Counted from the stretch's first letter, positions 1 through 64,000 are shown. The stretch: 64,000 nucleotides of DNA from an uncultured Actinomycetes bacterium (GCA_963751665.1 CAVVVF010000005.1:23924-87923); one strand, 5' to 3'. Notes: generated by a model not told the origin, from the sequence alone. Numbers and translations are program-made.

Positions 1-186
1 GTCGCATGCAGGAGCGCCGGGTGCTCCAGGCTTGTCCGGTCGGTCTCGTTTCTCGTTCTCATCGTCTCGCCATCCATGGTGCGTCTTGACTCGCCGTTCA
101 AAGCATATCGGCCATCCCAAGCACGGGGTGATCCGTCGATTCATTAACCCGGTGGCCCGGTGGCCCAATCCCGGGGCGCGTCCCCT

Positions 187-211
187 GTTTGGTCGCTCGA
201 CCTGCGGGTAG
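187..211 (+). promoter_or_regulatory. SigB/SigF-type stress promoter candidate (GTTT-N15-GGGTAG)
   Basis: Seen: GTTT at 187-190 and GGGTAG at 206-211, upstream of the ORF at 244. It resembles the GTTT-N14-17-GGGTAW consensus of the SigB/SigF group. Confidence 0.45.
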
Positions 212-243
212 GGTTGCGATGTCACCAGGGATCGGAGAGGCGC

Positions 244-489
244 ATGGAGCGGGACGATCGCAAGCGAGCGGGCACGCCCGTGCCCGGACCGGCCCCGGAC
301 CCCAACCCGGCTCCGGTGCCCGATCCTCTGCCACCACCGAGCCCGCCAGAACCCCCTTCGCCCGATCCGCCGGCGCCGGCCCCGGGCCCTCCGGCCCCAC
401 CCGCGCCGAGCCCGCCGCAACCCCCCGGGCGAGAACCGCAGCCCGATGAGCCGCCGATCCCTCGCGCAGAGCCGAGGTCCGGCCGCTAG
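244..489 (+). CDS. Small proline-rich hypothetical protein (81 aa)
   Basis: GGAGAGG SD immediately before ATG 244, upstream promoter candidate, low-complexity PxP-rich product. Confidence 0.45.
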   Translation: MERDDRKRAGTPVPGPAPDPNPAPVPDPLPPPSPPEPPSPDPPAPAPGPPAPPAPSPPQPPGREPQPDEPPIPRAEPRSGR

Positions 490-560
490 CCCGCCTTGCG
501 GATCGCGTCGATCAGATCTGAGGGCGGTCGAGGAGGTGTGTGAGCCGCGGGGAGCCGGTC

Positions 561-1118
561 TCAGGCTATTGCGGGAATGCCTTGAAGCTCGCGGTCCGGA
601 CCCCACTCCGATACCAGGGCGTCCAGGTCGCGCACGACCGGGATCCCGTACCTCGTCTGGAGAGATCCGGTGTCGATCGAGGCCGAGGTCTTGGGTCGAA
701 CGAACAGGGCGAGCGGCTTGCAGAACTGGCTCCTCCAGCCTTCGGTGCCGAGCAGGACCCTGCCCCATGCTTCGGCGACGCCCAGGACGAGGCCTCCGAA
801 CCCCGAATCCCACGGGTCGACCTCCCACGGGGACAGGCGCTGCTGCTCCCGGGGGGCTTCCGTGGGCAGCTCGTTCAGCCCGTAGAACCCGCAGTCGCAG
901 CTGAGCGCCGGGGCTCCTGTCTGGTGCTCCGCCCGCAGGCGGGAGTAGAACCACATCCGCCCGTACTTCAGGATGAAGCACTCGGCCCGGTTCGAGGCCG
1001 GGTCCCAACGGCTGCGGCCGAAGAAGGGCGACTCGAGCCATCCGGCCCGGCCCACTCGCCACCAGCGGTATCCGCGGAAGCCACCGACCACGAGGTCGCG
1101 GCCGAAGTCCTTCTTCAA
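561..1118 (-). CDS. Conserved-looking hypothetical protein (185 aa) with GYRxW / H-x-CxCGFYG / WGRV motifs
   Basis: TTG start at 1118 overlaps the stop of the upstream peptide (TTGA). Globular composition, motifs FRGYRWW, RAEC, H..APALSCDCGFYG, VLGVAEAWGRVLLGTEGWRS. Confidence 0.75.
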   Translation of the reverse strand: MKKDFGRDLVVGGFRGYRWWRVGRAGWLESPFFGRSRWDPASNRAECFILKYGRMWFYSRLRAEHQTGAPALSCDCGFYGLNELPTEAPREQQRLSPWEVDPWDSGFGGLVLGVAEAWGRVLLGTEGWRSQFCKPLALFVRPKTSASIDTGSLQTRYGIPVVRDLDALVSEWGPDRELQGIPAIA

Positions 1119-1243
1119 CGCCCCGTGGGCTCGGGGACTGGTTCCGTCGTCGCGGGAGCCGTCTCGGGCGCCTCGACCGGCGCCTCCACGATCCGAGGAT
1201 CCGGCACGGCTTCCACCTCTCGGACGATCTTTCCGATCCTCAT
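1115..1243 (-). CDS. 42-aa Pro/Glu-rich peptide MRIGKIVREVEAVPDPRIVEAPVEAPETAPATTEPVPEPTGR
   Basis: Strong GAGGAGG SD about 6-7 nt before ATG 1243, with a 4-nt TTGA overlap with the next gene. Confidence 0.7.
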   Translation of the reverse strand: MRIGKIVREVEAVPDPRIVEAPVEAPETAPATTEPVPEPTGR

Positions 1244-1319
1244 GGCGAACCTCCTCTTGGGTGAACCTATCGACCGCTTCGGTCCCGGGGTTGATACCCA
1301 CATGGAGGCGCGGGGGGGA

Positions 1320-1346
1320 GGTTTGGCCAGGCACGGCCAGGGGAAT
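1320..1346 (+). promoter_or_regulatory. SigB/SigF-type promoter candidate (GGTTT-N16-GGGAAT)
   Basis: Seen directly. It points toward the anti-sigma factor remnant at 1427. Confidence 0.5.
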
Positions 1347-1426
1347 CCTTGGACTTCGGGCAGGGCCATCGGAGGGAGGGCACAGGAGGGGGCGGACGTC
1401 CAGTCGCTCGATTCCAGGGGGGCGTC

Positions 1427-1680
1427 GTGACCTCGACTGAAGGGCACGCCGGCTCATCCACATCTGAGCGGCGCTACCCGGGTCTCGGCCGACACCGTCG
1501 CACGGGCCCGGCGAGAGCTGGAACACGCTGCTTCCACCTCTCCGGCCGGCGTGCCTCGACACCCTGCGACTGTTGGCCAGTGAGGTCGTCACCAACGCGA
1601 CCAGGCATGGGCCCGGCGGATCGGCGACGGTGTCGGTGTTCGGTGTCGGGAATCCTCGAGCGAGGGTGCCTGGAACGCGC
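1427..1680 (+). pseudogene. Truncated, frameshifted RsbW-like anti-sigma factor (HATPase_c_2) remnant
   Basis: Joining frames gives ERRYP-VSADTVARARRELE-..CLDTLRLLASEVVTNATRHG (N-box). No downstream G-boxes, and it runs into the convergent gene. Confidence 0.6.
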
Positions 1681-4600
1681 TACCCTGCGCGCTCGGCCGC
1701 CCGGGGATCGATCTCCTCGAGCAGCGCGCGGGCCCTGGCGGCGGGTGCCTCCGCGCCCTTTCGCTCCAGCGTTCGCAGCGCCCTCCGGGCGAACGGCACC
1801 GCCTCGTTGGGACGCTCCGTCAGTCGCAGCACCTCTGCCAGATCGAGGAGCGCGCCGGCCCGAAGGTCGATCAGGTCCGTCTGATCCGCCAGCTGGACGG
1901 CCTGGCGGGCCAGGGACTTCGCCTCATCGGGCCTTCCCTCTCTTGCCAAGACCTTCGCCCGGGCCGACCGCCACCGGACCTGGGTCCACAGGTCACCCGG
2001 GGCGCCGTCTCGCTCCGCCAGCTCGGTGAACTCGAGCGCCCCCTGCAGATCCCGAAGGTCGCAGGCCACATGGGCGAGTGACGCGGCGACCTCCCCGCGC
2101 AGCCCGGCATCCGCAAGCCGGTCGGCGTGTTCCCACGCCTGGCGCATCAGCCGTTCCGCAGTCCGGAGCTCCTGCCCGTACACCTCGATCTGTCCCGAGC
2201 GAAGCAGGCACATCGCGAGCTCCCGTTCCAGGCCGAGGTCCTCGACCTCCGTGACCGATCGAGCCACCATCGCTCGCGCCTCGTCCACGTCGCCGCCCCT
2301 TGCCATGAGCACTGCCAACGTCGTAGCGACCTCCTGCTCGGCGGGGCGTCGTCCCCGGACGGTGGCAAGGATCCCCTGGCATCGCACCATTGCGTCCTTC
2401 ACCGGGGCAGGACCATCCACGATGGCCCGGGCGAGGTCGCGAAGCGCCGCTACCTCGTCGCCATCTCGGCCCGCCCGCCGGGCGTGGTCCGCCGCTCGCT
2501 CTGCTGCGTTGGCGGCCGCCGCGAAGTGTCCGCGGTGCCGGCGCACCACCCCCCGAGCCGACCAGGCCCAGGCCAGGCCGACGTCGTCTCCGAGCTCGCG
2601 GAACGCGGCAATCGCCGAGTCCGCCGTCTCGCGAAGGGTTTCGAGCGCCTCCCGGTCCACCCCGTCCGCGAATCCCAGGCTCGTTCGGACCAGCCTGGCT
2701 CGCCATTCCACAGCTCGATCGTTGGCGTACCTGGCCGCTCTGGCAGCCTGCGCCAACAGGCCTTCGGCCATGGACCGCTCCCCCAGCTCGGCCATCGAGA
2801 GCGCCGTCTCGAGCAGGAGCTGCGGCTGCACCGGGTCGTCGGATGACAGGAGGGATGATGCGCGGAGCCACAGCTGGACGGCGCCGTGGGGATCGCCCAG
2901 CGCCGCCGCCGTAGCCCCCGCGGACGCCAGCATCCCGGCCGCCCGGCGAGCCAGCTCGTCGTCCTGCGCCGCCGACCCTGCTTGCCGCCGCGATCGACAG
3001 GCCGACTCGAGATGCGAGCCGATGAGCTCCGCGTGGCGCTCCGGGCGCTCTCCCGCAGCTTCCTGGAGGCGCTCGGCGGAGCGCTCGTGGACGTCCGCCC
3101 GGACCCCCTCGTCCACCTCGGTCAATGCGGCGGTGCGAAACTGCGAGTGGGAGAAGGAGTACAGCTCCTCGTCCGTCGTCGCGGACACCTCGGAACGAAG
3201 GAACCGCTTCGAGGTCAGTGCCGCCAGATGGTCGTGGACGGCATCGCGTTCCTCCTCGGGGACCAGCGCGGCGAAGAGCGCCCAGGGGAACGACTCGCCC
3301 AGCACTGAGGCCAGCCCGATGGCCGAGCGCTGATCGGGATCCAGGCCCTTCACCCGGTCCTCCACGATCGCCTGCGTCGAAGGTGGCAGGGGAGGGTCGG
3401 GGGCGAAGGGGTCGAAGGCGGGGACCCACCGGCGGTGTTCGAACCGGAGCCTCCCCTGATCCACCAGCAGCGCCAGGAGCTGCTCCGTGGCGAACGGGTT
3501 CCCCCCGGCCGTCCGGGCGATCAGGTCCATGAGGGCCGGTTCGGTCTCCGGGCTCGCGGTGAGCTCAGCCACGAGCGATGCGAGCTCCACGTTCGCGAGG
3601 GGTCCCAACCGGATCATCGTGGCCCTTTCATCGGGATTGGGCTCCGAGCGGGCCGAGCAGATCAGCAGAACCGAAGCGTGTTGTGTTCGGAGCATCACGT
3701 CCTTCAGGACGCCCGCGAACCCGACCCCGGCCCGGTCGGCGTCATCGATGAAGATCACCAGCGGGCCGTTCGGAGAGGCGGCCTCCAGCAGCCGGCGGAT
3801 GGCCCACGTGGTCTCCTCGGGGACGGCCAGGCCTCTCGAGAGCCCCAGGACCGGCATCAACCGCACGGCCACCCGGCCCGCTTCGTCTCCCTCGCCGAGA
3901 AGGCGGTGGATCTTGGCCCGGACCTCCTCCGGCGGATCCCGGTCGTTCACCCAGGCCGCCTGTTCGACGATGTCGGCGAGCGGCCACATGGTCCCGCCCT
4001 CGGACGGGGGACGGCACCGGATCCGGATCACCCGGGCCGAGACCTCGCCCTCCAGGCCGCGCAGGAACTCCTCGGCCACGGCGGTCTTGCCCATACCGGC
4101 ATCGCCGGTGATCCACACGGTGGATGCGACCTGCTCCGAGACGACTCGCTGAAAGGTCTCCCGCAGGCGCGCGAGCTCTTGCTCCCGTCCCACGAACGAA
4201 GGCTCGGGCAGCGAGGCGAGGGTGGGATCCGCCACGACCTCCAGGAGGCGAAGCGGCCCCACCGGCTGGCCCCCATCCATCCTGGCCCGCCCGTCCACGG
4301 GCTGGACCGCGGCGGCGTTGCCGATCCGCCGGTACACGCCCTCGCCCACTATGACTTCGCCGGGCTCGGCCATGCGCTGGAGCCGGACCGCCAGGTCGAC
4401 GACCCGTTGCTCCCACAGACCCGAGGCTTCGGGTCCGGACCCCATCACCTCCGACGTCCCGACGCCCGTCCGCATCAGCACGGTCGCCGAACCGAGCCCG
4501 AGGTCGCCGGCCGCCGCCGCCGGGATGGCCTCGCGGATCTCGGCCGCCGCCCGGACGGCCCGAAGCGGGCCGTCGGCCGCGGCCGGCTCCGGCCCGAACA

Positions 4601-5000
4601 CCGCCACCAGCGTGTTGAGGCTTCCCCCGAGGCTGTCCACCGTGCCGCCATAGCGTTCCAGCACGCCCCGGATCTGCTGAAGCGTGCCCGCCATCTCCTC
4701 CAATGCGCCGGCCGCATCCCACATCTCGGTGGTCCCCTCGCCGGCGTCCTCGGCTCCGGCACGTGGTGAGACCTCGCAGACCACGGCCGTGACGATCGGC
4801 TGGTCTGTCGGTGGGACGTCCTGTTCGAAAGGTTGCGGCTCAGCTGCCACCGCGACGAGCGTTGCGCCGCACCGCTGACAGAACCGGGCTCGGTTAGAGT
4901 TGCGTTCCCCGCAGGCCTCGCAGACGATCGCGACGTCCTCCTCGGCGGAGGGACCGTGCGGCTCCTCGGTGGGAACGGCCCAGCCCGCAGCGGACTCCAT
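1680..5000 (-). CDS. Zn-ribbon + degenerate class III nucleotide cyclase + STAND/AAA ATPase + TPR-like protein (1106 aa)
   Basis: CEAC..FCQRCG ribbon, cyclase-like segment, Walker A GDAGMGKT, Walker B IFIDD, GGNPF motif, helical repeat C-terminus. Confidence 0.85.
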   Translation of the reverse strand: MESAAGWAVPTEEPHGPSAEEDVAIVCEACGERNSNRARFCQRCGATLVAVAAEPQPFEQDVPPTDQPIVTAVVCEVSPRAGAEDAGEGTTEMWDAAGALEEMAGTLQQIRGVLERYGGTVDSLGGSLNTLVAVFGPEPAAADGPLRAVRAAAEIREAIPAAAAGDLGLGSATVLMRTGVGTSEVMGSGPEASGLWEQRVVDLAVRLQRMAEPGEVIVGEGVYRRIGNAAAVQPVDGRARMDGGQPVGPLRLLEVVADPTLASLPEPSFVGREQELARLRETFQRVVSEQVASTVWITGDAGMGKTAVAEEFLRGLEGEVSARVIRIRCRPPSEGGTMWPLADIVEQAAWVNDRDPPEEVRAKIHRLLGEGDEAGRVAVRLMPVLGLSRGLAVPEETTWAIRRLLEAASPNGPLVIFIDDADRAGVGFAGVLKDVMLRTQHASVLLICSARSEPNPDERATMIRLGPLANVELASLVAELTASPETEPALMDLIARTAGGNPFATEQLLALLVDQGRLRFEHRRWVPAFDPFAPDPPLPPSTQAIVEDRVKGLDPDQRSAIGLASVLGESFPWALFAALVPEEERDAVHDHLAALTSKRFLRSEVSATTDEELYSFSHSQFRTAALTEVDEGVRADVHERSAERLQEAAGERPERHAELIGSHLESACRSRRQAGSAAQDDELARRAAGMLASAGATAAALGDPHGAVQLWLRASSLLSSDDPVQPQLLLETALSMAELGERSMAEGLLAQAARAARYANDRAVEWRARLVRTSLGFADGVDREALETLRETADSAIAAFRELGDDVGLAWAWSARGVVRRHRGHFAAAANAAERAADHARRAGRDGDEVAALRDLARAIVDGPAPVKDAMVRCQGILATVRGRRPAEQEVATTLAVLMARGGDVDEARAMVARSVTEVEDLGLERELAMCLLRSGQIEVYGQELRTAERLMRQAWEHADRLADAGLRGEVAASLAHVACDLRDLQGALEFTELAERDGAPGDLWTQVRWRSARAKVLAREGRPDEAKSLARQAVQLADQTDLIDLRAGALLDLAEVLRLTERPNEAVPFARRALRTLERKGAEAPAARARALLEEIDPRAAERAG

Positions 5001-5006
5001 CCGGGC

Positions 5007-6086
5007 TCAGGCCCCCTCGCGGGCCATGGCTCCCCGAAGCGCCAGGCTGAGGTCGTGCGGGTTGGTGGCGACGGCCCGGGCATCCTCCTCGGCCACGAGC
5101 CCTCCCTGCACCAGCTTCATCAGGGCCTGGTCGAACGTCTGCATCCCGTCGAAGCCGCTGTCGGCGATGATCTCCGGCAGGTCGCCCGTGGTCTCACGGT
5201 CGAGGATCCGCTCGGACACGCGGCCCGTGTTGATCAGCACCTCGACGGCCGGGATCCGGCCGAGGCCGTCGATCCGCTCCAGGAGCCGCTGGGAGACGAT
5301 GCCCCGCAGCGCGCCGGCTAGCGACGCTCGGACCTGTCCCTGCTGTTGCTGGGGGAACAGCTCGACCACGCGGGCGATCGTCTCGGTGGCGTCGATGGTG
5401 TGCATGGTGGAAAGGACGAGGTGGCCGGTCTGGGCGGCCTGGATGGCGGCGAGGGCTGAGTCCGCGTCACGGATCTCGCCCAGGAAGATCACGTCGGGGT
5501 CCTGGCGAAGCACCTGCCGGAGCCCCACGGCGTACGACGTGGTGTCGGGCCCGACCTCCCGTTGCCAGACGACCGACATGTCGTCGGTGTGGATCACCTC
5601 GATGGGATCCTCGATCGTGACGATGTGGGCCCGGCGGGTCCGGTTGATGAACCCGATCATCGAGGCGATCGTGGTGGTCTTGCCCGATCCGGTCGGGCCG
5701 GTGACCAGGGCCAGGCCCCGCCTGGCCTCGCCGAAGCTCTGGACCACGGCCGGGAGCTGGAGCTCCGCGAAGGTCTGGCCCTCCGAGCTCACCCGGCGGA
5801 TGGCCAGGGCCACCGTCCCCCGCTGGCGAAGCACGTTCACCCGGAACCTCCCGAACCCCTCGAGCGAGTAGGCGAAGTCCGCCTCGTTCGTCGTGGCGAA
5901 CTCGGCTGCCTTGTGGGGAGGGGTGAGGAACTCGGCGGCCGCCTCGGTGTCGCTCCCGTCGAGGGTCGGGAAGGCGGCCGGCAGCATCTCCCCGTCGACG
6001 CGGATGAATGGGATGTTCCCCGCGGACAGATGGAGGTCGCTCGCCCCCCTCTCGACCGCGTAGCGCAGCAGATCGGCTACGTCCAT
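5007..6086 (-). CDS. pilT: Type IV pilus retraction ATPase, PilT/PilU family
   Basis: GASDLHL, GPTGSGKTTT, TIEDPIE, LRQDPDVIFLGEIRD, TGHLVLSTMHT, GMQTFDQ. ATG at 6086. Confidence 0.92.
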   Translation of the reverse strand: MDVADLLRYAVERGASDLHLSAGNIPFIRVDGEMLPAAFPTLDGSDTEAAAEFLTPPHKAAEFATTNEADFAYSLEGFGRFRVNVLRQRGTVALAIRRVSSEGQTFAELQLPAVVQSFGEARRGLALVTGPTGSGKTTTIASMIGFINRTRRAHIVTIEDPIEVIHTDDMSVVWQREVGPDTTSYAVGLRQVLRQDPDVIFLGEIRDADSALAAIQAAQTGHLVLSTMHTIDATETIARVVELFPQQQQGQVRASLAGALRGIVSQRLLERIDGLGRIPAVEVLINTGRVSERILDRETTGDLPEIIADSGFDGMQTFDQALMKLVQGGLVAEEDARAVATNPHDLSLALRGAMAREGA

Positions 6087-6165
6087 GGCAGTTTCGATCC
6101 TCGCCTCGAGGCGGTTCCGTATGGTTTTCGTCCTGGGGCCCCCCGTGCTTGAGGCTCGCGGGGAG

Positions 6166-7686
6166 TCAGGGCGTCCTGGAGGCGGCGCCAGCGACCCCTC
6201 CGGCCGGTGACGGGCGGGGCGAAGGGCTCGGCGAAGGGCTCGGGGTGAGTGTTCCGAACTCCCCTTCGACCAGGTGGCGGGTGACGGTAAGGGCGCCGGT
6301 CTTCGGTGACTGCTCGATGAGGTCGTAGGCCACAAGTCGGGGCGGGGTTCCCGGCTCGAAGTAAAGAACCTCGGCTGAGAGCGGGATGCCCTCATCGGGA
6401 AGGAACGTGGCGAAGTTCGAGCCGCCGGTCGTCCCCACCCGCAGGTACAACGTCCCGTCCTGAGCCCGGGAACCGTTCACGTGGAAATGCCCCGAGATCA
6501 CGAGCGGCACATGTCCCGCGACGCTTTGCGCCATGCGGTCGTCGTGGACCGCCACGATGTCGACGGGCTGAGGCGAGCGCTCGACGTCGGACAGGACGAG
6601 CGGGTCGACGGCCAGGACGCGCGTCTCGAACACCGCGTCGGACAGGCGCTCGATCGTCGGGGGCTTGATCGGGTCGCCCTTGCCGTAGATTCGAAGGCCG
6701 TCCAGTTCCGCGGTGGTGCCGTCCAGCACGATCGCGTTCGGCAACTTCTTCATGGCCTCCTGGAACGTCCGGCTGTCGTGATTGCCGCGGACCCACACAT
6801 ACGGCCTGCCCATCGAGGCGATGTCGTTCAGGACGACGTTCTCGGGTGGTGTGCCGAACGACGTGGTGTCGCCGGTGTCGACGATGAAGTCCACGTCGAA
6901 GCCGTCAGCGATCTGCTTGGCGAACTCGAGGCCGAGCGGCGAGAGGTGGATGTCGGAGATGTGCAGCACCCGGATCTCACCGGCCTCGCCCACGGGGCTC
7001 GTCTGGATCGACGTGTAGACCTTGATCGCGCCGTCGACGACTCTCTCGAGCTGGGCCCGGAACTCGTCGAACTTCGTCGCCGCGGAGCGGACCGGCGGAA
7101 TGATGTCGGCCGCCAGCGCGAGCGACCCCGAGAAGGTCGGTGTGGCGAACGCTGCGCTTCGAAACGTTGCCAGCGCTAGGATCTCGCACCCTCCCACCAG
7201 GATCACGGCAACCAGGATCGTGGAGACGAGCGGGACCCACCGCCTGCGGAATGCCAGGGCGCCGAAGAGGAACGCGCCGAAGCCGGCCACCGCGACGGTC
7301 CTGAGCGCGTGCAGTGGCAGGGCGTGCCGGGAGTCGGCCTGGACCCGGGCTACGAGACCGTCGATCCCGTCGGCCGACAGGTCCTTGGTGAGCTCGTTGA
7401 TCCGCACGTCGAGCAGGGTGGCGCTCAGCCGAAGCGGGGCCGCGTGGGTGTTGGCGCTCAGGTGCCCGAGCGGGGGAAGGACGATGTCCGTGACGCCCCG
7501 CCCGAACTGCGTGTCCAACCTGACCACGAAGGGCCCCATGTCGACCCTCGACGCCCCCCACACGGCCATGCCGAGCCAGGCGCCGGCCACCCCCAGTGCC
7601 AGGGGGAAGGCCAGGCGGAGGAGCCGTCGCGCATCGCCGGCGCGCTCTGACTCGAGGATCCGTCGCAGCCTTGGGATCGGTCGCAT
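6166..7686 (-). CDS. Membrane-anchored calcineurin-like metallophosphoesterase
   Basis: HISDIH, DTGD, GNHD, VHD, SGHFH motifs and N-terminal TM segments. Start is approximate. Confidence 0.88.
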   Translation of the reverse strand: MRPIPRLRRILESERAGDARRLLRLAFPLALGVAGAWLGMAVWGASRVDMGPFVVRLDTQFGRGVTDIVLPPLGHLSANTHAAPLRLSATLLDVRINELTKDLSADGIDGLVARVQADSRHALPLHALRTVAVAGFGAFLFGALAFRRRWVPLVSTILVAVILVGGCEILALATFRSAAFATPTFSGSLALAADIIPPVRSAATKFDEFRAQLERVVDGAIKVYTSIQTSPVGEAGEIRVLHISDIHLSPLGLEFAKQIADGFDVDFIVDTGDTTSFGTPPENVVLNDIASMGRPYVWVRGNHDSRTFQEAMKKLPNAIVLDGTTAELDGLRIYGKGDPIKPPTIERLSDAVFETRVLAVDPLVLSDVERSPQPVDIVAVHDDRMAQSVAGHVPLVISGHFHVNGSRAQDGTLYLRVGTTGGSNFATFLPDEGIPLSAEVLYFEPGTPPRLVAYDLIEQSPKTGALTVTRHLVEGEFGTLTPSPSPSPSPRPSPAGGVAGAASRTP

Positions 7687-7750
7687 CCTGCTGGGCATCG
7701 GCGGAGCCCGCATCCGACTGTACCTGCGTAGGTTGTTACAGTCGGCGACG

Positions 7751-9262
7751 GTGCAGGCATCCACGACCCGCAACGCCGCCATCGCCGGCTCGATCGCCTC
7801 CGTCGCGTTGGTCGCGATCGTCGCGTCGGTCCCCCGTTCTCCCTTCCAGCCGGTCCTGCCCGGCTCGGCCGGACCCTCCGGCCCGTTCCGGTGGCTGGCC
7901 GGCGTCACGGGGCTCGACGCCCTCAACGGGAGCGCGCTGGTGGTGGTCTCGGTCGTCACCGTGGCCCTGGCTGCGGCGGCGTTCCTGGCCGTCCTTCGCG
8001 AGGCCTGGCGGGGGTCGGTCTCGGCGCGCACCGTGATCGGGCTCGCGGTGGCCTACCACGTGGTCGTGTTCTTCCTGCCATTGCTGTTCTCGCGAGACGT
8101 GTACTCGTACGCGTACTACGGACGGATCGCCGCGGTCTACCACGCGAACCCGTACGTCGCCACGCCGTCGGACTTCCCGTCCGACCCCTTGGCGCTGTTC
8201 GTGGGGCCCCGGTGGGTCGGCACGCCGGCCGTCTACGGTCCGCTGTTCACGTTGCTTTCGTCGGGCGTGGCGCGGATGTTCGGAAGCGTCACGGCCCTGA
8301 TCGCCGCGTTCCGGGTCATGGCGATCGTCGCCAGCGTGGCGACGATCGTGATCGTGGCCCGCCTGGTTCGCCAGATCCGTCCGGACCGGGAGGCCTTCGC
8401 TGTGGCCATCATCGGGCTGAACCCGGTCGTGCTGTTCCAGTCCGTCGCCAGCGGCCACAACGACCTCCTCGTCGCACTGTCGATCGCCGGGGCCCTGGCG
8501 CTGGTCTTCGCGGGGAAGGACCTCCCGGCAACCGCGGTCCTTTCCTTAGGGACGATGGTGAAGGCGACGGCGGCGGTGCCGCTACTTCTGCTCGTGGTGG
8601 CCGCCGTGGCCCGGACCGAGCCGGGCCGGCGGGCCCGCGCGCTCGCCGCGCACCTGGCGGTGGCGGCGGCGATCGCGCTCCTGTTCGCCCTCCCGTTCCT
8701 GCAGACGAGCGACCCCACCCTGGGGATGGTGGAGCTCGCCCGGCATCAGGGGTGGCTCGCCCCATCGCGGTTCTTCGGCCGCGTGCTCGACGCGATGACC
8801 GGGGAATCGCTGGGCATCGTGGCCAGGGTGGCCTTCGCCGTGGCGTTCGTGCTGGCACTGTTCCTGATCGCACGCGCCCTGGTCCGGCGGGCCCCAGCCA
8901 TCCCGGCGAACGCGCAGGGCGCCGCATGGGGATGGAGCCTGCTGTTCCTGATGCTGCTTGGGCCGGTCCTGCTGCCGTGGTACCTGGCCTGGACGCTGCC
9001 ACTCGCGTGGCTGCTACCTCGAGTGCCTCGCCTCACCGTCGTGTCGATCGGAACGCTCCTCACCGTGTCGCAATGGGCCACCGAGCCGACGAGGTATCCA
9101 CGGGCCTACGACGTGAACGTGCTCTTCGGCCACTACGTCCTCACGCCCGTGGCGGTGGGGGTCCTATCCTGGCTCGTCGTGGACTTCGTTCGACGGCTTC
9201 GGATCGGCACGCCGCTCGAGGAGCAACCGGACGAGGTAGCCGCCTCCGCCCGCCGACGCTGA
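7751..9262 (+). CDS. Polyprenol-phosphomannose-dependent alpha-1,6-mannosyltransferase (MptA/MptB-like, GT-C)
   Basis: PLLFSRDVYSY, NPY, VYGPLF, HNDLL, LPWY motifs in a polytopic membrane protein. GTG start is approximate. Confidence 0.82.
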   Translation: MQASTTRNAAIAGSIASVALVAIVASVPRSPFQPVLPGSAGPSGPFRWLAGVTGLDALNGSALVVVSVVTVALAAAAFLAVLREAWRGSVSARTVIGLAVAYHVVVFFLPLLFSRDVYSYAYYGRIAAVYHANPYVATPSDFPSDPLALFVGPRWVGTPAVYGPLFTLLSSGVARMFGSVTALIAAFRVMAIVASVATIVIVARLVRQIRPDREAFAVAIIGLNPVVLFQSVASGHNDLLVALSIAGALALVFAGKDLPATAVLSLGTMVKATAAVPLLLLVVAAVARTEPGRRARALAAHLAVAAAIALLFALPFLQTSDPTLGMVELARHQGWLAPSRFFGRVLDAMTGESLGIVARVAFAVAFVLALFLIARALVRRAPAIPANAQGAAWGWSLLFLMLLGPVLLPWYLAWTLPLAWLLPRVPRLTVVSIGTLLTVSQWATEPTRYPRAYDVNVLFGHYVLTPVAVGVLSWLVVDFVRRLRIGTPLEEQPDEVAASARRR

Positions 9263-11055
9263 GACCACGCTCGGCCCGACCGAACCGGTGAGCGGAACCC
9301 CCAGGCGTTCCAGCGCGATGCCGGCGAGGACCAGGGCGGCCATCCCGCACAGCGGAGCGAGCGCCAGCCGAGCCACGGCGTCAGGTGCGAACGCCGCCGC
9401 CCATCCGTAGCCCGCCACGAACAGGAGCGAGAGGACGGCGAACGTGGCCAGCAGGATCCCACCGGGCGAGGACGGCTCCAGCGGATCGACGGCACGAGGC
9501 GACGCTGGCGGCAGCGCGGTGCTCGCCGAGCCCGCGTCGACGAACACGCCGTCGGCCACCCTCGTCATGGACGGGGGCGGGCGGTCCACCCGGTCGAACG
9601 GCGCGAGCAGGAACGAGAGCGGCGGCAAGCCCGATGCCCGGATGGCCTCCATGGCGTCCGCCGACGTGACGCGAGTGAGGGCGATGCGCTCCCTCGTCGC
9701 GGCCCGGTCGGCCGCTGGGGGAGGGACCACCACGTACGCATCGCGGATGCGATCCGGTGGGAGCGCGGCCCGGATGACGTTCGCTTCCTGCGTGGCCAGG
9801 AACGTCGCGGTGACGTCGCGGTCGTTCACGGCGAAAAGCAGCGGGGTCCCGGGTGGCGCCGCCGCCGCATACCGGCCGGCCGCGGTCACCGCGTCGGCCT
9901 CCGCCGTCGACAGGAAGGGCTCCTGGCGGGCCCACGCGATGAGCGCCCCCGCCGTCATGGCCAGGACGAGCCCTCCGGTCACGGCCGTGGCAACGAGCCG
10001 CCGGGTCGCGAGCACACGCCACAGCCGGACCAGGCCATACCCGCGAGGATGGGGACGACGAAGCCGAACGTGATGAACCGATCGGCGGGGAACAGCCCGG
10101 TCGCCAGGCCGATGAGGGCGCCGCCCAGGCTCACCGTCCCCCAGGCCACCAGGAAGCGCCGGACGAAGCCGCGCGTCTCCCCAAGCCCGTACACGGCGAG
10201 GGGGATCGACGCCCACTCGACGTACCGGGTCCATCGGTGAACCAGCCGGTTCACGTACGCGCTTCGAAGGACGTCGATCAGCCCGGCCGTTCGGAGCATG
10301 CCGTCGCGCGATGTGATCACCGACAGCGGGCCCGGCCCCGCCAGGAGCGCCAGGGCTCCCGCCGCGAAGACGGCGCAGCCCGCGGCCGACGCCGTCGCGA
10401 CCCGGCGGGCCTCCGCCCGGTCGGTTCGCCACGCCAGCGCGGCGGCCATGGCCAGGATGGGGACTCCGAGGAGGAGGAAGAGCGGATGGGCCAGGCCGGC
10501 AGCGCCGAGGAGGAGCCCGGCCGCGACCGTGGCGCGAGGGGTGGCCAGGGCCAGGGCGGTCGCGGCCGCCAGGAACAGCGCCGCGAAGGCCAGGTTTGCC
10601 AGGTACCCGGCGGCCAGGTGCACGGCGAAGGTCCCGGCGAGCACGCCGGCCAACAGCCAGGCCGCCCGGTGCTCCCACGGGTCCTTGGCGCCGAGCACCG
10701 CGTCCGGCCTCGGTTCCGCGTGGCGGTGATGGATGAGCGCCGCGGCGGCGAGCCCCACGCCGGCCCCCAGCACGCACTCCAACGCGGCCAGCACGGCGGA
10801 GAGCGGGAGGTGCAACGTCCCCTGCAGGGCCAGCGCCACCGCGGGAACGCCGGGCCGTGACACGGCCGAGAGCCCGTCGTGGCCTGCCAGCCGGGTCCAC
10901 CACAGGTAGACGGGCCCGTCGGGCCCCACGGGGAACTCGAACCCTCGAACCACGAACAGCCCGACGTACCATGCGAACAGTCCGGCCGCGAGCGCTCCCA
11001 GAGCGATCAGGTCGGTCCGGGTTGCACGGCCTTCGGGGGTACCGGAGCCGTTCAA
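9164..11055 (-). CDS. Polytopic membrane protein, possibly GT-C fold, frameshifted near 10040
   Basis: TTG start overlaps the upstream stop (TTGA). Hydrophobic frame 9979..11124 continues in frame 9164..10972 if one G is restored in GCG-GG-TAT. Confidence 0.65.
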
Positions 11056-11583
11056 CCGGAGGCCGAGAACCGGCCCGACGCGTCGATGGTCGCCATGCCG
11101 TCGGCGCTCTTCAACCCGGTGCACGTGAAGCTCCCGGCGATTTCATTCGCCTTGGCCGTGTCGATCGTGATGTCGCACTCGTCCTTGATCGAGCGGAAGA
11201 ACGCGGTCGCGGCGCCCGTGTCGACGGTGATGACGATCGAGAGCGCGGACGACGTCGGGCGGGTCCCGGTGAACGTGAGACCGGCGATGCCCACCCCTTC
11301 CGACCCCTTCACCCACCGCAGGGCGAACGCCACCGGGCGGCGGCGCATAGGCCGTCGGCGCGGCGAGCGGCGAGGAGAACTCCGCCTCAAGATCGCCCGC
11401 CACCTGTACCGACGCTTCGCCCTGGGAAACGTTGCCGCTTGCGGCGCCGGCAGAGGAGGTGGGCAGCTGGCCCGGGGAGAGGGTCTGGCCGCCAGTCGGT
11501 GTCGGTCCCACCTCGGCACCCCCGTTGCAGGCGGTGGCCGCTCCGGCGAGGCAGACGAGCAGCGCGATGGCCATCCTGTGCAT
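11052..11583 (-). CDS. Putative lipoprotein, frameshifted near 11330
   Basis: Lipobox-like LAGAATA-C. The N-terminal frame joins a beta-rich C-terminal frame ending GRFSASG. Confidence 0.65.
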
Positions 11584-11643
11584 GGGGTCCTTCACCGATC
11601 GGGCTCGGACTGTATCAAGTGGCCGCCGATACAATCCCGGCCC

Positions 11644-13029
11644 ATGCTCGACCGCGAACTCGCCGGCCAGGTCCTCCGAGCGGCGCGGGCCCGGGGCGGG
11701 TCTTTCGCCGAGCTGTTCGTCGAGGAGCGATCCTCGCTCACCATCCGGTTGGACGACGGGAAGATCGAGGAGCTGACCTCCGGCCTGGACCGAGGGGCGG
11801 GGGTGCGGGTCGGCCACGGGACCTCGTTCGGCTACGCGTTCTCCAACCGGCTGGACCCCGACGCGCTGCTCGAGGCGGCTCGGCCGCGGCTGCTGCCGTG
11901 GCCGAGGGCGCCGCCGGCCAGGTGGTCGACCTGCGGGCCCAGGATCCGCCGGTCGTCCACCGGGCCGAGCGACCGGCGGAGGCCGTCCCGGCCGCCGAGA
12001 AGGTGGCGTGGCTGCGCGCGGTCGACGACGTCGCCCGCGCCTTCAGCCCCCACGTCCGCCAGGTGAGCGCGTCCTACGGCGATTCCGTCCAGAAGGTGCT
12101 CGTCGCCACGTCCGACGGACGGTGGGTGGAGGAGTCGCGTCCTCGGATCCGGCTGGGGGTCCAGGTGGTCGCGGGGCGCGACGGCGTCATCCAGACGGGG
12201 TTCCACGGGCCGGCCGGCCTGGCCGGCGTGGAGTTCTTCGACGAGCACCCGCCGGCGAAGACGGCCGAGGTCGCTGCGAAGCGCGCGGTGACGATGCTCG
12301 ACGCCGGACCCGCGCCGGCCGGCGAGATGCCGGTGGTCCTCGCGCCCGGGATGGGCGGCGTGCTGTTCCACGAGGCCTGCGGGCATCCGCTCGAGGCGGA
12401 CATCGTGGACAAGGAGGCGTCGGTCTACCGGGGCCGCATCGGCGAACTGCTCGCGTCGTCGCTCGTCACGGGCGTCGACGACGCGACGATCCCGAACGCG
12501 TGGGGGTCGTTCTCCTTCGACGACGAAGGGGTGCCGGGCCAGCGCACCGTCCTGTTCCAGGACGGTGCGCTGCAGGGCCTGATGTACGACCGCCTCCGGG
12601 CCGAGAAGGACGGCGTGGCCTCGACCGGGAACGGTCGGCGCCAGTCCTACGCGCATCCCCCCATCCCGCGCATGACCAACTCCTACATCCTGAACGGGCC
12701 GTCGAAGGCCGACGACGTCCTCGCGTCGACCGAACGAGGGGTCTACGTCACGGCCTTGGGCGGCGGACAGACCAACCCGGCCTCCGGCGATTTCGTGTTC
12801 GGCGTCTCGGAGGGGTACCTCATCGAAGGAGGCAAGGTCACGTCGCCCGTTCGCGGGCGCCAACCTCACCGGCAGGGCCATCGAGGTCATGTCCGCGGTC
12901 GATGCCGTGGCCGACGACTTCGACACCTGGGAGGGCGTGTGCGGCAAGGACGGCCAGGGCGTGCCGGTGGGGAGCGGGTCGCCCACGCTTCGCATCGCCC
13001 GGATCACCGTGGGCGGCACTGGTGGCTGA
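11644..13029 (+). CDS. tldD: TldD metalloprotease, with two compensating frameshifts (about 11880 and 12857)
   Basis: GGSFAELFVE, GAGVRV, FHEACGH zinc motif, DDEG, PIPRMTN, CGKDGQGVPV, ITVGG. TACAAT 8 nt upstream of the ATG. Confidence 0.9.
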
Positions 13030-14371
13030 ACGCGTGGCCGACCTGGCCGATCTGTCCGCTGCCGCGGTCGAGGCCGCTGCCGACCACGAGGCGGTGGAGG
13101 CCTACGCGGAGGAATCCAGGCGCACGGAGGTCACCGCGCACAAGGGCGAGGTCGAGGGGCTCACGTTCGCCGAGTCACTGGGGGTCGGGATCCGTTTGAT
13201 CGCGAACGGCCGGCTCGGCTACGCCTACGCCGCCGACCCGTCGCTCGACGAGGTTCGGGAGGCCGTCGCCCGGGCACGCGAGAACGCCGAGCTCGCCACG
13301 GAGGACGAGTTCAACGCGCTCCCTCCGGCGAAGCCGGTCGAGCCGATCGCGGCGCTGTTCCGGCAGGACCAGGCGACGCTCCCCACCGAGCGCAAGGTGA
13401 GCGTGGCCCTGGACCTCGAACACCTCGCGGTCTCTGCCGATCCGCGCGTGACCAAGGTCGACCAGGCCGGGTATGGCGACGCCGTGTCGCGGGTGGCCAT
13501 CGCGTCCACGGCCGGCGTGACCGCCGAGTACGGGCGCACGGACTGCTGGGCCGTCGTCTCGGCGCTCGCGGAAGGAGACGGCGAGACGCAGGCCGGGTGG
13601 TCGTTCCGCGTGGCCCGGGAGCTCGGCGAGCTCGATTGGGGATCGGTGGCCCAGGAGGCTGTCGAGCGGTCGGCCCGACTGCTCGGGGCGGTCAAGCCGG
13701 CGTCGGGGCGCGTGCCGGTCGTGTTGGATCCGTTCGCCGGGTCCTCGTTCCTCGGGGTCCTGGCCGGAGCCCTGTCGGCCGAGTCGGTGCAGAAGCAGCG
13801 GTCCCTGTTCGCCGGCCTCCTCGGACAACCGGTGGGCTCGCCCCTGCTGACGCTGGTGGACGACGGGCGCACGCTCGACGGGCCGGCCGCGGCGCCGTTC
13901 GACGACGAGGGGGTGCCGACGGGCCGGACCGAGCTGATCGCCCGCGGCACGCTGATGGCATTCCTCCACAACACGTACACGGCCAGGCGAGGGGGGACCG
14001 ACTCGACCGGCAACGCCAAGCGCGGCGGCTACCGGACGCCGCCGGGTGTGGGGACGACGAACTTCTTCGTGCAACCGAGGGCCAGTCCGATCTCCGACAT
14101 CCTTCGCCAGGCCGAGGGCGGCGTGCTGATCCAGGACGTGTCGGGAGTCCACTCCGGGGCCAACCCGATCAGCGGCGAGTTCTCGGTGGGGGCCACCGGC
14201 CTTCGCATCGCGAACGGGGAGCTGGGCGAACCGCTCCGGGAGATGACCGTCGCCAGCACCGTGCCGGAGATGCTGAAGGGCATCGCCGCGGTCGGCGACG
14301 ACCTCCGGTTCTTCACCTCGGTGGGCGTCCCCACCATCCTGATCGCGGAGATGACGGTGGCCGGCGTCTAG
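13022..14371 (+). CDS. pmbA: PmbA/TldE partner subunit
   Basis: Overlaps the tldD end. GVGIR..GRLG, PFDDEG, STGNA, ANPISGEFSVG motifs, no HExxH. Confidence 0.88.
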   Translation: MAERVADLADLSAAAVEAAADHEAVEAYAEESRRTEVTAHKGEVEGLTFAESLGVGIRLIANGRLGYAYAADPSLDEVREAVARARENAELATEDEFNALPPAKPVEPIAALFRQDQATLPTERKVSVALDLEHLAVSADPRVTKVDQAGYGDAVSRVAIASTAGVTAEYGRTDCWAVVSALAEGDGETQAGWSFRVARELGELDWGSVAQEAVERSARLLGAVKPASGRVPVVLDPFAGSSFLGVLAGALSAESVQKQRSLFAGLLGQPVGSPLLTLVDDGRTLDGPAAAPFDDEGVPTGRTELIARGTLMAFLHNTYTARRGGTDSTGNAKRGGYRTPPGVGTTNFFVQPRASPISDILRQAEGGVLIQDVSGVHSGANPISGEFSVGATGLRIANGELGEPLREMTVASTVPEMLKGIAAVGDDLRFFTSVGVPTILIAEMTVAGV

Positions 14372-14383
14372 TTCGCCGCCGAC

Positions 14384-14414
14384 CCGGCGGGGCGGAGGGG
14401 GCTCGCCCCGCCGG
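14384..14414. terminator. GC-rich hairpin between convergent genes
   Basis: CCGGCGGGGCG / CGCCCCGCCGG 11-bp stem. Confidence 0.5.
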
Positions 14415-14425
14415 TGGCGATGACG

Positions 14426-15022
14426 CTACGAACCTTCGATGTGTCCGTTCCCGTGGCCGTGGCCGCCGCTCGTGGCACCCTCGACGTCGTGCGGGTTGCC
14501 GTGGACCTTGTCCGGCTTGCCCGGCTTCCCGGGCTTGCCGTCGGGCCACTTGTCGGCGAACTTCTGCTCCAACCACAGCTCGTGCTCGTAGTGGCGTTGC
14601 CAGTTCAGGCCGTGGTGATACAGCGCGTTCATCAGGCCGTCGTTGGGGTGGTCCGCGCAGTTTTGAAGGAGGACCCGGACCGACTGGACCATGTGGCTGG
14701 TCTGCCCGGACTCGAGCCCGTCCACGAGCGCGCCGAACGCGTCCGTGGTCTGCTGGTCGCCGAGATCGGCCTGGCCCAGGAAGGCCGTCCCGCAGTCGTT
14801 CTGGACAGTGCTGAAGAAGTCCTCGACCCGCTGGCGCTCCTGGACCGGGTCGACTTGTTGCTGGCAATCGGGGGTGGTGGCCGTGCAGTCGGTGGTCTGT
14901 TGCTCGAACGGGGGGCCAGAGAACGTTCGAGCGAACGCCATGCCGGCTCCTGCAACGATCAGCAGTGACCCGAACACGATCACCAGGGACCGCCATAGGC
15001 GAAGCTTCGATCTCTTGTCCAT
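14426..15022 (-). CDS. Exported or membrane-anchored hypothetical protein with 4 Cys and a low-complexity GKP/His tail
   Basis: N-terminal hydrophobic helix and plausible codon usage. Confidence 0.7.
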   Translation of the reverse strand: MDKRSKLRLWRSLVIVFGSLLIVAGAGMAFARTFSGPPFEQQTTDCTATTPDCQQQVDPVQERQRVEDFFSTVQNDCGTAFLGQADLGDQQTTDAFGALVDGLESGQTSHMVQSVRVLLQNCADHPNDGLMNALYHHGLNWQRHYEHELWLEQKFADKWPDGKPGKPGKPDKVHGNPHDVEGATSGGHGHGNGHIEGS

Positions 15023-15160
15023 GGCTCCGAGTATCGGCCAGGGGTGTGCAAGCTCAGTACGGCTGTCTGGCCATTTCTGCCGCTCCGAGGGGGACTGCCG
15101 GCGGCCCTCAGGCCGGGTGCTCGGGGGAGGCCGGGAGACCTAAGGGCTGTGGGCCGCCGG

Positions 15161-16006
15161 CTAGAGGCCGCTCGCGGGCCTCACGTCTGCGACGATCACC
15201 GCGAACACGACGGCGGCAACCGCGATCCGGTACGCCAGGAAGACCACGAACGAGTGGCGCCGCAGGTACGCGAGCAGGAACGAGATCACCAGGAACCCGC
15301 TCACGGCCGACGAGACCATGCCCCATAGGAAGGGCCACCCCATGCCGGGGGGGAGGCCGGTCCGCGCGACGTCGATGCCCTTGAGGGCCCCGGCTCCCGC
15401 GATGATGGGGAGCGCGAGCAGGAACGAGAACCTCGCCGCGGACTCCCGATCCAGTCCGAGGGCCCGCCCCGCGGTGATGGTCACGCCGGAGCGGGACACC
15501 CCGGGCTGGAGCGCCACCGCCTGCGCCACGCCCAACACCAGCCCGTCACGCACGGACAGATCCGCCATGCGTCGACGGATCGGAGCGACCGAGTCCACGA
15601 CGACGAGGATGACGCCGAAGGCGACCAGCATCACCGCGATCAACCATGGCTGGCCCAGCTTGTCCTCGATCACGGTCTCGAACAGGGCCCCGGCGAGCGC
15701 GCCGGGGATGGTCCCCACGACCAGCGCCCAGGCCAGCCGCTCGTCGATGGTGGCGATGGAACGGCGCCGGATGGAACCGGCCCATGCCGCGAGGTACCGC
15801 ACCACGTCGTGGCGGAAGTACACGAGCGCGCCGATCAACGTCCCCACGTGGAGCGCGACGTCGAAGGTCTTGTTGAGCTCGGGGTTCTGCAGGATGGTCC
15901 ATCCGAAGAGCCACGGCACGATGATGAGGTGGCCCGAGCTCGAGACCGGCGCGAACTCGGTGACTCCCTGGGTGATGCCGAGCACGATGGCCTGCAGGAT
16001 GCTCGT
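15161..16006 (-). CDS. uppP: Undecaprenyl-diphosphatase (BacA/UppP)
   Basis: QGVTEFAPVSSSGH and PGVSRSG motifs. The apparent start is ACG at 16006, after a GGAAGGGA SD. Confidence 0.92.
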   Translation of the reverse strand, partial: TSILQAIVLGITQGVTEFAPVSSSGHLIIVPWLFGWTILQNPELNKTFDVALHVGTLIGALVYFRHDVVRYLAAWAGSIRRRSIATIDERLAWALVVGTIPGALAGALFETVIEDKLGQPWLIAVMLVAFGVILVVVDSVAPIRRRMADLSVRDGLVLGVAQAVALQPGVSRSGVTITAGRALGLDRESAARFSFLLALPIIAGAGALKGIDVARTGLPPGMGWPFLWGMVSSAVSGFLVISFLLAYLRRHSFVVFLAYRIAVAAVVFAVIVADVRPASGL

Positions 16007-16056
16007 AGCGGTCCCTTCCGGCGAGGCAAACGGCGCTGATGCTACCCGGCTCCGCC

Positions 16057-16717
16057 TTATGCTGGCCCCGCGATGGCGATGGCGAGGTCGGCGAAGGCTG
16101 TGGCGTAGGCCAGGCGTTCGGCTTGCTCCGAGCTGACCAGGAGCACCAGTGAGGAGCCCGGACGATGAGCCGGACGTGAGGCCGGTCGTCCCTTCAGCGC
16201 CCTCGTCCCCGAGCAACAGCAACACCTCGAGGCCGGTGGCGACGGTCTCGGTGTGGGGGTGAGGCCCGCCGAAGGTGGCGTACAGGTCGACGCGGTCGCC
16301 GGCACGAACGGCGCCCGGTGGAACCGCCGCGTCCACGGGGAACGCGAGCAACCCCGATGGGACCAACGACGCGACCGGACCCGCCTCGGCTGCGCCGAGG
16401 CGGGTCCGCGTCACCGGCTCGCCTTCGGCCACGTCGGACCCGACGGTCTCCCCGACGGCGAGCGACACCGACCGAAGCGCCCCCGGCGGCGCGAACGAGG
16501 ACGGCATCTCGGCGACGCGGAGCATCGACTCGGTGAGGACCGTTCCCCGCTCGATCGGGGCGGCGGCCACCACGACCGGTTGCATCGTGCCGACCACCGG
16601 GCGAAGCGCTTCCAGCCGAGCCGCGTACCCCTGGACGAGCCCGTAGGCCGCCACCGCCGCCACGACCGCTAACAACGCGAAGGCCTTCGACGTCGCCGAC
16701 CACCGGCGCCGGAACAC
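16057..16717 (-). CDS. SAF-domain / Flp pilus assembly CpaB-like protein, frameshifted near 16150
   Basis: VVVAAAPIERG, GDRVDLY, C-terminus LVLLVSSEQAERLAYA in the shifted frame. Confidence 0.78.
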
Positions 16718-16793
16718 GCATCACCCCCCAGTAAGCGAGTAGGGAGAGCGGCCCGACGCTAATGGATGCGCCGGTCGCGTGCCGTGAGGCGGA

Positions 16794-16970
16794 TCACACT
16801 CTCCGGGGCTTCTTCTCCCCGAGGGGCAGGACCCGGACCCGGAACTCCTCCAGGGCCGGCTGGCCTACGATCTGGGCGACGGACTCGCGGATCCGATCCC
16901 CGAGCTGCTGCGGGTCCAACGACGTCTTGAAGCGGAGCTCGACGGTGACGAGGACTGGTTCGGTGGCCAT
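16794..16970 (-). CDS. 58-aa hypothetical protein (MATEPVLVTVELRFK...)
   Basis: TACGAT -10 element 6 nt before the ATG (leaderless pattern) and good high-GC codon usage. Confidence 0.65.
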   Translation of the reverse strand: MATEPVLVTVELRFKTSLDPQQLGDRIRESVAQIVGQPALEEFRVRVLPLGEKKPRRV

Positions 16971-16991
16971 GGCCCCATCGTACCCGCGCCG

Positions 16992-17786
16992 CTAGACCTC
17001 GAACCGTGCTCCCTGGAGCGCGGTGGCGCATGGGCAATCCCGCTCCTTCGGGAGCGCGGGGATCGATGCGAACAGCAGCTCACGGAGTCGTGCGTTGTTC
17101 CGCTCGAAGACCTCGATCACCGCCTCGTGCGTGACCGGCTGGACTCCCGGCACCCCGACGTCGTAATCGGTGATGAGCGAGACGTTCGCATAACAGATCT
17201 CCAACTCTCGCGCGAGGAGCGCTTCGGGATACCCCGTCATGTTCAGCGTGTGCCATCCCATCTGGTTGAACCAGGTCGACTCGGCGCGTGTGGAGAAGCG
17301 CGGACCCTCGATGACGACCATCGTCCCGCCGTCGTGCATGGAGATGCCGAGCTCGGTCCCCTCCTTCACCGCCACCTCGCGCATCGTGGGGCAGTAGGGG
17401 TCGGCGAAGGCGATGTGCGTCGTGATGGGACCGTCGTAGAACGTGTGCGGCCGCGAGCGGGTCCGGTCCACGAGCTGGTCGCAGACCACGAAGTCACCGA
17501 TCTGCACGCCCGGCTGGAGCGAGCCGGCGGCGCACGGCCCCCAGATCCGCTGGACGCCGAGCTCCTTCATGGCCCACAGGTTGGCCCGGTAGTTGATCCG
17601 GTGCGGCGGGAACTCGTGTTTCACCCCATGGCGGGGGATGAACGCGACCGGGCGGCCACCGATCTCGCCGATCACTGGGGAGGCGGACGGACTGCCGTAC
17701 GGCGTGTCCACGTCCACGGCTTCCGAGGACTCCAGGAACGAGTGGAACCCGGACCCCCCGAAGACGCCGATCTCCGCTGTGCTCAG
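16992..17786 (-). CDS. mtnP: S-methyl-5'-thioadenosine phosphorylase
   Basis: IGVFGGSG, TPYG, PRHG, NYRAN, EGPRFSTRAES, TDYD. The apparent start is CTG, overlapping the FmdB stop (CTGA). Confidence 0.92.
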   Translation of the reverse strand: MSTAEIGVFGGSGFHSFLESSEAVDVDTPYGSPSASPVIGEIGGRPVAFIPRHGVKHEFPPHRINYRANLWAMKELGVQRIWGPCAAGSLQPGVQIGDFVVCDQLVDRTRSRPHTFYDGPITTHIAFADPYCPTMREVAVKEGTELGISMHDGGTMVVIEGPRFSTRAESTWFNQMGWHTLNMTGYPEALLARELEICYANVSLITDYDVGVPGVQPVTHEAVIEVFERNNARLRELLFASIPALPKERDCPCATALQGARFEV

Positions 17787-18127
17787 GCGCTCTTCTCCTG
17801 GGCGCTGCCCGTCGTGGCCTTCTCGCCGGCCGGTTTTGTATCGCCTTTCGAGTCGCCTTTCGAGTCGCCTTTCGAGTCGCCTTTCGAGTCGCCCTTTGAC
17901 TCGGGCTTCGACTCCGGGTGCTTCGTCTCGGAGGAACCGGCGGCGGACTTGGACCGGCTGTCCGTGGCGTAGAAGCCCGATCCCTTGAACACGATCCCGG
18001 CCGGGTGGAACACCTTCCGAAGCGGTCCCCCGCACACCCCGCAGGTCGTGAGCGGTGGTTCGCTGATCCGCTGGAACACCTCGACGTGCTGTCCGCACTT
18101 CGTACAGGCGTACTCGTAGGTGGGCAT
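17783..18127 (-). CDS. FmdB-family zinc-ribbon protein
   Basis: MPTYEYACTKC..CGVCGG..GIVFKGSGFYATD. Confidence 0.93.
   Translation of the reverse strand: MPTYEYACTKCGQHVEVFQRISEPPLTTCGVCGGPLRKVFHPAGIVFKGSGFYATDSRSKSAAGSSETKHPESKPESKGDSKGDSKGDSKGDSKGDTKPAGEKATTGSAQEKSA
17841..17900. repeat. 12-bp coding tandem repeat TCGCCTTTCGAG x4 plus one degenerate copy (SKGD repeats)
   Basis: Read directly, in the FmdB tail. Confidence 0.9.
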
Positions 18128-18296
18128 CGTGCATCGATTCTATCGGAGCGGGGTATCCATCCAGCCAAGTGAGGGGTTTGAAAGGGGTCCGTCCGCGGGA
18201 GGGGAACACGCTGCGAGTCCACACTAGGGCGACCGGGCGACTGGAGCGCCGTGGGCGGCCCGGAGTAGACTCACCTACCCTTTGGGGGGAGGTCCC

Positions 18297-19175
18297 ATGA
18301 AGGTCAGGAAGGCCGTCATCCCCGCCGCCGGCCTGGGGACCCGTTTCCTCCCGGCCACCAAGGCACAGCCCAAGGAGATGCTCCCGGTGGTCGACAAGCC
18401 GGCCATCCAGTACGTGGTGGAAGAGGCCGTGCGGGCGGGGCTGAACGACATCCTGATCATCACCGGTCGGGGCAAGCGCTCCATCGAGGACCACTTCGAC
18501 CGGTCGGTCGAGCTGGAGAACTTCCTGGAGGCCAGAGGGAAGTTCGACGAGCTGAAGGAGGTCCGCGAGATCTCCGAGATGGCCACTATCCACTACATCC
18601 GCCAGCGCGATCCCCTCGGCCTGGGCCACGCAGTACTGGTGGCCGAGGACCACGTCGCCGGCGAGCCCTTCGCCGTCCTGCTCGGAGACGACCTGATCGC
18701 CGGGACCACGCCGCTCCTCCAGGAGATGCTGCGGATCCACGAGCGGTACGGCCGGAGCGTCATCGCGGTCCAGGAGGTGGCCCGGGACGAGATCGGCCTG
18801 TACGGCTCGATCGAGCCCGAGTTCGTCGAGGAGCGCCTGGCCCGCGTGGTCTCGATCGTGGAGAAGCCCGCCCCGGACGAGGCTCCTTCCAACCTGGCGG
18901 CGATCGGCCGCTACGTGCTGACGCCGGAGATCTTCGACAGCCTGCGCGCCGTGGAGCCCGGCAAGGGCGGCGAGATTCAGCTCACGGACGCCATCAACTA
19001 CCTGGCCCAGGAACAGGCCGTATACGCCTACGTCTTCGAGAACGGCCGGTTCGACGTGGGCAACAAGCTGGACTACCTGAAGGCCACGATCGAGCTCGCC
19101 GTGGATCGAGAGGACGTGGGCAGGGAAATCCGCGAGTACCTGGCGGACCTGGTGCAGCGCAAGAAGATCCTGTAA
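18297..19175 (+). CDS. galU: UTP-glucose-1-phosphate uridylyltransferase
   Basis: KAVIPAAGLGTRFLPATKAQPKEMLP, GLGHAV, VEKP, GEIQLTDA. Confidence 0.97.
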   Translation: MKVRKAVIPAAGLGTRFLPATKAQPKEMLPVVDKPAIQYVVEEAVRAGLNDILIITGRGKRSIEDHFDRSVELENFLEARGKFDELKEVREISEMATIHYIRQRDPLGLGHAVLVAEDHVAGEPFAVLLGDDLIAGTTPLLQEMLRIHERYGRSVIAVQEVARDEIGLYGSIEPEFVEERLARVVSIVEKPAPDEAPSNLAAIGRYVLTPEIFDSLRAVEPGKGGEIQLTDAINYLAQEQAVYAYVFENGRFDVGNKLDYLKATIELAVDREDVGREIREYLADLVQRKKIL

Positions 19176-19211
19176 CGGCCCGCTTCCAGCCCGGTCGGTA
19201 GACTGCCCGGG

Positions 19212-20477
19212 ATGGCCACGAGCGCGACGCACGTCCACGACCACGACAGCGGTGAGGGCCTGCTCTCGGTGGAGGACGCCAGGCAGAAGGTCCTCGCGCA
19301 GGTCCAACCGCTCGCCACCATCAACCTCCCTCTCACCGAGGCTCACGGTTGCGTCTTGGCGGAGGACGCGGTGGCCCCCTCCGACCTCCCGGACTTCCCG
19401 TCCTCCGCGATGGACGGGTTCGCCGTCCGCTCGAGCGATGTGGCGGGAGCGTCGCCGGCATCGCCCGTCGAGCTCACGATCTCCGGGCGGGCCCCCATCG
19501 GTCGGCGTCCCGAAGCGACCGTTGGAGGCGAGGAGGCCGTCCGAATCGCCACCGGGGCGCCGGTCCCCGCGGGCGCAGACACGATCGTGCCCATCGAGAA
19601 CTGCGAGGCTGCCGGGGACCGGGTCCGGATACTGGCGGCATCGCCGGAGGGGAAGCACATCCGTCCCACGGGCGAGGACGTGAAGGCCGGCGAGATCCTC
19701 GTCGCTCGGGGGCGCCGGCTCGGCGCCCCCGAGCTGGCCCTCCTAGCCACGGCGGGCTTCTCGCACCCGCTGGTCCACCCCCGGCCACGTGTCGTGGTGC
19801 TCTCGACCGGGGACGAGCTGATCGCTCCGCCGGGCTCGCCTGCGTACGGTCAGGTCCGCGACTCGAACGCCTACCTGTTGTTCGGTGCCCTTCGGGAGGC
19901 GGGCGCCGCCCCGGTCCTGGCCGGCATCGTCCGCGACGAGGTGGACGAGCTCCGCGACACCGTGCTCTCGCGCCTGGCCCAGGCCGACGCGTTCGTGTCC
20001 TCGGGAGGCGTGTCGGTGGGGGAGCGAGACGTCGTGAAGGCGGCCTTCTTCCGCCGGGGTGACGTCGAGTTCTTCAAGGTGGCTATGCAGCCGGGCATGC
20101 CGCAGGGGTTCGGCCACATCGAGGGCAAGCCCTACTTCGGCCTCCCGGGGAACCCGGTCAGCGTCTTCGTCTCGTTCGAGGTGTTCATCCGGCCGGCGAT
20201 CCTGAAGATGATGGGCCGAACGAGCCTGTTCCGCCCTGAGGTCACCGCGCGCCTCACCGCCGACGTCTCGGGGCCGAAGGGCAAGACCCAGTTCGCGCGT
20301 GTGCTGGTGCGGCCGGACGACGACGGGTACGTCGCCACACCGACCGGAGGCCGGGGTTCCAACCTCATCTCCACCGTGGCCCGGGCGAACGGCCTGGCCA
20401 TCGTGCCCTCCGGCGTCGACACGGCGCCGGCGGGCAGCGAGGTCACGGTCATGCTGTTCCGCGCGCCGGAGGACTGA
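19212..20477 (+). CDS. moeA: Molybdopterin molybdotransferase MoeA
   Basis: SAMDGFA, IATGA, STGDEL, SGGVSVG, GLPGNP. Confidence 0.96.
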   Translation: MATSATHVHDHDSGEGLLSVEDARQKVLAQVQPLATINLPLTEAHGCVLAEDAVAPSDLPDFPSSAMDGFAVRSSDVAGASPASPVELTISGRAPIGRRPEATVGGEEAVRIATGAPVPAGADTIVPIENCEAAGDRVRILAASPEGKHIRPTGEDVKAGEILVARGRRLGAPELALLATAGFSHPLVHPRPRVVVLSTGDELIAPPGSPAYGQVRDSNAYLLFGALREAGAAPVLAGIVRDEVDELRDTVLSRLAQADAFVSSGGVSVGERDVVKAAFFRRGDVEFFKVAMQPGMPQGFGHIEGKPYFGLPGNPVSVFVSFEVFIRPAILKMMGRTSLFRPEVTARLTADVSGPKGKTQFARVLVRPDDDGYVATPTGGRGSNLISTVARANGLAIVPSGVDTAPAGSEVTVMLFRAPED

Positions 20478-20932
20478 TGGCGGCCGGCGACGCGGCGCGC
20501 ATCGTCGACGTCGGTAGCAAGGAGGTCACCGACCGAGAGGCCATGGCCGAGTGCGTGATCACGATGACCCCGGAGGCCTGCGCGCACCTCGAGGCGGGGA
20601 CGCCGAAGGGAAACCCTATCGAGGCCGCCCGGGTGGCGGGCATCATGGGTGTGAAGCGGACACCCGACCTCCTCCCGTTCTGCCACCCGATCGCGGTAAC
20701 TGGGGCCGAGGTCGTCGTGGAGCCCGATCGGTCGACCGGGCGCATCCGGGTCCAGGCGCGCGTGACCGCCCGCGACCGGACGGGCGTGGAGATGGAGGCC
20801 CTCACGGCGGCGGCGGTCGCCGCGCTCAGCCTGTACGACACGGCCAAGGCCTTCGACCGAGCCGCTCGCATCGACGGGCTCCGCCTGTTGGAGAAGAAGG
20901 GCGGGAAGAGCGGGGACTACCGGGCCGGCTGA
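20477..20932 (+). CDS. moaC: Cyclic pyranopterin monophosphate synthase MoaC
   Basis: VDVGSK, LLPFCHP, TGVEMEAL, KKGGKSG. Confidence 0.95.
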   Translation: MAAGDAARIVDVGSKEVTDREAMAECVITMTPEACAHLEAGTPKGNPIEAARVAGIMGVKRTPDLLPFCHPIAVTGAEVVVEPDRSTGRIRVQARVTARDRTGVEMEALTAAAVAALSLYDTAKAFDRAARIDGLRLLEKKGGKSGDYRAG

Positions 20933-20962
20933 GCGCTGGCCGCGCGCGGAGAAGTTCGCGCG

Positions 20963-20980
20963 AATCACACGTATGTGATT
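20963..20980. promoter_or_regulatory. Palindromic operator AATCACA-N4-TGTGATT abutting the -35 element
   Basis: Perfect 7-bp inverted repeat in an AT-enriched intergenic stretch. Confidence 0.55.
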
Positions 20981-21031
20981 GAGCACGCCACATGTGGGTG
21001 CTAGCGTCCGAACACAGACCACATGTTGTAC
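20979..21031 (+). promoter_or_regulatory. Sigma70-type promoter TTGAGC-N17-TAGCGT overlapped by tandem NrdR-like boxes (20985-21000 and 21016-21031)
   Basis: Both 16-mers keep C4, A6, A8, T9, T11 and G13 of the acaCwAtATaTwGtgt consensus and lie 31 bp apart. Confidence 0.65.
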
Positions 21032-21075
21032 ACGTGGTGGCGGGCCGGGGAAACCGCGAACGAAAGGCTGGGCGC

Positions 21076-21652
21076 GTGGGTTGGTTGACGCTTGCGGCCT
21101 TGGGCATAGTATGGGCCGCCTTCCTCCTCCCCAAGAGCCGCCGGAGCGGTTCGCTTGTGGAGAGCGTGGAGGACTTCGAACGGAAGATGGAGCTGTTGGC
21201 TGAGACAGGACGACACGAAGATGGGCGGTGGATCATCACCCCACGCAAGGGGACCCCGTTCCTCGGACCCGACGCCCGTTCCCAGCGCCAGGGCCCGGGA
21301 GCGACGGCGCCGGGTCTTCGTCTCCCTTCTCGAGAGCATCGGCCTCACGTTCCTGATCGGCCTGGTGCCGCCTCTTCGGCCCATGTGGGCCGTGACCGGC
21401 ATCCTGGTGGCGGCATTGGGCGCGTACGTGTGGTTGCTCCTGTGGATGAAGAAACAGGGTGCCGAGGCATCGGCGAGGCGAAGCGTGCAGGAGGCGAATG
21501 TGCCGGACCGCCCGAGGCCGGTCAGGCATCGCTATGTGTCGGAGGGCAAGCTGGCCAAGCCGGCGTACAGCGGGCTCGGCGTCTTCGACCACGACGACCT
21601 CACCAACATCGTGGTCCGGCCGGTCCGAAAGGTCGGCGTGGCCGGCGCCTAG
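21076..21652 (+). CDS. SepX/GlpR-like membrane protein, frameshifted near 21280
   Basis: N-terminal TM ending WAAFLLP, SVEDFERKMELL, RRRRVF followed by a TM hairpin. It occupies the moaC-tRNA-Ala position of actinobacterial sepX/glpR. GAAAGG SD. Confidence 0.68.
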
Positions 21653-21676
21653 CCCGGCGTCTAGACTCCGGCCGCG

Positions 21677-22312
21677 ATGAACCTGGATCAGATCTCGGAC
21701 GACGTTCGCCTTCGCTTCGACCAGCGGATGGAGGCCCGTGAGCGCGCCCTCCCCGCCGCACGGCGCGCCATCCGGTCCTGCGCCAACGCGATCCGGGCCA
21801 TCCACCGCTCCGAGTGGGACAAGGCTCACATGCTCATGGACCAAGCGAAGGCGGCCATCGACGAGGGCCTGTCGGCCGTGCGCGATCATCCCGAGATCCG
21901 GTTCGCCGGGTACCTCCAGGACGCCCAGAAGGAGTACGCGGAGGCCCGCATCACCGAGGCAGTGGTGACCGCGGCCGGCCAGCTTCCCACTCCCGAGGAG
22001 CTGGGCGTGGAGGACGCGCCGTTCCTGAACGGGATGTCCGAGGCCATCGGGGAGGGTCGCCGCCACATCCTGGACCTGCTCCGCCATGGCGAGGTGGACC
22101 GGGGCGAGGCCATCCTCTCGGCGATGGACGACATCTACTACGTGCTGGTGTCGATGGACTATCCCGACGCCATCACGATGAACCTTCGGCGCTCCACCGA
22201 CGTGGCCCGGAGCCTGATCGAGAAGACCCGCGGCGACCTGTCGATCGCGATCGTCCAGCGGCAGCTCCGCGACGCGCTCGATCGCCACGCCAAGGATGTG
22301 CTTGGCAAGTAG
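21677..22312 (+). CDS. Translin/TRAX-family protein (putative ssRNA endonuclease)
   Basis: ARERAL..R, AIRAIHR, AQKEYAEA, LNGMSEAIGEGRR, LRRSTDVARSLIEKTR pattern typical of archaeal/bacterial translin-like proteins. Confidence 0.85.
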   Translation: MNLDQISDDVRLRFDQRMEARERALPAARRAIRSCANAIRAIHRSEWDKAHMLMDQAKAAIDEGLSAVRDHPEIRFAGYLQDAQKEYAEARITEAVVTAAGQLPTPEELGVEDAPFLNGMSEAIGEGRRHILDLLRHGEVDRGEAILSAMDDIYYVLVSMDYPDAITMNLRRSTDVARSLIEKTRGDLSIAIVQRQLRDALDRHAKDVLGK

Positions 22313-22344
22313 CGAGGTCGGCCTTTGCTAGGCTAGCCGAGCAC

Positions 22345-22418
22345 GGGGGTGTAGCTCAGACCGGTAGAGCACTGCCTTCGCACGGCAGGGGTCAGGGGTT
22401 CAAATCCCCTCACCTCCA
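22345..22418 (+). tRNA. tRNA-Ala(CGC), CCA end not encoded
   Basis: Acceptor stem GGGGGTG/CACCTCC with the G3:U70 pair, anticodon arm CTGCC-TTCGCAC-GGCAG, T-loop TTCAAAT. Confidence 0.97.
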
Positions 22419-22541
22419 CGTTCAACGCCTCATTCGACTCGGCCGTGCAAAGAGAGGCTCGAACACCTCGGACAATTCCACTCGAGGCTCTGTCGCGAGC
22501 TGTGGGTTGAATGCGCGGCGACAGTGGCCTACCCTGGGGGC

Positions 22542-22817
22542 ATGAACAGAGGAACAGGAACGGGACTCATCGTGTTCGGCGTCGTGCTGGGTGTCGTCGG
22601 CGCGATCATGGCGTTCGCGATCACCGTGCACACACGCGGGTTCAACATCAATACCGCGGGCTGGATCCTGCTCGTCGTCGGGATCGTCGTCCTGGTGATC
22701 GGGATCGCGATCTTGGTGACCGGCAGCCGGAGGAGCTCGACAACCGTCGAGAACGTCAAGAACACGCCTACGGGACAGGAGCGCGTCGAGGAGCGGCGGG
22801 ACTGGGGCACGCCCTAA
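22542..22817 (+). CDS. Small two-TM membrane protein (DUF6458-like)
   Basis: GAIMAFA..GFNINTAGWILLVVG pattern. Confidence 0.78.
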   Translation: MNRGTGTGLIVFGVVLGVVGAIMAFAITVHTRGFNINTAGWILLVVGIVVLVIGIAILVTGSRRSSTTVENVKNTPTGQERVEERRDWGTP

Positions 22818-22903
22818 ACCGGGCCCGGCCGCACAAGAGCGACACCAAGCACACGAAGCCCGGCCCGAGGGCCGAGGCTCTGGTTCGGCGTCGAAGGAGG
22901 AAC

Positions 22904-22996
22904 ATGCTTGCGGCTGGCGGAGGGCTCGGTATCGTCGGCATCATCGTGGTCGTTCTTATCGTGCTGGCAATCGTCTACTTCGTGAGGCGTCGCTGA
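22904..22996 (+). CDS. 30-aa single-TM microprotein
   Basis: AAGGAGG SD. MLAAGGGLGIVGIIVVVLIVLAIVYFVRRR. Confidence 0.72.
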   Translation: MLAAGGGLGIVGIIVVVLIVLAIVYFVRRR

Positions 22997-23043
22997 ACGA
23001 AACGATCCTGCGAACCGGAAGACCACAAGGTAGGGAGGCGAGC

Positions 23044-23220
23044 ATGAGCCGCACGTTGGGCGCAGTGCTGTTCGTTGTCTACATCATCATCGGCCTGGTC
23101 GTGGCGGCTGGACACCATTACTTCGAGCATCTCGGCTCGCCGAAGCCGATCGCCTCGGCAGTCCTCGCAGTGCTGTTGTGGCCCCTGGTCCTCTTCGGGG
23201 TCAACCTTCATCTCAAGTAA
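23044..23220 (+). CDS. 58-aa two-TM microprotein
   Basis: GGGAGG SD. VYIIIGLVVA..YF..ASAVLAVLLWPLVLFGVNLH. Confidence 0.75.
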   Translation: MSRTLGAVLFVVYIIIGLVVAAGHHYFEHLGSPKPIASAVLAVLLWPLVLFGVNLHLK

Positions 23221-23239
23221 GGGCGCCGGGAGGTGCTTG

Positions 23240-23423
23240 ATGGCAGGAACAGCGAGGCAGGCCGAGAGGGAAGGCAAACAAGGTCGCAGGGTCCGCCAAG
23301 AAGGCAGTCGGAAAGGCAACGAAGAATCGGAGTCTTCAGGCGAAGGGATCCGTACAGAAGGCCAAGGGCACCGTCCAGGACACTGCTGGCAAGCTCGGAC
23401 GGAAGGTTCGTGGCAAGAGCTAG
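23240..23423 (+). CDS. CsbD-family stress protein, frameshifted near 23265
   Basis: GGGAGG SD. The shifted frame reads GKANKVAGSAKKAVGKATKNRSLQAKGSVQKAKG. Confidence 0.75.
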
Positions 23424-23434
23424 CTCATGAACGG

Positions 23435-23653
23435 TTACCCTTCGGGGTCGACGGGCGTCACCGTCTCGTCCGACGTGCGGCGCTCCACGTCGAGCCGATC
23501 GGCGTCGGCGGTTTTGAGCTGCGCGCCTTCGACCTCGTGGCCGCACGTGAAGGTCTGCACCTGACGGCTCTCGGGCTGCTGGTCGCCGAAGTCGATGGTG
23601 CGCAGGGTGCCCTCACCACAGATGGGGCAGGTAGTCGAGTCGGGCTCACTCAT
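23435..23653 (-). CDS. 72-aa CPxCG zinc-finger-like protein
   Basis: CPICGEG..FTCGH. Confidence 0.68.
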   Translation of the reverse strand: MSEPDSTTCPICGEGTLRTIDFGDQQPESRQVQTFTCGHEVEGAQLKTADADRLDVERRTSDETVTPVDPEG

Positions 23654-23695
23654 CGGGTCTACGGTACACCGAAGTCCAAGCGGTTCCTCGCGAGC

Positions 23696-24220
23696 TCAGA
23701 ACGTGAACGAGCAGTTCTCGCAGAGGAACGCGCCGGTCGGACCCGGTGCGCTGTGGCCGCCGCAACGAGGACACCGGCGGCAGGGCGCCCCGGTCTTCCC
23801 ACATGGAACGGGATCCGTCGTCGTTCCGGGCTCGTCCCACGAGGTCGCGCCCTCAGCGGGGCGCGGGAGCTGCATCGAGAGCAGGTACATCGGCTTGGGC
23901 CCGGACAGGAACCCGTGCGGGTGGCGGTCGGCCCGCCCTACGATCATCCCCGGATTGAGCGCCAGAGGCTCCTCCGTTCCGAAGCGCGCCTGACCCTTGC
24001 CACCGAGTACCGTCACCCACTCTTCCGAGTCCGGGTGGGTGTGCGCGTAGGCGATCTGGTGAGGCGCGAAGCACTGGAGTGAGAGGTAGTAGTCCGACCC
24101 CGTCGAGATCGGGACCCGGCGAAACCCCGACGGGCACAGCTCGACCAGGTCCCGAGGCGCAGCGCGGAAGACCCCGAGGTTGTCCAGGACCTCCGCCAGG
24201 TCTCCGATCGAGTGGTGCAT
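23696..24220 (-). CDS. Cupin domain protein with Cys-rich zinc-ribbon tail
   Basis: HTHPDSEE..HPHG cupin ligands, C-terminal CRRCPRCGGH..CENC. Confidence 0.78.
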   Translation of the reverse strand: MHHSIGDLAEVLDNLGVFRAAPRDLVELCPSGFRRVPISTGSDYYLSLQCFAPHQIAYAHTHPDSEEWVTVLGGKGQARFGTEEPLALNPGMIVGRADRHPHGFLSGPKPMYLLSMQLPRPAEGATSWDEPGTTTDPVPCGKTGAPCRRCPRCGGHSAPGPTGAFLCENCSFTF

Positions 24221-24353
24221 CCCGCCCGGAAGTAGATGACGAAACCGAGCTGGGAGCAACCGGACCACGCCCCTGGGCTGGTCGCCGCCGCGGTCTCGCT
24301 CGCTGTCAGCGACCGAGCGGCGCCACCTATATAGTGGCTAGAGGCTAAAGGGG

Positions 24354-24551
24354 GTGGGCGACATGCTCGGAGCTCTCGGGATGCTCGCGGCGAAGGGCGG
24401 CCGCAACACCGACACCATCTTGTGGATCATCGCTGCCGTGCTTGTGATTGCCGGCATCGTGTCTCTCCTCAGGGGAGCGGTCATCGTCGGGATCGTCCTC
24501 ATCATCCTTGGACTGCTCGTGGGACCAGGTGGGGTGAGCATCTTCAGCTAG
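24354..24551 (+). CDS. GPGG-motif small membrane protein
   Basis: ILWIIAAVLVIAGIV..GLLVGPGGVSIF. Exact start is uncertain. Confidence 0.8.
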   Translation: MGDMLGALGMLAAKGGRNTDTILWIIAAVLVIAGIVSLLRGAVIVGIVLIILGLLVGPGGVSIFS

Positions 24552-24614
24552 CCCAGGAAGGCTCAAGAAAGACGCTCCTTACCAAGTTCGGCCAGCGGAG
24601 GGAGGAAGCGGCTC

Positions 24615-24752
24615 ATGGACAACCCGGTTCTTTGGGTGGTGGTCGGCGTGGTGGGGGTTCTTCTCCTCATTTTCCTGTTTCGCGGCGCCGGCCGCAGGCG
24701 AGGTGCGCGCGGCCGCGGAGGGCTTCGCCGGCGGTGGACCTTTCGCCGCTAG
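24615..24752 (+). CDS. 45-aa single-TM microprotein with Arg-rich tail
   Basis: GGAGGA SD. MDNPVLWVVVGVVGVLLLIFLFRGAGRRR... Confidence 0.65.
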   Translation: MDNPVLWVVVGVVGVLLLIFLFRGAGRRRGARGRGGLRRRWTFRR

Positions 24753-24807
24753 GTTGGCGTGACCCCGCCAGCGGGTTCTCCATGGCGAGCCGCGCTGGCC
24801 ACCAGCC

Positions 24808-25215
24808 TCAGGCCACGGTCACCGACCCTCGCATCCCGAATGCGTAGTGCCCCGGGAGATGGCAGCCGAAGATGAGCGAGCCCGACCGAACGAAGGTGTA
24901 GGTCGTCGTCCGGGTCGTGCCCGCGGGGATCGACATCTCGCCGGGACGAGGCGCGTGGTGCGCCTCGGTCCCCAGCTCGTGGACCTCCTGGACCTTGGCA
25001 TCGCCCAGGATGAACTCGTGATCGATGGGATCGGTGTTGTGGACCACGAACCGGACGGTCGTGCCCGGGACGAACTCGAGCTTCGAGGGATCGAAGTGCG
25101 AGTAGTGGATGGTGATCTCCACCGTTCGCACTCCCGGGTTCGCGGCTGCGGGGCGGCATGCGGCCGGGACCGCGATCAATGCGATCGCGAGCACCAGCCG
25201 CAGGCCGCCCCTCAT
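24808..25215 (-). CDS. Cupredoxin (blue copper) lipoprotein
   Basis: Lipobox-like VPAA-C, type 1 Cu ligands DHEF and GCHLPGHYAFGM. Confidence 0.88.
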   Translation of the reverse strand: MRGGLRLVLAIALIAVPAACRPAAANPGVRTVEITIHYSHFDPSKLEFVPGTTVRFVVHNTDPIDHEFILGDAKVQEVHELGTEAHHAPRPGEMSIPAGTTRTTTYTFVRSGSLIFGCHLPGHYAFGMRGSVTVA

Positions 25216-25221
25216 TGCTGT

Positions 25222-26313
25222 CTACCCCACCCTCGGACGGAGCCGGCTGCGGCCGAGCCAGGCCCCCGTCGCGATCCCGGCGATCAGGGCCAGGGCGGCG
25301 AGAGCCGCCGGCCAGATGCGACCGGCGGCCGCGTCCAACGCTGAAGCGTCGCGAGGCGACAGGCCGGCCGCGACCGGCGAGGGCCGTCCGGCGCCGGTCG
25401 CATCGACGGCGAGGTCGTACTTCAGGGCACCGGCGTTCGCGTCCACGCGCATGTACGTGAGCCACATCCCGGATGCCGGAAGCCATTGCATCCCCTTGTC
25501 CGAGCGGAGATCGGAGAGGAGCGATCCCGAGGCAGGCTCGCTGCGCTCGAGCACGAGCCCCGGTCGGGGCGAACCTTCTGGGGCCACTCCGATGAGGGGC
25601 GAGCTCGATCCGCCGGCCTCGACGGGCGCGGGGAGCAACGCGGGCTCGCGGTCGGTCAGCAGGAAGACGTCGGCCTCGATGGGCGCATCCGCGGGTGCGC
25701 CGAGCCCCAGGATCCGGAGGGGGACCCACGGGTTCGTCGTTGGGATGACCACGTGCACCGGCGTGCCCTCGCCCTGCGAGATCCCTTGCTCCTTGGCCCG
25801 GTCGCCGTTGAACCGGACGGCCATGAAGATTGGGCTGCGGTTCGCGTAGAAGTCGAGGACCTCCGGCGCGTCGGGCGGGAGCAGGAACCCATGCTCGCGA
25901 GCCCAGTTGCCGACGGCCGTGCCCCCGCCCTTCAGGACCGTCACGTCGAGGGCGTCGATCTGGGTCTCGAGGAGCACCTTGGCGTCGGCGGCCGCGGGGG
26001 AGGCGAGCGCGGCGAACCGGAGCACCGGTTGCGTCTCCTGCACAAGTCGCTGGAGCGTCCAGTCCCCGGCGCGCACGACCTTCGAAGGCACGCCGGGCAG
26101 GGGAACGATCGAGCCGAACTCCCCGCCGACCCCGGCGAACTGGAATGAGGTCACGTAGTGCTCGACCCCGAGGTGGTACGCGGCGAGGGTCGTGGTGCGG
26201 ACGAGAGTGACGCTGCCGTTCGCGTTCACCAGCCCGCCGCAGGCCCAAGCCGGGCCGCCGGCCAGGAGAAGGACGAGTGTGGCTGGCACCAGGAAGACGA
26301 TCCGTCGGCGCAT
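25222..26313 (-). CDS. DUF2330-like exported protein with C-terminal TM anchor
   Basis: Signal peptide AWA-CGG, FGSIVPLP, LDVTVL..W..HGF, WVPLRIL. Confidence 0.72.
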   Translation of the reverse strand: MRRRIVFLVPATLVLLLAGGPAWACGGLVNANGSVTLVRTTTLAAYHLGVEHYVTSFQFAGVGGEFGSIVPLPGVPSKVVRAGDWTLQRLVQETQPVLRFAALASPAAADAKVLLETQIDALDVTVLKGGGTAVGNWAREHGFLLPPDAPEVLDFYANRSPIFMAVRFNGDRAKEQGISQGEGTPVHVVIPTTNPWVPLRILGLGAPADAPIEADVFLLTDREPALLPAPVEAGGSSSPLIGVAPEGSPRPGLVLERSEPASGSLLSDLRSDKGMQWLPASGMWLTYMRVDANAGALKYDLAVDATGAGRPSPVAAGLSPRDASALDAAAGRIWPAALAALALIAGIATGAWLGRSRLRPRVG

Positions 26314-26435
26314 GGCGTGCCTCCTTCGGTCGGGTACGACCGAGCTTGGACGCCGGCACGAGCGTGGGGGGTTCCCTGCATCTCAAGCGCCTGGTGCCGA
26401 TGCCGATACTCGACCGAAACGGAGAGAAGGATCGC

Positions 26436-27887
26436 GTGGCGTCGTCGAGGGTCGCCGTCCGCTTGCCGAGGCTCAGCCTCCTGGGGAAATTCGCCGTCGT
26501 GAGCCTGATCCCGATCGTGCTCCTCGGCCTGGTCCTGGCGAAGACGCTCCAGGTCCAGATCCGGGACCAAGCCCTGACGAGCGCCCGGCAGCTGGCCGCG
26601 CTCGTTGCCCGACTCGACATCCAGCCGCAACTGACACCGGACGACCTCAGCCAGGGGCTCACACCGGAGCGTCTTCGGCGACTCGACCAGGTCCTTCATG
26701 CCGGGCTGGTCGGCGAGGAGATCGCGCGGGTCAAGATCTGGAGCCGCGACCTCCGCGTGGTGTACTCGGACGACCCCGAGCTCATCGGTCGTGCCTTCCC
26801 CTCGTCCGATGAGCTCGAGGAGGCGTTGGACGGACGCGTCGCCTCCGAGGTGTCCGATCTCACCAAGGAGGAGAACGTCGGCGACCGAAGCTATGGCAAG
26901 CTACTCGAGGTCTATGTCCCCCTGACATTCCCGGGCGATCCGGCGCCGGCGGGAGCATTCGAGCTCTATCTTCCGTACCGACCGATCGAGGCCGCGATCG
27001 CACGCGACAGTCACCGGCTGTATCTGGTGCTCCTCGGAGGCCTGGCGCTCCTGTACGCCGCACTATTCCGCATCGTCGCGACCGCGTCCAGACGCCTTCG
27101 GCGCCAAGCGGACCGAGAGCTTCGACTGGCCAACGAGGAACGCGATCTGGCGCTCCGGAAGGCCGCCGTCATCGCGACCGTGTCGCACGAGTTCAGGACC
27201 CCGCTCACGATCATCGAGGGTGTCTCGAAGACCCTCGAGCGGCAGGACCTGGTGGTGGGGGCCGGACGCTCCATGCTCGACAGCCTTCGGAATGCCAGCC
27301 ACCGGCTGGCCGATCTGGTGGAGGCCCTGCTCGCGGCGGCCGAAGGGATGGAACGGGAGGCTCACGTGCAGCGCCGGCCGGTCGCCCTGAGCAACCTCAT
27401 CCATGCCGTGGTCGATCGGCTCTCAGCGTTCGATGCCCGCGGCCGAGTGCGCGTCGTGGCGACCCCGGACGGAGACGCCGTGTTGAGCGATCCGGCCATG
27501 CTCAAGCCGCTCCTGCGGCACCTCATCGAGAACGCGCTGAAGTTCTCTCCTCCTGGGAGCGCGGTCGACATCTCGATCGCCCGGACCTTCGGCGAAGTGG
27601 TAGTCAGGGTCCGCGATCGCGGTCCCGGCATCGACCCGGAGTTCCTGGAGCGGGCGTTCGATCCGTTCACACAGGGGGATCAGTCCACGACCAGAGCGAA
27701 CCGAGGCCTGGGCATCGGCCTGTTCGCGGCACGCAAGATCGCGGAGCTGCTCGGCGGTCGGGTCGAGCTCAGGCGTCATCCGGGCGGTGGGATGGAGGCG
27801 ATCCTTCATCTGCCCGACACGAACGAGGACCGAGCGCTCGTCGCCGCCGACGTCGACTCGGCCGACGCCGCGGCGGTCGGGTCATGA
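26436..27887 (+). CDS. Membrane sensor histidine kinase (no response regulator in window)
   Basis: Two TMs, SHEFRTPL H-box, LIENALKFS, DRGPGI, GLGIGL. Confidence 0.92.
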   Translation: MASSRVAVRLPRLSLLGKFAVVSLIPIVLLGLVLAKTLQVQIRDQALTSARQLAALVARLDIQPQLTPDDLSQGLTPERLRRLDQVLHAGLVGEEIARVKIWSRDLRVVYSDDPELIGRAFPSSDELEEALDGRVASEVSDLTKEENVGDRSYGKLLEVYVPLTFPGDPAPAGAFELYLPYRPIEAAIARDSHRLYLVLLGGLALLYAALFRIVATASRRLRRQADRELRLANEERDLALRKAAVIATVSHEFRTPLTIIEGVSKTLERQDLVVGAGRSMLDSLRNASHRLADLVEALLAAAEGMEREAHVQRRPVALSNLIHAVVDRLSAFDARGRVRVVATPDGDAVLSDPAMLKPLLRHLIENALKFSPPGSAVDISIARTFGEVVVRVRDRGPGIDPEFLERAFDPFTQGDQSTTRANRGLGIGLFAARKIAELLGGRVELRRHPGGGMEAILHLPDTNEDRALVAADVDSADAAAVGS

Positions 27888-27909
27888 CCGCGGAAAAGTG
27901 CGGCCGGAT

Positions 27910-28483
27910 CTAGCCGGTCAGCTCCGAGTAGCGGAAGCAGTCCGTGGTGTGGTCGTTGACCATGCCCCACCGCCTGCATGAACGCGTAGCAGATCGTCGG
28001 CCCGACGAACCGGAACCCCCGCTTCTTCAGGTCCTTGCTCATGGCCCGGGACTCCGCCGTCTCGGACGGGATCTCAGACAGGCGCCGCCACCGGTTGTGG
28101 ATAGGCTCGCCGTCGACGAAGGACCACAGGTACTCGGGGAGCGGCCCGAGGTCCGCTCGGAGCGCGAGCACCGTCCGCGCATTGGCGACGGTCGCATCGA
28201 TCTTGGCCCGGTTCCGCACGATGCCAGGATCCCGCATGAGTCGCTCGATCTTCCCCGCGTCGAACCGCGCGACCTTGGCCGGATCGAAGCCGGAGAAGGC
28301 ACGCCGGTACCCCTCCCGCTTGTTCAGGATGGTCTGCCACGACAACCCGGCCTGCGCTCCTTCGAGCGTCAGCATCTCGAACAGATGGCGTTCGTCGCGG
28401 CTTGGCGTTCCCCACTCCTCGTCGTGATAGGCGAGCATCGGGGCGTCGCTTCCCTGGGCCCACTCGCACCGCTCCCTCGCCAT
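27910..28483 (-). CDS. tag: DNA-3-methyladenine glycosylase I, frameshifted near 27965
   Basis: RCEW, YHDEEWG, LEGAQAGLSW, FVGPT. NDHTTDC follows in the shifted frame. Confidence 0.92.
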
Positions 28484-28488
28484 CCGAG

Positions 28489-28863
28489 CTAACCGGGAGA
28501 GAGCGCGGAGACGGTCGTGGGCACGACGTCGGCCCACCGCTCGGCCCATTCGGCGAGTGCGTCGATCGCATCGGCCAGTCCGGCGCCCTTCTCCGTGAGC
28601 GAATACTCGATCCGGACCGGGGTCTCCGGCGTTACCTCCCGGCGGAGGATGCCCTCGGCCTCCAGGGCCTTCAGGCGCTCGGACAGGAGGCGGTCGGAGA
28701 TCCCCGGGACGGCCGTCCTGATACCCCCGAAACGGTTGGGACCGGCCAGCAGGACGGCCAGGATCTGAGGGTTCCACCGCTGGCCGACGACCCTTGCCGC
28801 CTGGCGAAAGTGCTGGCAGATGGGCCCCGCGGCTAGGTGGCCGACTGGTATTGCCCGTGGCAT
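28489..28863 (-). CDS. HxlR-family winged-helix regulator
   Basis: Conserved N-terminal Cys, GQRW, PGISDRLLSERLKALE, IEYSLTEKG. Confidence 0.9.
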   Translation of the reverse strand: MPRAIPVGHLAAGPICQHFRQAARVVGQRWNPQILAVLLAGPNRFGGIRTAVPGISDRLLSERLKALEAEGILRREVTPETPVRIEYSLTEKGAGLADAIDALAEWAERWADVVPTTVSALSPG

Positions 28864-28912
28864 GGTGTCCTTCCCTCCCCTGGCCCTCTCCTGGCGGTCC
28901 CTCGGGAATACA

Positions 28913-28949
28913 TTCTACTACCGAAAAGTTAGCCGCTATAGGAGTAGAA
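28913..28949. promoter_or_regulatory. AT-rich operator/promoter region between divergent hxlR-like and yceI-like genes
   Basis: TTCTACT...AGTAGAA inverted repeat around CTACCGAAAAGTTAG. Confidence 0.45.
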
Positions 28950-28991
28950 GCGGCCTGGAGAAAGACGAGGCCCGGCAGAAGGAGGCACACC

Positions 28992-29564
28992 GTGTCGCAG
29001 AGCCAACCAGCTCAGACCCCCGAGGGCATCGGGCTCCCCCCGGTTGGGACCTGGAAGGTCGACCCGGCCCACACGTCCGTGGAGTTCGTCGCCCGCCACA
29101 TGCTGGCGAAGGTCCGTGGACGGTTCACCGGCTTCGACGGCACCATCGAGATCGCGGAGCGCCCCGAGGACTCCCGGGTGGAGGTCGAGGTCGACACCGC
29201 CACCATCCAGACCAACCAGGAGCAGCGGGACTCCCACCTTCGGAGCGGGGACTTCCTGGAGATCGAGAAGTACCCGAAGCTCACCTTCAGGAGCAAGGAG
29301 GTCCGCCTCACCGGCGGGAACACTTTCCAGATCGTGGGCGACCTCACGATCAAGGACATCACTCGGGAGGTCACGCTCGACGCCGAGTTCCTGGGCTTCG
29401 GGCCGGCCTTGGAGGACCGCACGACCATGGCCTTCGAGGCGAAGACCTCGATCAACCGAGAGGACTGGGACATGACCTGGAACATGGTCGTGGAGGCCGG
29501 CAATTTCCTGGTGGGCAAGAAGGTCGATCTGGAGATCGCCGTCGAAGCCTACCTGGAGAAGTAA
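28992..29564 (+). CDS. YceI-family protein
   Basis: WKVDPAHTSVEF, RDSHLRSGDF, GDLTIKD. Confidence 0.93.
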   Translation: MSQSQPAQTPEGIGLPPVGTWKVDPAHTSVEFVARHMLAKVRGRFTGFDGTIEIAERPEDSRVEVEVDTATIQTNQEQRDSHLRSGDFLEIEKYPKLTFRSKEVRLTGGNTFQIVGDLTIKDITREVTLDAEFLGFGPALEDRTTMAFEAKTSINREDWDMTWNMVVEAGNFLVGKKVDLEIAVEAYLEK

Positions 29565-29589
29565 GGAAGGTTCGGGCTGCCGCTCGCCG

Positions 29590-30195
29590 TCAGGCGAGCG
29601 GCAGCGGCCCGCTCGCGCCGGGCTCGTAGGACTCCAGCTCGTACAGCCCCTCGTAGTGGACCACGACGTCGCCGGCGATCCACAGGTCGCGGCTCCAGCC
29701 GGACGAGAGAGCGGTGTAGCGCCACCTCACGGACGCGAACCGTCCGGCGGGGGTCGCGACCTCCTCGTCTCCGAGACGCTCGTAGCGCTGGCGCTCCATG
29801 ACCGGCTGGCACGTTACCGGCTGCAGGAACACGACGTCGAACTCCGCCGTCTGGCCCAGCCGGTTCGCCGTGAGGACGTTGTAGGCCGGGGATGCGTAGT
29901 CGAGCTCGATGTCCGGCCCCCAGGCCAACTCCACCGCGACGCCGTCCCGGTAGCCGGTCAGGCGCTCGCCCTGGGCCATCAGCAGGATCTCGTGTGACCC
30001 GGTGTTGATCCGAGTTCGCACCGGCCTCCATCCGGAGTCCGCGACCAGGTCCACGATCTCGTGGTGTGGCTCTGGGACGTTCGTCTGGATGTCGGAGAAG
30101 TACCGCCACCCGGCCGGCCCCGGGGCGGAACGGAAGTCCTCCGTCCCCGCCGGGTTCCCGTCCCCGTCCATCACCGTGTACCGGCCGATCGGCAT
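29590..30195 (-). CDS. Putative glycolipid-binding-domain-like protein
   Basis: ELDYASPAYN..ANRL, QRYERL, DLWIAGDVVVHYEG pattern. Confidence 0.62.
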   Translation of the reverse strand: MPIGRYTVMDGDGNPAGTEDFRSAPGPAGWRYFSDIQTNVPEPHHEIVDLVADSGWRPVRTRINTGSHEILLMAQGERLTGYRDGVAVELAWGPDIELDYASPAYNVLTANRLGQTAEFDVVFLQPVTCQPVMERQRYERLGDEEVATPAGRFASVRWRYTALSSGWSRDLWIAGDVVVHYEGLYELESYEPGASGPLPLA

Positions 30196-30219
30196 GCCGC
30201 CAATCGTAGGATGCCTGTC

Positions 30220-31035
30220 ATGCGTGTCGCGCTGTGCCAGATGAACTCGGGCGACGACGTCGAAGCCAACCGCACGAAGGCGGGCGACCTGCTCGGCGAG
30301 GCCGCGGACGGAGGGGCCGACCTGGCCGCGCTCCCCGAGGTGTGGATGTACATGGGCTCAGCCCGGCGCCACCGAGAGGTGGCCCAGCCGATCCCCGGGC
30401 CGACCAGCGAGTGGCTGGCGTCCGTGGCCCGTACGCGCTCGATGTGGATCCTGGGCGGGAGCGTCCTGGAGGCCGGTGACGACGGCACCGTGTTCAACAC
30501 GAGCTTGCTGTTCGACCGAGGTGGTGAGCTCGTCGCCCGGTACCGGAAGATCCACCTGTTCGACGTGGACCTGCCGGGGCAGCCGCCGATCCGCGAGTCG
30601 TTCACGTACGCGCCCGGTGAGGACGTCGTGACGGCCCAGACGGAGTTCGGCGTGGCCGGGCTGTCGGTCTGCTACGACGTCAGGTTCCCCGAGCTGTACC
30701 GCTCGCTCGTCACCCGCGGTGCTGAGGTCGTCTTCGTCCCCTCGGCCTTCACGTTCGAGACCGGCAAGGATCACTGGGACGTCCTGATCCGGGCCCGGGC
30801 CATCGAGAGCCAGGCGTTCGTCCTCGCCCCGGCGCAGTGGGGGACGTGGGGCCCACTGGAGCAGAACCGCCGGTGCTTCGGCAACAGCCTGGCCGTGGAT
30901 CCGTGGGGCCGCGTCCTGGCCAGGGCGCCGGACGGGGTGGGAGTCACGTTCGCCGACCTCGACCTGGAGGAGGTCCGTCGGGTGCGCCAGCGATTGCCCG
31001 CACTCCGGCACCGTCGCCTCGGCTCGGCCACCTGA
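30220..31035 (+). CDS. Carbon-nitrogen hydrolase (Nit1/deaminated glutathione amidase-like)
   Basis: LPE, YRKIHLFDV, VCYDVRFPE catalytic triad. Confidence 0.93.
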   Translation: MRVALCQMNSGDDVEANRTKAGDLLGEAADGGADLAALPEVWMYMGSARRHREVAQPIPGPTSEWLASVARTRSMWILGGSVLEAGDDGTVFNTSLLFDRGGELVARYRKIHLFDVDLPGQPPIRESFTYAPGEDVVTAQTEFGVAGLSVCYDVRFPELYRSLVTRGAEVVFVPSAFTFETGKDHWDVLIRARAIESQAFVLAPAQWGTWGPLEQNRRCFGNSLAVDPWGRVLARAPDGVGVTFADLDLEEVRRVRQRLPALRHRRLGSAT

Positions 31036-31130
31036 CCGCTCACCCTCCGCGGCTCGAGGGATAGGCCCCTTGTCCCTCAATCGGCGGGCCCATTTAGCCG
31101 ATAACTCCACCTGGAAGGAAGGGACGGAAG

Positions 31131-31231
31131 GGTCGGTCCCGAAAAAGGCAAACCGCCGGGAACGGCGGGGCGCAAAGCTCCGGGCCTCACCGCTTCAGAA
31201 GGGAGCGAAGGCCGCCGAGCTGCCGAAGACC
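31131..31231 (+). ncRNA. c-di-GMP-I (GEMM-I) riboswitch
   Basis: AGGCAAACC-GCCG-GGAA-CGGC-GGGGCGCAAAGC...GAGCTGCCGAA: GNRA-capped P2, CGCAAAG junction, P3, and GGTC/GACC closing pair. Located in a 5' UTR. Confidence 0.88.
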
Positions 31232-31289
31232 AGGGCCCCAGCCCGGGGACCCGGTCTCCACCGGGACCCATGGGTTGGGAGCCGTGGCC

Positions 31290-31757
31290 ATGGATCGAGC
31301 GCTTACCAGGGGACGGGGCCCCGCCCGCGTCGCGCTCGCCCTCCTCGTCGTCCTCCTCGCACTGGGCGTGGCGGCCGACCGAGCCCCGGCATCGAGCGAT
31401 CACCGGCGCCGTGCCCACATGCTCTCGCTCACGAACGGCGATCGCGTGGAGCGCGAAAAGGCCGCCCTCAAGCTCAACGCGGCGCTCTCGAGGTACGCCA
31501 AGCGTCACAGCCGCCAGATGGCGACGAAGGGCTACCTGTTCCACTCCGCCGACCTGGCCTCGAAGCTGAAGGGCCTCGACTGGTCGATCGGCGGGGAGAA
31601 CGTGGGGGTCGGGTCGACCCTTGACGGTCTCGAGAGCGCCTTCATGCAGAGCAGGCCGCACCGTAAGAACATCCTGCGGACGGCCTTCGACCATGCCGCC
31701 GTCGGGGTGATCCATTCCAACGGCAGCTTCTGGGTGACCGTCATCTTCTACGGCTAG
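31290..31757 (+). CDS. Secreted CAP/SCP domain protein
   Basis: Signal peptide, HSRQMA..LFHS, GENVG, FMQSRPHRKNIL. Confidence 0.92.
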   Translation: MDRALTRGRGPARVALALLVVLLALGVAADRAPASSDHRRRAHMLSLTNGDRVEREKAALKLNAALSRYAKRHSRQMATKGYLFHSADLASKLKGLDWSIGGENVGVGSTLDGLESAFMQSRPHRKNILRTAFDHAAVGVIHSNGSFWVTVIFYG

Positions 31758-31768
31758 CCCCTCCCGAC

Positions 31769-32392
31769 CTAGCTGTAGGGAGAGCGACCCGGGCCGCGAA
31801 GAGGCCCGGGTCGCTCGTTTTTACCGAAGCGGTCGAGGTCGGCAGGCTGGTCGACGTCGACCGGGACGTCGCCGTCGACCGGCACCTCCTCCACCCACTC
31901 GGGATGCGCCGCGATGATCTCGCGGGCGCCCGTGTCGCCGGTGAGCGCGCGCGCCTCGTCCCAGACCTCCCGAGAGAGCAGCGCGGGACCGGGGCCGTCG
32001 CGGAACCGGAGCCGGACGATCCGCGGGCGGCTGGCCTCGAACGCATCGAGGAGCGCGCGGATGTGCTTCGGCGTGATGCCTGGCTGATCTGCCAGGAGCA
32101 CCACGGCGGCCACGCTCGCTGAATCGGCGGCGTCGAGCCCGGCCGCCAGCGAGGTCGATTGCCCGTCTTCGTACCTCGGGTTCAGCACCGTCCTCGCGCG
32201 CGCGGGGAGTTGGAGCGAGGCGTGGACCCGCTCCGCGTCGTGGCCGAGCACGACGATGATCTCGTCCAGCCCTGCGTCGGCCGCGGCGTCGATCGCGTGC
32301 TGGACGAGGGGCTTGCCCTCCAGCTCGAGCACCTGCTTCGTCTGCCCGAACCGGGACGAGGTCCCGGCGGCCAGCACGATCGCCGTGATCAC
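31769..32392 (-). CDS. mocA: Molybdenum cofactor cytidylyltransferase (MocA-like)
   Basis: VLAAGTSSRFGQTK, GQSTSL, LADQP, GDTGAR, DVD, in a cox context. The true stop may lie near 31821. Confidence 0.85.
   Translation of the reverse strand: MITAIVLAAGTSSRFGQTKQVLELEGKPLVQHAIDAAADAGLDEIIVVLGHDAERVHASLQLPARARTVLNPRYEDGQSTSLAAGLDAADSASVAAVVLLADQPGITPKHIRALLDAFEASRPRIVRLRFRDGPGPALLSREVWDEARALTGDTGAREIIAAHPEWVEEVPVDGDVPVDVDQPADLDRFGKNERPGPLRGPGRSPYS
31782..31822 (+). terminator. Intrinsic terminator after the CAP gene
   Basis: 14-bp stem GAGCGACCCGGGCC/GGCCCGGGTCGCTC followed by GTTTTT. Confidence 0.8.
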
Positions 32393-32997
32393 GAAGGCGT
32401 GCGGCCGAACAGGCGGCCGAAGAACCGGCCGATCGCCTTGACGATCGCGTACAGACCCAGCCTGATCCCGCCGATGGCCGCCGGCGGTTGCTGCGGCCTC
32501 GGCGAAGCTGGAGACGCCGCGGACGCAGGGGTGGGGGATCTCTCCCCGGCCGTCAGGTTGTCGCGGAGGCAGTCGGCGAACTGGTTCGTCAGCCTGGCGG
32601 AGACGTCGGGCAGGAGGCCCCGCGAGAGCTGGGCGACCGTGCCGGTGAGCGTGATGTCGGCCTGCATCTTCACGATCGTCGCGCCGTCCGCCCCGGCGGG
32701 CTCCAGCCAGGAGGTAACGGTCGCGTTCGCCGCTCCCTTCCCCTTCTGTTCCTGGCCTTGAGCCTTCAGCACGACCCGGTGGTTGGCTTCATCCCGCTCC
32801 GCGACCGTGACCGTGCCGGCGAACGACATCGCGATCGGCCCCAGCTTCAGGTTGATCTTGCCCTTCCATGTGTGGTCGTCGACGACCTCCGTAAGTTCGG
32901 CACCCGGCGCGCAGGGCGCGATCTTCTCCACGTCGAGCAGGTACGCCCACGCTCGATCGATCGATGCCGGCACCTGGAACTCGTTCTCGATCAGCAC
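32389..32997 (-). CDS. coxG: CoxG/SRPBCC protein
   Basis: ENEFQV, IAPCAPGAEL, G.VAQLSRG. Confidence 0.88.
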   Translation of the reverse strand: MLIENEFQVPASIDRAWAYLLDVEKIAPCAPGAELTEVVDDHTWKGKINLKLGPIAMSFAGTVTVAERDEANHRVVLKAQGQEQKGKGAANATVTSWLEPAGADGATIVKMQADITLTGTVAQLSRGLLPDVSARLTNQFADCLRDNLTAGERSPTPASAASPASPRPQQPPAAIGGIRLGLYAIVKAIGRFFGRLFGRTPS

Positions 32998-33102
32998 GGG
33001 GCCGCCTCCGGGAAGGATGTCTCTGAACCCCGAGCCTACTCAGGCCGATGTCGCCCCGCCATATGGGCCCGGGCTATGCTCGCGGCCGCCCGGGAGGTGA
33101 GG

Positions 33103-33894
33103 ATGCCGCCGCGTCTGCAGGGGAGGATCGCTCTGGTCACGGGTGCCGGGAGCCCCACCGGCATCGGGTTCGCTACGGCTCGGGTGCTGGGGCGGGAGGG
33201 CGCGACGGTGGCCATCACGTCGACGACCAACCGGATCCGCGAACGGGAGGCCGAGTTGCGGGAGCACGGCTACACGGCGGCCGGATTCGTGGCCGACCTC
33301 ACGGCCTTCGATCAGGCAAGGACGATGGTCGAGTCAGTGCTGGAGCTCTACGACCGTATCGACGTGCTGGTGAACAACGCCGGGATGGCGCAGTCGGGCA
33401 TGGAGACTGCCGCGAAGCGGTTCGTCGATCTCACCGGGGACGAATGGGATCGTGCGATCGCGATGAACCTGAAGACCACGTTCAACGTCACGCGGTGCGT
33501 GCTCCCCGGGATGGTTGAGCGGGGCTATGGCCGGGTGGTGAACGTCTCGTCCACAACGGGGCCCCTGGTCGCGATTCCCGAGAGCGTCGGGTACGGGGCA
33601 GCCAAGGCCGGGGTCGACGGGCTCACGCGCGGCGTCGCCCTGGAGGTGGCTCGCCATGGGATCACGGTGAACTCGGTGGCGCCAGGATGGATCGAGACCG
33701 GCTCGTCGCTTCCCGAGGAGTTGATGGCGGGCACGCACACGCCGGTTGGGCGTCCCGGCCACCCCGACGAGGTGGCCGAGGTCGTCACGTTCCTCGCCTC
33801 TGAGGCGTCGAGCTATGTAACGGGCCGGTCGATCGTGGTTGATGGTGGCAACATCATCCAGGAGTACAAGGGCCCACCCGAGGACTGGAATTAA
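33103..33894 (+). CDS. Short-chain dehydrogenase/reductase
   Basis: TGAGSPTGIG, NNAG, YGAAK, NSVAPG. Confidence 0.93.
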   Translation: MPPRLQGRIALVTGAGSPTGIGFATARVLGREGATVAITSTTNRIREREAELREHGYTAAGFVADLTAFDQARTMVESVLELYDRIDVLVNNAGMAQSGMETAAKRFVDLTGDEWDRAIAMNLKTTFNVTRCVLPGMVERGYGRVVNVSSTTGPLVAIPESVGYGAAKAGVDGLTRGVALEVARHGITVNSVAPGWIETGSSLPEELMAGTHTPVGRPGHPDEVAEVVTFLASEASSYVTGRSIVVDGGNIIQEYKGPPEDWN

Positions 33895-35036
33895 GACACG
33901 CCGTGACGAGCTGGAGCGGGGCGGTCGTGGATTGGGCCCGGACGGTTCCTGAGGAACCCGCCCTCGCGCCCGCGCTTGACGGCCACGATCTCGGCCACGA
34001 TTGCGGCAGCGATCTCCTCGGGCCCTTCGGCCCCGACGTCCAGGCCGGCCGGACTGTGGATCCGCTCGAGGTCCTCGTCGGTGATCGCCGTACCTTCTTC
34101 CCGCAACTCGGTCATCAGTCGCTGCGTGCGAGCACCTGGCCCTAGCATGGCGATGAAGCGCGCCGGTGAGCCGAGAAGGGACCGCACGTAGTCCTTGTCC
34201 CGCAGGAAGTTGTGGGTCATCACCACGACGAACGTCCGCTCGTCGATCGGCGCCACCTTCGCCACGTCCTCCGGGCGCTCAAGCTGGACGAAGCCGGCCG
34301 CTTCAGGGAAGCGCTCGCGGTTCAGGAACTCCCCCCGGTCGTCCACGACGATGGGACGCCACCCCAGCCCGTCCGCCGCCCGGACGAGCGGTGCGGCGTC
34401 GTGGCCGGCGCCGCAGATCACCAGCCGAAGCGGTGGCTCCAACACCTCGACGAACGCCTTGGCTTCACCCGATGCGCCTGTCAGCGTGCGGATCTCGCTT
34501 CGATCCCGCGAGAGAAGCTCCAGGGCCGCCTCCTTCGCCTCCGCGTCGAGCGCGGAGTCGCCGAGTGATTTCTCGGTCGATCCATCGGGCCGGACGAGCA
34601 GCCGGTTCCCCTGGTCGACACCCGGGATGGAGGAGTGGAGCACCGTGACCATGGAGATGGGCCGCTCCTCCTCCAGTGCCATACGGAGCGCCCCCGCCAC
34701 CTCGGCGGCCTTTTCCGCCGGCTCCACGAACAGCTCGATGGCGCCGTTGCAGCCCAGGCCCCAACCCCACACGGCCTCATCGTCGGCGGTGAGGTCGAAC
34801 GAGACGACCCGGGCCACCCCTTCGTGCATCACGATGCGGGCAACGTCAGCGACGTCGTTTTCCAGGCAGCCGCCGCTGATGTTGCCGATGAGCTCGCCCT
34901 GTTCGGGGACCAGCAGGCGCGCCCCGGGGCGACGGTAGGTCGAGCCTTGAACGGCCACGATGGTGGCCAGAGCCATCTTCTCCCCTCGGGCGTGCAGCGA
35001 TTCGATTGTCCCGAGGACGTCGCTGATCTCGCTCAT
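33891..35036 (-). CDS. XdhC/CoxI-family Moco chaperone
   Basis: GSTYRRPGA, ISGGCLE, GLGCNG, MTHN, GLDVGAEGPEEIA. Confidence 0.92.
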   Translation of the reverse strand: MSEISDVLGTIESLHARGEKMALATIVAVQGSTYRRPGARLLVPEQGELIGNISGGCLENDVADVARIVMHEGVARVVSFDLTADDEAVWGWGLGCNGAIELFVEPAEKAAEVAGALRMALEEERPISMVTVLHSSIPGVDQGNRLLVRPDGSTEKSLGDSALDAEAKEAALELLSRDRSEIRTLTGASGEAKAFVEVLEPPLRLVICGAGHDAAPLVRAADGLGWRPIVVDDRGEFLNRERFPEAAGFVQLERPEDVAKVAPIDERTFVVVMTHNFLRDKDYVRSLLGSPARFIAMLGPGARTQRLMTELREEGTAITDEDLERIHSPAGLDVGAEGPEEIAAAIVAEIVAVKRGREGGFLRNRPGPIHDRPAPARHGVS

Positions 35037-35064
35037 CGCTCCCGCCCCGCCCGGTGTTTGAAGG

Positions 35065-36036
35065 CTATCCCGTGACGGCTTCGAACCGGGCCGGGTCGGC
35101 TTCGAACCGCTCCCGGCAGCCGGCCGAGCAGAAATAGTACGTGCGTCCGTCGTGGGTCGAACGGTGCCGGGCCGTCGCCACGTCCACGGCCATGCCGCAC
35201 ACCGGGTCGATCGCTTCGTGCTGGCGGATGGCCGCCGGGACGCCCCGTTCGAGCGCGCCGGCGGCCCGGTCACGCACCAGCTCGGCCAGGATGGCCACGG
35301 CGATCTCCTCGTGCGATACGCGCCCCAGGTCGAGCCCGGCCGGTGCGTGCACCCTGGCGAGCGCTTCTTCCGAAACGCCGCGGTCGCGCAGGTAGCCCAT
35401 CACCGCCTGGGCCCGGTTCCGCGAGGCGACCAACCCCACGTACCCGGCATGAGTGGCCAGGGCCCGCTCCAGGGCGTCCTCGTCGTAATGGCCCTGGGTG
35501 GCCACGACGATCCACGACCGCTCGGTGACGGCAGCCTGCTCCATATCGAGCGACGTCACGACCCGGTCGGCGGCCGGGGAGTTGGCGGGATCACCGCCGT
35601 CGTCCACGACGACGGTCCTCCAGCCCAGGGCTCCTGCCATCGCCGTCAGCGTAGCCACTGCGGGGGAGCGCCCGATGATGACGAGATGCGGTTGGGGCAC
35701 CACGGGTTCCACGTACACCTCCAGCGCGCCCTCGCTCTGGCACGCGATCGGGACCGTCACAAGGCCCTGACGTCCTCGCGCCTCCAGCTCCTCGGGCGGT
35801 CCCAGGAACAGGAGGCGAGGGGTTCCCTCCTCAAGTGCGCGGAGCGCTTCCCTGATCACTGTGGGCTCCGCGCAGGCCCCTCCCAGCCAGCCACGCACCC
35901 GGCCATCTGGGGTGATCAACGCGGTTGAGCCTTCCTTGCCCGAGGAGGGAGCCCGCCGCCACACCACCGTGGCCAGGACGAACGGCTCTCCACGCTTCGA
36001 GAGCTCCGCCGCGACCTCGAGGACCTCGGGCCTCAC
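35065..36036 (-). CDS. coxF: XdhC/CoxF-family protein fused to a C-terminal YHS domain
   Basis: GTGA overlap with coxL. GWLGGACAEP, CQSEG, GYVGLVAS, then DPVCGM..YYFCSAGC. Confidence 0.85.
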   Translation of the reverse strand: MRPEVLEVAAELSKRGEPFVLATVVWRRAPSSGKEGSTALITPDGRVRGWLGGACAEPTVIREALRALEEGTPRLLFLGPPEELEARGRQGLVTVPIACQSEGALEVYVEPVVPQPHLVIIGRSPAVATLTAMAGALGWRTVVVDDGGDPANSPAADRVVTSLDMEQAAVTERSWIVVATQGHYDEDALERALATHAGYVGLVASRNRAQAVMGYLRDRGVSEEALARVHAPAGLDLGRVSHEEIAVAILAELVRDRAAGALERGVPAAIRQHEAIDPVCGMAVDVATARHRSTHDGRTYYFCSAGCRERFEADPARFEAVTG

Positions 36037-38393
36037 GTCTTGGTGGAACCGCCCGCGGCCTGGATCGCTTCCCACACCTTGGCCGAGGTGAGCGGCATGT
36101 CGATGTTGCGGACCCCGAGCGGCCACAGCGCGTCGATGACCGCGTTCACGAACGCGGCCGGGGAGCCGACCGTGGCCGACTCTCCCACGCCTTTCGCCCC
36201 GATCGGATGGTGCGGCGACGGCGTGACGGTCTCGCCGAGCTCGAACCTCGGGGTCTCCCAGGCCGTCGGCAACAGGTAGTCGGTGAAGTTCGCCCCCATG
36301 CAGTTGCCGTTCTCGTCGAAGGTGATCTCCTCCATGGCGGCGATCCCGAACCCCTCGCACAGGCCCCCGTGGATCTGGCCCTCCACGATCATGGGATTGA
36401 TCCGGACCCCGCAGTCGTCGACCGCAACCATGCGGCCGACCTTCCACACGCCGGTGTCGGGATCGACCTCGACCACCACGGCGTAGGTCCCGAAGGGGAA
36501 CGTGAGGTTCGGCGGGTCGTAGTAGTAGACGCCCTCCAGGCCGGCCTCCATGCCGTCGGGGAAGTTCGTGTACGCCGCGAAGGCCACGTCCTGGATGGTG
36601 ACCACCTTGTCCGGGGCGCCCTTCACCGCGAACTTGCCCTTCGCGAACTCGATGTCCTCCTCCGATACCTCGAGCAGGTGCGCGGCGATCTTGGCCGCCT
36701 TCTCGCGGACCCGGCGGGTGACCATCGCCGTCGCCGCGCCCGAGACCGGGGTCGACCGCGAGGCGTAGGTGCCGAGGCCGTAGGGCGTGTTGTCGGTGTC
36801 GCCGTGCATGACCTTCACGTCCTCGGGCTGGATCCCGATCTCCTCCGCCACGATCTGGGCGAACGTCGTCTCGTGGCCCTGACCTTGCGTCTGGACGCTG
36901 ATCTTCAGGATGGCCTTGCCGGTCGGATGGATCCGGAGCTCCGCCCCGTCGTTCATCTTCAATCCGAGGATGTCGTAGTCCTTGTGCGGTCCCGCCCCCA
37001 CGACCTCGGTGAAGGACGCGAGCCCGATGCCCACCAGCTCGCCGCGGGCCCGGGCCTCCTCCTGCTCCTTGCGGAGCTGGCGGTAGCTGACCTTCTCCAG
37101 GGCCATGTTCATGGCGCCGTGATAGTCGCCGGAGTCGTAGACGAACCCGGTGGCGGACGTGTACGGGAACTGGTCCTTCTCGATGAAGTTCTTCAACCGG
37201 AGGTCGGCCGGGTCCATGCCGAGCTCGTACGCGGCGTTCTGCACCAACCGCTCGATCAAGTACGAGGCCTCCGTGACCCGGAACGAGCACCGGTAGGCCA
37301 CGCCGCCGGGGGCCTTGTTCGTGTACGCGCCATCGGCAGTCACGTGGGCGGCCGGCAGGTCGTAGGACCCGGTCACGATGTGGAACAGCCCAACCTTGAA
37401 CTTCGACGGCTGGGCGTCGGCGTGGAAGGCGCCTTCGTCGGCCAGGAGCGATACGCGAAGGCCGAGCATGGTGCCGTCCTTCTTCAGGGCCATCTCGCCG
37501 TGCATGTGGAAGTCGCGGGCGAAGCCGGTGGAGATGAGGTTCTCGGTCCGGTCCTCGATCCACTTCACGGGCCGCCCCAGCAGGAGCGAGGCCGCCGTGG
37601 CCACGACATACCCCGGGTAGACCGGGACCTTGTTCCCGAACCCGCCGCCGATGTCCGGGGAGACGATGCGGATGTTCTCCTCGGGCAACCCCGCCACCAG
37701 CGCGAACACCGTCCGGATGGCATGGGGCGCCTGCGAGGTCATGTAGATCGTGGCCTGCCCCGTGGCCGGGTTGACGTCGGCCACACAGCCGCAGGTCTCG
37801 ACGGGGGCAGGATGCGAACGGGGATAGAACGTGTCGAGCGCGACCACGACGTCGGCGCCGGTGAAGGCCTTGTCGGTGGCGTCCTTGTCGCCGGACTCCC
37901 AGTGGTAGATGTGATTGGAGTCCTGACCCTCCTTGTCCGTGCGGATGACCGGCGCGTCGGATTCCATGGCCCGCTGCGGGGTCACGATGGGCTCGATGGG
38001 CTCGTACTCCACCGTGATCAGCTCGAGCGCGTCCTTGGCCGTGTAGAGGTCCTCCGCGATCACCGCGGCCACCTCCTGCCCCTGGAACCGGACCTTGTCC
38101 GTCGCCAGCACGGCCTGCGTGTCGCCCGACATCGTCGGCATCCAGGCCAGCTTGTGCTGGGCCATGAGCTCGCCCGTCACCACCGCGACCACGCCGGGGA
38201 CCGCTTGTGCCTTGGACGTGTCGATGCCGGTGATCGTGGCGTGCGCGTAGGGGCTTCGCAGGATGGCCATGTGCAGCATGCCGGGCAGGGTGATGTCGTC
38301 GATGTAGGTGCCCTTGCCCCGGATGAACCGGTCGTCCTCCTTGCGCTTGACCCGGTGTCCCAGGCCGCGGATCTCCTCGGTCTCCGTTGACAT
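36033..38393 (-). CDS. coxL: Aerobic CO dehydrogenase large subunit, form I
   Basis: Diagnostic VAYRCSFR active-site loop, GGGFGNK, MSL gene order. Confidence 0.96.
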   Translation of the reverse strand: MSTETEEIRGLGHRVKRKEDDRFIRGKGTYIDDITLPGMLHMAILRSPYAHATITGIDTSKAQAVPGVVAVVTGELMAQHKLAWMPTMSGDTQAVLATDKVRFQGQEVAAVIAEDLYTAKDALELITVEYEPIEPIVTPQRAMESDAPVIRTDKEGQDSNHIYHWESGDKDATDKAFTGADVVVALDTFYPRSHPAPVETCGCVADVNPATGQATIYMTSQAPHAIRTVFALVAGLPEENIRIVSPDIGGGFGNKVPVYPGYVVATAASLLLGRPVKWIEDRTENLISTGFARDFHMHGEMALKKDGTMLGLRVSLLADEGAFHADAQPSKFKVGLFHIVTGSYDLPAAHVTADGAYTNKAPGGVAYRCSFRVTEASYLIERLVQNAAYELGMDPADLRLKNFIEKDQFPYTSATGFVYDSGDYHGAMNMALEKVSYRQLRKEQEEARARGELVGIGLASFTEVVGAGPHKDYDILGLKMNDGAELRIHPTGKAILKISVQTQGQGHETTFAQIVAEEIGIQPEDVKVMHGDTDNTPYGLGTYASRSTPVSGAATAMVTRRVREKAAKIAAHLLEVSEEDIEFAKGKFAVKGAPDKVVTIQDVAFAAYTNFPDGMEAGLEGVYYYDPPNLTFPFGTYAVVVEVDPDTGVWKVGRMVAVDDCGVRINPMIVEGQIHGGLCEGFGIAAMEEITFDENGNCMGANFTDYLLPTAWETPRFELGETVTPSPHHPIGAKGVGESATVGSPAAFVNAVIDALWPLGVRNIDMPLTSAKVWEAIQAAGGSTKT

Positions 38394-38405
38394 CGATGCT
38401 CCCCT

Positions 38406-38891
38406 CTAGACCTTCGCCGGCTCGGTCGCGCCGGCCTTGATCCGGGCGGCGAGCTGGATGGCCTTCACGATGTTCATGTAGCCGGTGCACCGGCAGATGT
38501 TCCCTGAGATGGCCCACCGAACGTCGTCATCGGAAGGATCGGGGTTCCGTTCCAGCAGCGCCTTGCCCACCAGCATCATGCCCGACGTGCAGAAGCCGCA
38601 CTGGAGGCCGTGTTCCTCCTTGAACGCCACCTGGACAGGATGCAGCTCGCCACCCGTCATGAGTCCCTCGACCGTCGTGACCTCGCGGCCGTCGGCCTGG
38701 ACACCGAAGAGGGTGCAGGACTTCACCGGGGTCCCGTCGAGCAGCACCGTGCACGCCCCGCAGCTCGTGGTGTCGCAGCCCTCGTGGGTCCCGGTCAGGC
38801 CGAACGCCTCCCTGATGAGGTGGACCAGGAGGAGGCGAGGCTCGACGTCGGCGGTTCGCTCCGTCCCGTTGACCTTCACGCTGATCTGCAT
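38406..38891 (-). CDS. coxS: CO dehydrogenase small [2Fe-2S] subunit
   Basis: GCDTTSCGAC, QCGFC, CRCTGY. Confidence 0.95.
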   Translation of the reverse strand: MQISVKVNGTERTADVEPRLLLVHLIREAFGLTGTHEGCDTTSCGACTVLLDGTPVKSCTLFGVQADGREVTTVEGLMTGGELHPVQVAFKEEHGLQCGFCTSGMMLVGKALLERNPDPSDDDVRWAISGNICRCTGYMNIVKAIQLAARIKAGATEPAKV

Positions 38892-38902
38892 GCTTGCCCC
38901 CT

Positions 38903-39769
38903 TCAGGCCGCGCGAGCCATCTCGACGGCTCGGGCCAGGCCGCGCCGTACGAACACCTCGACGACGTGGCGCTTGTATTCGCCCGAACCACGGACGTCCG
39001 CGACCGGGTTGGACGCGGCGGCGGCCAGGCGGCCGGCCTCGGCGAACAGCGCCTCGTTCGGCTCCTTGCCGTTCAGGACCGCTTCCGCTTCAGCCGGCTC
39101 GATGTTCTTGGTCCCCACCGCGGTGAGGCCGATCCCGGTTCGGCCGATCGTCCCGTCGTCCATCGACACGCGGACGGCGGCGGCAACGGTGGCGAAGTCG
39201 CCCACCTTCCGCTCGAGCTTCAGGTACGCGCCGCCGGTCCGGGGGGCCGGCACCGGCACGCGAACCTCGGTCAGGATCTCGTCGGACGTAAGGGCGGTGG
39301 TGAAGATGTCCTGGAGGAAGTCCGTGATGGGGATCTCTCGCTCGCCGCGCGCGCTGCGCGCCACGACGCTCGCGCCGACGGCGAGCATCACCGCCCCCCA
39401 GTCGCCCGCCGGATCGGCGTGGGCCAGGGACCCGCCCACCGTCCCCAGGTTGCGAACGATGGGATCGGCGATCTGCGGTGCCGCCGCAGCGAGCGTCGGA
39501 TAGCGGGCCGATAGCAGATCGGACTCCGCCATCTGGTTGTGCCGGACCAGTGCGCCGATCCGCAAGAACCCACCCTCCTCCCTGATGCCGTCGAGGCCCG
39601 GGACGCGGTTCACGTCGAGCAGGTGGGCGGGAGCGGCGAACCGGAACTTCAGCAGCGGGATGAGGCTCTGTCCCCCGGCAAGGACCTTGGCCTCATCGAG
39701 GCTGGACAGGAGCCGGACCGCCTCGTCCAGCGAGGACGGCCGGTGGTACTCGAACGGTGCCGGCAGCAT
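38903..39769 (-). CDS. coxM: CO dehydrogenase medium FAD subunit
   Basis: [22 protein letters not shown]. Confidence 0.95.
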
Positions 39770-39850
39770 GTGAACCTCCCCCAGGTCTACGGACGAGCGG
39801 CGCTCCCGGACGGCGGGCCCATTATCGCCCCGCGCTATCTTCGGTGGGAA

Positions 39851-40306
39851 ATGGGGGGAGCGGCGAGGACGTCGAACCGGGGGTTCTGGCTGGTGGTGGG
39901 GCTCATGGCCGCGGCCAGCGCCGTGCTCCTGGTCCTGATCCTGCTCAACCGGCCGGCGGCCGAGCGGGCCTCGGAGTTCACCGCCCGCGACAACCTGCGG
40001 ACGGCGCTCGCCGCGGCGGAGACGGTACGGGGCCAGGAGGGATCGTTCGCCGCGGCGAGCGCGCCTCGCCTACGCCAGGCCGAGCCCGACCTGCTGTTCA
40101 TCGACCCCGACGAGTCTTCGAACAACGCCGAGGTCATCAGCGTGCTCGCCACCAACACGATGTGGGCCGCGGCGGCCCGGGCCGAGACCGGCGCCTGCTT
40201 CTGGGTCCGGGCCCGGCCGGGGCGGCCCACGGTGTACGGCCGCGGCACCGACTGCAGCGGGCAGGCGGCCGGCGCCGCGGCGCCGGCCGCCTGGCCCTCC
40301 CCTTAA
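39851..40306 (+). CDS. Type IV pilin-like protein
   Basis: NRG^FWLVV prepilin-like site, hydrophobic helix, [10 protein letters not shown]-terminal Cys pair. Confidence 0.62.
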
Positions 40307-40380
40307 CCGATTTCCCGCTCCCGGGCGGACCGGGCTACTATCCGAATCCTCAGCGGCTGTTGGCGAAAGGGGGACGCGCC

Positions 40381-40857
40381 GTGGCGCGGGTCGAGGTCAC
40401 CGTCAACGGGGCCAAGCGGGAGGCCGACGTCGAGCCCCGCACGCTCCTCGTGTACTTCCTCCGTGAGTCCCTCGGGCTCACCGGCACCAATGTCGGATGC
40501 GATACCTCTTCCTGTGGCGCGTGCACCGTCCTACTCGACGGTGAGTCGATCAAGTCCTGCACGATGCTCGCCGTCCAGGCCGACGGGCGCGAGGTCACGA
40601 CCATCGAGGGCCTCGCGTCGGACGGGGAGATGCATCCGCTCCAGGAGTCCTTCCATCGGAACCACGGCTTGCAGTGCGGGTACTGCACGCCGGGCATGAT
40701 CATGGCCGCGGTGAGCTACTTGAAGGAGAACCCGAGTCCCACGGAGGAGGAGGTTCGGGAGTCGCTGGAGGGCAACCTGTGCCGGTGCACCGGCTACCAG
40801 AACATCGTGAAGTCGATCCTTGACGCCGCCGGGCAGCTGAGCGGCGCGAAGGCGTGA
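40381..40857 (+). CDS. [2Fe-2S] small subunit of a form II CODH-like molybdoenzyme
   Basis: [21 protein letters not shown]. Confidence 0.93.
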
Positions 40858-40867
40858 GGGGGCCGAG

Positions 40868-43237
40868 ATGGCGAAGACCGAATCGCGCGTGATCGGCACT
40901 CCCGTCCTTCGCAAGGAAGACCCGGAGCTGCTGACCGGCCAGGCGAAGTACACCGACGACCTGGTCGTCCACGGGATGCTCTGGATGCACATCGTGCGCA
41001 GCCCCTACGCGCACGCGAGGATCGGCCGCGTCGACCTGTCGAAGGCGCTCGCGATGCCCGGCGTGGTCGCGGCGTTCTCCGGCCAGGACCTGGCCGGCGA
41101 TTGGACCGGGCCGTTGCTCATGGCCTGGCCGGTGACCGAGGACATCAACAACCCGCCGCACTGGCCGCTGGCCAAGGACAAGGCCCGGTACCAGGGGGAC
41201 GGGGTCGCCGTGGTGGTTGCGGAGACGCGGGCCCAGGCGGCCGACGCCGCGGAGGCTGTGGAGGTCGACTACGAGGCCCTCCCGGTCGCAGTCGACATGG
41301 AGGCCGCGCTGGGAAGCGGTGCTCCTCTCGTGCACGAGGAGTTCGGGACGAACAAGTGCTACACGTGGACCCTGACCAACGGCGACGTGGACAAGGTGTT
41401 CGCCGATGCTCCCGTCGTGGTGAAGGAGCGCTACGTCATCCAGCGACAGATCCCCACGGCGATCGAGACCCGCTCGGTGCTGGCAGCCCCCAGCCCCGCC
41501 CAGGGAGACTTCACCCTGTGGACCTCGTCGCAGATCCCGCACATCGTCAAGGTGGCGATGACCCTCGGCCTGGGGATCCCCGAGTCCAAGCTCCGCGTGA
41601 TCGCACCCCGGGTCGGCGGCGGGTTCGGGTCGAAGCTGCAGGTCTATCCGGAGGAGATGCTGTCCCTGGCGCTGGCGAAGCGGTTGGGACGGCCGATCAA
41701 GTGGACGGAGACGCGCTCGGAGAACTCCCTGGCGACGCATCACGGCCGGGACCAGATCCAGGAGATGGAGCTGGCCGCCGACGAGGAGGGGAGCATCCAT
41801 GGCTACCGGGCCCGGATCCTGGTGAACATGGGCGGCTACCTCATGATCATCACGCCCGGCACGCCGCTTCTCGGCGCGTTCGTGTACTGCGGCCCGTACA
41901 GCGGTGAGGCGTACCAGGTCGAGTTCACCGGCGTGTTCACCAACACAGTCCCCACCGACGCCTATCGCGGCGCGGGTCGGCCCGAAGCCACCTACGCCAT
42001 CGAGCGCGCCATCGAAGCGCTTGCCCGCAGGGTTGGTAAGGACCCGGTGGAGATCCGCCGGATGAACTTCCTCCAGCCGTTCACGGAGCCGACCGCCTCG
42101 CCCGGCGGGCTCCAGCTCGACTCGGGCAACTACGGGGAGACCCTGGACCAGGCGCTCGAGCTCGTGGGGTACGAGGACCTCCTGAAGGAGCAGCAGATCC
42201 GTCGGGAGCACGGCGGGGCCAAGCAGATCGGGATCGGGTTCTCGACATACCTCGAGATGTGCGGCCTGGCCCCCTCCCGGGTGTTGGCAAGCCTTCGTTA
42301 TGCCGCCGGCGGCTGGGACGCGGCGGAGATCCGGGTCTCGCCGACGGGGAAGGTCGTCGTGGCGGCCGGCACGAGCCCCCATGGCCAGGGGCACGCGACC
42401 ACATTCGCGCAGATCGTCTCCGAGGACCTCGGGATCCCGATCGAGGACGTCGAGGTGACGTTCGGGGATACAGAGCTATCACCCCTCGGCATGGACACGT
42501 ACGGCAGCCGGAGCATCTCGGTCGGCGGGGTCGCGGTGCACCGGGCGGCGATGAAGGTCGTGGAGAAGGCCCGGAAGATCGCCGCCCACGAGCTCGAGGT
42601 CGCGGAGGACGACCTCGAGTTCGAGGCGGGCACGTTCACGGTGAGAGGCGCGCCGGACACGGCGAAGACCATCCCGGAGATCGCCTTCGCCGCGTGGACG
42701 GCGCACAACCTCCCCGATGGTCTCGAGCCGAACCTCGAGTCCTCGGCCGCCTACGACCCGCAGAACTTCGTGTTCCCGTACGGGGCGCACATCTGCGCGG
42801 TCGAGGTGGACACCGAAACCGGCGAGGTCGGCGTGCTGAAGTACGTCGCCGTCGACGACGTCGGGAGGATCATCAACCCGCAGATCGTCGACGGTCAGGT
42901 GCAGGGCGGCGTGATCCAGGGCATCGCCGAGGCCCTCTTCGAAGAGGCCATCTACGACGAGAATGGGACTCTCCTGACCGGAACGCTCACGAACTACGAG
43001 GTCCCGGCGGCCTCCGAAGTGCCGTCGATCACGCTCGGCCGATCGGAGACCTGGTCCACGACGAACGAGCTCGGAGTAAAGGGGGTCGGCGAGACCGGCA
43101 CGATCGCGTCGCCTCCCGCCGTGATCAACGCGGTCATCGACGCCCTCTCCTACCTGGGGATCACCGACATGGAGCGGCCGGCCACGCCTGAGCGGGTGTG
43201 GAGGGCCATTCGCCAGGCGAAGGGAGGTGCGGCATGA
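40868..43237 (+). CDS. Xanthine oxidase-family Mo subunit (form II CoxL-like)
   Basis: AYRGAGR loop, GGGFGSK, SLM gene order. Confidence 0.93.
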   Translation: MAKTESRVIGTPVLRKEDPELLTGQAKYTDDLVVHGMLWMHIVRSPYAHARIGRVDLSKALAMPGVVAAFSGQDLAGDWTGPLLMAWPVTEDINNPPHWPLAKDKARYQGDGVAVVVAETRAQAADAAEAVEVDYEALPVAVDMEAALGSGAPLVHEEFGTNKCYTWTLTNGDVDKVFADAPVVVKERYVIQRQIPTAIETRSVLAAPSPAQGDFTLWTSSQIPHIVKVAMTLGLGIPESKLRVIAPRVGGGFGSKLQVYPEEMLSLALAKRLGRPIKWTETRSENSLATHHGRDQIQEMELAADEEGSIHGYRARILVNMGGYLMIITPGTPLLGAFVYCGPYSGEAYQVEFTGVFTNTVPTDAYRGAGRPEATYAIERAIEALARRVGKDPVEIRRMNFLQPFTEPTASPGGLQLDSGNYGETLDQALELVGYEDLLKEQQIRREHGGAKQIGIGFSTYLEMCGLAPSRVLASLRYAAGGWDAAEIRVSPTGKVVVAAGTSPHGQGHATTFAQIVSEDLGIPIEDVEVTFGDTELSPLGMDTYGSRSISVGGVAVHRAAMKVVEKARKIAAHELEVAEDDLEFEAGTFTVRGAPDTAKTIPEIAFAAWTAHNLPDGLEPNLESSAAYDPQNFVFPYGAHICAVEVDTETGEVGVLKYVAVDDVGRIINPQIVDGQVQGGVIQGIAEALFEEAIYDENGTLLTGTLTNYEVPAASEVPSITLGRSETWSTTNELGVKGVGETGTIASPPAVINAVIDALSYLGITDMERPATPERVWRAIRQAKGGAA

Positions 43238-44064
43238 TCCCGGCGCCGTTCGACTACGCCCGCGCCGAGTCGGTGGACCACGCGATCGAGCTCCTGTCGG
43301 GCAACGACGAGGCGAAGATCATCGCCGGCGGCCACTCGCTCCTGCCGCTCATGCGGCTCCGGTTGGCCAGGCCGGCCATGCTGGTGGACATCTCGCGCAT
43401 CGGGGACCTCGGGTACATCCGGGAGGACGGGAACCAGGTCGCGATCGGCGCGCTGGCCCGGCATCACGACGTGGCGAACAGCGAGGCCCTCCGCGAGCTG
43501 GCGCCGATCGTGGCGTACGCCGCGAGCCAGATCGGGGACCCCCAGGTCCGTCACCTCGGCACGATCGGCGGCTCGTGCGCGCATGCCGACCCGGCCTCGG
43601 ACATGCCGACGGTGCTCCTGGCCCTCGGAGCCGAGCTCGTCGTCCGGGGCCCGAAGGGGAAGTCGCGCACGGTGAAGGCGGCGGACTTCTTCAAGGGACT
43701 GTTCGAGCCCGACCTGGCATCGAACGAGGTGCTCGCGGAGATCCGGGTCCCCAAGACTACGGGGCGCGGGTGGAGCTACCTGAAGTTCCACCGCCGGGCC
43801 CAGGACTGGGCCATGGTCGGGGTGGCCGCCGTGGCCGGCGATGGGGCCGGTCCTGCCGTGGCGCTCACGAACATGGGGGAGCGGCCGCTTCGAGCGGCCG
43901 GCGTGGAGGAAGCCCTGGTCGGTGGGGCCGACCCGGCGACCGCGGCCCAGCGGGCCGACGAGGGCACCAGCCCGCCGTCGGACACGTTCGGTAGCGCGGA
44001 GTACCGCAAGGAGCTGTCGAAGGTGCTCGTGCGCCGGGCACTCGAGGAGGCAATGTCTCGGTAG
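43234..44064 (+). CDS. FAD subunit of the form II CODH-like enzyme
   Basis: IAGGHSL, GTIGGS, ATGA overlap with the upstream gene. Confidence 0.93.
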   Translation: MIPAPFDYARAESVDHAIELLSGNDEAKIIAGGHSLLPLMRLRLARPAMLVDISRIGDLGYIREDGNQVAIGALARHHDVANSEALRELAPIVAYAASQIGDPQVRHLGTIGGSCAHADPASDMPTVLLALGAELVVRGPKGKSRTVKAADFFKGLFEPDLASNEVLAEIRVPKTTGRGWSYLKFHRRAQDWAMVGVAAVAGDGAGPAVALTNMGERPLRAAGVEEALVGGADPATAAQRADEGTSPPSDTFGSAEYRKELSKVLVRRALEEAMSR

Positions 44065-44104
44065 CCGGGCGGAAGCTTTGACGGCCGAGGCTCGGTCTGC
44101 CTAG

Positions 44105-44998
44105 ATGGTGGGCATGCCGCCCGTGGCCGCACCGCACTTCGACTTCGAACGCTGGTTCGACAACAACGGGGTCAGGACCATCGCGATCATGGTGGTCGCG
44201 ATCGTGGTGACCATCGTGACCCGATTCCTGGTCCTACGGTTCCGCCACAAGCTCGAGGGCAAGCCGAGCCTGACACAGGAGCTGAACCTCCAGCGGGCCG
44301 CCACGCTCACCCACGCCCTGTCCACCGCCATCATCGTCGTGATCTGGACGATCGCGTTCCTGCTCATCCTGGGGACGCTGCACGTGGAGCTCGCGCCGTT
44401 CCTGGCCAGTGCGGGCGTCGTCGGAGTCGCGCTCGGCTTCGGGGCGCAGAGCATCGTCAAGGACACGCTTTCCGGGTTCTTCATCCTCCTCGAGAACCAG
44501 TTCGGCGTGGGCGACGTGATCGAGGTCCAAACCACGGCGGGCCCCGTCTCGGGCAAGGTCGAGGACCTCAGTCTTCGAGTCACCACCCTCCGCGCGTTCG
44601 ACGGGACGCTCCACGTCGTCCCGAACGGCAACATCCAGGTGGTATCGAACAAGTCCCGAGGGTGGGCCCGGGCCATCGTGGACGTCCGGGTGGCCTACGG
44701 CGAGGACGTGGACAAGGTCCGGGAGATCCTGGAGGAGCTGTTCGAGGAGATCCGCAAGGATCCCGTGTTCAAGGACTGGATCATGGAGGGTCCGAGCATC
44801 CTGGGCGTGGAGAGCCTGGCCGACTACGCCCTGGTGGTGCGGGTGGTGGCGGACACCAGGCCCTCGAAGCGATGGGACGCCGAACGCCGGCTGCGTGAGC
44901 GCATCACCCGCCGCCTGTCCGAACGCGGTATCGGTGTGCCCTTCCCGCCGGCCGTCTCACCGAGGCCCGGCGATGCCTCCGCCGGCTCGCCCTCGTAG
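44105..44998 (+). CDS. Small-conductance mechanosensitive channel (MscS family)
   Basis: ALGFGAQS, ENQFGVGD, VPNG. Confidence 0.92.
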   Translation: MVGMPPVAAPHFDFERWFDNNGVRTIAIMVVAIVVTIVTRFLVLRFRHKLEGKPSLTQELNLQRAATLTHALSTAIIVVIWTIAFLLILGTLHVELAPFLASAGVVGVALGFGAQSIVKDTLSGFFILLENQFGVGDVIEVQTTAGPVSGKVEDLSLRVTTLRAFDGTLHVVPNGNIQVVSNKSRGWARAIVDVRVAYGEDVDKVREILEELFEEIRKDPVFKDWIMEGPSILGVESLADYALVVRVVADTRPSKRWDAERRLRERITRRLSERGIGVPFPPAVSPRPGDASAGSPS

Positions 44999-45072
44999 GG
45001 CACGATCGAGACCCCTTTCGGTTCGAACGGGTTGAGAATGGACAAGGAACGCCCCGGTAGGAGGTGGGGTCT

Positions 45073-45585
45073 ATGTCCATCGGGCTGTTGCTCTTGCGCC
45101 TCGTGGTCGGCCTTCTGCTCGTCGGCCATGGCACGCAGAAGCTGTTCGGCTGGTTCGGCGGTGGCGGCCTCGACGGCACCGCCCGCAATTTCGCATCTCT
45201 CGGATACCGGCCCGGGAGGGTCATGGCCATGTTGGGTGGCATGGCGGAGACCCTTGGCGGGCTGTCGCTCGCACTCGGGTTCCTCACGCCGCTGGGGTCC
45301 GCCGCCATCATCGGCGCCATGCTGAACGCCATCCTGTCCGTGCACCTTCCGAAGGGGGTTTGGAACACGAAGGGCGGGTTCGAGTTCCCCCTGACGAACG
45401 CGGCGGTGGCAGCGGCGGTCGCGTTCACCGGGCCGGGGAGGTATTCGATCGACCACGCGATCGGGTTCGAGCCCGGACACGTGGTCTCGGGGTCGTTCGC
45501 TCTTCTGCTCGGCGTCGTGGTCGGCATGATCGTCTACGCCTCGCGGAGGCCGGAGCCGGCGGGAGCCGCTACGCTGGAAGCGTGA
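45073..45585 (+). CDS. DoxX-family membrane protein
   Basis: HGTQKLFGWFGG, GGFEFP, GPGRYSID. Confidence 0.92.
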   Translation: MSIGLLLLRLVVGLLLVGHGTQKLFGWFGGGGLDGTARNFASLGYRPGRVMAMLGGMAETLGGLSLALGFLTPLGSAAIIGAMLNAILSVHLPKGVWNTKGGFEFPLTNAAVAAAVAFTGPGRYSIDHAIGFEPGHVVSGSFALLLGVVVGMIVYASRRPEPAGAATLEA

Positions 45586-46466
45586 CGGGCAGGCTTCCGT
45601 TCGACTCGGTGCAGGATCTGCAAGCGGGGCTTCGTGGGGAGGGCTACCTCGCGGACCGCGGGCTGGCAACGGCGATCTACCTGGCCGTGTCGCTGGACAA
45701 GCCGCTGCTCCTGGAGGGCGAGGCCGGCGTGGGCAAGACCGAGGTGGCCAAGGCGCTCGCGTCGCTCCTGTCCCGTGAGCTGATTCGGCTCCAGTGCTAC
45801 GAGGGGATCGACGCGTCCCAGGCGCTGTACGAGTGGAACTACTCACGCCAGCTGATCGCGGTTCGGGCGATGCAGGACGGGACGGCCGAGACCCACGTGG
45901 AGGACCTGTTCGGGCCGGAGTACCTGGTCGAGCGGCCGCTCCTCGCTGCGATCAGGTCGGGCTCGAAGGCGGTGCTGCTGGTCGACGAGCTCGATCGGGC
46001 CGACGACGAGTTCGAGGCGTTCCTACTGGAGATCCTGTCCGAGTACGCCGTGACCATCCCCGAGATCGGGCGGGTGGCCGCGGACCAACCGCCGGCCGTC
46101 GTCGTGACCTCGAACCGGACCCGCGAGCTGCACGACGCCCTGAAGCGGCGATGCCTGTACCACTGGATCGATCACCCCTCGCTCGAGCGCGAGGTCGAGA
46201 TCGTGCGAACGCGAGCGCCGGGCGTGTCCGAGACCATCGCCCGAGACGTCGCCGGGGCCGTGGCTCGCCTCCGGTCACTCGACGTGGCGAAGCGTCCGGG
46301 GGTGGCGGAGACCATCGATTGGGCGAACGCGCTCGCGTTCCTTGGCGTCGAGCGCCTGGACGAGGGCACGGCCAGGGAGACCCTGGGGGCGGTGCTGAAG
46401 GACCACGAGGACCAGGAGCTGGCCGAGTCGCGCATCGCCGAGGTGGTCGGCGACGTCGACGGCTGA
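45582..46466 (+). CDS. coxD: MoxR AAA+ ATPase (CoxD-like)
   Basis: GEAGVGKT, LQCYEG, DELDRAD, LHDALKRRC. Confidence 0.9.
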   Translation: MTGRLPFDSVQDLQAGLRGEGYLADRGLATAIYLAVSLDKPLLLEGEAGVGKTEVAKALASLLSRELIRLQCYEGIDASQALYEWNYSRQLIAVRAMQDGTAETHVEDLFGPEYLVERPLLAAIRSGSKAVLLVDELDRADDEFEAFLLEILSEYAVTIPEIGRVAADQPPAVVVTSNRTRELHDALKRRCLYHWIDHPSLEREVEIVRTRAPGVSETIARDVAGAVARLRSLDVAKRPGVAETIDWANALAFLGVERLDEGTARETLGAVLKDHEDQELAESRIAEVVGDVDG

Positions 46467-47622
46467 ACCGGGCGGCCTCGAGGGCTTCGATCGCCTGATC
46501 GGGTTCGGGCGCGAGCTTCGCCGCCGCGGCCTTCCCGTCGGCACCGGCCGCATCCTCACGTTCTTCCGGGCGGCGGCGGTGCTCCTGCCGCTTCGACGCG
46601 AGGATCTGTACTGGGCGGCCAGGTCCTCGCTGGTGTCCAGGCCCGAGGATCGCGAGGCCTTCGACCTCGCGTTCGACGAGTACTTCGGGGTGGGAGCCGG
46701 GCTCCCGCCGATCGCCCGCCTGGTTGTGCCGGGGACGCCCGCGACTGCGCGTGAGGCCTCGTCGCCGGGTGAGATGAAGGCCGTGGAGGGCCTGGTCGCG
46801 GCGAGGTGGCGATCCGCCGGCCAGGCCGAGGAGCCCGAGGGGGAGGCCGCGATCCGCATCGTGGCCAGCGCGGCCGAGGTGCTCCGGGAGAAGTCCTTCG
46901 CCGAGCTCTCCGAGGAGGAGCGACGGCGTGTGACCCACCTCATCCGGCGGCTCGCGGTGACGGCGCCGGTGCGGAAGACCCGGCGCCTTCGTCCCTCCCC
47001 GTCGGGGGATCGGTTCGACATGCGCCGAACGCTGCGGCGGTCGCTTCGGACCGAGGGCGAGCCGTTCCACCTGGCCTGGCGGGGCCCCGGCAACCGGAGC
47101 CGGCCGCTCGTCCTGATCCTCGACGTGTCGGGGTCGATGGGGCCCTACTCGCGTGCGCTGATGCAGTTCGCCTTCGCCGCCATGGCGGCGGGCCGGAAGG
47201 TGGAGGTGTTCTGCTTCGGCACCAGGCTCACCCGCGTCACCCGCTCGCTTCGAACGAAGGATCCGGATCGGGCGCTCCGCGAGGTGGGCCGGCTGGTCGC
47301 CGATTGGGAGGGCGGCACGAGGATCGGCCCCTCGATCAAGCAGCTGCTCGATCGGTGGAGCCAGCGCGCGGCCCTCAGGGGCTCGATCGCGGTGATCTGC
47401 TCCGACGGCCTGGAGCGGGGCGAGCCGGAGCTCCTTCGCCAGCAGATGGCCAGGCTTCGCCGGCTGGTCCGCCGCATCGTGTGGGTCAACCCGCTGAAGG
47501 GGAGCCCGCGCTACGAGCCGCTCGCCAGAGGGATGGCCGCGGCGCTTCCCTCGATCGACGTGTTCCTCCCCGGCCACAACCTGGAGAGCCTGGAAGAGCT
47601 GTCGCGCGTCCTCGCCGGCTGA
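46453..47622 (+). CDS. coxE: VWA-domain protein (CoxE-like)
   Basis: GFGRELRRRGLPVG N-terminus, DVSGSM MIDAS, GGTRIG, SDG, VWVNP. The apparent start is ACG. Confidence 0.88.
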   Translation, partial: TSTAEPGGLEGFDRLIGFGRELRRRGLPVGTGRILTFFRAAAVLLPLRREDLYWAARSSLVSRPEDREAFDLAFDEYFGVGAGLPPIARLVVPGTPATAREASSPGEMKAVEGLVAARWRSAGQAEEPEGEAAIRIVASAAEVLREKSFAELSEEERRRVTHLIRRLAVTAPVRKTRRLRPSPSGDRFDMRRTLRRSLRTEGEPFHLAWRGPGNRSRPLVLILDVSGSMGPYSRALMQFAFAAMAAGRKVEVFCFGTRLTRVTRSLRTKDPDRALREVGRLVADWEGGTRIGPSIKQLLDRWSQRAALRGSIAVICSDGLERGEPELLRQQMARLRRLVRRIVWVNPLKGSPRYEPLARGMAAALPSIDVFLPGHNLESLEELSRVLAG

Positions 47623-47626
47623 CGCC

Positions 47627-48141
47627 ATGATTCGACTGCGGGGCATCGGCGAAGGGACAATCGCGGTGACAGGGCCAACCGCTGGGAGGTTGGAGCTCGT
47701 CGGGCTTACGGCGCTCATCGTCGTGTCGCTCGCGCAGGGCGCGACGGCGATCCGCCCGAACCAGGAGGTGATCTCCGAGAGCGCCATCCTGACCGGCCTC
47801 GGAGCCGGCGCGGCGTTCCCGTTCCTCGACACGACCCCGCGGCCCATCGTGAGGGCCCACATCGCGGTGAGCGACGCCACGACGAGCCGCGCAGCCGGGG
47901 CGGCCGCCCCGACGAACGTGCAGGTGCTCGTGGGCCAGGCCGGTGTGGCGCTGGTCAACGTCATGACCGCGGGCACCAACACTGGGATCTCCACCACCCC
48001 GGGCCAGTGCGTCTTCCAGTGACCGTGCGGCCGGGGGTCGGCGGAGTGGCGGAGAAGATCACGGACATCGTCGTCGTAAACGGAGGCGCAGCGCCCCTGA
48101 CCGGCATCAACACCGCCACCGTATCGGCCACGGTGCAGTGA
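47627..48141 (+). CDS. Hypothetical beta-rich protein, frameshifted near 48020
   Basis: The frame continues VTVRPG..TVSATVQ after the shift. Confidence 0.5.
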
Positions 48142-48275
48142 ATCGATCCTCCGAAGACCCAGATGAGGGAAGCGCGCCGGTCTCCACTTCGGAAGGGTTC
48201 GCGCCCGGGATCCGGGCGGCGGCGAATAGAATCGATGGGGTGGGGACGCCGGAGCAGCCCGGGCGGGTTCGCCGC

Positions 48276-49061
48276 ATGGGGCGGCTCACCGAGCCGACCG
48301 AGGAAGGGCTCCTCACCTACGGCGAGTACCTCAAGATCCCCGAGCTCCTCTCGCTCCAGCAACTTCGTTCGGATCCAGCGGTGCACGACGAGCACCTGTT
48401 CATCGTGGTGCACCAGGCCTACGAGCTGTGGTTCACGCAACTCCTGTTCGAGCTGGGATCGATCCGGGAGAGGATGTTCGCGAACGATCCGGAGCGGGCA
48501 CGCCACGAGCTGACGCGGGTCCGCGCCATCGAGCGGGTCTTGATCGAGCACATCGAGGTGCTCCAGACGATGAAGCCGCAGGACTTCCTGGAGTTCCGGT
48601 CCCATCTGGCGCCGGCGTCGGGCTTCCAGTCGGTGCAGTTCCGGGAGATCGAGTTCGTCTCGGGACTGAAGGACGTGCGATACATGGAGGACCTGGCGTC
48701 ATCGCCAGAGGAACGGGCCCGGCTGGAGCGGCGGCTGGAGGAGCCCACGCTGTGGGACGGCTTCCGCTCGCTGCTCGAGGCGAACGGGCTGCCGATGCCC
48801 GCCGACGACGAGGAAGCCCGTCGGAAGAGCCTGCTCCGGGGGGCCACGGAGCCCGCGTTCACCGCGCTGTTCGCCGTCTCCGAGGGACTTCTCGACCACG
48901 ACGAGTCCTTCGCCATCTGGCGGAGCAACCACGTCCTTATGGTCGAGCGGGAGATCGGGGCCAAGCGGGGGACCGGGGGCTCGAGCGGCGTCCCGTACCT
49001 TCGGACGACGCTCGGCAAGCGGTTCTTCCCCGAGCTCTGGGACCTGCGGAGCTACCTGTAG
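48276..49061 (+). CDS. kynA: Tryptophan 2,3-dioxygenase
   Basis: YGEYL, HDEHLFIVVHQAYELWF, ASGFQS, GTGGSSG. Confidence 0.95.
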   Translation: MGRLTEPTEEGLLTYGEYLKIPELLSLQQLRSDPAVHDEHLFIVVHQAYELWFTQLLFELGSIRERMFANDPERARHELTRVRAIERVLIEHIEVLQTMKPQDFLEFRSHLAPASGFQSVQFREIEFVSGLKDVRYMEDLASSPEERARLERRLEEPTLWDGFRSLLEANGLPMPADDEEARRKSLLRGATEPAFTALFAVSEGLLDHDESFAIWRSNHVLMVEREIGAKRGTGGSSGVPYLRTTLGKRFFPELWDLRSYL

Positions 49062-49157
49062 CGCCACTCGCGGGTTGGCGGTCCACCGGGCACCGGGGAT
49101 TGACCGGCCGGGGCCTGGAGGAGTACACCGCTCCTACACTCGGAAGGGAGGTGGTCC

Positions 49158-49541
49158 ATGGCCAAGGACCTCACGGTATCCCTGGAGGACCGGCCGGGGA
49201 CGCTGGCGGACTTCGGTGAGGCGCTGGGCAAGGCCGGCGTCAACATCGAGGGGATCTGCGGGCTCGGCGTTGAGGGCCGCGGCATCATCCACGTCCTGGT
49301 GGAGGATGCTGCGGCGGCCCGGAAGGCCCTCGAGGCGGCAGGGATCAAGGTCGAGGGTGAGGCCGATCCGATGGTCGCCGAGGTGGCTGGGGGCGCGGAC
49401 AAGCCCGGAGAGCTCGGCAAGATGGCACGGGCGATCGCGAACGCCGGGGTCAACATCCAGGCCATGTACATGGCGACCCATGACCGTGGCGTCATCGTGA
49501 CGACCGACAACGCCAAGGCCCGCAAGGCGCTCGGGATGTAG
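49158..49541 (+). CDS. Tandem ACT-domain protein
   Basis: LEDRPGTLA..AGVNI and DKPGELG..AGVNI. Confidence 0.9.
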   Translation: MAKDLTVSLEDRPGTLADFGEALGKAGVNIEGICGLGVEGRGIIHVLVEDAAAARKALEAAGIKVEGEADPMVAEVAGGADKPGELGKMARAIANAGVNIQAMYMATHDRGVIVTTDNAKARKALGM

Positions 49542-49565
49542 CGATCGCGTCCGGCCGGACGTACT

Positions 49566-49593
49566 GGAGGCGGCTCCTTCGGGAGCCGCCTCC
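49566..49593. terminator. Hairpin between convergent genes
   Basis: GGAGGCGGCTCC-TTCG-GGAGCCGCCTCC, perfect 12-bp stem with a UUCG loop. Confidence 0.78.
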
Positions 49594-49595
49594 GC

Positions 49596-50930
49596 CTATT
49601 CGGGGGTCGATCCGCGGCCGGCCGCGTTTGCGTCCGTGTACGCGTACGCGCGATCGAGCAGCTCCACCGGGTGCAGTACCTCGAGCCGCCGGCCTGCGTT
49701 CCGCAGGCCGGCGGCGATCTGCATGGTGCAGCCCGGGTTCGCCGACGCGACGATCGTCGCGTCGGTCGCGGCGATCGAGGCCGCCTTCTGCTCCATCAGC
49801 CGGTCGGACATCTCCGGCTCGAGCACGTTGTACAGGCCTGCCGCGCCGCAGCACCGGTCGCCATCGGAGATCTCGACGATCTCGACGCCGGGGATCCCTC
49901 GGAGCACCGCGCGGGGCTGCTCCCGGATCCGCTGGGCCCGGAGCGCGTGACAGGCGTCGTGGTAGGCGACCCGGACCGGGTCTTCGCCCGCCGGTCCATC
50001 GACCGGCGGCTCGACGCCCTGTTCGTCGAGGAACTCCATCAGGTCGCGGACCCGCGCCGAGAAGGCCGCGGCCTCCTCGCCGCCCAGCAGGTCGCCGTAG
50101 TCCTTCAGGTGCGCGCCGCACCCGGCTGCGGCGACCACCACCCAGTCGGCGTCCTGAAATGCGGCGAGGTTCCGCCGGGCCAGCTTCCTCGACGTCTTCA
50201 GCCGTCCGTTGTGCGCCTGGAGCGCGCCGCAGCACACCTGGCGGCGAGGGGCGATCACCCGCCAGCCGTTCCGCGCGAGAACCCGGACGGTGGCCCGATT
50301 CGCGGAGCGGTACCACTGGTCCTGGACGCAGCCCGTGAGGATGGCGACGGTCCCCTTCGCCGATCCCTCCGGCTCCACGGCCCTCGGCACGCGGCGGCCT
50401 GGCGAGCCCCGAGGCACCAGGGTGCGCATGCGCTTGCGCAGGAAAGGGCGCGCGAGCGGCATGAGCCTCCTGGCGAGCGAGAGCATCCATCGCCGCCTGA
50501 GGGCCACGCTCAGGCCGAGCCACCGGACGAACCGGGCCCGGCGAGTTCGGAGCGGCTCGATCTGCACTCTGGCTCGCTCCATCATCCGGCCGAACGGGAC
50601 GTGCGACGGGCACACGTCCTCGCAGGCCCGGCATTCCAGACACAGGTCCATGAACCGGGCGAACGTCGAATCGACGTTCGCCCGACCGTCGGCCACGGCC
50701 CGCATCGCCGCGATCCGGCCGCGAGGCGATGCCGACTCCTCGCCGGTCAGCCGGTAGGTCGGGCAGTGCGGAAGGCACAGCCCACAGGCCACGCAGGTGG
50801 CCAGGTCGTCGTCGGATGGGGCGTCGCCCGGCCGCCAGTTCGCCGCCAGGCCCACCGGGCCGATGAACCTGGTCCCCTCCGGCATGACGGATCCGAGGGG
50901 AGGCACACCCCGCTCCTCGAGGTCCGCCAC
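49596..50930 (-). CDS. glcF: Glycolate oxidase iron-sulfur subunit
   Basis: CVACGLCLPHCP, CLECRACEDVCP, two CCG domains. Confidence 0.9.
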   Translation of the reverse strand: MADLEERGVPPLGSVMPEGTRFIGPVGLAANWRPGDAPSDDDLATCVACGLCLPHCPTYRLTGEESASPRGRIAAMRAVADGRANVDSTFARFMDLCLECRACEDVCPSHVPFGRMMERARVQIEPLRTRRARFVRWLGLSVALRRRWMLSLARRLMPLARPFLRKRMRTLVPRGSPGRRVPRAVEPEGSAKGTVAILTGCVQDQWYRSANRATVRVLARNGWRVIAPRRQVCCGALQAHNGRLKTSRKLARRNLAAFQDADWVVVAAAGCGAHLKDYGDLLGGEEAAAFSARVRDLMEFLDEQGVEPPVDGPAGEDPVRVAYHDACHALRAQRIREQPRAVLRGIPGVEIVEISDGDRCCGAAGLYNVLEPEMSDRLMEQKAASIAATDATIVASANPGCTMQIAAGLRNAGRRLEVLHPVELLDRAYAYTDANAAGRGSTPE

Positions 50931-50931
50931 G

Positions 50932-52013
50932 TCAGATCCCTCCCCAGAACCGGCCTGGCGCAAGGACCCCCGCCGGGTCGAAGGCCGCCTTCAGCCGGCG
51001 GTGGACGTCCAGGCCGGGCGGAACGTCGGGCCCCAGCCCTCCGGGTCCCCTGACCACCGGCGCGATCCCGCCGAGCGCTCGAGCCCTGGCCCGAAGGGCG
51101 TCCAGCTCACCGTCGGACGAGGGGAGCCCGACCCACGCGATCCCCACGCCGAGCAGCGCGCCCCACGATCCGAGGTGGGGACCGAGGAGATCGGGGAACG
51201 GCGGGGATAGCAGCTCCGGCAGGCGAGAGGGCGGCACGGCGGCCTCGGCGACCACCGGCGCTCGCCTCCCAGGGGCGTTCGGAAGGGAACGCTTCCTCGT
51301 CCGTCACGACGCTGACCGGCGCCGACCCGGTCCGTGGCCTCGATCTGGCGTTCCACCTCCTCCGGCCATCCCTCCAGGCGAAGCTCCACCACCTCCGGGG
51401 TTGCCAGGACGGCGGCCGGGTTCGGCACCGCGTCGAGCAGCCGCCGGCCAACCTCCAGCCCTCCGGCGACCCGGACGGTTCGCCGGGCCTGCGGACGGGG
51501 CCGGACCTTCAGCCGCGACCTGCACGATCACGCCGAGGGTCCCGAGCGAGCCGGTCATCAGCTTGTGGACGTCGTACCCGGTCACGCTCTTCACCGTCCG
51601 GGCGCCGCTCTTCACCAGCCGGCCGTCGCCGGTCGACGACCTCCATCTCGACAACGGTGTCGCGGATCGGCCCGACCCGCAGGCGCCTCGGCGAGTTGGC
51701 CGCCGCCGCGATCACGCCACCCACCGTGGCCCGCGGCGGCGCGTCGCACGGCCACTCCTGGCCTCCCTCGGCCAGGATGCGGTCGAGGTCGCCGACCCGC
51801 ATCCCGGCCTCGACCACCGCGATCATCTCGGCCGGCTCGTAGGCCACGAGCGCGTCGAGCTGGGTCGTCCACAGCTCGGCGTCGACCTCGCACGGGTTCG
51901 CCCTTGTCGACGTGGGTCCGCCCGCCCACCACCAGCACCCGGCGGCGCTCGGCGGTCGCCTCGCGCATCGCCTGGACCACGTCCAGCTTGTCCATCGGGT
52001 GGATCAGATCCAC
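50932..52013 (-). CDS. glcE: Glycolate oxidase FAD subunit GlcE, multiple frameshifts
   Basis: YEPAEM, ATVGG, VKSVTGYD..GSLGTLG, LKAAFDPAG, spread over several frames. Confidence 0.78.
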
Positions 52014-53478
52014 GATCCCTCCGGGATGCTCTGGGCGGCCTGCGGCCGCATCCGTTCCTCGGGCCATGGCGAAGTCGCCGCAGCGCGCGCCGGCCGGCAG
52101 CACCTTCTGCGGGTTCATCCGGCCCTCGGGGTCGAAGGCGCGCGCGGACGCAGGCCTGCGCGCCGAGGTCGACGTCGGAGAACACGAGCGGCATGAAGTC
52201 GCGCTTCTCCAGGCCGATGCCGTGCTCGCCGGTGAGGGACCCGCCGGACTCCACGCACAGGCGCGACGATCTCCTCGCTGGCCGCGAGCACCCGCTCGAG
52301 CGTGCCCGGGGATCCGCCGGTCGAACGAGAGCAGCGGGTGCAGGTTGCCGTCGCCGGCGTGGAAGACGTTCATCACGATGAGGTCGTGCCGGCTCGCGAT
52401 CTCGTAGACGCCGGCCAGCACCTCGACGAGCTTCGAGCGCGGCACGACGCAGTCGTGCAGGTAGTAGTGGGGCGCGATCTGGGCGACGGCGCCGAACGCG
52501 CTCTTGCGTCCCTTCCACAGCAGGGCCCGCTCGGCGTCGTCGCTGGCCACGCGGATCGTGCGCGACGCCGTGCTCGCGGGCGGCGCCCTCCACCGCGCGG
52601 GACTGTGCGTCCACGGCCTCGGGGAGCCCGTCGACCTCCACGAGCAGGACCGCGGCGGCGTCGGTCGGGTAGCCGGCGTGGGCGAAGTTCTCGGCGGCCA
52701 CGATGATGCCGCTGGTCCATCATCTCCACGGCGGCCGGGCACGACGCCGCCGGCGATGATGGCGGACACGGTTGCGGCGCAGTCCTTCGACAGTGTCGAA
52801 GTCGAGCAGCATGGTGCGCACGGCGGGCGGGAGCGGCGTGAGGCGAACGCACGCTCGCGGCGACGATGCCGAGCGTCCCCTCGGAGCCGACGACGAAGCC
52901 TCGCAGGTCGTAGCCGGGCGCCTCGGGCGCCTCGGAGCCGAACCGCTCCACCTCGCCGTCCGGGCAGGACCACGTCCACGGCGAGCACGTGGCTCGACGT
53001 GACGCCGTACGCCAGGCAGTGCGGGCCGCCGGCGTTCGTGTTGACGTTGCCCCCGATCGAGCAGGTCTGCTGGCGACGAGGGGTCGGGGGCGTAGGTGAA
53101 CCCGAGGGGCGCAAGCGCGTTCGACAGGTCGAGGTTGAGGACGCCCGGCTCCACCCACGCCAGGCGATCCTCCGGCCGGACCTCGAGGATCCGGTCCATC
53201 TTCGACGTGACCACGACCAGCGCGTCGCCGATCGGCGTGGACCCGCCGGCCAGGCCGGTGCCGGAGCCGCGCGGCACGACCGGCAGGCCGTGCCGCGCGG
53301 CCACCCGCATGCACGTGACCACGTCCTCGACCGTGTGGGGGAAGGCGACGAGGGCGCATCCGCCCTCGACCATCGAAGCGTCCCGCGCGTACAGGGTCAG
53401 GGCGAGCGGATCGGACAGGACCTCGGATGCTCCGAGGGCTTCCTCCAGCTCGCGGCGGGCCGCATCGACATCGGCCAT
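52004..53478 (-). CDS. glcD: Glycolate oxidase subunit GlcD, multiple frameshifts
   Basis: PRGSGTGLAGG, APDPSS, NAGGPHCLAYG, GSEGTLG, HAGDGNLHP, GEHGIG, spread over several frames. Confidence 0.85.
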
Positions 53479-53528
53479 GGCGATGCGAACAGGCTAGCGC
53501 GTGAGGAACGCCGATGTGGCTCGGTCGG

Positions 53529-53873
53529 TCAGGCGACCCGGCCGGGTTGCCCCTCGGGCGTGGTGAAGGGCAGGCCCTGGCGCTCCCACTCCTCCATCCC
53601 GCCCTCCAGGTTGAAGGCCTGGAACCCCCTGGCCTGGAGCATGAGCGCGGCAAGCTCGCTCCGGTTGCCGGAGCGGCAGACGACGACGACGGGCTTGGCG
53701 GGATCCAGGTCGGCGGTCTCGCCCGCCATGATCGTGTTGAGCGGGATGTGGACGGCGCCCTCGACCCGTCCCGCGTTCCACTCGTAGGGCTCGCGACAGT
53801 CCACGAGCTGGATCTCGGCCAGCCGTTCGTACGCGCCCCTCGGGGTGGTCAGGTCCGTCCTCACGTCGCTCAT
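53529..53873 (-). CDS. Rhodanese-domain protein
   Basis: [21 protein letters not shown]. Confidence 0.9.
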
Positions 53874-53921
53874 GCAGGTGCGAAATGCTATCAGCGTGGT
53901 CACCGACGGGGCCGCCCGGCC

Positions 53922-54442
53922 TCAGGAGGCCTCGGCCAGCGCCCGCTGGAAGGCTCGAAGGGCATCCGCGCCGAACAGGACGAACCGGACCTCCTCGACC
54001 TCGTGTCTCCGCCTCCCTCACCGCGCGAACGGCGACGGGTGCGGCGAGCTCGAGCGGGTAGCCGTAGACGCCGGTGGAGATGGCCGGGAACGCGACCGAG
54101 CTCGCCCCCAGCTCGTCGGCGACCCGGAGGGCCTCGGTGTGGCAGCTCGCCAGCAGGGCCGAGCGGTCCTCGGACCGGAGAAGACCGGGCCCACGGTATG
54201 GATCACCCAGCTGCGCCGGGAGGTCGCCCGCGGTGGTGGCCACCGCCTCTGCCGGTGGGGAGCCCGTCCGGGTAGTTCGTCCGGCGGAGGTCCCGGCACT
54301 CCTCCAGGATGGCCCGCCCGCCCTTGCGGTGGATGGCGCCGTCGACGCCGCCGCCCCCCAGGAGCGAGGAGTTCGCGGCGTTCACGACGGCGTCGACGCG
54401 CTCGTCGGTGATGTCGCCTTGGACGAGCTCGATCCTGGGCAT
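53922..54442 (-). CDS. Macro-domain O-acetyl-ADP-ribose deacetylase, frameshifted
   Basis: [36 protein letters not shown]. Confidence 0.88.
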
Positions 54443-54505
54443 TGCGAGCGATCGTAGCCGCCCGGCCGGCGTCATCCGCTGGGGGGTTGCCGCTAGGCTA
54501 GCCGC

Positions 54506-55436
54506 GTGGCTGCGCGGTTCGATCTGCTGGTCCTGGGCGATACGAACCCCGACCTCATCGTGCGCGGTGACGTGACGCCGGAGTTCGGCCAGGCCGAGAA
54601 GCTCGTCGATCAGGCCAACCTGGTGATCGGGGGATCAGGTGCGATCGCCGCGTGCGGAGCCGCACGCCTGGGACTGCGCGTTGCCTTCGCCGGCGTCGTC
54701 GGGGAGGACGTGTTCGGCCGGTTCATGCTGGACGCTCTGACGGAGCGCGGTGTGGACACGAGCGGGATGTTGGTTGACCCGAGCCGGCCAACGGGCCTTT
54801 CGATCGTGCTGTCGAAGGGCGAGGACCGGGCAACGCTCAGCGCGCTGGGCACGATTGCCGACCTCCGGGAAGGGATCGTCGACCCCGCTCTGCTTCACAG
54901 CGCCCGCCACGTCCACGTGTCGTCCTACTTCCTGCAGGCTGGTCTGGCCCCGACCTTCCGCGCTGTTCCGGGAGGCACACGGGGCCGGGGCCAGCACGTC
55001 GATCGATCCCAACTGGGATCCGGCGGAGGAGTGGAACGGCGGTTTGCTGTCGCTGCTGTCGCGGACCGATTGCTTCCTCCCCAACTCGGTGGAGGCCCGG
55101 GCCATCACCGGCGTGGACGACATCGACGTCGCGGCGCTCACACTGGCCGAGCGGGGCTCGGTCGTGGCGGTGAAGTTCGGGCAGGGCGGTGGCCTGGCCT
55201 TGTGGGGCGACGAGGTCGTCCGCTCCGAGTCCATCCCTGCCGACGTCGTCGACACGACCGGCGCCGGTGACAGCTTCGACGCCGGGTTCCTGGCAGGGCG
55301 GCTGGCCGGCCTCCCCTTGTCCCGATGCCTCCAGCTCGCCGTGGCGTGCGGCTCGCTCTCGACGCGAGCCGCCGGCGGCACGGCCGCCCAGCCAACGATG
55401 GACGAGGCGGTGGCAGCCCTGGAGTCGGTGGCGTGA
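54506..55436 (+). CDS. PfkB-family carbohydrate kinase, frameshifted near 54950
   Basis: [25 protein letters not shown]. Confidence 0.88.
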
Positions 55437-56377
55437 TCCTCTGCGTCGCCGCAAGCCCATCCGTCGACAAGCTCTTCGAGGTCGAGCGGGTCGAGATCGG
55501 CGCCATCCATCGTCCCAACGGGTTCGTCCAGGTCCCCGGGGGCAAGGGGTTGAACGTCGCTCGGTCGGCGCACGCGTTGGGGGCGGAGGTGACCGCGACC
55601 GGTGTCCTGGCCGGGCACGCGGGACGGTGGATCGAGGAGGCCCTTGCCGCGGAAGGGGTCCGGGGGCAGTTCGCCTGGGTGGACGGCGAGACCCGGGCCT
55701 CGCTCTCCGTGGCCGACCGGACAGGCCGGGGCCTGACCGAGTTCTACGAACGTGGATGGGACATCGGTGCCGTGGGGTGGGAGCAGCTCGAGCGGATCGT
55801 TCGGGAGCTCTTGCCTTCCTCGGGCTGGATGACCCTTTCGGGAAACCTGCCGGTCGGCGCCCCCGACGACGGCTACGCCCGGCTGGTGGCCATGGCTCGT
55901 GAGGCGGGCGTCCCGGTGGCGCTCGACGCGCGGGATGAGGCGCTGCTGCTCGGGGTCTCGGCTGGGCCGCAGGTGGTGAAGGTGAATACGGAGGAAGCCG
56001 GGGGACTCCTCGGGACGAAGGTGGAGACGCTTGAGGACGTGAGGGCAGCAGCCGAGGAGATCCGGTGGCGGATGGACGGCGATGGACGGGCGGCCATCGT
56101 GACCCGCGGCGCCGAAGGAGCCGTCGTGGTGACCCCGGACGGCGCGGTGCTTCGGGCTCGGCTGTACGAGCGCGGTCCCTACCCGGTGGCGAGCGGCGAC
56201 GCCTTCCTGGGCGGGTTGGTCACGGCGCTCGATCGCCGTGCCATGTGGGCCGACGCGCTCGCGCTGGCCCTGGGGGCGGCCGCGGCGAACGCGGAGATGC
56301 CTGGGGCCGGGCGGCTGGATCTGGAGCGTGCCCTCGAGCTCTCGAAGCTATCCGAGGTCCTTCCGCTCGGAGGGTGA
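55433..56377 (+). CDS. 1-phosphofructokinase/tagatose-6-phosphate kinase-family hexose kinase
   Basis: SPSVDK, PGGKGLNVA, GETR, VASGDAF. Confidence 0.88.
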   Translation: MILCVAASPSVDKLFEVERVEIGAIHRPNGFVQVPGGKGLNVARSAHALGAEVTATGVLAGHAGRWIEEALAAEGVRGQFAWVDGETRASLSVADRTGRGLTEFYERGWDIGAVGWEQLERIVRELLPSSGWMTLSGNLPVGAPDDGYARLVAMAREAGVPVALDARDEALLLGVSAGPQVVKVNTEEAGGLLGTKVETLEDVRAAAEEIRWRMDGDGRAAIVTRGAEGAVVVTPDGAVLRARLYERGPYPVASGDAFLGGLVTALDRRAMWADALALALGAAAANAEMPGAGRLDLERALELSKLSEVLPLGG

Positions 56378-56381
56378 CTGG

Positions 56382-56883
56382 ATGCAGGTTCACGTCGCTC
56401 GCGAGGAAGACTGGGAGGCCATCCGCGACGTGCGGCTCCGGGCGCTGCTCGATGCGCCCGATGCGTTCGGCTCCACCTACGAGGCGGAACGAGGTAAGGC
56501 CGAGCCGGAGTGGCGGTCGTGGGTGACCGGCTGGAGCGGCGCCGAGCAACTGACGGTGCTGGCCATGGAAGGGGACGCGGGGTTGGGGCTGGCGGTCGGG
56601 GTCCGCTGGGAACGTGGTGGCGCTGTGGCGCACCTCTACGCGATGTGGGTCGATCCCACGCAGCGTCGCCGGGGCAACGGTACAGCCCTTGTTGAGGAGG
56701 TCGCACGGTGGGCCGGTCGGATCGGGGCCACGCTACTGGAGCTTCGGGTCACCCAATCCAACGCGGACGCGGTGCGTCTGTATGAGCGGAGCGGGTTCGT
56801 CCCAGCCGGCGAGACGATCTCCCCTTCGCGAGGGCTCGGATGTAGTGACGGTGACCATGCGGCGCCAGGTCGGTCTCCTTTAG
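56382..56883 (+). CDS. GNAT N-acetyltransferase, frameshifted near 56815
   Basis: RLRALLDAPDAF, MWVDP..RRRGNG, N..AVRLYERSGF. Confidence 0.85.
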
Positions 56884-57243
56884 CTATCCGCAGGCGACGC
56901 GAGCTCCTGCCCAGTCGGCGTGGTCGTTGCCGATGCCGTCGCCTGCACCGGTCACGATGAGCTCGAGCGTCCTGACGCCCGTGAGGTTCGCGTAGGCGGC
57001 CGCGGCGTACCCGGCCCCCTCGAGGGCCGCTCGGCGATCGGTGTGGGCCTCGACAACATAGCCGGCTCCCGTACGCCGGACGATGGATTCGGCCGCGCGG
57101 GTTGAGTACGAGAGTCGCTGTTCGTCGATGTCGTGGAGGGCGATCGTGAAGCCCCCGTGCAGCTCCTCGTAGGAGCACAGGTCGGCCACGACGTTCCGCG
57201 TGAACTCGACGCTGCCCGCTCCCACGATGACGACCCGAGCCAC
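56884..57243 (-). pseudogene. Chimeric remnant: GH4 (MelA-like) N-terminus fused to an NPCBM/NEW2 C-terminus
   Basis: IVGAGSVEF..LHDID..TDRRAALEGA, then abruptly NLTGVRTLELIVTGAGDGIGNDHADWAGARVAC. Confidence 0.75.
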
Positions 57244-57335
57244 GGGCGGAGTGTACCTGCGGGCGGAATGGCGGTTCGCGCGAGGACCGGCCTTTCGCAT
57301 ACGATTGCCCGAGACATCAGCACGAGGGGGTTCCC

Positions 57336-57569
57336 GTGGTCAGCGCCTACATCCTGATCCAGACGGAGGTCGGTAAGGCCAGCAACGTCACCAGGGAGAT
57401 CGGAAAGATCAAGGGCATCTCGGCCGTCGACGGGGTGACCGGCCCGTACGACGTGATCGCCCGGGGAGAGGCCGACGACCTGGACGAGCTGGCCAAGGCC
57501 ATCGTGATGCCGATCCAGGCGGTCGAGGGCGTCACGCGCACCTTGACCTGTCCGGTGCTCCAGCTCTAG
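57336..57569 (+). CDS. Stand-alone Lrp/AsnC ligand-binding domain protein
   Basis: AYILIQTEVG, VTGPYDVI, GVTRTLTC. Confidence 0.92.
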   Translation: MVSAYILIQTEVGKASNVTREIGKIKGISAVDGVTGPYDVIARGEADDLDELAKAIVMPIQAVEGVTRTLTCPVLQL

Positions 57570-57588
57570 GCGTGGTCCAGCTCTAGGC
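57555..57588 (+). repeat. 17-bp tandem duplication of the gene 3' end (GTGSTCCAGCTCTAGGC x2)
   Basis: Read directly, one mismatch. Confidence 0.75.
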
Positions 57589-57667
57589 TTGCGACCAGCC
57601 ACTTCAGGGTCCCGGCCCCGGTGCCGATGGACCCGGTGAGGCCGGATCGACCCCCGGCCGCGGGATC

Positions 57668-58124
57668 ATGCGGGCTCGGAACGACCTCGGCGCTACCAGC
57701 TTCTGGCTCCTCTTGATCGTGGCCCTGGTGGCGGGCGCCCTGGTTGTCATCCCGTTCGCGTTGGCCGGGCATCAGGAAGCCAGCCACGACCAGGACGCCA
57801 TCGCACAGATCGACCGAGCTAGGGACGTCAGCGCGCAGGCCACGCTGCAGACGGCCGTCGGGGGGCGCGAGCGCCTATTTCGCCGAGAACGCCACGTTCG
57901 CGGGGTTCGACCCCCAGGCGGCCGTGCTGTTCGACCCATCCGTCAGGTACACGACCGGCGCGGCGGCTCCGGACCTGGTCAGTATTCGCGGCGTTACCCC
58001 GACCAGCGTCGTCCTGGTGACCTCCACCGGCTCCGGGTACCTGTGCGCCGCGGTGAGCGGCGGCGTGGTCAGCTACGGCCGTGCGGACGCGGCCACCGCT
58101 GCCGCCTGCACCGGCGGCTGGTAG
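57668..58124 (+). CDS. Type IV pilin-like protein, frameshifted in a G run near 57860
   Basis: RNDLG^ATSF prepilin-like site, TM helix, ARDVSAQATLQTA, C-terminal Cys pair. Confidence 0.6.
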
Positions 58125-58189
58125 CGTTCACTCGTCCACGGTCACATCTTCCTTAGGTCGTGGCATCGTTTCCTCGAGAGGGGTTCGCC

Positions 58190-58891
58190 ATGATCGAGGT
58201 TCGTCGTGACCCCGAGATCTACGAGAAGGCCGGTGACTGGTTCCACGCCCGGTGGCACTTCTCGTTCGACGAGTACTACGACCCGGCCAACATGGGTTTC
58301 GGGACCCTCCGCGTGTTCAACGACGACCGCCTGATCCCCGGCGCCGTCTGGCCGCTCCACCCCCATCGCGACATCGAGGGGTTGACCTACGTGGTCGAAG
58401 GGACGTTCCGGCACCAGGACGACGTGGGCGGGCCTCCGGGGATGCTTCCCGCCGGATCGGTGCAACGGATGACCCTGGGATCGGGCGCGTGGCACTCGGA
58501 GCAGAACGGTTCCGAGACCGAGCCGCTCCGGTTCATCCAGCTGTGGATCATGCCCGCCGAACGCGGGCTTCCCCCCGGCGTGGAGCAGAAGGTCTTCACC
58601 ACGGAGGATCGGACGAACCGGCTGTTCAAGGTGATCTCGGGTGATGACGGTGACGCGGTCCTGGTACATCAGGACGCGGCGGTGTACGTCTCGCACCTGG
58701 AGCCCGGAGCGAAGGTTGAGCACACGTTCGCCCCCGGGCACGGGGGATACCTCTACGTGATCGAGGGATCGCTTCGGCTGAACGACGAGAAGCTCGGCAC
58801 CGGTGATGCGGCCAAGATCGCCGACGAGCCCAAGATCACGCTCGAGGCCGACGCGCCCACGGAGCTGATGCTGGTCGACGTGCGCGTCTGA
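58190..58891 (+). CDS. Pirin-family protein (YhhW-like)
   Basis: HFSF..YYDP, LRVFNDD, HPHRDIE, HSEQN, IQLWI. Confidence 0.93.
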   Translation: MIEVRRDPEIYEKAGDWFHARWHFSFDEYYDPANMGFGTLRVFNDDRLIPGAVWPLHPHRDIEGLTYVVEGTFRHQDDVGGPPGMLPAGSVQRMTLGSGAWHSEQNGSETEPLRFIQLWIMPAERGLPPGVEQKVFTTEDRTNRLFKVISGDDGDAVLVHQDAAVYVSHLEPGAKVEHTFAPGHGGYLYVIEGSLRLNDEKLGTGDAAKIADEPKITLEADAPTELMLVDVRV

Positions 58892-58900
58892 GCGCCGGCG

Positions 58901-59425
58901 TCAGAGTGGGGTGATGTCCACCAGCGTCGAGGTGTCGACGTCGAAGGTGACCGGCGGGTAGAAGGCGGGCTTCGACTCGAGCGTCAGCGTCCACCCGGCG
59001 CCGGTCACCCCTTCGGCGTGACGGAACTCCGAGACAGCCTGGAGTACCGCCTTCACCCGGAAGATCCTGCGGATCTCGTCGTTCTTGTAGTGCAACCGGT
59101 AGCGGCCACCCACCACCAGGCCCTCGATCACCGGACGCTGCGCGTCGTAACGTCGGATCAGCTCGGCGAACGCGCGGACCAATCCTTTTCGGCGCACGCC
59201 GCCCGCCCGCTCCGCGGCCGCCAGGTTGAACCACGACACGCGGCGACCGTCCCGAACGAGCCATGCCATCTCGCCCTGATCGGAGACCACCTCCAGGTGT
59301 CCGGCCGCCTCCTCCAGGCCCGCGGTGATGTCGGCGGCCAGGCGGGCCGCGGCATCGGGTCCCGGGCCCGCTCCGCTCGGACGCGCCAGGTCCTCGAAGT
59401 CGTCACCCGTCCAGCCCTCGCGCAT
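58901..59425 (-). CDS. Hypothetical protein (174 aa)
   Basis: GGAGGG SD and globular composition. No family recognised. Confidence 0.6.
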   Translation of the reverse strand: MREGWTGDDFEDLARPSGAGPGPDAAARLAADITAGLEEAAGHLEVVSDQGEMAWLVRDGRRVSWFNLAAAERAGGVRRKGLVRAFAELIRRYDAQRPVIEGLVVGGRYRLHYKNDEIRRIFRVKAVLQAVSEFRHAEGVTGAGWTLTLESKPAFYPPVTFDVDTSTLVDITPL

Positions 59426-59527
59426 CCCGCCCTCCGGTCGCAGGTCCCGGCGTGCCCGGGTTCTCATCGGCGTCGCATCAGTATCGTTCGTCCTCGTCCG
59501 GGACGGAGGGCGTCGTAGGCTTGGCCC

Positions 59528-60295
59528 GTGGCCGCCCCCACCCGTCCCTCGCAGCGCCCCCGGCCGCACCCGCCGCTCCCGGGAGGGGTCTCGAAGGGAA
59601 CCCTGGTCGAGGAGTGCCTCGTCGTCCTGTCCCTCTCGCTCCTGGCGAGTGCGGTCTACGCGGTCATCAGCCTGACGTCCGCGCCCGTGAAGGGCGCGAC
59701 GGTCTTCGTCGTTCCCCAGGTCGGCCTGGCCACCCAGCTCGCGAACTTCGCGTTCGGCCTGGCTCCCGTGTGGCTCGTCGCGTACCTGGTGCGCCGGAAC
59801 GGCGAAGGTGTGGGCGCGATCGGCCTGGCGTGGGACCGGCCCCGCCGGGATCTCGCCTCGGGCCTGGTGCTCTTCGTCATCGTCGGTGCGGCCGGGATCG
59901 GGATCTACCTGGCGTCCGTGGCCCTGGGCGTGAACCGGTTCGTCGTGCCGGTGCCGCCACTCGGCCACTGGTGGACGGTCCCCGTGCTGTTCCTGAACGC
60001 GGCCCAGGCGGCGCTGGTCGAGGAGGTGATCGTCGTTGGCTACCTGATCACCCGGCTCCAGCAGCTCCGGGTTTCCGAACCGGCGGCGGTCGGCGCATCG
60101 GCGCTCCTTCGAGGGGCCTATCACCTGTATCAGGGATGGGGCGGGTTCGGCGGCAACCTCGCGCTCGGGCTCTTCTTCGGGTTGTTCTTCACCCGCACCA
60201 GGCGGACGTGGCCGCTCGTCGTGGCCCACTTCCTGCTCGATGTCGGTGCCGGGCTCGGCTACATCCTGTTCCGCACCCATCTCCCGGGGTCGTAG
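59528..60295 (+). CDS. CPBP/Abi-family intramembrane glutamic endopeptidase
   Basis: EEVIVVGYL, YHLYQG, VVAHF. Confidence 0.9.
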   Translation: MAAPTRPSQRPRPHPPLPGGVSKGTLVEECLVVLSLSLLASAVYAVISLTSAPVKGATVFVVPQVGLATQLANFAFGLAPVWLVAYLVRRNGEGVGAIGLAWDRPRRDLASGLVLFVIVGAAGIGIYLASVALGVNRFVVPVPPLGHWWTVPVLFLNAAQAALVEEVIVVGYLITRLQQLRVSEPAAVGASALLRGAYHLYQGWGGFGGNLALGLFFGLFFTRTRRTWPLVVAHFLLDVGAGLGYILFRTHLPGS

Positions 60296-60297
60296 CG

Positions 60298-60915
60298 ATG
60301 GCGCTCGCCACGGGGCTCGACCTCAGCCGCCCACTTGCGGCGACCGCCGAGCGCGGGTACGCGCACGTGTCGCGGGCGGTCGACGCCGCCTTCGTCCGCG
60401 CGCTGTGGAGGGAGCTCGAGAAGGGCCCGTTCAAGCGATTCGAGGGATCCTTCGGGCTGGTCCGTCAGGAGATCGAGGGCTACGACGTCCCCGACCCGAT
60501 GGAGGGGTTCCCGCTCGTGGCCGAGCTCCGCGACGAGCTGGCCGGCGTGCTTCGGCGACAGGGGCGAGGGATCCGCGGCCTGGCCACGTGGTGGCCGAAT
60601 GAGGCAGGCGTGGCCCGGTACCGACCGGGGTCCATCGGCATCACCCCCCACCTGGACGGCAAGTGGTATCGGCGGCTGGTGGCCGTGGTCACCGTGCACG
60701 GCACCGCGCCGTTCAGCGTGTGCCGCGACCGGGCCGGTGAGGTCCTCGAGCGGTGGGACGCCGGGCCGGGCAGCCTGACCCTGATGCGCGCCCCCGGGCT
60801 CGCCGGGTCCAGGGACGGCCGGCCGTTCCACACCGTGCAGGGGCCCCGGCGCGGAACGCGATGCTCCATCGGGTACCGGATGAACACGCGCCCGGCCGGT
60901 GCGACGCAGTCCTAG
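60298..60915 (+). CDS. 2-oxoglutarate/Fe(II) dioxygenase (AlkB-like fold)
   Basis: NE..RY, HLD, PFH, RCSIGYR. Confidence 0.82.
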   Translation: MALATGLDLSRPLAATAERGYAHVSRAVDAAFVRALWRELEKGPFKRFEGSFGLVRQEIEGYDVPDPMEGFPLVAELRDELAGVLRRQGRGIRGLATWWPNEAGVARYRPGSIGITPHLDGKWYRRLVAVVTVHGTAPFSVCRDRAGEVLERWDAGPGSLTLMRAPGLAGSRDGRPFHTVQGPRRGTRCSIGYRMNTRPAGATQS

Positions 60916-60965
60916 CCGAACGGGTGGAAGGTGATGGCGGTGGTCCCGTCTCGCCCCGGGCTGGC

Positions 60966-62958
60966 CTACTGGAGCCGGCGGGGGATCCGCCGTTCCCACC
61001 GCCTGGACCATCGCTGCGTCCCGTTCTCCGAGACGTCGAGCTCGATCGTCAGGTGGTAGGCCGCGGCATCGCTTCGAACCACCTGCCGGACCTCCGAGTT
61101 GACGATTGCCTCCGGCCACTCGATGGTCAGGGATGAACGCGACTCGGCGGTCGCGACCGCCGGGTCCTGCGTCGAGACGGCCACGGTCCCTCCGTAGAGC
61201 TCGTGGAACCGGGGTCGCTCGCCCTCCGCCTCGGTCGTGCCGGAGCTCTCGGCGACCGCCCGGGTCTGGCGGTCCAGGACGCCGTGCTCGATCCGCCACA
61301 CGACGGTGTCCACCGCGTTGCCCTTGGCCGACTCGTAGCGCTCCTGCCGCTTGGTGGGCTCCTGGAGGACGGGCCGCTCGCCGATCGGCGAGGGCCCATC
61401 GACCACGGGCAGGATCAGCGCCGAGCCACCGCGTTCGAAGGTGAGCGTGGCCGCCGCGGGCGGCGGCCACGCGTTCGGCCAGTCCGACCCGGCCAGGTCG
61501 AGGCGGATCCGGTGGCCCGGCTCGAAGGCCCACGAGGTCACCTCGAGCTCCACCGCGACCCGATACGGCGTTCCGGGTTCGAGCGGCGAGGGACGCTCGC
61601 GCGACTCCCGGTGCGCCAGGTTCAGCAGCCCCCGGGTCACCAGGGCGGAGGTCCCGTCGGGGAACACGTCGCACAGCTTCGCCGAGAGGTACGCCACGGG
61701 CGCCGACGACGTGACCGTCACGTCCACGCGGGGGTGACCGAGGATCTCGAGCTCCTCCGCAAGCGGCGGCCACTCGTACACGAGGGACCATGCCTCGTCG
61801 GGTCGCTGGTCCTGGGGCTGTCCGTACGGCAGGTGCCCGGCGCAGGATATCCAGGCAGTCCATCCCACGTCGCCTCGGACCTCGAGCTGGTCGGGGTCTG
61901 AGGCCGGACGCCCCACCGCGACCGCGTTCCCGAAGGGCAGCGGCAGCTCGCTGCCTCGATCGAGCGGCCACCCCGCCTCGTATCGCCACTCCCCAGGGAC
62001 CTCCACGAGGTCGGGCTGGGGCTTCGTGGAGCGGCGGGCGAAGACCAGGATCGGCGGCTCTCGATCGACCCCGTTGTCCACGCCCTTCAGCCACCGGTCC
62101 CACCACCGCACCATCTCCGGCAGCAGGTCCACGTTCGGGCCGGGGAGTGACGTCTCGGTCGACGCGTGGGCCCACGGACCCAAGATCAACCGCTTGGGGC
62201 ACGCAAGCGCGGCCACGGTCCGAAGCGAGTTGTTCGTGTATCCGTCCGCCCAGCCGGCGATGATCATCGTCGGCCGCCTCGATCTCCCCATAGCTCAGGC
62301 CGGAGCGAGCCGTGCTGCCAGTAGGGCCCGAACGTCTGCTCGCTCCAGCCAGCGGATGAGCCACGGCTCGTGTCTCGCTGCACCCGCTTCTCCCACACCT
62401 CACGCCACCCGTCGCCGTACAAGGAGGGAACGGGGGGCAGCGCGTTCATCGGCGGTCATGTAGGGCGGGTAGTCGACGAGGTCGAGGGCTTTCAGCGCGC
62501 CGCCGAAGTAGTGGACGTCGTCGGCATACCGGTCGTCGGTGGCGTAGATGGGGATGATGGCCTTGAGCGCGGGCGGCCGGGTCATGGCCACCTGGATCGA
62601 GTTGAACCCGCGAGTACGAGGTCCCGTACATCCCGACGTTGCCGGTGCACCAGTCCTGCGACGCGAGCCAGGCGATCACCTCGTTCATGTCGCGCTGCTC
62701 GATCTCCGGGTACTCGTCCTCGGCCACGCCCTCCGAGGTCCCGGTGCCGCGCACGTCCACCCGGCACGCGACGTAGCCCGCCTCGCGAGCAGCCGCAGGT
62801 ACTCGGTCCGATACGACGACGTGAGGTCGTCCTTTCGATAGGGCAGGGCCTCAAGGATCGCCGGCCACGGGCCCTTCGCCGTCGGGTACGTAGAGCGTTG
62901 CAGCCAGCCGAACGCCGTCGGCCATCGTGATGAACGTGTGCCTCGACGTCGTCGGCAT
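60966..62958 (-). CDS. CocE/NonD-family serine hydrolase, multiple frameshifts
   Basis: MADGVRLAATLY, LEALPYRKDD, DVRGTGTSEG, GMYGTSY, GWADGY, GPWAH, C-terminal PepX_C-like domain. Confidence 0.87.
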
Positions 62959-63016
62959 CGGCGCGAATCCTAGCCCGGCCTCGTCGCCGGCCTCCGAGCG
63001 ATCCGTTGACCGGTGG

Positions 63017-64000
63017 TCACCTCACGTCCAGCTCGGGGAACCAGGCCCGGAGCGAGAAGGCGTACCCGGACAGCGGGCTGCCGGTGAGGACGGGCCAGAA
63101 CCACAGGAACAGGCCTACGGAGACCACGACGAACCCGACGGCGAGCGGCAGCCAGGGGCGCGACCTGGAGCCGGCGATGTGGGCTTCCGACAGGTGCCGC
63201 AGCGCGTAGATGCAGGCGAGGACGAAGAACGGCACGATCGGCGTGGCGTAGAAGAAGAACTGCGGCCGCGTCACCAGGAACCATGGGAGGTACAGCGCCG
63301 CGATGGTGATGACGACGAAGCCGGCGACCCAGTCTCGGTTGAGCCACCACTTGTAGGCCACGTACGGGATCGCCACCAGGCTGCCCCAGAAGATCGCGGG
63401 GTTCCCGTTCGCATAGATCACCCGCCGCACGTCGTCGCCGTACCGGGCGTAGTACAGGACGGGCCGCCACAGCAAGATCCATTTCCAGGCCTGTGCCAGG
63501 TAGGGGTGGATGGGCTTGTGGGTCTCTGGGTCGATCGCCTGCAGGTGCTCGTGGTAGCTGGCCATGGCCCCCTGGAGCCGGAGCCAATCCCCAAGGTGGA
63601 ACCCGAAGTGAAGGAACCACCCCAGGTACGACGCCACGTAGACGGCCGCCGGCACTGCCAGGAAGAACAGGACGATGGGGAACGACTCCCACTGGATCGC
63701 CTGCCACACGGGACGGCTCACGCCGGCCCGCTTGCGCCGCATCACTTCCCACATGACCGACAACGCGACGGCTCCGATGATCCCCGTAACCCCCGACCAC
63801 TTCGTGGCGATCGCCGCGCCGAACGCGATGCCCGAGGCGATCCGCCAAGGCCGGAGCAGCGGGGTGGGGACGCGAACGGCGGACGCGGGCGGCGCCTCGA
63901 GCAGGTCCGCGCGCGCCGGGACCAACGCGCCCTCGCCAACCATCGGCGGCGCTGGGGTGCGCCGCTCGATCCACCTCCGGTCCAGGAGGAGGAACAGGAA
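63017..64000 (-). CDS. Protein O-mannosyltransferase (PMT, GT39), 5' part outside window
   Basis: ATKWSG, HPY..W.W.LL.RPVLYY, GNPAIFWG, R..FFFY, FWPVLTG. Confidence 0.85.
   Translation of the reverse strand, partial: FLFLLLDRRWIERRTPAPPMVGEGALVPARADLLEAPPASAVRVPTPLLRPWRIASGIAFGAAIATKWSGVTGIIGAVALSVMWEVMRRKRAGVSRPVWQAIQWESFPIVLFFLAVPAAVYVASYLGWFLHFGFHLGDWLRLQGAMASYHEHLQAIDPETHKPIHPYLAQAWKWILLWRPVLYYARYGDDVRRVIYANGNPAIFWGSLVAIPYVAYKWWLNRDWVAGFVVITIAALYLPWFLVTRPQFFFYATPIVPFFVLACIYALRHLSEAHIAGSRSRPWLPLAVGFVVVSVGLFLWFWPVLTGSPLSGYAFSLRAWFPELDVR

Follow-up and report, generated by a model that had tools for sequence, protein, structure and literature searches.

A probable tandem NrdR operator at the promoter of a SepX/GlpR-like membrane protein gene, conserved in a class of uncultured actinobacteria

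The window analyzed here is a stretch of 64,000 nucleotides from the genome assembly of an uncultured actinobacterium, which belongs to a class of uncultured soil actinobacteria. It contains a row of genes composed of galU, a MoeA/Glp-type molybdotransferase-like gene, moaC, a gene for a SepX/GlpR-like membrane protein, and a gene of the PRK14562 “HAD superfamily protein” family that has an NCBIfam match and no Pfam match. Upstream of the SepX-like gene, a putative promoter is overlaid by two 16-mers of the NrdR box type and adjoined by a second palindrome (Table 1).

Table 1. Features at and around the SepX/GlpR-like gene, with positions counted from the first nucleotide of the window
Feature	Position	Strand	Basis
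galU	18282-19175		lies upstream of the molybdotransferase-like gene
MoeA/Glp-type molybdotransferase-like gene	19212-20477	+	Glp_gephyrin 435.6 bits (cut-off 475); MoeA_actino 411.9 bits (cut-off 560)
moaC	20477-20932	+	TIGR00581 155.4 bits, over cut-off
Second palindrome AATCACACGTATGTGATT (AATCACA-N4-TGTGATT)	20963-20980	.	exact motif match; overlaps the first two -35 bases
-35 hexamer TTGAGC, putative	20979-20984	+	read; TTG kept; nrdR-promoter-like layout in relatives
NrdR box 1 ACGCCACATGTGGGTG	20985-21000	+	six core positions; 16.7 bits, 7th of 2.6 million
-10 hexamer TAGCGT, putative, TANNNT type	21002-21007	+	read; kept in relatives
NrdR box 2 AGACCACATGTTGTAC	21016-21031	+	16.7 bits, 6th genome-wide; over the expected start
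SepX/GlpR-like membrane protein gene	21076-21652	+	ORF, alignment of relatives, NCBIfam, synteny
PRK14562-family gene	21677-22312	+	NCBIfam match

NrdR sites are described as two partly palindromic 16-bp boxes, 15 to 16 bp apart, with six highly conserved positions, with an essential role for C4 and G13 and a critical one for A6 and T11 (PMC13584703). In the window, the two boxes start 31 bp apart, so that the linker measures 15 bp, and all six positions (C4, A6, A8, T9, T11, and G13) are kept in both boxes. Box 1 fills the 17-nt spacer of the putative promoter, whose -35 hexamer begins 46 bp past the moaC stop codon, and box 2 starts 9 nt past the -10 hexamer and covers the predicted transcription start, expected at about 21013 to 21016. 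A generic sigma-70 consensus scan did not call the TTGAGC/TAGCGT pair, its sole call lying inside the ORF (21085 to 21112); the promoter call rests instead on conservation, as TTG is kept at the -35 place in the promoters of the relatives' SepX-like genes and TAGCGT, TACCGT, or TAGCTT is kept at the -10 place. Likewise, the nrdR promoters of the relatives are laid out as TTGACG, box 1, TAGCGT, box 2, which is the layout of the SepX-like promoter. The A+T content between C4 and G13 is 50% in box 1 and 62.5% in box 2, to be read against the at least 63% needed in vitro, a limit that holds for NrdR from S. coelicolor and from E. coli (PMC13584703). In the same lineage as the window, box 1 of the nrdR promoter also has 50% A+T in this interval in 11 of 19 unique sequences.

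The SepX-like gene is read from a GTG codon, at which the homology among the relatives begins as well. Its frame in the window shifts near position 21285 through one extra base, whereas the relatives have a single open frame of about 191 amino acids. At 21285, contigs from two DNA runs (X1 and X2) are one base shorter, as is X15, which comes from an RNA-library run, at 21286, and from these independent contigs we conclude that the frame break is an extra base in this assembly. The RNA-library contigs X15 and X16, which cover portions of the window, were also considered as a sign of transcription and discarded for this use, as contigs show neither transcription, nor starts, nor strand. The predicted protein consists of an N-terminal hydrophobic helix, a conserved soluble stretch with the motif VEDFER.MELLA...GRWI.TPRKG, an arginine-rich run, two further helices, and a tail. 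Read by eye from the alignment, the three hydrophobic helices span approximately residues 3 to 19, 80 to 100, and 104 to 124 and leave two soluble regions.

Public sources name this family “hypothetical protein,” and PF28211 is listed for two homologs. A Pfam search gave no match for the member from this genus and nothing above threshold for one other member, whose matches all stayed below it. In NCBIfam, 20 of 23 members matched the SepX_GlpR_2 model at an E value of 0.001 or lower, with a best match of 7.9e-9 and 35.8 bits; the other matches among the 23 were to two further SepX/GlpR models and, in two members, to SCO2097. None of the 23 approaches its cut-off of 150, and all scores against the SepX/GlpR models (NF045516, NF050099, and NF050101) lie well under the curated values. 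When the profile was compared by hhalign with five high-scoring SepX proteins, the alignment was confined to the N-terminal 41 columns (E value of 0.0014, probability of 17%). Homology is supported in two further ways: (i) by transitivity, since in G225, G253, G168, and G302 one and the same gene is matched by both the class profile and SepX_GlpR_2, and (ii) by synteny, since the class and several further families keep the gene order moeA/glp-moaC-gene, in many cases with the PRK14562-family gene next in line. Thus, the identification of the ORF as SepX/GlpR-like proposed in the earlier note stands as a remote similarity, which most members show, and does not extend to a family assignment, the best score being 35.8 bits against a cut-off of 150. 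Its claim that the gene occupies the SepX position is likewise upheld as far as the place after moeA(glp)-moaC is concerned, and weakened by the high-scoring SepX genomes, in which moaC lies about 1.3 kb upstream and is not adjacent. We therefore filed the gene as SepX/GlpR-like on the basis of position, topology, and remote similarity, with scores below the curated family cut-off.

The identity of the upstream molybdotransferase-like gene is similarly tentative. It falls below the cut-offs of both Glp_gephyrin and MoeA_actino, and it is the only MoeA homolog found (a single PF03453 match) in the 83%-complete assembly. Because two or more MoeA copies are reported for bacteria that carry Glp (PMC11733289), this neighbor may be a plain Moco enzyme rather than Glp.

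The assembly encodes NrdR itself. The nrdR gene (C1:204398-204831) is followed by the class II reductase gene nrdJ (205474-207080), and no family matches to nrdB or nrdD were found in the 83%-complete assembly. Only one NrdR homolog was found; its N terminus has four zinc-ribbon cysteines as well as Asp15 and Arg17, the residues through which S. coelicolor NrdR touches C4 and G13 (PMC13584703). In this assembly, nrdR reads in two frames and nrdR and nrdJ together in several; the two-frame reading of nrdR, with its shift at about C1:204650, probably reflects an error in the assembly. Boxes with a spacing of 32 bp are located 5′ of nrdR (C1:204342 and C1:204374), and tandem boxes are present near nrdJ at C1:204875.

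For ranking of the window boxes within the assembly, a weight matrix was built from nrdR promoters only. The nrdR loci were fetched from 30 relatives, giving 31 promoters with that of the source genome, and the 29 usable ones (28 relatives and the source genome) provided 36 unique 16-mers. The training boxes were the proximal box and, where present, a partner 30 to 33 bp upstream; both occur in 22 promoters, with a spacing of 31 bp in 17, 32 bp in 4, and 30 bp in 1. Because the training boxes were chosen by the core pattern, the core weights of the matrix are partly built in. With this matrix, each of the two window boxes reaches 16.7 bits, which places box 1 7th and box 2 6th among 2,599,840 assembly positions. 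When the assembly was scanned for tandem pairs (spacing of 20 to 45 bp, at least 6 bits for each box, and a sum of at least 24 bits), exactly three pairs were obtained: the pair at the SepX-like promoter (33.4 bits, spacing of 31 bp), the pair at the nrdR promoter (33.3 bits, 32 bp), and the pair in the nrdR-nrdJ gap (29.8 bits, 32 bp). Seven pairs reach a sum of 20 bits. The fourth-best pair, at C5:122156, has 22.7 bits and a spacing of 30 bp, and its first box, as we read it, has G instead of A6.

The tandem boxes are conserved in the GTDB class of the source genome, which comprises one order and eight families and whose named records are all metagenome-assembled genomes (MAGs) of uncultured Actinomycetota. 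In a first sample of 30 loci, 29 show a pair of boxes with no more than one core mismatch, the boxes lying 30 to 33 bp apart at about -82 and -51 relative to the start codon. Usable DNA upstream of the ortholog was available for 56 species genomes in the class, and in 52 of them a pair scoring 24 bits or more lies at about -80 and -50; of the remainder, one reaches 20 to 24 bits and three stay below 20 bits (one with box 2 only and two with neither box). If three unpublished genomes, all of which have the pair, are excluded, the count is 49 of 53. The 80 loci from named MAGs, a set that overlaps the 56 genomes, give a sum of at least 24 bits in 60 cases, and in 59 of these 80 each box also reaches at least 6 bits and the pair lies in the zone from -130 to -40. 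Outside that zone, no tandem pair was found in the 267,257 bases of the 80 loci. A box of at least 10 bits is located 40 to 70 bp 5′ of the start codon in 103 of 110 loci of relatives. The pair is kept across eight families, with proteins down to 43 to 50% identical.

Within the boxes, conservation is concentrated on the core. Among 65 unique box 1 sequences, five of the six core positions are invariant and C4 is kept in 63, and the 83 unique box 2 sequences depart from the core only once, one of them having G at position 8. Positions 5, 7, and 10 change freely in the class-wide alignment. A fixed core together with variable positions 5, 7, and 10 is the pattern of a site under selection and not of mere relatedness. 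In near-identical strains from other runs every core position is kept, one of them having a linker of 16 bp instead of 15, a length that the published description allows. The start-to-start spacing in the 59 loci is 30 bp in 36, 31 bp in 12, 32 bp in 7, and 33 bp in 4, and thus the commonest spacing among the relatives is one below the canonical 31 to 32 bp.

The direct read of the window bears out what the earlier note had described, namely, two 16-mers 31 bp apart with all six core positions and their placement on TTGAGC-N17-TAGCGT. Its reading of them as NrdR boxes gains from the presence of nrdR with nrdJ next to it, from the ranks of the boxes and their being the best tandem pair under a matrix derived from nrd promoters, and from the persistence of boxes and spacing in 52 of the 56 class genomes. 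With the operator common to the nrdR, nrdJ, and SepX-like units, the NrdR regulon of this class appears to include the SepX-like gene as its third conserved member.

Outside the class, the association is patchy. In a phylum-wide sample of 201 genomes, 29 loci matched the SepX_GlpR_2 model; of these, that of G046, a genome of the class, is the only one with the pair, and G253, of family f18, has a strong box 2. No boxes were found upstream of the six best SepX/GlpR matches outside the class in this sample (four from one family with genomes of 7.5 to 9.2 Mb and two from other families), and the pair was not found at the sampled relatives with a typical SepX/GlpR. The class profile identified 34 out-of-class loci, of which two reach at least 24 bits (L232 in f18 and L233 in f40), three reach 20 to 24 bits (L231 and L193 in f18 and L229 in f66), and 29 score lower. 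The association of boxes and gene is therefore old and patchy outside the class, appearing in three other deep actinobacterial families. The absence of the pair from 3 of the 56 class genomes and from most outside homologs indicates that the link is lineage specific and was lost several times.

The second palindrome, which adjoins the -35 hexamer, conforms to the family motif GAATYACA-N4-TGTRATTC and is kept upstream of box 1 in SepX-like promoters throughout the class, as well as in families f16 and f66 outside it. The core motif AATYACA-N4-TGTRATT occurs in the assembly at 4, 4, and 8 sites with zero, one, and two mismatches, respectively, compared with 0.0006, 0.03, and 0.94 sites expected from composition. 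All 31 nrdR-nrdJ loci have the palindrome between the two genes; at recA, 29 of 30 loci have it upstream, 23 of them with a LexA-type box beside it (two of the recA loci are from unpublished genomes). The named neighbors of the sites in the assembly are the nrdJ leader, recA, dnaB, and a dnaE fragment. ORFs at four further sites gave no family match and are probably wrong-frame or frameshifted ORFs, and dnaA was not found in the vicinity of the palindrome pair at C3:142642. Y/R substitutions in one arm are not balanced by compensating ones in the other, which argues for a protein-binding site over an RNA hairpin. The palindrome hints at a further regulator common to recA, nrdJ, and the SepX-like gene.

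How the operator might work can be outlined from published work on the S. coelicolor and E. coli proteins, from which both the nucleotide switch and the two-box requirement are taken. NrdR oligomers loaded with ATP only cannot bind DNA, and replacement of ATP by dATP in the outer site yields a repressing tetramer on both boxes (PMC13584703, PMC9110341); binding needs two boxes (PMC12051234). At the SepX-like promoter, a tetramer loaded with dATP and ATP would occupy both boxes from the -35/-10 spacer to approximately +17 (about -32 to +17) and shut off the SepX/GlpR-like gene and probably also the gene 25 bp downstream, which on the basis of this arrangement is probably cotranscribed. Transcription from the nrdR and nrdJ promoters would cease simultaneously. 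NrdR loaded with ATP only would leave the DNA, so that all three units would be expressed together while dNTPs are being consumed, and a buildup of dNTPs would turn the SepX-like gene off. If the product is a divisome anchor, septation would thereby be coupled to the DNA precursor status.

Taken together, the two 16-mers are in good probability a genuine tandem NrdR operator, at which NrdR with dATP and ATP would repress the SepX/GlpR-like gene. Judged by sequence, repression of this gene by NrdR is very likely. Observed are the sites themselves, their genome-wide rank, their conservation, and their place on the putative promoter; we infer that NrdR binds here and represses, that the product may act in septation, and that dNTPs may gate division.

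Three other explanations of the boxes were weighed against a genuine NrdR operator. The match to the NrdR box might be due to chance or to the relatedness of the genomes, and it is true that close kinship among many of the compared genomes keeps their counts from being independent. We nevertheless rejected this explanation as having practically no probability, because the boxes rank 6th and 7th of 2.6 million positions and form one of three pairs genome-wide, because not a single pair lies outside the target zone in 267 kb of the relatives' loci, and because the operator persists across eight families with its non-core positions variable. Box 1 is also more G+C-rich than the boxes tested in vitro, and a 30-bp spacing is common in the relatives, as might be expected if the boxes were bound by another regulator with a similar palindrome. 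This is very improbable, though, as the same motif in the same tandem layout and placement is found at nrdR and nrdJ and nowhere else in the assembly, a single NrdR homolog was found, and the conserved positions exactly match the NrdR logo in the published material covered here. Finally, the operator might mainly serve the PRK14562-family gene, which begins 25 bp past the SepX-like stop codon and adjoins it in most relatives, or it might block read-through from galU-moeA-moaC, the boxes lying 53 bp past the moaC stop codon; in either case, the SepX-like gene would be a passenger. Yet five genomes (92 to 100% complete) in which the PRK14562-family gene was not found with this query keep the boxes at 32 to 37 bits, and in family f18, in which galU and not moaC lies upstream, the boxes are retained by some members in an identical promoter arrangement. 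Boxes that persist without the downstream gene and without the moaC neighbor go with the SepX-like gene, whose own conserved -35/-10 pair they overlap, and a passenger role of this gene is accordingly improbable.

The function of the product bears on what the NrdR operator would mean. Tentatively, NrdR may act as a replication-to-division checkpoint, in which a pileup of dNTPs would turn off a membrane anchor of division along with ribonucleotide reductase (RNR) and the second palindrome would serve another regulator, so that two independent switches would tie the division gene to a DNA synthesis and repair regulon; we regard this as a possible reading and give it somewhat less than even weight. 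It is also conceivable, if rather unlikely, that the operator is real and the product is not part of the divisome, being a small membrane protein tied to DNA synthesis in another way, e.g., as a tether or partner in replication or nucleotide metabolism. Such a role would agree with the weak similarity to SepX/GlpR (best score of 35.8 bits against 150, with none of the 23 members passing, and a 17% probability over 41 columns in the profile comparison), with the single MoeA homolog next to moaC, which may be a plain Moco enzyme, and with the fact that both operators of the promoter are common to DNA synthesis and repair genes. On the other hand, the SepX/GlpR models are the sole family matched apart from the two SCO2097 matches, and the intermediate lineages G225, G253, G168, and G302 are matched by both profiles at the same locus. 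Furthermore, three helices, as read by eye, and two soluble regions fit the topology of GlpR as described for C. glutamicum (PMC10522489), and the place after glp/moeA fits the published colocalization of glp and glpR, both of which speak for a divisome-related product.

SepX acts with FtsZ in Streptomyces. The protein encoded here resembles SepX, as well as GlpR of C. glutamicum, in its three transmembrane segments and two soluble regions, in the MoeA/Glp-type gene beside it, and in an N-terminal helix and motif that can be aligned; unlike SepX, it has 191 amino acids, compared with 277 to 454 in the high-scoring SepX proteins, and its scores are far below the cut-offs. C. glutamicum GlpR is reported to have three transmembrane segments and two cytoplasmic disordered regions and to bind Glp, glp and glpR being colocalized in Actinobacteria (PMC10522489).

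The operator, in turn, resembles those of S. coelicolor nrdAB and nrdRJ and of E. coli nrdAB, nrdHIEF, and nrdDG in its 16-bp boxes, six conserved positions, 15-bp linker, and overlap with promoter and start. It differs from these RNR operons in that the gene is neither an RNR gene nor nrdR and encodes a small, apparently divisome-related membrane protein and in that box 1 is more G+C-rich than the in vitro limit. NrdR is otherwise known almost only on ribonucleotide reductase, and the recent literature, in the parts covered, presents it as an RNR-specific repressor. According to a P. aeruginosa study, which added topA, all genes previously described as regulated by NrdR were RNR genes (PMC4409342), and topA is the only tested non-RNR target in the literature covered. 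Like the SepX-like gene, topA is a non-RNR gene with an NrdR box; it has a single box and is activated by NrdR (PMC4409342), whereas here a tandem pair in repressor position is found class-wide. In the main texts that it covered, a full-text search found no literature linking NrdR to SepX or GlpR, and in the papers matching NrdR, GlpR, and cell division, GlpR, as judged from titles and the first lines of abstracts, denotes the glycerol repressor or is a list entry.

Bacterial coupling of replication and division has so far mostly been explained by SOS-induced inhibitors and nucleoid occlusion. If our reading is true, the NrdR regulon would extend beyond RNR through a full tandem operator kept class-wide at a gene of the division type, and a direct route would lead from nucleotide pools to septation. 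A tie between division or development and dNTP supply is likewise described for another member of the Actinomycetota, S. venezuelae, in which WhiA represses nrdR (PMC3781837); there a division regulator acts on nrdR, whereas here NrdR would act on a division-type gene, i.e., in the opposite direction. Because heterologous NrdR proteins bind foreign boxes (PMC13584703), the proposed binding is open to in vitro tests despite the uncultured host.

A structured RNA in the leader of the SepX-like gene was considered and rejected. RNAalifold on 16 relatives gave a consensus energy of -2.67 kcal/mol with almost no covariation, and the predicted helix, formed at the ribosome-binding site by CCAGCCC and GGGCTGG, is disrupted in this genus. 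Rfam assigned no family to the intergenic region, its sole real match being a tRNA at 22345 to 22418. Past box 2, a small hairpin with a CCGGGG loop can be seen by eye.

The palindrome GAATYACA-N4-TGTRATTC, located upstream of the SepX-like gene and conserved there, is strongly in excess throughout the source genome, with 4, 4, and 8 matches at zero, one, and two mismatches against expected numbers of 0.0006, 0.03, and 0.94, respectively. A conserved copy is present upstream of nrdJ, the class II reductase gene, in 31/31 loci and upstream of recA in 29/30 loci; the palindrome is also found near dnaB and a dnaE fragment. It looks like an operator for a regulator of DNA-synthesis and repair genes.

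Positions of the sequence features in the window and on contigs C1, C3, and C4 of the source genome assembly
Feature	Position	Remark
Palindrome	window 20963-20980	upstream of the SepX-like gene
Further palindrome sites, C1	C1:204959, C1:193029, C1:488557, C1:277432, C1:559450	
Further palindrome sites, C4 and C3	C4:30635, C4:544773, C4:551101, C3:142642, C3:142688	
recA upstream elements	C1:193029-193090	three, stacked
Three LexA-type boxes, TCGAAC-N4-GTTCG-like	C1:203960-204050	about 300-400 bp upstream of nrdR
Site of hairpin-like stretch	window 21032-21060	directly 3' of box 2
Gene after the SepX-like gene	window 21677-22312	NCBIfam PRK14562 match
tRNA gene	window 22345-22418	Rfam RF00005, 68.1 bits

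Upstream of recA, the palindrome is stacked with two further elements, a LexA-type box (TCGAACATACGTTCG) and TGTCAGAC-N8-TACTGT, the latter of which resembles the actinobacterial LexA-independent RecA-NDp promoter; TGTCAGA is kept upstream of recA in most relatives. The LexA-type boxes before nrdR, separated from it by a short ORF, fit the usual lexA/nrdR neighborhood of Actinomycetota.

The assembly contains single-base indels. At about position 21285 of the window, the SepX-like gene carries an extra base that is absent from independent contigs, and in C1:204398-207080 nrdR is split into two reading frames and nrdJ into three. Such frame breaks should not be called pseudogenes unless the reads are checked.

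Directly after box 2, the second NrdR box of the tandem pair, a short hairpin-like stretch occurs in many relatives; its CCGGGG loop is conserved, and its stems vary by lineage (GCGG/CCGC, GCCG/CGGC, CGGA/TCCG, and GTCGA/TCGAC). RNAalifold did not recover it.

The gene downstream of the SepX-like gene scores 257.7 bits with PRK14562, under the cut-off of 291, and has no Pfam family; the family name, “HAD superfamily protein,” looks doubtful. The gene occupies this position across several further actinobacterial families as well as in the class, and the tRNA gene begins 33 bp past its end.
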